From assembly GCA_048941015.1 (NCBI GenBank), contig JBHLNZ010000069.1, forward strand, positions 1 to 15,178: DNA of 15,178 nt. Reading direction: 5' to 3'. The notes below the pieces were generated by a model. It worked only from the letters and a program-made list of their open reading frames with translations, was not told where the DNA came from and did not search any database. Positions 1-15,178 of the stretch are shown in pieces. The position numbers and the translations under genes are program-made. Position 1 is the first letter of the stretch; every line of letters begins with the position of its first letter. Source of the DNA: Promethearchaeota archaeon. GTDB lineage: Archaea > Asgardarchaeota > Lokiarchaeia > Sigyniarchaeales > SOKP01.

Positions 1-62
1 CTAATAATTTATCCATTAATATTTAACTATTTTTATTAAATTTTATAAGAAGGATTGAGTTT

Positions 63-653
63 TTAGAAATCCTCACATTTCTTTCTGAAATATGGCCGCG
101 TATGAGAACAACTTGGACATTTCCAATCTGCTGGTAATTCATCCATTTCTACTTCATAACCACATTCCATACATATCCATACTATCTTTTTTCCTCGTTT
201 AAAGAATGCATCATCACCAACCAATTTTAATAGTTTTCCGTATCGTTGAGCATGATGCTGTTCTGCACGAATAATACCCCTCACTCTCTTAGCAATCTCA
301 GGATACCCTTCTTTTTCTGCAGTATCTACTATATCGGGATATAATTTCGTGTATTCTAAAGTTTCTCCAGCAATTGCAGATTTTAAGTTCTCAAAAGTCG
401 TTCCATGGGTCGTAGGAAATTCAGCATCAGGAATTACTTTCATATCATCGAAATATTCTTCATTTTTAAACTGTTGAAGCATTCTATAATACCAACTACC
501 ATGTTCTTTTTCTTGATTAGCAGTTTCCTCAAATATATTAGCTATCAAAACATATCCTTCACTTTTGGCAATTTGCGAAAAGAAAGTATACCTATTTCTT
601 GCTTGAGACTCACCAACATAAGCCGTATATAATTTCTTTGGAGTTTCTTTCAT
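63..653 (-). CDS. rbr: Rubrerythrin (di-iron four-helix bundle plus C-terminal rubredoxin-like domain)
   Basis: N-terminal AYVGESQARNRYTFF signature, two ExxH motifs (EKEH, EQHH), and C-terminal CMECG...CPSC rubredoxin-like Cys pairs. Confidence 0.95.
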   Translation of the reverse strand: MKETPKKLYTAYVGESQARNRYTFFSQIAKSEGYVLIANIFEETANQEKEHGSWYYRMLQQFKNEEYFDDMKVIPDAEFPTTHGTTFENLKSAIAGETLEYTKLYPDIVDTAEKEGYPEIAKRVRGIIRAEQHHAQRYGKLLKLVGDDAFFKRGKKIVWICMECGYEVEMDELPADWKCPSCSHTRPYFRKKCEDF

Positions 654-830
654 TTGATAACATCTTTATTTTAAATTGGATTTTTTTTTAAAATCAATAT
701 TTTTGAATATATATTTATTACGTAAATTTTAATTCTTATACTTATAATTTAAAAGAGAATAGTAGCCTATTAGGAATGATTAAAAATATTTCAATTAAAT
801 TTAGCTAATTTCATTTTAAATTTATAAATG

Positions 831-3212
831 TTAATCTGTATCGATTTCTGTTGTTACAGGGTAACCTTTTCTATGCCATGCAATCATACCACCTTTTAGA
901 TTTCTGACATCCTTAAATCCTGCTCGAGCTAAAATTTGAGCTGCCATCATTGAACGTGAACCAACATGACATAACACCACTACTTCTTCATCTTTATAAT
1001 CTTCTAAAGTATCAACTTTGTGCATAAGATCTCCTAAAGGCATAAGTTGAGCTTCTTTGATATGTCCTCCTAAACCATGATATTCTTGTGGTGTTCTAAC
1101 ATCAATTATAATTGATGGTTTATCTTCACTTTCAAGTCTTTCATATAATTCATCAGTTGTTATTTCTGACAGAGGAGGTGAATCAGGGGTTCTTAAATCC
1201 TTCCTTCTTTTTAATTTAATTTTAACTGGAGCTTTAACTTCTTCAATTTTAATTGTTTTCTTCTCTAAAATGGCAACTAATTTTCCTTTATCTTTTCCTA
1301 GATTATTTAATTCTACTCCATCTGTTAATTGAGCATATGCTTCTACACTCGCCTTAAAACCTGGATCTGTTGCATAAATTTTCAATTTCTTTCCTTTCGG
1401 TAATATTTCAAGCCCCTTTATCAATGCATTCAATGGTCCAGGACAAGATAAACCAGAAGCATCAATTATATTGTATTCTTCACTTTCTATTGTTTTGCTC
1501 TCAATCATTTCCTCCATTAATTCCTCTGATGGACCACACGCTTCAGCTATTTCTTGAGTAGTCGCTTGGGCAGTTTTAAAGAGTTTGTATCCTCCCGATA
1601 AATTTTTCACGTTTTTAAATCCTTTGAGCATAAGTAATCTTGTAGTATAATATCCCCTATGACCAACCTCACAAAAAATATAAATATCCTTATCTTTTGG
1701 AATCTCATCTAATCTGTCTCTGAGCTCTAAATCGTTAATATTTACAGCATTCTCAATAGATCCTACCCTAAATTCTTCTGGAGTTCTTACATCAAGAAGA
1801 AAACTATTATTATCTTTTATTTTTTCAATATCTTCCCATTGCCATATTGGGTGATCGCCTTTGATTACATTCGATGCTACGTATCCTGCCATATTTATTG
1901 GATCTTTAGCTGATCCATATGGAGGAGCATATGTTAGCTCAAGTTCTTCTAGATCGAATACTGTTCCTCCAAATTTTATTACTGTTGAAATTACATCAAT
2001 TCTTTTTTCTGTTCCAGCACCCCCCACAGCCTGAGCTCCTAATACCTTACCACTAGGAATCTCAAAAAGAAGTTTTAATGTAATTGGTATAGCTCCTGGA
2101 TAATAACCCACATGATTATTTGGATGAATATAAATTTTTTCAAATTTTATATCTAAATTTTTCAATTGTTTTTCATTTAATCCTACAAAAGCTACAGTTA
2201 AATCAAAAACTTTTAATACTGAAGTGCCAAGAATTCCTTTATATTTAGAATCTCTGCCTGCTAAATTATCTGCTGCAATTCTTCCCTGTTTATTCGCAGG
2301 ACCTGCTAAAGGTATTGCAGTAGGTTCTAGTGTCTGAAAATGCTTTACTTGAACAGCATCTCCCACAGCATAAATCGATGGATCTGAAGTTTGCATCTTA
2401 TCATTAACAATTATATGTCCTTTTGGACCGATTTTTAAACCCGCTTCCTTTGCTAAATTACCTTCTGGTTTAACTCCTATTGATAAAATAATCATGTCAG
2501 TTTTAACTTTTTTACCACTTCGAGGTATAACATAGTTACATTTATCAACATCACATTCAAATGAATCAACTGCATCTCCTAATTGCAAACAAACTCCATT
2601 CAAAATTAATTCTTGATGAACAAATTGCGCCATTTCTTTATCTAATGGAGCTAAAACTTGATCAAGCATTTCAACAATTTTTACCTTAATTCCTCGTTCT
2701 TTTAGGTTTTCTGCCATTTCTAAACCAATATACCCCCCTCCAATTATAGTTGCATGTTTCACTTTATTCCTCTCAGCAAAATCTTTAATTTTGACTGAAT
2801 CAGGAATTGTCCTTAACGTAAATGTAGGAACTTGTTCAAGACCTTTAAATGGAGGTATAATTGGAGATGATCCAGGAGATAAAAGAAGATAATCATAATC
2901 TAAACTATACATTCTATTTTGGTCTAAATTCTTAATTGTAATTTCTTTTTTCTCTTTATTAATTGATATTACTTCATGGTTTATCCTGACATCAATATTA
3001 AATCTATTAAAGAATTTTTCTGGAGTCATTAATTCTAACTTTTCGCGATCTTTTATTACCGATCCAACATAATATGGTAAACCACAATTTGCAAAAGAAA
3101 CATATGCCCCCTTCTCAAGAATAATAATTTCAAATTCTTCACTTAATCTTCTTAAACGAGCCGCAGCAGTAGCTCCACCAGCAACACCTCCAACAATAAT
3201 AACTTTCTTCAT
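831..3212 (-). CDS. cdr: CoA-disulfide/persulfide reductase fused to rhodanese, TusA-like and second rhodanese domains
   Basis: FAD motif GGVAGG, SFANC43GLPY redox motif, GGGYIG with acidic VE (NADH-type), YAVGD and YAPPY. Then rhodanese LLDVRTPEEF...FC514EVGHRG, TusA DASGLSC590PGP, and rhodanese IIDVRTPQEY...LC748HVGSRS. RBS-like GAAGGA precedes the ATG. Confidence 0.92.
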   Translation of the reverse strand: MKKVIIVGGVAGGATAAARLRRLSEEFEIIILEKGAYVSFANCGLPYYVGSVIKDREKLELMTPEKFFNRFNIDVRINHEVISINKEKKEITIKNLDQNRMYSLDYDYLLLSPGSSPIIPPFKGLEQVPTFTLRTIPDSVKIKDFAERNKVKHATIIGGGYIGLEMAENLKERGIKVKIVEMLDQVLAPLDKEMAQFVHQELILNGVCLQLGDAVDSFECDVDKCNYVIPRSGKKVKTDMIILSIGVKPEGNLAKEAGLKIGPKGHIIVNDKMQTSDPSIYAVGDAVQVKHFQTLEPTAIPLAGPANKQGRIAADNLAGRDSKYKGILGTSVLKVFDLTVAFVGLNEKQLKNLDIKFEKIYIHPNNHVGYYPGAIPITLKLLFEIPSGKVLGAQAVGGAGTEKRIDVISTVIKFGGTVFDLEELELTYAPPYGSAKDPINMAGYVASNVIKGDHPIWQWEDIEKIKDNNSFLLDVRTPEEFRVGSIENAVNINDLELRDRLDEIPKDKDIYIFCEVGHRGYYTTRLLMLKGFKNVKNLSGGYKLFKTAQATTQEIAEACGPSEELMEEMIESKTIESEEYNIIDASGLSCPGPLNALIKGLEILPKGKKLKIYATDPGFKASVEAYAQLTDGVELNNLGKDKGKLVAILEKKTIKIEEVKAPVKIKLKRRKDLRTPDSPPLSEITTDELYERLESEDKPSIIIDVRTPQEYHGLGGHIKEAQLMPLGDLMHKVDTLEDYKDEEVVVLCHVGSRSMMAAQILARAGFKDVRNLKGGMIAWHRKGYPVTTEIDTD

Positions 3213-3579
3213 AATAATCCTTCATTTTTAAAAGTATTAAATTGTGATTGCTGAGCACACAACTTTCACAACTTTAATTTAATCAATATAAATTAGAATT
3301 TAAAATTCTTGATTATGAATTATTGATTAAAATTTAAACAACATTTAATTAATCCTTAGTTTTAAAGATAAAACTTATTACTTAAAAAATCACATATAAT
3401 ACAGTTTTAATGGATAATAAACTAAAAATAACGACATTTTGTACATGCGTTTATTAAAATAATGCCTTATTAAAATTATCATTGAAATAAGCGATTTTTA
3501 AAATAATTTTAAACCTTCATCTTAATAAATTATTAGAAATAGAACAATTAATAAATTATTTATAATTTTTTTTAAATTT

Positions 3580-4383
3580 TTATCCTCTATAATCAAGAAC
3601 TATGACAACATCAACGTATAACTCGTAATTCTCGTCCTCATCATAATCATGTATTTGGACCTTATCTACCTCGTCCAATTCTCCTTTTACTTCCATAAGT
3701 TCTGATTGTAGTAATATTTTTACTGGAGAATGCTTTAATTGTTTTCTAATTTCAACCGTTCCAGGAATTGATTGAGCAGAAGTCACCACAATTACTCTAC
3801 CCGTATATTTAGTCAACTTTAACGCAAGTTCTAAGGACTTATCTCCCGAATCAACTATTAAAATTCTTTTATCTCGTAGTTCTTCAAGATCTGAGGGAAT
3901 TTCTTTATAAACTCCCTTACCCAGAAATTCATCAATACCTAAAATTACCCTCACATCAAGTTGACACGATGTGGCAATCTCTACATCAGGATTTGCTCCT
4001 GTTCTATAATTATCGATTGCGGCTTTTAAAGCATCTGCGGCTAAATTACTACAATGCATTTTAATGGGTGGTAAACCATCTAATTCGTCAGCAACATCCT
4101 GTCTACTAACTTTATAAGCTTCATCGAGAGGCATTCCTTTAACCATCTCGGTTATCATTGATGACGTGCTTATAGCACTACCACAACCAAACGTCTTAAA
4201 TTTAATGTCATTGATAATTTCCTCGCCTTTATCATTCTTCCCTACTTTAATGTAGATCCACATGAGGTCCCCGCAAACAGGATTACCGACCTTTCCAACA
4301 CCGTCGGCATCCTCTATTTCACCAACATTACGTGGATTTTTAAAATGATCCAATACCTTTTCTGAATATTGAGTTGATTTCAT
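3580..4383 (-). CDS. iscU: IscU/NifU-N Fe-S scaffold fused to a C-terminal degenerate thioredoxin-reductase NADPH-domain-like region
   Basis: YSEKVLDHFKNPRNVG, GNPVCGD, FKTFGCGSA and LPPIKMHCS give all three scaffold Cys. The extra ~125 aa read like the TrxB segment from GxGV to VDxV. RBS GGTGA lies just after the iscS stop. Confidence 0.92.
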   Translation of the reverse strand: MKSTQYSEKVLDHFKNPRNVGEIEDADGVGKVGNPVCGDLMWIYIKVGKNDKGEEIINDIKFKTFGCGSAISTSSMITEMVKGMPLDEAYKVSRQDVADELDGLPPIKMHCSNLAADALKAAIDNYRTGANPDVEIATSCQLDVRVILGIDEFLGKGVYKEIPSDLEELRDKRILIVDSGDKSLELALKLTKYTGRVIVVTSAQSIPGTVEIRKQLKHSPVKILLQSELMEVKGELDEVDKVQIHDYDEDENYELYVDVVIVLDYRG

Positions 4384-4398
4384 ACTTTTATTCTCACC

Positions 4399-5580
4399 TT
4401 ATTTTAATTCTTTTATCATATCAGGAGGCGTTAAAGGAGATAGTTTTCGCAACCTTTTAACTGATTCGGGTAACACTTCGATTAATTTATTTATATCGTA
4501 TTCTTTAGTGGTTCTTCCTAAACTAACCAATAAAGAACCATGAGCTTCTTCATGAAGTAATCCCATAGATATTAGTGTATGTGATGGCTCTAATGTTTTA
4601 GAAGAGCACGCAGAACCTGTTGCAGCAGCAATATTATTTTCTTTTAATGTTAATATCAATGACTCTCCTTCTATATAGTCGAATCTGAAATGTGCATTAT
4701 GCGGTAATCTCTTCTCAGGATGGCCATTCAAATATGAATTAGGAATTTTTTCTAAAACATTTTTTATTAGTTTATCTCTTAGATCTTTAAGATATTCTGC
4801 TTCATTTGGCATTACCCGTTTCATAATTTCTGCCGCTTTAGCAAATCCAACAATTCCAGGGATATTTTCAGATCCTGAACGGAATCCTCTTTCTTGACCT
4901 CCACCTATAATTATTGGATTAACACGTACACCTTTCTTAATGTATAAAGCTCCAACACCCCGCGGTCCATAAATATCATTCGAAGAGAGGGTGACTAAAT
5001 CAATGGGTATCTTTTGTAAATCTAGAGGTATTACACTTTCACTCGCAACAGCGTCAGTATGAAATAAAATCTTTTTCTCTTGAGCTATTTTACTAATTTC
5101 CTCTATTGGTTGTAAAGAGCCAACTTCATTACTCGCCGTCGATATAGATATTAAAATTGTATCATCTTTAATTAGTTTTTCAAGTTTATCTAATCTGACA
5201 ATTCCAAATCTATCAACAGGAAGTCTACTTATTTCAAATCCTTCTTTTTCTAAATGTTTAGCAATGTTTAGAATTGATATGTGCTCAATTTCAGAGATAA
5301 TAATATGATTGCCTTTCCTTTTATAAAAGTTAGAACCTCCCATAAGAGCAAGATTGTTTGATTCAGTAGCTCCAGAAGTAAAAATAATATCGGTAGCATT
5401 TGGTGCATTGACAAAATCTGCAACTTTTTCTCTTGATTTTTCTAATATATCGGTGGCGATATCACCATCACAGTGAAGAGATGCCGGATTAGCAAATTTC
5501 TCATTAAAATATTCCATCATTTCCTTCACAACTCTTTCATCAACTGGTTTAGCTGCCTGATTATCTAAATAGATGCTCAA
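4399..5580 (-). CDS. iscS: IscS/NifS-family cysteine desulfurase homolog lacking the PLP Schiff-base lysine
   Basis: YLDN, NPASLH, FTSGATESNN, EH, GGGQERGFRSGSEN and GSAC325SS. The SAHK motif reads SSND (D202). TTG start 7 nt after GGAGG. Confidence 0.92.
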   Translation of the reverse strand: MSIYLDNQAAKPVDERVVKEMMEYFNEKFANPASLHCDGDIATDILEKSREKVADFVNAPNATDIIFTSGATESNNLALMGGSNFYKRKGNHIIISEIEHISILNIAKHLEKEGFEISRLPVDRFGIVRLDKLEKLIKDDTILISISTASNEVGSLQPIEEISKIAQEKKILFHTDAVASESVIPLDLQKIPIDLVTLSSNDIYGPRGVGALYIKKGVRVNPIIIGGGQERGFRSGSENIPGIVGFAKAAEIMKRVMPNEAEYLKDLRDKLIKNVLEKIPNSYLNGHPEKRLPHNAHFRFDYIEGESLILTLKENNIAAATGSACSSKTLEPSHTLISMGLLHEEAHGSLLVSLGRTTKEYDINKLIEVLPESVKRLRKLSPLTPPDMIKELK

Positions 5581-5641
5581 TTTATTGCCTCCATAATCTA
5601 ATATATCACAATTTTAAATTTTTCTTTAAATAAAATTAAAA

Positions 5642-6001
5642 TCAAAACCATTGAGTAGCATCTACATCTAAAACCAAATCATTTAGGGTTGCAGCTCCAA
5701 CAATTTTAACACCAGGAATAAGATCTACTTTTTCCCAGCCCAACATCCTTTTTGAAGCTTCACAAACCAAGATTTCAATTCCCATCTCCAAGCTTTTATC
5801 AATCATTTCTTTCACACTAGGAAAATCTCCTAATTTCATCTCTTCTGCCACACCAGGTTTTAATATCTTCAGGCCCATACCTAAATAATAAAGTGTTGCT
5901 TTGATGTTCATAGTCTTAGCGGTTTGTGCTAAAACCAATGGAGAATATTGTCGTTCGGGTATATCACTAGTTTGAACATATAAAATATGTTTTTCTTCCA
6001 T
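5642..6001 (-). CDS. DsrE/DsrF-family sulfur-relay protein
   Basis: 119 aa with the family pattern (LAQTA...YYLGMGLKIL...GIEILVCEAS...GVKIVGAATL...WF). It has a single conserved-position Cys and starts 13 nt downstream of tusA. Confidence 0.85.
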   Translation of the reverse strand: MEEKHILYVQTSDIPERQYSPLVLAQTAKTMNIKATLYYLGMGLKILKPGVAEEMKLGDFPSVKEMIDKSLEMGIEILVCEASKRMLGWEKVDLIPGVKIVGAATLNDLVLDVDATQWF

Positions 6002-6014
6002 AATTTTTCGTCTC

Positions 6015-6269
6015 TTATTGTTTTTTCTTAAAGTAAAATACTAAATCGTCGCCATCTTTATGAAATTCTACTAATTCCGTATCTGTCCTTTTTGCCCATC
6101 TTTTTAAATCCTCTTCAGCTGCTGGATCATCGGCTAAAACCTTAAAGCATTGACCAACTTCAAGAGTTTCTGAAAAATTTCGAACTTCAAAAAGTGGTTC
6201 TGGGCAATACAAACCACGAGTATCTATTTCCTCCTCATATTCAATTTCTTTACCTTTTTCACTACTCAA
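6015..6269 (-). CDS. tusA: TusA/SirA-family sulfurtransferase
   Basis: IDTRGLYCPEP (CPxP) and VLADDPAAEEDLKRWA. TTG start 8 nt after GGAGG. Confidence 0.93.
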   Translation of the reverse strand: MSSEKGKEIEYEEEIDTRGLYCPEPLFEVRNFSETLEVGQCFKVLADDPAAEEDLKRWAKRTDTELVEFHKDGDDLVFYFKKKQ

Positions 6270-6500
6270 AAATAAAACCTCCTTGTTTTTAAAATTATTT
6301 ATAACAAATTTTTATTAGATTCTAATTTCAATATATTAACGACACAAAAAAGAATTAAATATTCTGATTATAATTTAATCAAAAATATATATTGACAAAA
6401 GCTTAGAATTAAACTACTTTTAAAGTTATATTATAAATTATAAATCACCTTTAAATTGAAACCAAGAAGGCAATTTTTTAATCAGAAAAAATAAAAGTAT

Positions 6501-6509
6501 AAAAAAAAA
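6501..6509 (-). terminator. Oligo-U tract immediately after the corrinoid gene stop (archaeal-type terminator candidate)
   Basis: A9 run on the + strand directly adjacent to the TAG. Such runs are common at this AT content. Confidence 0.4.
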
Positions 6510-7145
6510 CTACATACCAGCTAATTGCTTTATGTGTTTAACTCCATCTACTGCATCCTCCGCGAAATCATCAGCTCCAAGTCTTTTAGCTAGCTCCATA
6601 TTTAAGGGAGCACCACCTACAATCAATTTCACATTATCTCTAATACCTGCTTCTTTAAGAGCTTCGTGTACAACTTTAATTTGTTCAACAGTCATCGTTA
6701 AAAGCGAACTTAATGCTATAATCTCCGCTCCTGTTTCTTTAACTTTTTCTACAATTATATTCTCATCTACATCCATTCCTAAATCATGTAATTCAAATCC
6801 TGAACTCAATAATAATGAACCTAAAATATTCTTTCCGATATCATGGTTATCTCCCTTAACGGTTGCTAATATAATTTTAACTTTATCTTGAGATTTATCA
6901 ACAGCTGCTAAAGCTGGTTGAAGGATCTTAAATGCTTCCTTCATAGTTTCTCCTGCCAAAACTAATTCTGTGAGATAATATTCTTTTTCCTCATATCTTT
7001 TCCCAACTTCATCCATCCCTTTTGTTAAAGCATTTAAAATGTTGAATGGATCCTTATGATCTCCTTCTAAGGCTTCCTTTACTGCATCTGCTATATCATC
7101 CACTTCTAATTCTATTATCAATTCTGTTAACTTTTCAAAATCCAT
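6510..7145 (-). CDS. Corrinoid (cobalamin-binding) protein, MtaC/MttC/MetH cap+B12 domain type
   Basis: Cap domain (ALTKGMDEVGKRYEEKEYYLTELVLAGETM), DxHxxG motif (GDNHDIGKNI), SSLLT and VGGAP. Confidence 0.93.
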   Translation of the reverse strand: MDFEKLTELIIELEVDDIADAVKEALEGDHKDPFNILNALTKGMDEVGKRYEEKEYYLTELVLAGETMKEAFKILQPALAAVDKSQDKVKIILATVKGDNHDIGKNILGSLLLSSGFELHDLGMDVDENIIVEKVKETGAEIIALSSLLTMTVEQIKVVHEALKEAGIRDNVKLIVGGAPLNMELAKRLGADDFAEDAVDGVKHIKQLAGM

Positions 7146-7194
7146 AATATTTATCCCTAATCTTTTAGCTTTGATTACTATTATATCTTAAAAA

Positions 7195-7208
7195 TTATAA
7201 ATGTTGTT
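7195..7208 (-). promoter_or_regulatory. Candidate BRE/TATA promoter of the corrinoid gene
   Basis: Minus strand AACAACA-TTTATAA about 50 nt upstream of the ATG, implying a ~25-nt leader that contains AGGGA. Confidence 0.4.
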
Positions 7209-7266
7209 TATGTTTAAATTTTTAGAAATTTAAATCTCCTTAAAATTACTTATAAAATTTATTTTC

Positions 7267-7393
7267 AAAAAAGAGAAAGAGGGAAGCGAGAAAATCAAAG
7301 CCATTAAGTAAGGCTTCAGATTTGGGATAAAATTTAGTTACCATTTAATTAGGAAATTAGGGGATATTATTTTATTTTTCACGGCTTCCCTCT
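7267..7393 (-). ncRNA. Candidate structured small RNA of unknown family (~125 nt)
   Basis: Perfect 10-bp inverted repeat AGAGGGAAGC (7278-7287) / GCTTCCCTCT (7384-7393). Internal hairpin AAAUC-U-GAAGCC/GGCUUU-GAUUU includes a G-U pair only on the minus strand. A UUCUCUUUUUU tail follows the stem, and a TATA box ends 24 nt upstream of the stem's first base. Confidence 0.65.
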
Positions 7394-7416
7394 GTTACTA
7401 AAGTATGATATGGTTC

Positions 7417-7431
7417 TATATAAACTTTATT
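7417..7431 (-). promoter_or_regulatory. BRE/TATA promoter for the candidate small RNA
   Basis: Minus strand AATAAAG-TTTATATA matches the archaeal BRE + TTTAWATA consensus, at canonical spacing from 7393. Confidence 0.55.
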
Positions 7432-7548
7432 TATAAAAACGATGTATCTCGATATTCCGTTTATTATAAAATACGTTAAATAACATTTTAAATAACTAAT
7501 TATTATAGAAATAGATTTAGTCAATAAGATTTATTTAATGAGTCTATA

Positions 7549-8304
7549 ATGGAAAAAGAATTTTTAGAAGAAGTACGAGAATTAGGAGATAAAGAAATAC
7601 TTGAGGAGATAAAAAGAGACAATCTTGTTATTTATGCAGAAGATCTTGTAAAAGATTATGAGATTGGAGAATTCATTGTTAGGGCAGTAGATCATGTTTC
7701 ATTAAAGATTAAAGAAAGCGATTTTATTGTAATAAAAGGACCATCAGGAGCAGGTAAAACTACTTTATTAAATTTAATTGGTGGATTAGATTCTCCAAAT
7801 TCTGGTTTAGTCTTTACTAATGGTGTAAAAATTACAAATATGGAAGAAGAATCTCTAGCAACTTTTCGATTATTTAATACTGGTTTTGTATTTCAAAATT
7901 ATAATCTTATCAGCACATTAACAGCTGAAGAAAATGTAATGTTTCCTTTGAGTCTAGCTGGAATGCATGTCCAAGATCAGAGAGAAAAATCTGTCACACT
8001 ATTAAGAAAAATTGGTCTTGGTGACAGACGTGAACATCTCCCATTTCAATTATCAGCAGGTGAACAACAAAGAGTAGCAATTGCCCGTGCATTAGCTAAC
8101 AATCCTCCTATTATTTTAGCAGATGAACCAACTGCTAATTTAGATAAGAATTCAAGTATTTTAATAAGAGATCTATTTAAAGAAATGAAGGAGGAACAAA
8201 GAACGGTAATTATCGCAACTCATGATGACTATTTGATAGAATTAGCAACTAGAGTATTTGAATTTGAAAATGCTAAAATTCTAAAAGAAACTATTATAAA
8301 TTAA
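7549..8304 (+). CDS. ABC transporter ATP-binding protein, LolD/MacB/SalX family
   Basis: Walker A GPSGAGKT, GFVFQNYNL Q-loop, LSAGEQQRVAIARAL signature, ILADEPTANLD Walker B/D-loop and ATHD H-loop. It carries a ~25-aa acidic N-terminal extension. Confidence 0.95.
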   Translation: MEKEFLEEVRELGDKEILEEIKRDNLVIYAEDLVKDYEIGEFIVRAVDHVSLKIKESDFIVIKGPSGAGKTTLLNLIGGLDSPNSGLVFTNGVKITNMEEESLATFRLFNTGFVFQNYNLISTLTAEENVMFPLSLAGMHVQDQREKSVTLLRKIGLGDRREHLPFQLSAGEQQRVAIARALANNPPIILADEPTANLDKNSSILIRDLFKEMKEEQRTVIIATHDDYLIELATRVFEFENAKILKETIIN

Positions 8305-8339
8305 AAAAATATATCCGAAAACTGTAAGGTGTTAATCAG

Positions 8340-10250
8340 ATTTCATTAAATTTTGCACTTAAAGATTTTTATAGGAAAAAAGAAATATCAATTCCTTATG
8401 TATTGATGATTAGTTTAGTTATAGCTTTATCAACCTTCTTAATTTATTTTACTTCTTCAATAGGATTAAATTCTTTTATTCAATATGATTATAGTAATAT
8501 TTTTTATTTTACAGGCGGAATTAGTTTAATTTATTTCAATTTTAATACATTGATTATAAGTCTTGTTTTGATATTAGCATTTATTGTGGTTATTGTAATC
8601 ACGAGTACTTTAATCCTTAATAAGAGGAGAGATATTGCTATTATGAAATCATTAGGCACACTTCCAGGTAAACTATATAACTATTATTTAACAGAAGCTT
8701 ATATTATGTATTTTATAGGTTTTCTGTTAGGATTTCTTTTAGGTTTAATTTCTTATGGAATTTCAGGACTTTTACTTAGATTATTAGGATTTTCTGTTTA
8801 CTTTTTTATCGATCTACTTTATACACCAATTCTATTCTTTTCTTGTATGGGTGGCATTTTTATCGTTCCTGGATACATTTTAAGAAGAATTGGAAATCAA
8901 AAAACAGTAAAGACATTTTCAAAAGACATTCCTTATAACTATGATGCTTCTAAAGGACTATCCTTTATTCCTAAATGGATCTCATTGATCAGCCTTAACT
9001 TCAAAACATCCGTTATTAATACTATTAGAAGGAAAGGAGAATTTAAACGGTATATGATAGTTTTTTCGATCATTTCAGTCATAATATTTACTTTAAGTAT
9101 AGGAATATTTGTATTAAATAGTTCTTCACAACAATGGATTAGAAAATCCCAAGGAGAGAATATTTTAGCAATTGGGCATAAGGATGTAATTGAAAATTAC
9201 GCTTTAATGTATTCTATGTTTTCAGATCCTACTCTTATGATCAATGGTGATGAGATAGATTTGTTGGACTCACAATATCTATTTAATTTCTCTAATATTG
9301 ATGATTTAGGAGATTTATCTGATATAAAAACAATTGATCAAAGATTAATTAGTTTTTTCAATGCTGAAGAATTAGATGGATATCACTACTATGAAACTTC
9401 AGGTTATATTATCGTAGGACAGCAAAGAACAGGAATATTTCCTGTAGTTGGGGTAAATACTAGTGAACTTATCCAAAATTTTGAAATTGATGGTACTTAT
9501 TTTAATGATTCTGATGCTGACATAAATATGTTAATAGGAGATGGTTTAGCTTATAATTTCTTCGATTATGCTTTTGATCAAAGTATACGATTTTATGATC
9601 TTAATCATACTTTTCACATCTCAGGAGTAGCGATAGATAGTCTGTATAGTGGTTATTCCGGATATATCGATATTGATGTCATGAGAGAAGATTTAAACCT
9701 TACTAATCAAGAAGTAAACTTAATTTTGATCGAACTTAACTCTAATCCATCCTCTGTAATCGAAAATGAATTAAGTACCATTATTACTTCAAATCTTGGA
9801 AACAACTTTACATATATAGCTTTAGATTCGATATTTGACAAAAATCTTCAACATATTTCGAATTTAACTTTATATCCTGCTATATTGGTTTTCATAATGG
9901 GAGTAATTTCGATTCTTTCTCTCTATAACTATCAAAAGGGGGGAATTTTAGAAAAATCAAAAGATTTCTTAATTCAAAGAGCGATTGGCTCCAAGTATAA
10001 ATATATTAAACGAATATTGTTCTTAGAAGCGTTATACGTGATTGTACCTTCTTTGTCCTTGAGTTTAGGAATAGGAATGATACTAAATTCAATTGTTTTA
10101 TTTGAAAGAGCTTATTTACCACCTCTTTACATTCCTTTAATAATTTTTGGATTTACTTTTATTTCTTTTATTTGCTTCAATTATATTAGTCTTATCCCTA
10201 TTATGAAGAAGATTAAAAAATTTAATATTAAAGATTTTGTAATCTTCTAA
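8340..10250 (+). CDS. FtsX/MacB-family ABC permease with two tandem permease halves (ORF track start 8403; proposed ATT start 8340)
   Basis: About 8 hydrophobic segments, KRRDIAIMKSLG and KSKDFLIQRAIG FtsX-type motifs, and a large hydrophilic extracytoplasmic domain in the second half. The frame is open from 8328 and encodes ISLNFALKDFYRKK before the called start. Confidence 0.88.
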   Translation: MSLNFALKDFYRKKEISIPYVLMISLVIALSTFLIYFTSSIGLNSFIQYDYSNIFYFTGGISLIYFNFNTLIISLVLILAFIVVIVITSTLILNKRRDIAIMKSLGTLPGKLYNYYLTEAYIMYFIGFLLGFLLGLISYGISGLLLRLLGFSVYFFIDLLYTPILFFSCMGGIFIVPGYILRRIGNQKTVKTFSKDIPYNYDASKGLSFIPKWISLISLNFKTSVINTIRRKGEFKRYMIVFSIISVIIFTLSIGIFVLNSSSQQWIRKSQGENILAIGHKDVIENYALMYSMFSDPTLMINGDEIDLLDSQYLFNFSNIDDLGDLSDIKTIDQRLISFFNAEELDGYHYYETSGYIIVGQQRTGIFPVVGVNTSELIQNFEIDGTYFNDSDADINMLIGDGLAYNFFDYAFDQSIRFYDLNHTFHISGVAIDSLYSGYSGYIDIDVMREDLNLTNQEVNLILIELNSNPSSVIENELSTIITSNLGNNFTYIALDSIFDKNLQHISNLTLYPAILVFIMGVISILSLYNYQKGGILEKSKDFLIQRAIGSKYKYIKRILFLEALYVIVPSLSLSLGIGMILNSIVLFERAYLPPLYIPLIIFGFTFISFICFNYISLIPIMKKIKKFNIKDFVIF

Positions 10251-10354
10251 AAGTATCTAAATGGTAATTTACAAAAAATTAAAAATATATATTAAGAGTA
10301 TTATGAAATATATATAACTAAAAATTAGCATATTAAAAAGGATTAATAACCTCT

Positions 10355-11668
10355 ATGACAGAAGAAGATAATTTGCGCATCAAAATCAAGGATTTGGAAT
10401 CGCAATTAGAAGCTAAAGAAAGAGAACTCATGAGTTCATTTGATAAAATCGACCACCTTGAAGAAGAAGTTATGGCTCTCCATGAGATCATGCCTGCCAA
10501 GGATTCGAAGAAAAAAAGTAAGAAAGTTAAAGAATCAAAAATCGCTTTTGAACTAGCTGCCAAAGATAGAGAAATAAGAGAATTAAAAGATAAAATGGGC
10601 TATTTAAGAAAGGAGAAAATAGAAGCACAGAAAGAACTTGAAAGAATAAAATCAAATGAAGCATCCTCTTCTGTTATTCGTGTTGAAGATATTAGAAAAG
10701 ATCAAACACCTCTAAGTATATTAGTAAAAGAATTACAGTCAAAAATAAACAAGCAAGAATCTATAATCAAGCGTTTGAAAGGAGGAACATTCTCTAGTGA
10801 TGATTATGAAGAAAAAATCAAAGAAAAAAACGATGAAATTCAAGCCTTGAAGAAGGGTATAGAAAATTTAAATCAAAAATTACAGGAAGCTAATGCCAAC
10901 ACTCAGATTAAACCAAATGAGGAAGTAAAGAAAAAATTACTCGAAGATCTTCAAGATAAATTAAATAAATCAAAAAGACAGATAGATGATTTAAACAATA
11001 AACTCAGCAAATATGAAAAAAAAGGAAAAATCAAAGACAAGGAAGTCTCCGAATTACAGGCATCAAAAGCAAAAATAGTTCAATTAACTGATGATTTAAT
11101 GGAAAAAAATAGAGAAATAGAGCAACTAAAAAAAGCTAATACTGATTCTGACAAGACACCACGATCTAATCCTTTAGAACCGGTTGTTGAAGAATTAAAA
11201 AATAAATTAAATAAATCTAAAGCTCAATTAGAATTATTAGAATTTCAATTATCTGAAACTCAGGAACAACCTGATTCATCGAAGAAAATAAGTAAAAAAG
11301 ATATTGATGGAAGATTAAAAATACAAAGAGAAATGGCAAGACTTCTACAGCAACAACTGGATGACACAAAAAGGGACTTAAAAACTAAAGAAGAAGAGAT
11401 TGGGACAATTAAAAATGAAGGAATAAGGATTAAAAATAAATACGAAGATCTATATAACCAACTAAGGCTAAAAGATCAACAACTCTCGGAATTAAAATCA
11501 GAATTAGATACTTTTAAATTTCAATCCCGAGATCAAGCATTAATTCCTCCTACTGAAGACCCCCAACTTATTGTAAGAATTAATGAACTAAAGAGCATAA
11601 TTGAAGAATTAAATAAACAAAATGCTCAACAAAGATTAGAAATTTCACAGTTAAGAAAAAGTACATAA
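10355..11668 (+). CDS. Long coiled-coil protein of unknown function
   Basis: 437 aa, K/E/Q/L-rich heptad pattern throughout, no hydrophobic TM segment, and three copies of an ELQxKLNKSKxQI-like repeat. Confidence 0.85.
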   Translation: MTEEDNLRIKIKDLESQLEAKERELMSSFDKIDHLEEEVMALHEIMPAKDSKKKSKKVKESKIAFELAAKDREIRELKDKMGYLRKEKIEAQKELERIKSNEASSSVIRVEDIRKDQTPLSILVKELQSKINKQESIIKRLKGGTFSSDDYEEKIKEKNDEIQALKKGIENLNQKLQEANANTQIKPNEEVKKKLLEDLQDKLNKSKRQIDDLNNKLSKYEKKGKIKDKEVSELQASKAKIVQLTDDLMEKNREIEQLKKANTDSDKTPRSNPLEPVVEELKNKLNKSKAQLELLEFQLSETQEQPDSSKKISKKDIDGRLKIQREMARLLQQQLDDTKRDLKTKEEEIGTIKNEGIRIKNKYEDLYNQLRLKDQQLSELKSELDTFKFQSRDQALIPPTEDPQLIVRINELKSIIEELNKQNAQQRLEISQLRKST

Positions 11669-11682
11669 TTTAATGAACTTTG

Positions 11683-12663
11683 ATGGAACTCATTATTTTA
11701 GGATCCTCTGCAGCAATCCCAGTAAGGGAGCGAAATTTACCTTCAATTGCTTTAAAATATAAAAATGAAATAATATTATTCGATTGTGGAGAAGATCTGC
11801 AACGTAGAATTATAGATGCTGGTTTGAAGTTTAATAAACCTCTAAAGATATTAATTTCTCACTTTCATGGAGATCACATAATCGGACTTCCCGGGTTATT
11901 ATTTCGATTCGGATTAATTGATAGAGATAAGCCTCTTATGATATTTGGTCCCCGAAACCTCTTTCTATATTTATATCTACATAAAAAAATTCTTGGACTT
12001 AAGGCAGATTATCCAATTTCGATTATCGAAATTGATAATGTGAATAATAAGTTAATCGAGTATCAAGGTTTAGATAATGAGGAACCATTTAAAGAATCGA
12101 AAATAAATGAAAATATTATTTTTGATTGCAAAAGATATTTTTTAAAATATTGTGAAGTGGAACATTCAATTCTTACATTTGGTTATTCTTTCATAGAGAA
12201 ACCACGCAGTGGAAAATTCAATCCAGAAAAGGCTAGACAAATGGGAATACCGGAGAGTAGACTTTGGAAACAAATGCATGAAGGAGAAACTATTAAATTT
12301 AATGGAAAAACCATAGATCCATTAAAAGAAGGTATTGTCGGGCCAAAAAGGATCGGACGGAAAATCACTTATTCAGGGGATACTGCTCCATCTGATAATC
12401 TGATCAAATTAGGTAAAAATTCTGATATATTAATTCATGAAGCTACATTCTCGAAAGAATTATTAGATATCGCTAAAGAAAAGAAACACTCAACTTCTGT
12501 TGATGCTGCAAACGCTGCGATAAAAATGAATGCAAAACAATTAATTCTAACTCATATATCTTCAAGATACCAAGAAGATTCTAAAAAATTACTTAAAGAA
12601 GCGAAAGAGATATTTCCAAACACAATTTTAGCAGAAGATTTATTGAAAATGGATTTAAAATAG
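11683..12663 (+). CDS. rnz: Ribonuclease Z (tRNA 3'-processing metallo-beta-lactamase)
   Basis: LGSSAAIP, LFDCGE, SHFHGDH, exosite (GKFNPEKA..MGIP), YSGDT, LIHEATF, HSTS and LTHISSRY. Start is ATG 11683 or the TTG at 11680. Confidence 0.96.
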   Translation: MELIILGSSAAIPVRERNLPSIALKYKNEIILFDCGEDLQRRIIDAGLKFNKPLKILISHFHGDHIIGLPGLLFRFGLIDRDKPLMIFGPRNLFLYLYLHKKILGLKADYPISIIEIDNVNNKLIEYQGLDNEEPFKESKINENIIFDCKRYFLKYCEVEHSILTFGYSFIEKPRSGKFNPEKARQMGIPESRLWKQMHEGETIKFNGKTIDPLKEGIVGPKRIGRKITYSGDTAPSDNLIKLGKNSDILIHEATFSKELLDIAKEKKHSTSVDAANAAIKMNAKQLILTHISSRYQEDSKKLLKEAKEIFPNTILAEDLLKMDLK

Positions 12664-12749
12664 CTAAAAATTTTAATAATTGAATATAAAGAGCCTTAAT
12701 TCATAATTCTTTAAAAATGGAGATATAAATTAAATAAAAATTATGTTTA

Positions 12750-12959
12750 TCAGTTCCCCCCTGCTATATGGGGAAGAATAACAATTTCGTCGGTTTCTCT
12801 GATTATATCATCTTCAGATGCTTTCTTGCCGTTTATAAGAATTCCAAAATATTTACCCTCTAAATTTAATTCCCTGAGAAGTTCTTTAACTCTCATTTGT
12901 TTCTCTGGTTTAAAGGTTTCATAAAGCCCAGTATCAATAAGTTCAGTAATTTGTTTTAT
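12750..12959 (-). CDS. ThiS/MoaD/SAMP-type ubiquitin-like small protein ending in GGN (missing from the ORF track)
   Basis: Manual translation: (I/M)KQITELIDTGLYETFKPEKQMRVKELLRELNLEGKYFGILINGKKASEDDIIRETDEIVILPHIAGGN-stop. VKELLxxL, INGK and DEIVILPxIAGG are beta-grasp sulfur-carrier hallmarks. First ATG is at 12896 (48 aa). ATA at 12959 follows AGGTGG by 5 nt (69 aa). Confidence 0.88.
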   Translation of the reverse strand: MKQITELIDTGLYETFKPEKQMRVKELLRELNLEGKYFGILINGKKASEDDIIRETDEIVILPHIAGGN

Positions 12960-13235
12960 TTAAACCACCTTTAATATCAATTTATTTTAATTTAATAATA
13001 TTATAACCACCTAACTATTTAAAATTAATTCCTTAATAATTTAGGTGTCAACTTCCAATTAAGTACAATTTTATATCATAAATTTTCGAGTAGGTAAGAC
13101 ATTTTAATCTAATTTAATCAGCTTTTCAACATCCCTTTTAAAATTTTTCCATACTGGATAAGAAAAACCAACTCTTTTTATTTTTTTAATAATTTTTATA
13201 CTTAAATCTTACAATTTTTAAAGGGTTGATCTTAA

Positions 13236-14891
13236 ATACTTCAATCAGAGGATGATTACAGTGATTATGGAGATTATTTAGAGAAATTAAGAGATTCCCT
13301 TGAAATTGTTCATAATCTTAAAGATAAAGAAAGAAAAAATTTTATTCAAAATCTGGTTAAAGATATAATTGAATTCGCAAATAACATAGCGGATACAGAA
13401 GAATATTTTGAGGCAGGTGAATTTTTATATTCTGCTGCTGAACTAATTCAAGAGTTTGATGAATTCCAATCAAATTTTTTATATAAACTAATAATAAAAT
13501 TCTGGGAAAATCAAATCAATTTCTATAAACTTCAAGCAAAATTACACGAAATTGCAGAAATATATCTAAGACTTGCTGATTTATATAATGAAAAGTTTGA
13601 TGATCCAAAATCTGAGAGAAAGCACATCTTAAATAGTATTAATTATTTGAAACAAGAAAGCAAACTGTTAGAAGAATTCAATGAAACGAGAAAGTTAACC
13701 CAGAATTTTGAAAATATTGCCGAGTTATATCTCAAAATAAATGACTGTAAACGAGCAACAAGATATTATGCTTACGTTATTGAAATTGCAAAGAATTTCC
13801 AATATTTTGATTTATTATCCTATTCATATCAACAAATAGCTTCATGTTACCGTGAATTAGATGATTATAATAAATCAAAAGATATAATTTTAGAGGGCAT
13901 CGAATACTTCTCAGATATCTATGAAAAATTTGATGAGATAAATGACTATCTCACAATCTCTCAAGTTAGTCAAGTTTTAAAGAAATTATATAAGCTGACT
14001 AATAATGAAGAACAATTCGTAATTTATTCAAAAAATGAAGCTAGAGCATATATAAGTCTTGCTGAAAGATTAGAAAAAAAAGAAGAAAATTTTCAAAAAA
14101 TAGCTCGTTTCTATCGTGGAGCTGCATTGTGCTATCAAGAAATTCATAATAATTTAATTGAATCTGCTTCGTGCTTCGTATTAGCAGGTAACTATTCAGA
14201 GAAAGTTGAAGATTTTAATGAAGCTGCGACAAATTTCTTTAATGCCGCAGTAACCTTTAAGGAATTAAATAATATTGAAATGGCATATAAGCATTTTGTA
14301 AAAGCTGGTGATAATTATTGGAAAATAGGAGAAGTAAATGATTCCACTGAATGTTATTTAAATGCTTATGATATAGCAGTTGAGGGAGAATTAGAGTATG
14401 ATAGATTCGGCATATTTAATCAAATTGTTAGGGGTTTAAATATAATAGCTAAAGAAGGTTTAAAAAATAAACAATTTTATACTTCAGCAACAGTCATTTT
14501 AGAAAGTATTAAATTTTATCAACAGCTTGATACGGCTAAAGAGTTTCTAGTTAATGAAATGGTAAGAAATGTATATAAATATTATTACCGAGCAGCGAAT
14601 TTGCAGAAGATAGGATTTTCTCATATCGTTCAATCTTATGTATTAGCTGCAATTTCTTCTATTCTTAACGGTAAAATTGAAAAAGCTTTAAAAATTCTCT
14701 CAGAAATAGAATCTGATGGTAATACCGTAAGAAAGTATAAAGAATTAGTTAAATTGATAATAGAATGGGTTTCTGAAGGGAAACAAGTCGAATTTGATAA
14801 CTTTCCATATGAATTACAAAGAATTATTCAAGGATCTGAAGAGATAATGTATCTTTTAAAGTTATTTAAAGGTTATAAAATAGCTGTGTAA
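13236..14891 (+). CDS. Alpha-helical repeat (TPR-like / soluble NSF attachment protein-like) protein (ORF track start 13647; frame open from ATA 13236)
   Basis: Repeats of A..Y/F..AA..Y/F (IARFYRGAALCY, SASCFVLAGNY, AATNFFNAAVTF, AYKHFVKAGDNY, STECYLNAYDI). The 137 stop-free upstream codons continue the pattern (EAGEFLYSAAELI, EIAEIYLRLADLY). Confidence 0.75.
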   Translation: MLQSEDDYSDYGDYLEKLRDSLEIVHNLKDKERKNFIQNLVKDIIEFANNIADTEEYFEAGEFLYSAAELIQEFDEFQSNFLYKLIIKFWENQINFYKLQAKLHEIAEIYLRLADLYNEKFDDPKSERKHILNSINYLKQESKLLEEFNETRKLTQNFENIAELYLKINDCKRATRYYAYVIEIAKNFQYFDLLSYSYQQIASCYRELDDYNKSKDIILEGIEYFSDIYEKFDEINDYLTISQVSQVLKKLYKLTNNEEQFVIYSKNEARAYISLAERLEKKEENFQKIARFYRGAALCYQEIHNNLIESASCFVLAGNYSEKVEDFNEAATNFFNAAVTFKELNNIEMAYKHFVKAGDNYWKIGEVNDSTECYLNAYDIAVEGELEYDRFGIFNQIVRGLNIIAKEGLKNKQFYTSATVILESIKFYQQLDTAKEFLVNEMVRNVYKYYYRAANLQKIGFSHIVQSYVLAAISSILNGKIEKALKILSEIESDGNTVRKYKELVKLIIEWVSEGKQVEFDNFPYELQRIIQGSEEIMYLLKLFKGYKIAV

Positions 14892-14990
14892 ATTTATATT
14901 TTTTTAAAAATGAAATAAGAATTTACATCATAATTAAATATCTCAAACTCTATGTAATTATAAAGAATTATATTGTTAAGGGTTTGAAAT

Positions 14991-15074
14991 ATGAAAAAAA
15001 ATATAAAAGCAACAATCATAATTGGTACAGCAATCACGCTAGCTATTGTATTACCTTATCTCTTAACAATTTGA
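14991..15074 (+). CDS. Candidate 27-aa single-TM microprotein
   Basis: ATG..TGA encodes MKKNIKATIIIGTAITLAIVLPYLLTI, a basic N-terminus plus 21 uncharged residues. It is preceded by RBS-like AAGGGT. Confidence 0.5.
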   Translation: MKKNIKATIIIGTAITLAIVLPYLLTI

Positions 15075-15178
15075 AATGAAATTATAATTAATTTATTTTT
15101 ATTCTGCAAATTAAATCTTAAAAAACTTTATTTTACATTCCATGAACTACTGTAAAAATATCGTTATTAGTTTTGATT

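Follow-up and report, generated by a model that had tools for sequence, protein, structure and literature searches.

Genes for TusA- and DsrE-type sulfur carriers accompany a lysine-less IscS and its IscU partner in an Asgard archaeon and other anaerobes

The window analysed here, a stretch of 15,178 nucleotides from a Promethearchaeota archaeon (GCA_048941015.1 JBHLNZ010000069.1:1-15178), carries the genes tusA, dsrE, iscS and an iscU fusion on its minus strand (Table 1). ORF calls gave intergenic gaps of 13, 61 and 15 nt, in agreement with the original prediction. Because of this tight spacing and the Shine-Dalgarno-like sequences ahead of TTG starts, the four genes are read as one predicted operon, which is the sole IscS-IscU operon in the genome. 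On the same strand, the gene for a CoA-disulfide reductase (CoADR) fusion, CoADR-RHD-TusA-RHD, follows 367 nt beyond the iscU fusion, and a rubrerythrin gene lies a further 177 nt on. The three additional sulfur-carrier cysteine domains predicted for the CoADR fusion were found, with C514, C590 and C748 as their cysteines. Every domain of the window genes is backed by Pfam and NCBIfam profile matches.

Table 1. Genes, protein domains and DNA elements of the window
Feature	Position	Strand	Description
tusA	6015-6269	-	84-aa sulfur carrier; CPxP Cys22; TTG start behind AAGGAGG
dsrE	5642-6001	-	119-aa DsrE-family sulfur carrier; single Cys80
iscS (lysine-less)	4399-5580	-	393 aa; class I IscS/NifS homologue without PLP lysine; loop Cys325 kept
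iscU fusion	3580-4383	-	267 aa
IscU scaffold domain	3994-4383	-	residues 1-130; C37, D39, C67, H110, C111
C-terminal domain fused to IscU	3583-3945	-	low-Mr thioredoxin reductase NADPH-domain / TrxR-like FNR fold
CoADR-RHD-TusA-RHD flavoprotein	831-3212	-	793 aa; C43, C514, C590, C748; Pfam and NCBIfam
Rubrerythrin	63-653	-	NF045767, 205.8 bits (cut-off 200)
Conserved element upstream of tusA	6352-6381	-	candidate promoter or operator
Element upstream of CoADR gene	3296-3324	-	resembles the tusA upstream element if 1-nt indels are permitted

The IscS protein has lost its PLP lysine. Its translation reads LSSNDIYGP, with N201 and D202 in place of the His-Lys of SxHK, and DAVAS where DAxQS is expected (Q to A). 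The mobile-loop cysteine, Cys325, is kept within GSACSS and is invariant in the IscS alignment; both the loss and the retention had been predicted. The changes at the lysine site are not sequencing errors, since 74 related loci carry an SSN[DE] or SAND motif. The protein scored 261 bits with the Aminotran_5 profile and 463 bits with TIGR03402, the latter under the NifS equivalog cut-off of 530.75. Its top PDB match was Archaeoglobus fulgidus IscS2 (4EB5/4EB7/4HVK; E = 4.9e-133), with an identical SSNDIYGP motif. The published account of A. fulgidus IscS2 (PMC7585200 and its references 46-48) describes it as PLP-free and without desulfurase activity, its Cys ligating the IscU cluster; the lysine-less, PLP-free type itself is already known. 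By likeness to this homologue, we infer that the window protein belongs to the docking or ligand type, as had been proposed for it.

The IscU domain scored 161.8 bits with NifU_N and 195.9 bits with TIGR03419 (cut-off 187.9), and Foldseek matched it to IscU structures, including 4EB5 chain C. Its C37, D39, C67, H110 and C111 are invariant in 25 aligned sequences, so that all three predicted cluster cysteines are present. The C-terminal domain occupies the same ORF as IscU in 67 of 67 Asgard loci. An AF2 model of the fusion (pLDDT 81.5) has a disordered linker at residues 133-146. Foldseek matched the fused domain to 2q0l, 3lzw and 2zbw (E about 1e-10 over about 127 columns), and sequence matches to thioredoxin reductase (TrxR) were obtained at 1e-7. 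Its Gly-rich loop is degenerate (DSGDKS, where GxGxxA/G is expected), and its PF00070 score of 21.1 is below the cut-off of 22. Assignment as a complete low-Mr thioredoxin reductase was rejected, the domain having the NADPH-domain fold only, with no FAD domain and no CxxC. We regard this conserved TrxR-like domain as a putative pseudo-enzyme domain.

The TusA protein scored 67.5 bits with the Pfam TusA profile (cut-off 28.6), but its 45.7 bits with the E. coli TusA equivalog profile did not reach the cut-off of 78. DsrE scored 45 bits with Pfam DsrE (PF02635; cut-off 22.7) and 53 bits with DrsE_2; placement in the DsrE2 subgroup was rejected, as the NCBIfam DsrE2 score of 33.7 bits is far under the cut-off of 210. 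C22, P23 and P25 of the CPxP motif are invariant in 68 of 68 TusA orthologues and Cys80 in 36 of 36 DsrE orthologues. Together with C43, C514, C590 and C748 of the CoADR fusion, all carrier cysteines are thus invariant, in 36-68 orthologues each. The remaining TusA and DsrE genes of the genome sit in ThiF/PP-loop and DsrEFH-type sets, which argues that the pair in the window is dedicated to the iscS-iscU operon.

Whether the carriers accompany lysine-less IscS elsewhere was determined in three samples: genome contigs, a separate metagenome sample, and Asgard genomes with a single class I gene. On the genome contigs, TusA lay beside the lysine-less IscS in 65 of the 67 loci with enough upstream DNA and IscU in all 67, and no linkage was seen in 6 loci of the lysine-bearing HK type. 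DsrE was present in 35 of the 67 Asgard loci, so that about half of the cassettes lack it. In the metagenome sample, carriers were linked in 8 of 9 informative lysine-less loci, compared with 0 of about 66 HK-type loci; the corresponding figures for the single-gene Asgard genomes were 14 of 15 and 0 of 5. Across the three samples, TusA or DsrE adjoins nearly all lysine-less IscS with enough flanking DNA, and neither was found beside any of about 85 lysine-bearing relatives. Among distant representatives, the lysine-less P0127, P0128, P0130 and P0169 were linked and the HK-type P0129 and P0132 were not; no carriers were found near lysine-less P0147, P0189 and L203. Two gene orders occur, TusA-DsrE-IscS-IscU and IscS-IscU-DsrE-TusA, indicating that linkage is kept through rearrangement. 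Rearranged cassettes L147, L157 and L163 are flanked by genes for hemerythrin, rubrerythrin, Fe/Mn SOD and flavin reductase-rubredoxin. The P0169 locus reads IscS-DsrE-TusA without IscU, and the partnership may, given this locus, not be specific to Fe-S assembly. These results demonstrate that tusA/dsrE are linked to SSND-type iscS with strong conservation and specificity, that this linkage recurs widely in anaerobes, and that nearly all Lokiarchaeia-type Asgard genomes have the cassette. We found no published description of it in the literature.

In the IscS tree, the window protein falls in a clade made up solely of lysine-less proteins (SH-aLRT 97; 16 of the 80 tree rows). A single clade of all lysine-less IscS was not rejected by the AU test (p = 0.598). 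The lysine-less clades may go back to a single old family, and carrier linkage may then have arisen only once or twice; an independent-pairs test on linkage, with 2-3 pairs only, had no power.

The CoADR fusion scored 404 bits with NF010037 (cut-off 394). Its residues 1-550 align with B. anthracis CoADR-RHD (3ICR; E = 1.2e-195) and Shewanella Npsr (3NTA), and residues 1-549 match E. faecalis CoA-persulfide reductase (8A56; E = 2.6e-151). With C43 of the CoADR part and rhodanese C514 both invariant, the protein groups by sequence with the CoADR-RHD / CoA-persulfide reductases. In 41 of 51 Lokiarchaeia-type loci (80%), its gene and iscU are no more than 6 kb apart. This frequency is similar to that at which the rubrerythrin (38 of 51, downstream; 75%) and corrinoid (70%) genes, unrelated in function, flank the cassette. 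The distance to the cassette ranges from 130 to 3200 nt, unrelated genes intervene between iscU and the CoADR gene in many loci, and OsmC-like and HdrD-like genes are inserted ahead of it in several. No CoADR gene occurs near the cassette in Helarchaeota, Sigynarchaeum or any of the non-Asgard and metagenome loci. The CoADR fusion is a lineage-specific neighbour of the cassette, and its gene is probably transcribed on its own. No MarR/CsoR/ArsR-type regulator was seen adjoining it in the window.

We also inspected the sequences upstream of tusA and of the CoADR gene. An element with the consensus yTAAATTATAATgAGAAtATTTA, located about 100 nt before the tusA start, scored more than 9 bits in 61 of 62 tusA upstream regions. 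The same matrix exceeded 9 bits in 14 of 52 CoADR upstream regions, and in none of the control regions upstream of 43 rubrerythrin and 45 corrinoid genes. In the window itself, local alignment of the tusA and CoADR upstream regions scored 47, against 33.4 +/- 4.9 for shuffles (11 of 500 reached 47), but the ungapped score of the CoADR element with the tusA matrix was just 0.3 bits. The presence of a related element before both genes hints at co-regulation.

The original prediction took the module to be cysteine-independent. This claim was not supported, since the source genome has a normal HK-type IscS, an orphan on another contig (C71), and a lysine-bearing class I or SufS-like desulfurase is kept in ten of ten other Asgard genomes examined in detail. 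In three lineages (G017, G028 and L098), the cluster that encodes the dead IscS contains a lysine-bearing desulfurase as well. The source genome further carries a SufB-like SMS gene.

On the basis of the conserved and specific gene linkage, we propose, with a probability of roughly 0.55, that TusA and DsrE supply persulfide sulfur to a scaffold made up of dead IscS and IscU, a unit of the A. fulgidus IscS2-IscU (minimal ISC or minimal iron-sulfur, MIS) type. Since the PLP lysine is absent, IscS would not produce persulfide; by analogy with its A. fulgidus homologue, it would serve as a dimeric platform for IscU, with Cys325 as sulfur acceptor or cluster ligand. Protein-bound persulfide would be brought to the complex by TusA (Cys22) and DsrE (Cys80). 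The likeliest first donor would be a separate PLP-dependent desulfurase acting in trans, here the orphan HK-type IscS, and in other lineages SufS-like enzymes, sometimes within the cassette; sulfane sulfur or polysulfide could provide a second entry. The CoADR fusion would be a CoAPR/Npsr-like persulfide reductase that uses NAD(P)H, probably on a separate transcript and perhaps co-regulated; it may convert persulfide on the carriers to sulfide or keep sulfane sulfur from building up.

Weighing against a relay are the chance that the linkage arose only once or twice, the cassettes that lack DsrE, the few lysine-less genes with no carrier nearby and the IscU-less P0169 locus. Also counting against it is the published view of the A. 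fulgidus system, which has free sulfide as the source and needs no relay (PMC7585200). Accordingly, free sulfide could feed IscS-IscU in the window as well, with TusA and DsrE delivering sulfur elsewhere for thiolation, acting as a buffer for sulfane sulfur or controlling the complex. Methanogens use sulfide (PMC13066941), half of the cassettes do without DsrE, and the IscU-less P0169-type loci fit such a role. However, outward flow would have no evident source, because a dead IscS cannot charge TusA, and the genome has its separate TusA/ThiF/PP-loop and DsrEFH sets for thiolation. Moreover, the carriers occur beside lysine-less IscS only and never beside an active IscS-IscU, the opposite of what holds for ordinary acceptors of IscS sulfur. 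We therefore consider the free-sulfide explanation unlikely.

Somewhat less likely still is the original prediction in full, in which sulfide or polysulfide from the environment is taken up by the rhodanese and TusA domains of CoADR-RHD-TusA-RHD and its sulfur passes by way of TusA and DsrE to IscS Cys325 and IscU, independently of cysteine. The invariance of all four redox/carrier cysteines of the fusion, its proximity to iscU in Lokiarchaeia-type loci and the related upstream element, not found before control genes, are in its favor. That such reductases work with TusA/DsrE carriers is shown by bacterial proteins that unite CoADR-RHD-TusA-DsrE in a single polypeptide (PMC6158253), and polysulfide can load TusA and DsrE3 of bacteria in vitro (PMC11094781). 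Against it stand the lysine-bearing desulfurases, a linkage no tighter than that of unrelated neighbours, the intervening genes, and the absence of the CoADR gene from the cassette outside Lokiarchaeia-type loci. In addition, its relatives of known structure act as reductases of persulfide or CoA-disulfide and use persulfide up rather than make it. The case for the fusion as feeder is weak; the linkage of tusA/dsrE with SSND-type iscS, which the original prediction had named as its test, stands.

Least probable is a stress island for oxidative or reactive sulfur, in which the cassette serves Fe-S assembly or repair at times of stress with rubrerythrin, OsmC, the HdrD-like protein and CoADR while SMS is the housekeeping route: the redox genes flanking the cassettes, the SufB-like gene and the oxygen-response membership of the B. 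fragilis CoADR-RHD-TusA-DsrE gene (PMC6158253) agree with it, but the flanking genes vary, counts are small, and the idea concerns when the cassette is used, not its sulfur supply, and is compatible with a relay.

The proposed TusA/DsrE relay addresses how sulfur enters Fe-S assembly in archaea and other strict anaerobes, an open question; factors directing sulfide to the archaeal machinery have been called unknown (PMC7585200). The A. fulgidus IscS2-IscU structures revealed a dead desulfurase as ligand and left the sulfur source unexplained, and the conserved linkage now names two candidate donors for dead-IscS systems. Being near-universal in Lokiarchaeia-type Asgard genomes, the cassette also bears on the Fe-S machinery of the archaeal ancestor of eukaryotes. 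A broader scenario, which we doubt as a whole, is that an ancient, widespread ISC/MIS branch of anaerobes swapped on-board PLP chemistry for a dedicated TusA/DsrE relay, with the NAD(P)H-driven CoADR-RHD-TusA-RHD of Lokiarchaeia feeding or reducing sulfur and clusters made without cysteine. If such a branch were real, clusters would be synthesized from sulfane sulfur or sulfide, and long-sought protein factors for non-cysteine sulfur traffic in archaeal Fe-S biogenesis would be named.

Among the closest known systems is A. fulgidus IscS2-IscU (AF0564 complex; 4EB5, 4EB7, 4HVK; D199K variant 4R5F). It shares with the window SSNDIYGP, Asp at the Schiff-base site, Ala for the PLP-contacting Gln, the loop Cys, and an adjoining IscU with three Cys, Asp and His, which is among the best PDB matches of the window IscU. 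The window differs in the TrxR-NADPH-like C-terminal domain of IscU and in the dedicated tusA and dsrE that precede the pair. MIS (MisS/MisU) is likewise an archaeal/anaerobe pair of IscS-like and IscU-like proteins with no HscAB, Fdx or IscA in the operon; a review credits it with no further components and lists its electron donor as unknown (PMC13066941). The window cassette has two sulfur carriers besides, and the MisS-like protein in it is predicted to be catalytically dead. With TusA, and often DsrE, as conserved operon members, it was rejected as a strict two-component MIS. The E. coli IscS-TusA relay (3LVJ) employs the same carrier family and active-site Cys, but there an active IscS charges TusA; since the window IscS presumably cannot produce persulfide, flow toward it, or mere docking, would be unlike E. 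coli. The same families and active-site cysteines occur in the DsrE/TusA relays of sulfur oxidisers, where persulfide is handed over between TusA and DsrE-type proteins (M. cuprina DsrE3A-TusA, PMC4175335; sHdr-associated TusA/DsrE3, PMC11094781); no sHdr, Dsr or tRNA-thiolation genes are present in the window operon. The CoADR fusion corresponds end-to-end over residues 1-550 to the CoADR-RHD / Npsr / CoA-persulfide reductases of B. anthracis (3ICR), S. loihica (3NTA) and E. faecalis (8A56), with E values of 1e-195 to 1e-151. As in the four-domain CoADR-RHD-TusA-DsrE protein of Bacteroides fragilis (BF638R_0572; PMC6158253), a TusA domain comes after CoADR-RHD, whereas the last domain in the window protein is a second rhodanese, and DsrE is encoded by a free-standing gene nearby.

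Inspection of open reading frames, Pfam and NCBIfam matches and individual residues bore out the gene order, gaps, lysine loss and kept cysteines first described for the window, which belongs to an Asgard assembly of the Lokiarchaeia type (3.59 Mb, 95% complete). The gaps running from tusA through dsrE, iscS, iscU and the CoADR gene to the rubrerythrin gene are 13, 61, 15, 367 and 177 nt, and GGAGG-type sequences precede both TTG starts. In the window IscS, LSSNDIYGP replaces the SxHK lysine motif of its relatives and DAVAS replaces DAxQS, while the loop Cys325 is retained; the closest relatives come from MAGs labelled Hodarchaeota, Heimdallarchaeota or Promethearchaeota. IscU retains C37, D39, C67, H110 and C111, and the cysteines of the carriers TusA (Cys22) and DsrE (Cys80), like those of the CoADR fusion (C43, C514, C590, C748), are invariant among orthologues. 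The C-terminal 120 residues of IscU, joined to it in 67/67 Asgard loci and well conserved, are predicted to adopt the fold seen in the NADPH domain of a low-Mr TrxR or TrxR-like FNR, but neither a FAD domain nor a CxxC nor the glycine loop is present. Upstream of tusA lies a corrinoid gene (B12-binding, MtbC-like), followed by a T-run; nothing obvious links its function to that of the cassette.

Features of the window around the tusA-dsrE-iscS-iscU cassette
Feature	Position	Strand	Support
rubrerythrin	63-653	-	Pfam + NCBIfam
CoADR-rhodanese-TusA-rhodanese	831-3212	-	Pfam + NCBIfam
iscU fusion	3580-4383	-	Pfam + NCBIfam
iscS	4399-5580	-	Pfam + NCBIfam
dsrE	5642-6001	-	Pfam + NCBIfam
tusA	6015-6269	-	Pfam + NCBIfam
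conserved element, ~30 nt, yTAAATTATAATgAGAAtATTTA	6352-6381	-	61/62 loci
corrinoid gene	6510-7145	-	

We investigated the linkage of TusA and DsrE to SSND-type iscS, a check named in the original prediction, in four samples: genome contigs, distant representatives, metagenome loci and Asgard genomes that carry just one class I gene. The linkage was conserved across the samples but absent at loci whose IscS carries the lysine motif (HK-type). The genome contigs comprised 80 loci, 74 lysine-less and 6 HK-type, and the lysine-less motifs were SSND (69, window included), SSNE (5) and SAND (1). Where flanking DNA was sufficient, TusA stood upstream of lysine-less iscS in 65/67 loci, DsrE likewise upstream in 35/67, and IscU downstream in all 67. 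The HK-type loci, from Methanomassiliicoccales and relatives, had IscU and no carriers (0/6). Among the distant proteins, which represent 50% clusters, TusA adjoins P0127 (SSND), the order TusA-DsrE-IscS-IscU is found at P0128 (SANS) and P0130 (SSSA), IscS-DsrE-TusA is found at P0169, and DsrE-family genes lie near P0272. No carriers were found near the lysine-less P0147 and P0189, or near the HK-type P0129 and P0132.

The metagenome sample (80 loci) was independent of the genome contigs. TusA was present in 8 of the 9 informative lysine-less loci, 7 of them with DsrE as well, and neither gene was found at about 66 HK-type loci. Six of the eight carrier-bearing loci have the order IscS-IscU-DsrE-TusA; the link has therefore outlived a rearrangement. 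In the fourth sample, 20 Asgard genomes with one class I gene (15 lysine-less, 5 HK-type), TusA adjoins that gene in 14/15 lysine-less genomes versus 0/5 HK-type genomes. The link is deeply conserved: it persists at identities as low as about 40-50% and in both gene orders.

Several neighbouring features were recorded at these loci. The flanks of four rearranged metagenome loci (L147, L157, L163, L142) contain hemerythrin-like, rubrerythrin-like, Fe/Mn superoxide dismutase, flavin reductase-rubredoxin and NifU C-terminal-domain genes, echoing the rubrerythrin and OsmC genes by the Asgard cassette. A full Asgard-type cassette, IscU fusion included, occurs on a contig labelled as the bacterium Candidatus Deferrimicrobium (L079); its IscS clusters with a Helarchaeota sequence (SH-aLRT 96), and the contig is either mis-binned or a recent transfer. 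In Methanomassiliicoccaceae, the IscU beside an HK-type IscS (L083:7166-8680; also L086 and L087) holds an in-frame intein of ~379 aa with a LAGLIDADG-type endonuclease, inserted directly before the first cluster-ligand cysteine (GNPV/CLVSGT...TTHN/CGDMM).

Whether the association arose once or repeatedly was judged from the IscS tree. The window IscS falls in a well-supported clade of lysine-less proteins only, and a second lysine-less clade stands elsewhere in the unconstrained tree. Joining both clades was not rejected by the AU test (p 0.598), and the constrained tree had the higher likelihood; the independent-pairs test had just 2-3 pairs and hence no power. Independent lysine losses with convergent linkage were therefore dropped, and the association of lysine-less IscS with the carriers may reflect one old family.

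The carriers of the window appear to serve this operon. The only other TusA in the genome is in a ThiF-TusA-PP-loop operon (L114, contig C123), whose PP-loop protein is ThiI/MnmA-like with an NFACT-R domain, and its remaining DsrE genes stand together as a DsrE-DsrF-DsrH trio (L119, contig C51). Both sets are probably thiolation relays apart from the window's carriers. Since these genes belong to sets of their own, the window's pair is dedicated to the cassette operon. This is also the sole IscS-IscU operon in the genome, where the normal IscS and two other IscU genes are orphans. A role in selenium metabolism was rejected: the TusA match to YedF is weak, the operon is without SelD, YedE or Sec-lyase genes, and an enzyme that is lysine-less cannot act as a lyase.

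The conserved element lies 60-130 nt before tusA in the window and at the equivalent sites in loci L009-L076; it carries TAAATTATAAT and contains the palindrome ATTATAAT. Some loci have a second copy ~60 nt further upstream. The element could be a promoter or operator. A sigma-70 promoter and terminator scan was set aside, because the host is archaeal and the intergenic DNA is ~75% A+T. A related element precedes the CoADR gene in 14/52 loci versus 0/88 control upstream regions; in the window itself, the resemblance between the two is modest (p ~0.02).

The CoADR fusion had been proposed as a member of the relay. Over residues 1-550 it aligns with CoADR-RHD of B. anthracis (E 1.2e-195), as well as Shewanella Npsr and the E. 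faecalis CoA-persulfide reductase, all persulfide-reducing enzymes. A functional tie to the cassette is favoured by the related upstream element and by the B. fragilis CoADR-RHD-TusA-DsrE fusion, a protein belonging to a thiol/oxidative-stress response (PMC6158253). However, although 41/51 loci have the CoADR gene no more than 6 kb from iscU (130-3200 nt away), the unrelated rubrerythrin (38/51) and corrinoid (45/64) genes are comparably constant, and the fusion is absent from every cassette outside Lokiarchaeia-type genomes. Insertions that separate the CoADR gene from iscU include HdrD-like, OsmC-like, glucose/sorbosone dehydrogenase-family (Pfam GSDH), GNAT acetyltransferase-family and transporter genes. 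At L050, for example, an HdrD-like gene (4Fe-4S dicluster and two CCG domains; 8031-9164, -) and an OsmC-like gene (9277-9831, +) intervene, and L046, L048, L054 and L061 are similar. The fusion is treated here as a lineage-specific neighbour, possibly co-regulated, and not a core part.

The direction and source of sulfur flow in the cassette we can only infer. The original prediction proposed a candidate cysteine-independent module, but gene content lends this no support. The lysine-bearing desulfurase and SUF/SMS genes that it proposed to look for are both present in the window's genome, as a normal IscS on contig C71 (SASAHKIYGP, DAVQ) and a SufB-like SMS gene. Five further Asgard genomes have one HK and one lysine-less copy each, with the motif read directly in four; the copy in the fifth (L106) gave no match to the motif pattern used. 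By identity bands only, ~30/34 genomes of the window's family have both types. In 15 Asgard genomes the lysine-less gene is the only one of class I, and all five of those searched for other desulfurases encode a SufS-like enzyme in which both HK and RSGxHC are kept (358-416 bits against TIGR01979). Such a gene, class II with Lys and Cys intact, lies directly downstream of TusA-DsrE-IscS in genomes G017 (L207) and G028 (L208), where no IscU was detected in the cluster, and another, again with Lys and Cys intact, comes after IscS-IscU at L098. No genome with the cassette and without a lysine-bearing desulfurase was found among those searched. Because such desulfurases are present, some within the cluster, the charging of TusA/DsrE by one acting in trans is no less likely than a supply of sulfur from the environment.

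The top PDB match of the window IscS is A. fulgidus IscS2 (4EB5, 4EB7, 4HVK; E 4.9e-133), with an identical SSNDIYGP motif. As summarized in PMC7585200, citing Marinoni 2012, Yamanaka 2013 and Pagnier 2014, IscS2 has no desulfurase activity and, according to that summary and works cited there, donates a cysteine ligand to the IscU-bound [2Fe-2S] cluster; the lysine is absent from M. acetivorans IscS1 too (PMC7585200). The idea of IscS as a docking or ligand subunit has therefore already been published. Our search of 50%-cluster representatives contained no Archaeoglobus protein, nothing pertinent to AF0564 turned up in the literature, and no description of a TusA-DsrE-IscS-IscU operon of this type was found in the searchable, non-subscription literature on archaea, Asgard, Lokiarchaeota and Archaeoglobus. 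We conclude that the core finding is real: the cassette is a variant of a known system, the pairing of IscU with a dead IscS of the A. fulgidus type (or MIS), to which the window adds dedicated TusA and DsrE sulfur carriers.

What the first reader, a model, noticed from the sequence alone, without database searches (positions are those of the whole stretch)
8325..13646. Three genes in one window appear to initiate at ATA/ATT codons
Seen in all three cases: an in-frame TAA bounds the frame, an RBS-like motif sits 5-8 nt before an ATH codon, and protein-like sequence runs on with no ATG/GTG/TTG until much later. The cases are the permease (AAGGTG-8 nt-ATT 8340, +21 codons), the ubiquitin-like gene (AGGTGG-5 nt-ATA 12959, +21 codons) and the SNAP-like gene (AGGGTTGA-6 nt-ATA 13236, +137 codons). 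The spacing resembles the GGAGG-7/8 nt-TTG starts of iscS and tusA. Inference: this lineage uses relaxed, RBS-directed start-codon selection far more than standard gene callers assume, which would truncate or hide many proteins.
Basis: partly seen in the sequence, partly recalled or inferred. Interest (0 to 1): 0.7.

Follow-up and report, generated by a model that had tools for sequence, protein, structure and literature searches.

The report
Genes starting at ATT/ATA codons
Three genes in this Asgard-archaeon window really do lack a normal start codon and begin at ATT or ATA behind a ribosome-binding site, and the same habit affects roughly 3-7% of the genome's genes, so standard gene callers cut or misplace many proteins in this lineage.

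Summary

- **The three genes.** Each has an in-frame stop, a Shine-Dalgarno (SD) match in the genome's normal register, then ATT or ATA. ATG/GTG/TTG follows only 21, 21 and 137 codons later.
- **Relatives fix the start position.**
  - Permease, window plus 18 relatives: ATT x12, ATA x3, ATG x5.
  - ThiS-like gene: ATA, ATT, TTG or ATG.
  - SNAP-like gene: ATT in 8 relatives (69-89% identity), directly after a stop.
- **Genome-wide (3.59 Mb, 29% GC).**
  - In-frame ATH (ATT/ATA/ATC) codons in start-less 5' stretches carry an SD 4-6 times more often than out-of-frame ATH (p about 1e-10).
  - About 3.5% of long ORFs, up to 7% of all ORFs, lack a canonical start.
  - Affected genes include IscU, a GPN GTPase, a ThiF-like E1, HisA, Rpo7 and aIF1.
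- **Initiator tRNA.** It is standard (anticodon CAT), so this is near-cognate initiation, not a code change.
- **Spread.** The signal recurs in a congener and one other family, but not in two complete Loki genomes sampled.
- **aIF1.** The start-codon fidelity factor keeps an ATT start in four sampled genera of the family.
- **Prior notice.** First readers flagged the same idea in other windows of this genome. I found one single-gene anecdote in the literature.
- **Untested.** No protein-level evidence exists yet.

The parts
7549..8304 (+). ABC-transporter ATPase with a canonical ATG start. It is the upstream operon partner of the permease; its stop lies 35 nt before ATT 8340.
   Evidence: Pfam ABC_tran 2.8e-30; start context.
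8326..8331 (+). Shine-Dalgarno match AAGGTG (AGGTG at -13 relative to ATT 8340). It overlaps the in-frame TAA 8325-8327.
   Evidence: Sequence. AGGTG at -12/-13 is the modal position before confident ATG starts.
8340..10250 (+). FtsX/MacB-type ABC permease of 636 aa, starting at ATT 8340. A canonical-only call (TTG 8403) would remove 21 conserved N-terminal residues.
   Evidence: Pfam FtsX 5.1e-17. In 19 relatives the homologous codon is ATT x11, ATA x3 or ATG x5, each behind an SD, with in-frame stops 1-24 codons upstream.
12750..12959 (-). ThiS/MoaD-family ubiquitin-like protein of 69 aa ending GG plus one residue, starting at ATA 12959-12957 directly after TAA 12962-12960.
   Evidence: The Pfam ThiS match runs from residue 14 to profile position 14, so the full length is needed. 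Orthologs start with M at the same column. DNA of relatives shows ATA, ATT x5, TTG x2 and ATG x2 at that codon.
12965..12970 (-). Shine-Dalgarno match AGGTGG, 5 nt before ATA 12959.
   Evidence: Sequence. The same motif and spacing occur in the 89%-identical relative L001.
13222..13231 (+). Shine-Dalgarno-like AGGGTTGATC, with TGATC at -9 relative to ATA 13236.
   Evidence: Sequence. TGATC at -9 is the modal position before ATG starts. The motif is conserved in 8 relatives.
13236..14891 (+). SNAP/TPR-like protein of 551 aa, starting at ATA 13236 directly after TAA 13233-13235. A canonical-only call (TTG 13647) would remove 137 residues.
   Evidence: Pfam SNAP 33.4 bits against a cut-off of 25. 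290 homologs cover the N-terminal part. Eight relatives have stop, then ATT, then the same first residues, with synonymous changes downstream. NCBI annotated an ATT start for one ortholog.
4399..5580 (-). iscS-like gene, used as an internal control: GGAGG, 7 nt, TTG canonical start.
6015..6269 (-). tusA-like gene, used as an internal control: GGAGG, 8 nt, TTG canonical start.

Best explanation
The three genes are intact. They are translated from near-cognate AUU/AUA start codons that an upstream Shine-Dalgarno pairing with the 16S 3' end (GGATCACCTCCT) places in the ribosomal P site. The ordinary initiator tRNA (anticodon CAU) tolerates a third-position mismatch. This is a property of the organism, not of three odd genes: in this genus of Asgard (Loki-type) archaea, AUU/AUA/AUC act as a regular minor class of start codons for roughly 3-7% of genes, core genes included, and exchange freely with ATG and TTG at fixed start positions during evolution.

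Shown: canonical starts are absent; the extensions are coding and conserved; start codons interchange at homologous positions; SD is enriched before in-frame ATH; the initiator tRNA gene is standard.

Inferred: Met-tRNAi is the initiating tRNA, and lowered discrimination (normally exerted by aIF1) is what permits this. The aIF1 gene itself starts at AUU across four sampled genera of the family (g1, g10, g14, g15). This could form a feedback that sets the stringency, as with AUU-started infC in bacteria.
For: 1. Anatomy of the three sites, with SD positions matching the register of 887 confident ATG starts.

2. Permease. The homologous codon in 19 relatives is ATT x11, ATA x3 or ATG x5, always behind an SD.

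3. ThiS-like gene. The homologous codon is ATA (window, L001), ATT (5 loci), TTG (2 loci) or ATG (L194, L195). The Pfam ThiS alignment needs the extension.

4. SNAP-like gene. Eight relatives at 69-89% identity all have a stop, then ATT, then the same residues. One ortholog was deposited with an ATT start.

5. Genome-wide SD association.
- In canonical-start-free 5' stretches, SD run >=5 precedes 67/1253 ATH codons against 124/7059 other codons (OR 3.2, p 4e-12).
- In-frame ATH carries it at 5.3%, out-of-frame ATH at 1.3% (OR 4.2, p 1.4e-10).
- Within 8 codons of the upstream stop the figures are 8.3% against 1.4% (OR 6.5, p 1e-10).

6. The distance from the upstream stop to the first canonical start has a slow component. 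Its decay (0.03 per codon) equals the in-frame ATG+GTG+TTG frequency of coding sequence (0.034). Its weight is 3.5% for ORFs of >=200 codons and 7.2% for ORFs of >=100 codons.

7. I tested ten other start-less genes of this genome. In eight of them the Pfam domain starts at profile position 1-3 within residues 2-11 of the ATH-started (one CTG-started) protein. The first canonical start lies 11-113 codons further on. A ninth, aIF1, has its SUI1 domain from residue 29, but its first canonical start lies 74 codons in and would remove most of that domain.

8. Rpo7. The homologous start codon is ATT x13, ATC x1, ATG x14, GTG x1, TTG x1 across 30 genomes including this one.

9. The initiator tRNA gene has anticodon CAT, A1:U72 and the GGG/CCC anticodon stem. 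A pattern search found no second initiator-like gene with another anticodon.

10. The same SD-ATH enrichment appears in a congener (OR 3.9, p 0.003) and in a genome of another family (OR 4.0, p 0.012).
Against: - There is no direct evidence of translation: no N-terminal peptides and no initiation-site profiling. The identity of the first residue is inferred.
- For the SNAP-like gene I did not find any relative with a canonical codon at the proposed start, so that position rests on conservation, the flanking stop and the SD alone.
- Only a minority of candidate ATH starts have a strong SD (9 of 32 long ORFs), so SD direction cannot be the whole mechanism.
- The 3-7% estimate is indirect. It may include frameshifted or broken genes (for example C3:37742) and, for short ORFs, spurious frames.
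- The signal was not significant in 400-kb samples of two complete genomes of the same order, and no case was found in 120 kb of a sister genus. The extent of 'this lineage' is therefore uncertain.
- A direct comparison of aligned start codons between two congeners was too weak to be significant.
Confidence: 0.85

Rival explanations
1. Initiation does occur at these SD-positioned sites, but not by ordinary Met-tRNAi mismatch pairing. Possibilities are a modified initiator anticodon that truly reads AUH (as f5C34 does in mitochondria), initiation with an Ile-tRNA, or codon-independent initiation set only by SD spacing.
For: The codon set (AUU, AUA, AUC) matches mitochondrial alternative starts. 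All three ATH codons are enriched to a similar degree: 5.1%, 5.2% and 7.0% with SD. tRNA modification cannot be read from DNA.
Against: Enrichment is specific to ATH. AT-only control codons (AAA, AAT, TTA, TAT, TTT) carry an SD at 1.2%, which argues against codon-independent initiation. The initiator tRNA gene is canonical. ATG and TTG alternate with ATH at the same positions, as expected if one initiator reads them all.
Confidence: 0.07
2. Translation starts at the first downstream ATG/GTG/TTG. The conserved upstream stretch is then untranslated leader or relic sequence, and the proteins are shorter than their relatives.
For: Gene callers made such calls for several database relatives: 62-63 aa ThiS-like proteins and 467-537 aa SNAP-like proteins.
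Against: The upstream stretches are conserved at amino-acid level with synonymous DNA changes. They stay open for up to 137 codons in a genome with 8.7% stop triplets in noncoding DNA. In other genes they contain indispensable parts such as P-loops and the start of the ThiF, HisA and NifU domains. The downstream canonical codons are not conserved: the TTG used in relative L001 is TTA in the window.
Confidence: 0.03
3. The start codons are damaged by sequencing or assembly errors, or the genes are decaying pseudogenes.
For: The genome is a 144-contig metagenome assembly with 5% estimated contamination. At least one start-less ORF looks frameshifted (C3:37742).
Against: The same ATH codons recur in 8-19 independently assembled relatives. 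Errors would not hit only the third base of start codons. The ORFs are otherwise intact and conserved.
Confidence: 0.02
4. The genes are reached by coupling or recoding: termination-reinitiation after an upstream ORF, or a frameshift from the out-of-frame TTG inside the SD-like motif of the SNAP-like gene.
For: The permease follows the ATPase gene by 35 nt. A TTG lies inside GGGTTGATC, 10 nt before ATA 13236, and is conserved in relatives.
Against: The ThiS-like and SNAP-like genes are first genes of divergent units with a 276-nt spacer. The TTG sits where canonical SDs have GTG (GTGAT at -10), has no SD of its own, and its frame closes after 9-10 codons. In any case reinitiation would still need a non-canonical start codon.
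Confidence: 0.03

Closest known systems
AUU start codon of bacterial infC (IF3), and rare AUU/AUA/AUC/CUG starts allowed by NCBI translation table 11 (for example E. coli pcnB; Deinococcus deserti proteogenomics, PMC2830850; Enterococcus faecalis ebpA, PMC4447247)
   Same: SD-positioned near-cognate codon read by the normal initiator tRNA. The AUU is conserved in evolution. The gene for the start-codon fidelity factor (aIF1 here) itself carries the poor codon.
   Different: Those are isolated genes, a handful per genome. Here an estimated 80-200 genes per genome are affected, in an archaeon whose fidelity factor is aIF1/SUI1 rather than IF3. Autoregulation has not been shown here.
Single reported 'rare ATT start codon' of an Asgard tubulin gene (AtubA; Sci Adv 2026, PMC13394414, Methods)
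   Same: Same phylum and same reasoning: the deposited protein was too short, and an ATT lies at a plausible distance from an RBS.
   Different: That is one gene in another Asgard lineage, treated as an annotation fix. There is no comparative or genome-wide analysis.
Near-cognate initiation in eukaryotes, controlled by eIF1/eIF5
   Same: The fidelity factor is a homolog (SUI1 family). eIF1 limits its own synthesis through a poor start site (established knowledge). [quoted passage not shown]
   Different: Eukaryotes scan from the cap and favour CUG/GUG/ACG. Here the site is set by an SD, and third-position variants (AUH) dominate.
Mitochondrial AUA/AUU/AUC initiation
   Same: The same set of alternative start codons in very AT-rich genomes.
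   Different: Mitochondria rely on a modified tRNA-Met wobble base and, in many, on AUA reassigned to Met, with leaderless mRNAs (PMC5048346). Here SD-led mRNAs and a standard initiator tRNA gene are seen. AUA reassignment was not tested.

Membership tests
SD-directed near-cognate (non-ATG/GTG/TTG) start codon | No canonical start between the upstream in-frame stop and the conserved N-terminal sequence | tested here: met
   21, 21 and 137 canonical-free codons. The stop lies 0-4 codons before the ATH.
SD-directed near-cognate (non-ATG/GTG/TTG) start codon | The stretch between the ATH and the first canonical codon is coding | tested here: met
   Amino-acid conservation with synonymous DNA changes. 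The Pfam ThiS alignment is in register from residue 14.
SD-directed near-cognate (non-ATG/GTG/TTG) start codon | Orthologs carry a canonical start at the homologous codon | tested here: met
   Permease: ATG in 5 of 19 relatives. ThiS-like: ATG in L194 and L195, TTG in L005 and L008. SNAP-like: only ATT/ATA seen, so this criterion is inconclusive for that gene.
SD-directed near-cognate (non-ATG/GTG/TTG) start codon | Ribosome-binding site at the spacing used by canonical starts of the same genome | tested here: met
   16S 3' end. Register from 887 ATG starts. The three sites fall at modal or near-modal positions.
SD-directed near-cognate (non-ATG/GTG/TTG) start codon | Protein N-terminus or initiating ribosomes mapped to the codon | not testable with these tools
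   No proteomic or ribosome-profiling data were available.
infC/eIF1-type autoregulation of the start-codon fidelity factor | The fidelity-factor gene has a conserved poor start site | tested here: met
   aIF1 (SUI1 domain) has ATT (ATC in one genus) behind an in-frame stop in all 26 loci of genera g1, g10, g14 and g15, and in the one g11 locus. The three g12 loci also carry an in-frame GTG and are ambiguous. Other families show ATG, TTG or ATA.
infC/eIF1-type autoregulation of the start-codon fidelity factor | Expression from the poor start site falls when the factor is abundant | not testable with these tools
   Needs reporter or in vitro translation experiments.
Mitochondrial-type decoding (AUA = Met, modified tRNA-Met) | AUA read as Met in elongation, or an initiator tRNA altered to read AUH | not tested
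   The initiator tRNA gene is standard. ATT and ATC are used as well as ATA, which a pure AUA reassignment would not explain. Internal AUA decoding and tRNA modification were not examined.
FtsX/MacB-type ABC permease (gene 8340-10250) | FtsX-like permease domain, partnered with an ABC ATPase | tested here: met
   Pfam FtsX 62.5 bits against a cut-off of 25.5, two stretches. The ABC_tran gene lies directly upstream.
ThiS/MoaD ubiquitin-like sulfur carrier or modifier (gene 12750-12959) | ThiS-family fold signature and C-terminal Gly-Gly | tested here: met
   Pfam ThiS 38.7 bits against a cut-off of 22.5. GG is invariant, followed by one variable residue in nearly all orthologs. The AlphaFold model has mean pLDDT 75 and its first 10 residues are of low confidence.
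SNAP/TPR-like protein (gene 13236-14891) | SNAP-family helical repeat region | tested here: met
   Pfam SNAP 33.4 bits against a cut-off of 25, covering only residues 269-396. The function was not examined.

The most novel reading that the evidence does not exclude
A whole genus (and part of a family) of Loki-type Asgard archaea has shifted to relaxed start-codon selection. AUU/AUA/AUC then form a regular fourth class of start codons, used by several percent of genes including RNA polymerase subunit Rpo7 and Fe-S, GTPase and ubiquitin-like system genes. The stringency is set by an AUU-initiated aIF1 gene. [quoted passage not shown]
Probability: 0.35. Interest if true: 0.85.

Novelty: new variant of a known kind. 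Interest (0 to 1): 0.72.

Why it matters
Practical consequences:
- Asgard genomes are mined heavily for eukaryote-like proteins such as small GTPases, ubiquitin-like systems, tubulins and SNAP/TPR proteins.
- If several percent of genes start at ATT/ATA/ATC, callers restricted to ATG/GTG/TTG truncate them, extend them to spurious upstream ATGs, or miss them.
- Database relatives of the SNAP-like and ThiS-like genes show all of these errors. Domain inventories, structure predictions and expression constructs inherit them.

Biological interest:
- A prokaryote that uses third-position near-cognate starts at this scale has, as far as my searches show, not been described.
- The fidelity-factor gene aIF1 itself has a conserved AUU start.
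- Together these offer a tractable system for asking how start-codon stringency is set in the lineage nearest to eukaryotes.

Tried and rejected
- **Rfam scan of the window.** No RNA family found.
- **aragorn.** It found only 16-19 tRNAs and no tRNA-Met, because many genes here carry introns. The initiator was found by pattern search instead.
- **Codon-usage coding score.** A log-odds score for 15-codon stretches separated coding from noncoding too poorly to use: 73% true against 33% false positives at a score of 0.
- **Aligned start codons between this genome and a congener.**
  - A confident ATG in one genome aligned with ATH in the other in 9 of 214 projections.
  - Three of those 9 were one-codon misalignments next to an ATG, leaving 6 clean cases.
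  - Alignment noise alone would give about 5, so this is not significant.
- **Structure prediction of the ThiS-like protein.**
  - The model has mean pLDDT 75.
  - Its first 10 residues form a low-confidence helix.
  - It shows a strand at residues 14-16, upstream of the only ATG, but does not by itself prove the full extension is structured.
- **Literature searches.** I tried Asgard or Lokiarchaeota with start codon, non-canonical, near-cognate, AUU and AUA. These gave no genome-wide report and one single-gene anecdote.
- **Rejected readings.** Stop-codon readthrough or an altered code that would extend the ORFs upstream. The stops before the ATH are TAA, TAG or TGA in different relatives, and the upstream DNA is AT-rich and unconserved.

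Full report
**What is in the window.** The window is contig C8 of a 3.59-Mb, 144-contig assembly with 29.4% GC. Database relatives of its proteins are labelled Promethearchaeota, Lokiarchaeota or Hodarchaeota, so it is an Asgard archaeon.

- Permease: stop-to-stop frame 8328-10250. TAA 8325-8327 overlaps AAGGTG 8326-8331; after 8 nt comes ATT 8340. The first ATG/GTG/TTG is TTG 8403.
- ThiS/MoaD-like gene (minus strand, 12959-12750): it opens with ATA directly after TAA, with AGGTGG 5 nt upstream. Its only canonical codon is an ATG 21 codons in.
- SNAP/TPR-like gene (13236-14891): it opens with ATA directly after TAA, preceded by AGGGTTGATC. It has no canonical codon for 137 codons.

**Is the ribosome-binding site real?** The 16S rRNA ends GGATCACCTCCT. 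I took 887 ORFs whose first canonical codon is an ATG within three codons of the upstream stop. Upstream of these, G and T are enriched in the pattern GGTGAT, with GTGAT most often at -10, TGATC at -9 and AGGTG at -12/-13. The three sites have AGGTG at -13 (permease), AGGTG at -11 (ThiS-like) and TGATC at -9 (SNAP-like). All are at or next to the modal register.

**Comparative test, gene by gene.**

*Permease.*
- A search of 30 relatives found full-length orthologs in the genomes of the same genus, and I examined 19 loci.
- The codon aligned with ATT 8340 is ATT in 11 of them, ATA in 3 and ATG in 5.
- A GGTG or GGAGG motif lies shortly upstream in nearly every locus. In-frame stops lie 1-24 codons upstream, and the following residues are conserved.

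*ThiS-like gene.*
- Many database orthologs of 69 aa begin with M exactly where the window has I. Several close relatives were called 6-11 residues short.
- The DNA shows ATA in the window and in the 89% relative L001, ATT in five loci and TTG in two.
- True ATG is present in L194 and L195.
- The Pfam ThiS alignment runs from residue 14 at profile position 14, so the extension is part of the domain.

*SNAP-like gene.*
- All eight genome loci (69-89% identity) have an in-frame stop 0-2 codons before ATT, followed by the same residues. The upstream GGGTTGAT motif is conserved, and substitutions downstream are mostly synonymous or conservative.
- Database proteins of this family have discordant N-termini. 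Some start at a non-conserved internal TTG (TTA in the window). Some run through the SD into a spurious upstream ATG. One NCBI record (L195) was deposited with the ATT as its start.
- I found no relative with a canonical codon at that position. For this gene the start rests on the stop, the SD and conservation.

Conservation across independent assemblies rules out base errors.

**Genome-wide test.**
- I collected 3001 non-overlapping stop-to-stop frames of at least 100 codons.
- In the stretches before the first canonical codon, at least 10 codons away from it, an SD run of 5 or more matches in register precedes 5.3% of ATH codons (67/1253). For all other codons the figure is 1.8% (124/7059), and for AT-only control codons it is 1.2%.
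- The effect is frame-specific: in-frame ATH 5.3%, out-of-frame ATH 1.3% (OR 4.2, p 1.4e-10). Within eight codons of the upstream stop the figures are 8.3% and 1.4% (OR 6.5, p 1e-10).
- For reference, confident ATG starts reach 14.7% and internal codons 3%.
- The distance from the upstream stop to the first canonical codon fits two geometric components far better than one.
  - The slow component decays at 0.03 per codon. This equals the in-frame frequency of ATG+GTG+TTG in coding sequence (0.034).
  - Its weight is 3.4-3.5% for ORFs of 200 or 300 codons and more (78 of 2222; 50 of 1474) and 7.2% for all ORFs of 100 codons and more (215 of 3001). The last figure probably includes spurious frames.
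- A reasonable estimate is therefore 80-200 genes.
- Candidates with recognisable N-termini include IscU, a GPN-loop GTPase, a ParA-like ATPase, several small GTPases, ABC ATPases, a ThiF-like E1, HisA, Rpo7 and aIF1.
- Pfam scans of ten of them:
  - In eight the domain begins at profile position 1-3 within residues 2-11 of the ATH-started protein. One of these appears to use CTG. The first canonical codon lies 11-113 codons further on.
  - aIF1 has its SUI1 domain from residue 29. Its first canonical codon, 74 codons in, would remove most of that domain.
  - The tenth, a phosphorylase-like protein, was uninformative.

**Mechanism.**
- The initiator tRNA gene (C10, about 11612-11726) has anticodon CAT, A1:U72, the GGG/CCC anticodon stem, an intron in the T-loop and an encoded CCA. 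No second initiator-like gene with another anticodon was found by pattern search.
- The simplest reading is near-cognate initiation: the SD holds AUH in the P site, and Met-tRNAi pairs with two of three bases.
- The interchange of ATG, TTG, ATT and ATA at fixed positions fits one initiator reading all of them.
- SD is not obligatory. Of 32 long ORFs with at least 40 canonical-free codons, chosen without regard to SD, 9 have an early in-frame ATH with a strong SD and 15 have one with a run of 4 or more.
- Why discrimination is relaxed is not shown.
- One lead, first raised by another first-stage note, I could verify. The aIF1 gene (SUI1 domain) has a conserved ATT (ATC in one genus) behind an in-frame stop in all 26 loci of four genera of the family, and ATT in a fifth genus (g11).
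  - The three g12 loci also carry an in-frame GTG and are ambiguous.
  - Other families of the order have ATG, TTG or ATA at the homologous codon.
  - This resembles the AUU start of bacterial infC and the poor start site of eukaryotic eIF1. Both mediate feedback on start-codon stringency (established knowledge). Feedback here is inference only.

**Phylogenetic extent.**
- The start codon of Rpo7 across 30 genomes including this one is ATT or ATC in 13 of 17 genomes of this genus and in the one g11 genome. It is ATG in the 4 other genomes of this genus, in 8 of the 10 g10 genomes and in both g14 genomes; the other two g10 genomes have GTG and TTG.
- The SD-ATH enrichment in 400-kb samples:

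| Genome | Placement | Odds ratio | p |
|---|---|---|---|
| G018 | same genus | 3.9 | 0.003 |
| G024 | another family; its aIF1 starts with ATA | 4.0 | 0.012 |
| G026 | complete genome, same order | 1.6 | not significant |
| G047 | complete genome, same order | 0.95 | not significant |
| G027 | 54% GC, same order | 0.86 | not significant |

- Samples of 120 kb (G070, sister genus g10) and 180 kb (G034, genus g12) had too little power.
- The habit is thus best documented for this genus. It occurs in patches elsewhere in the order and affects particular genes (aIF1, the SNAP-like gene) over a wider range.

**Comparison with what is known.**
- Rare ATT/ATA/ATC/CTG starts are allowed by translation table 11. 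They have been proven for single bacterial genes (infC and pcnB from established knowledge; ebpA, PMC4447247) and for a few genes in Deinococcus deserti (PMC2830850).
- Mitochondria use the same codons with a modified tRNA (PMC5048346).
- For Asgard archaea I found only a Methods remark that one tubulin gene 'likely' has a rare ATT start (PMC13394414). Five further searches returned nothing genome-wide.
- Other first-stage notes of this scan flagged the same idea in other windows of this genome. These are unverified leads. I checked three of them (aIF1, Rpo7, the GPN GTPase).
- I therefore class the finding as a new variant of a known kind: a known mechanism at an unusual scale and in an unusual lineage.

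**Limits.**
- Everything rests on sequence. No peptide or ribosome footprint has been seen.
- The first residue is inferred, and the percentage is an estimate.
- Related genomes are not independent samples.

Noticed in passing
G000:C101:18839-18498 (-), locus L089; relatives L099-L138: The aIF1/SUI1 gene, which encodes the start-codon fidelity factor, has no canonical start before its zinc knuckle. A conserved ATT (ATC in one genus) follows an in-frame stop in all 26 loci of four genera of the family. Other families have ATG, TTG or ATA at the homologous codon. This may be an infC-like feedback.
   Followed up: partly
G000:C30:10144-10749 (+), locus L090; relatives L196-L225: The start codon of RNA polymerase subunit Rpo7 toggles between ATT/ATC (13 of 17 genomes of this genus, plus the g11 genome) and ATG/GTG/TTG (the 4 other genomes of this genus, genus g10, genus g14) at one fixed position behind GGTG.
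   Followed up: yes
window 12750-12959 (-); alignment A1: The ThiS-like protein and almost all its orthologs end in an invariant Gly-Gly followed by one variable residue. This suggests a precursor that needs C-terminal trimming, as ubiquitin-type modifiers do. A ThiF-like E1 gene elsewhere (C126:7530-6790) also starts at ATT.
   Followed up: no
G000:C10:about 11612-11726 (+): The initiator tRNA gene (anticodon CAT, A1:U72) is interrupted by an intron of about 40 nt inside the T-loop and encodes its CCA end. aragorn missed it and most other tRNAs of this genome.
   Followed up: partly
G000:C20:48692-49819 (+), locus L095: A succinyl-CoA-synthetase-like ATP-grasp gene has GGAGG, 8 nt, CTG and no canonical start for about 105 codons. 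Its Pfam domain begins at residue 3 of the CTG-started protein, so CTG may also serve as a start here.
   Followed up: partly
L195:601 (NCBI record JBHLRM010001227.1); proteins P0001-P0120: Database N-termini of the SNAP-like family disagree. Calls start at an internal TTG, at spurious upstream ATGs that read through the SD, or (one NCBI record) at the ATT itself.
   Followed up: partly
window 3580-6269 (-): A sulfur-relay cluster with canonical starts: a 267-aa protein whose N-terminal sequence resembles IscU, then iscS and a tusA-like gene. A second, short IscU gene elsewhere (C55:8272-8658) starts at ATT.
   Followed up: no
G000:C3:37742-38296 (+): A small-GTPase frame opens inside its P-loop directly after a stop, with no early ATH. 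It looks like a frameshift or a broken gene, not a non-canonical start. This is a reminder that some start-less ORFs have other causes.
   Followed up: no
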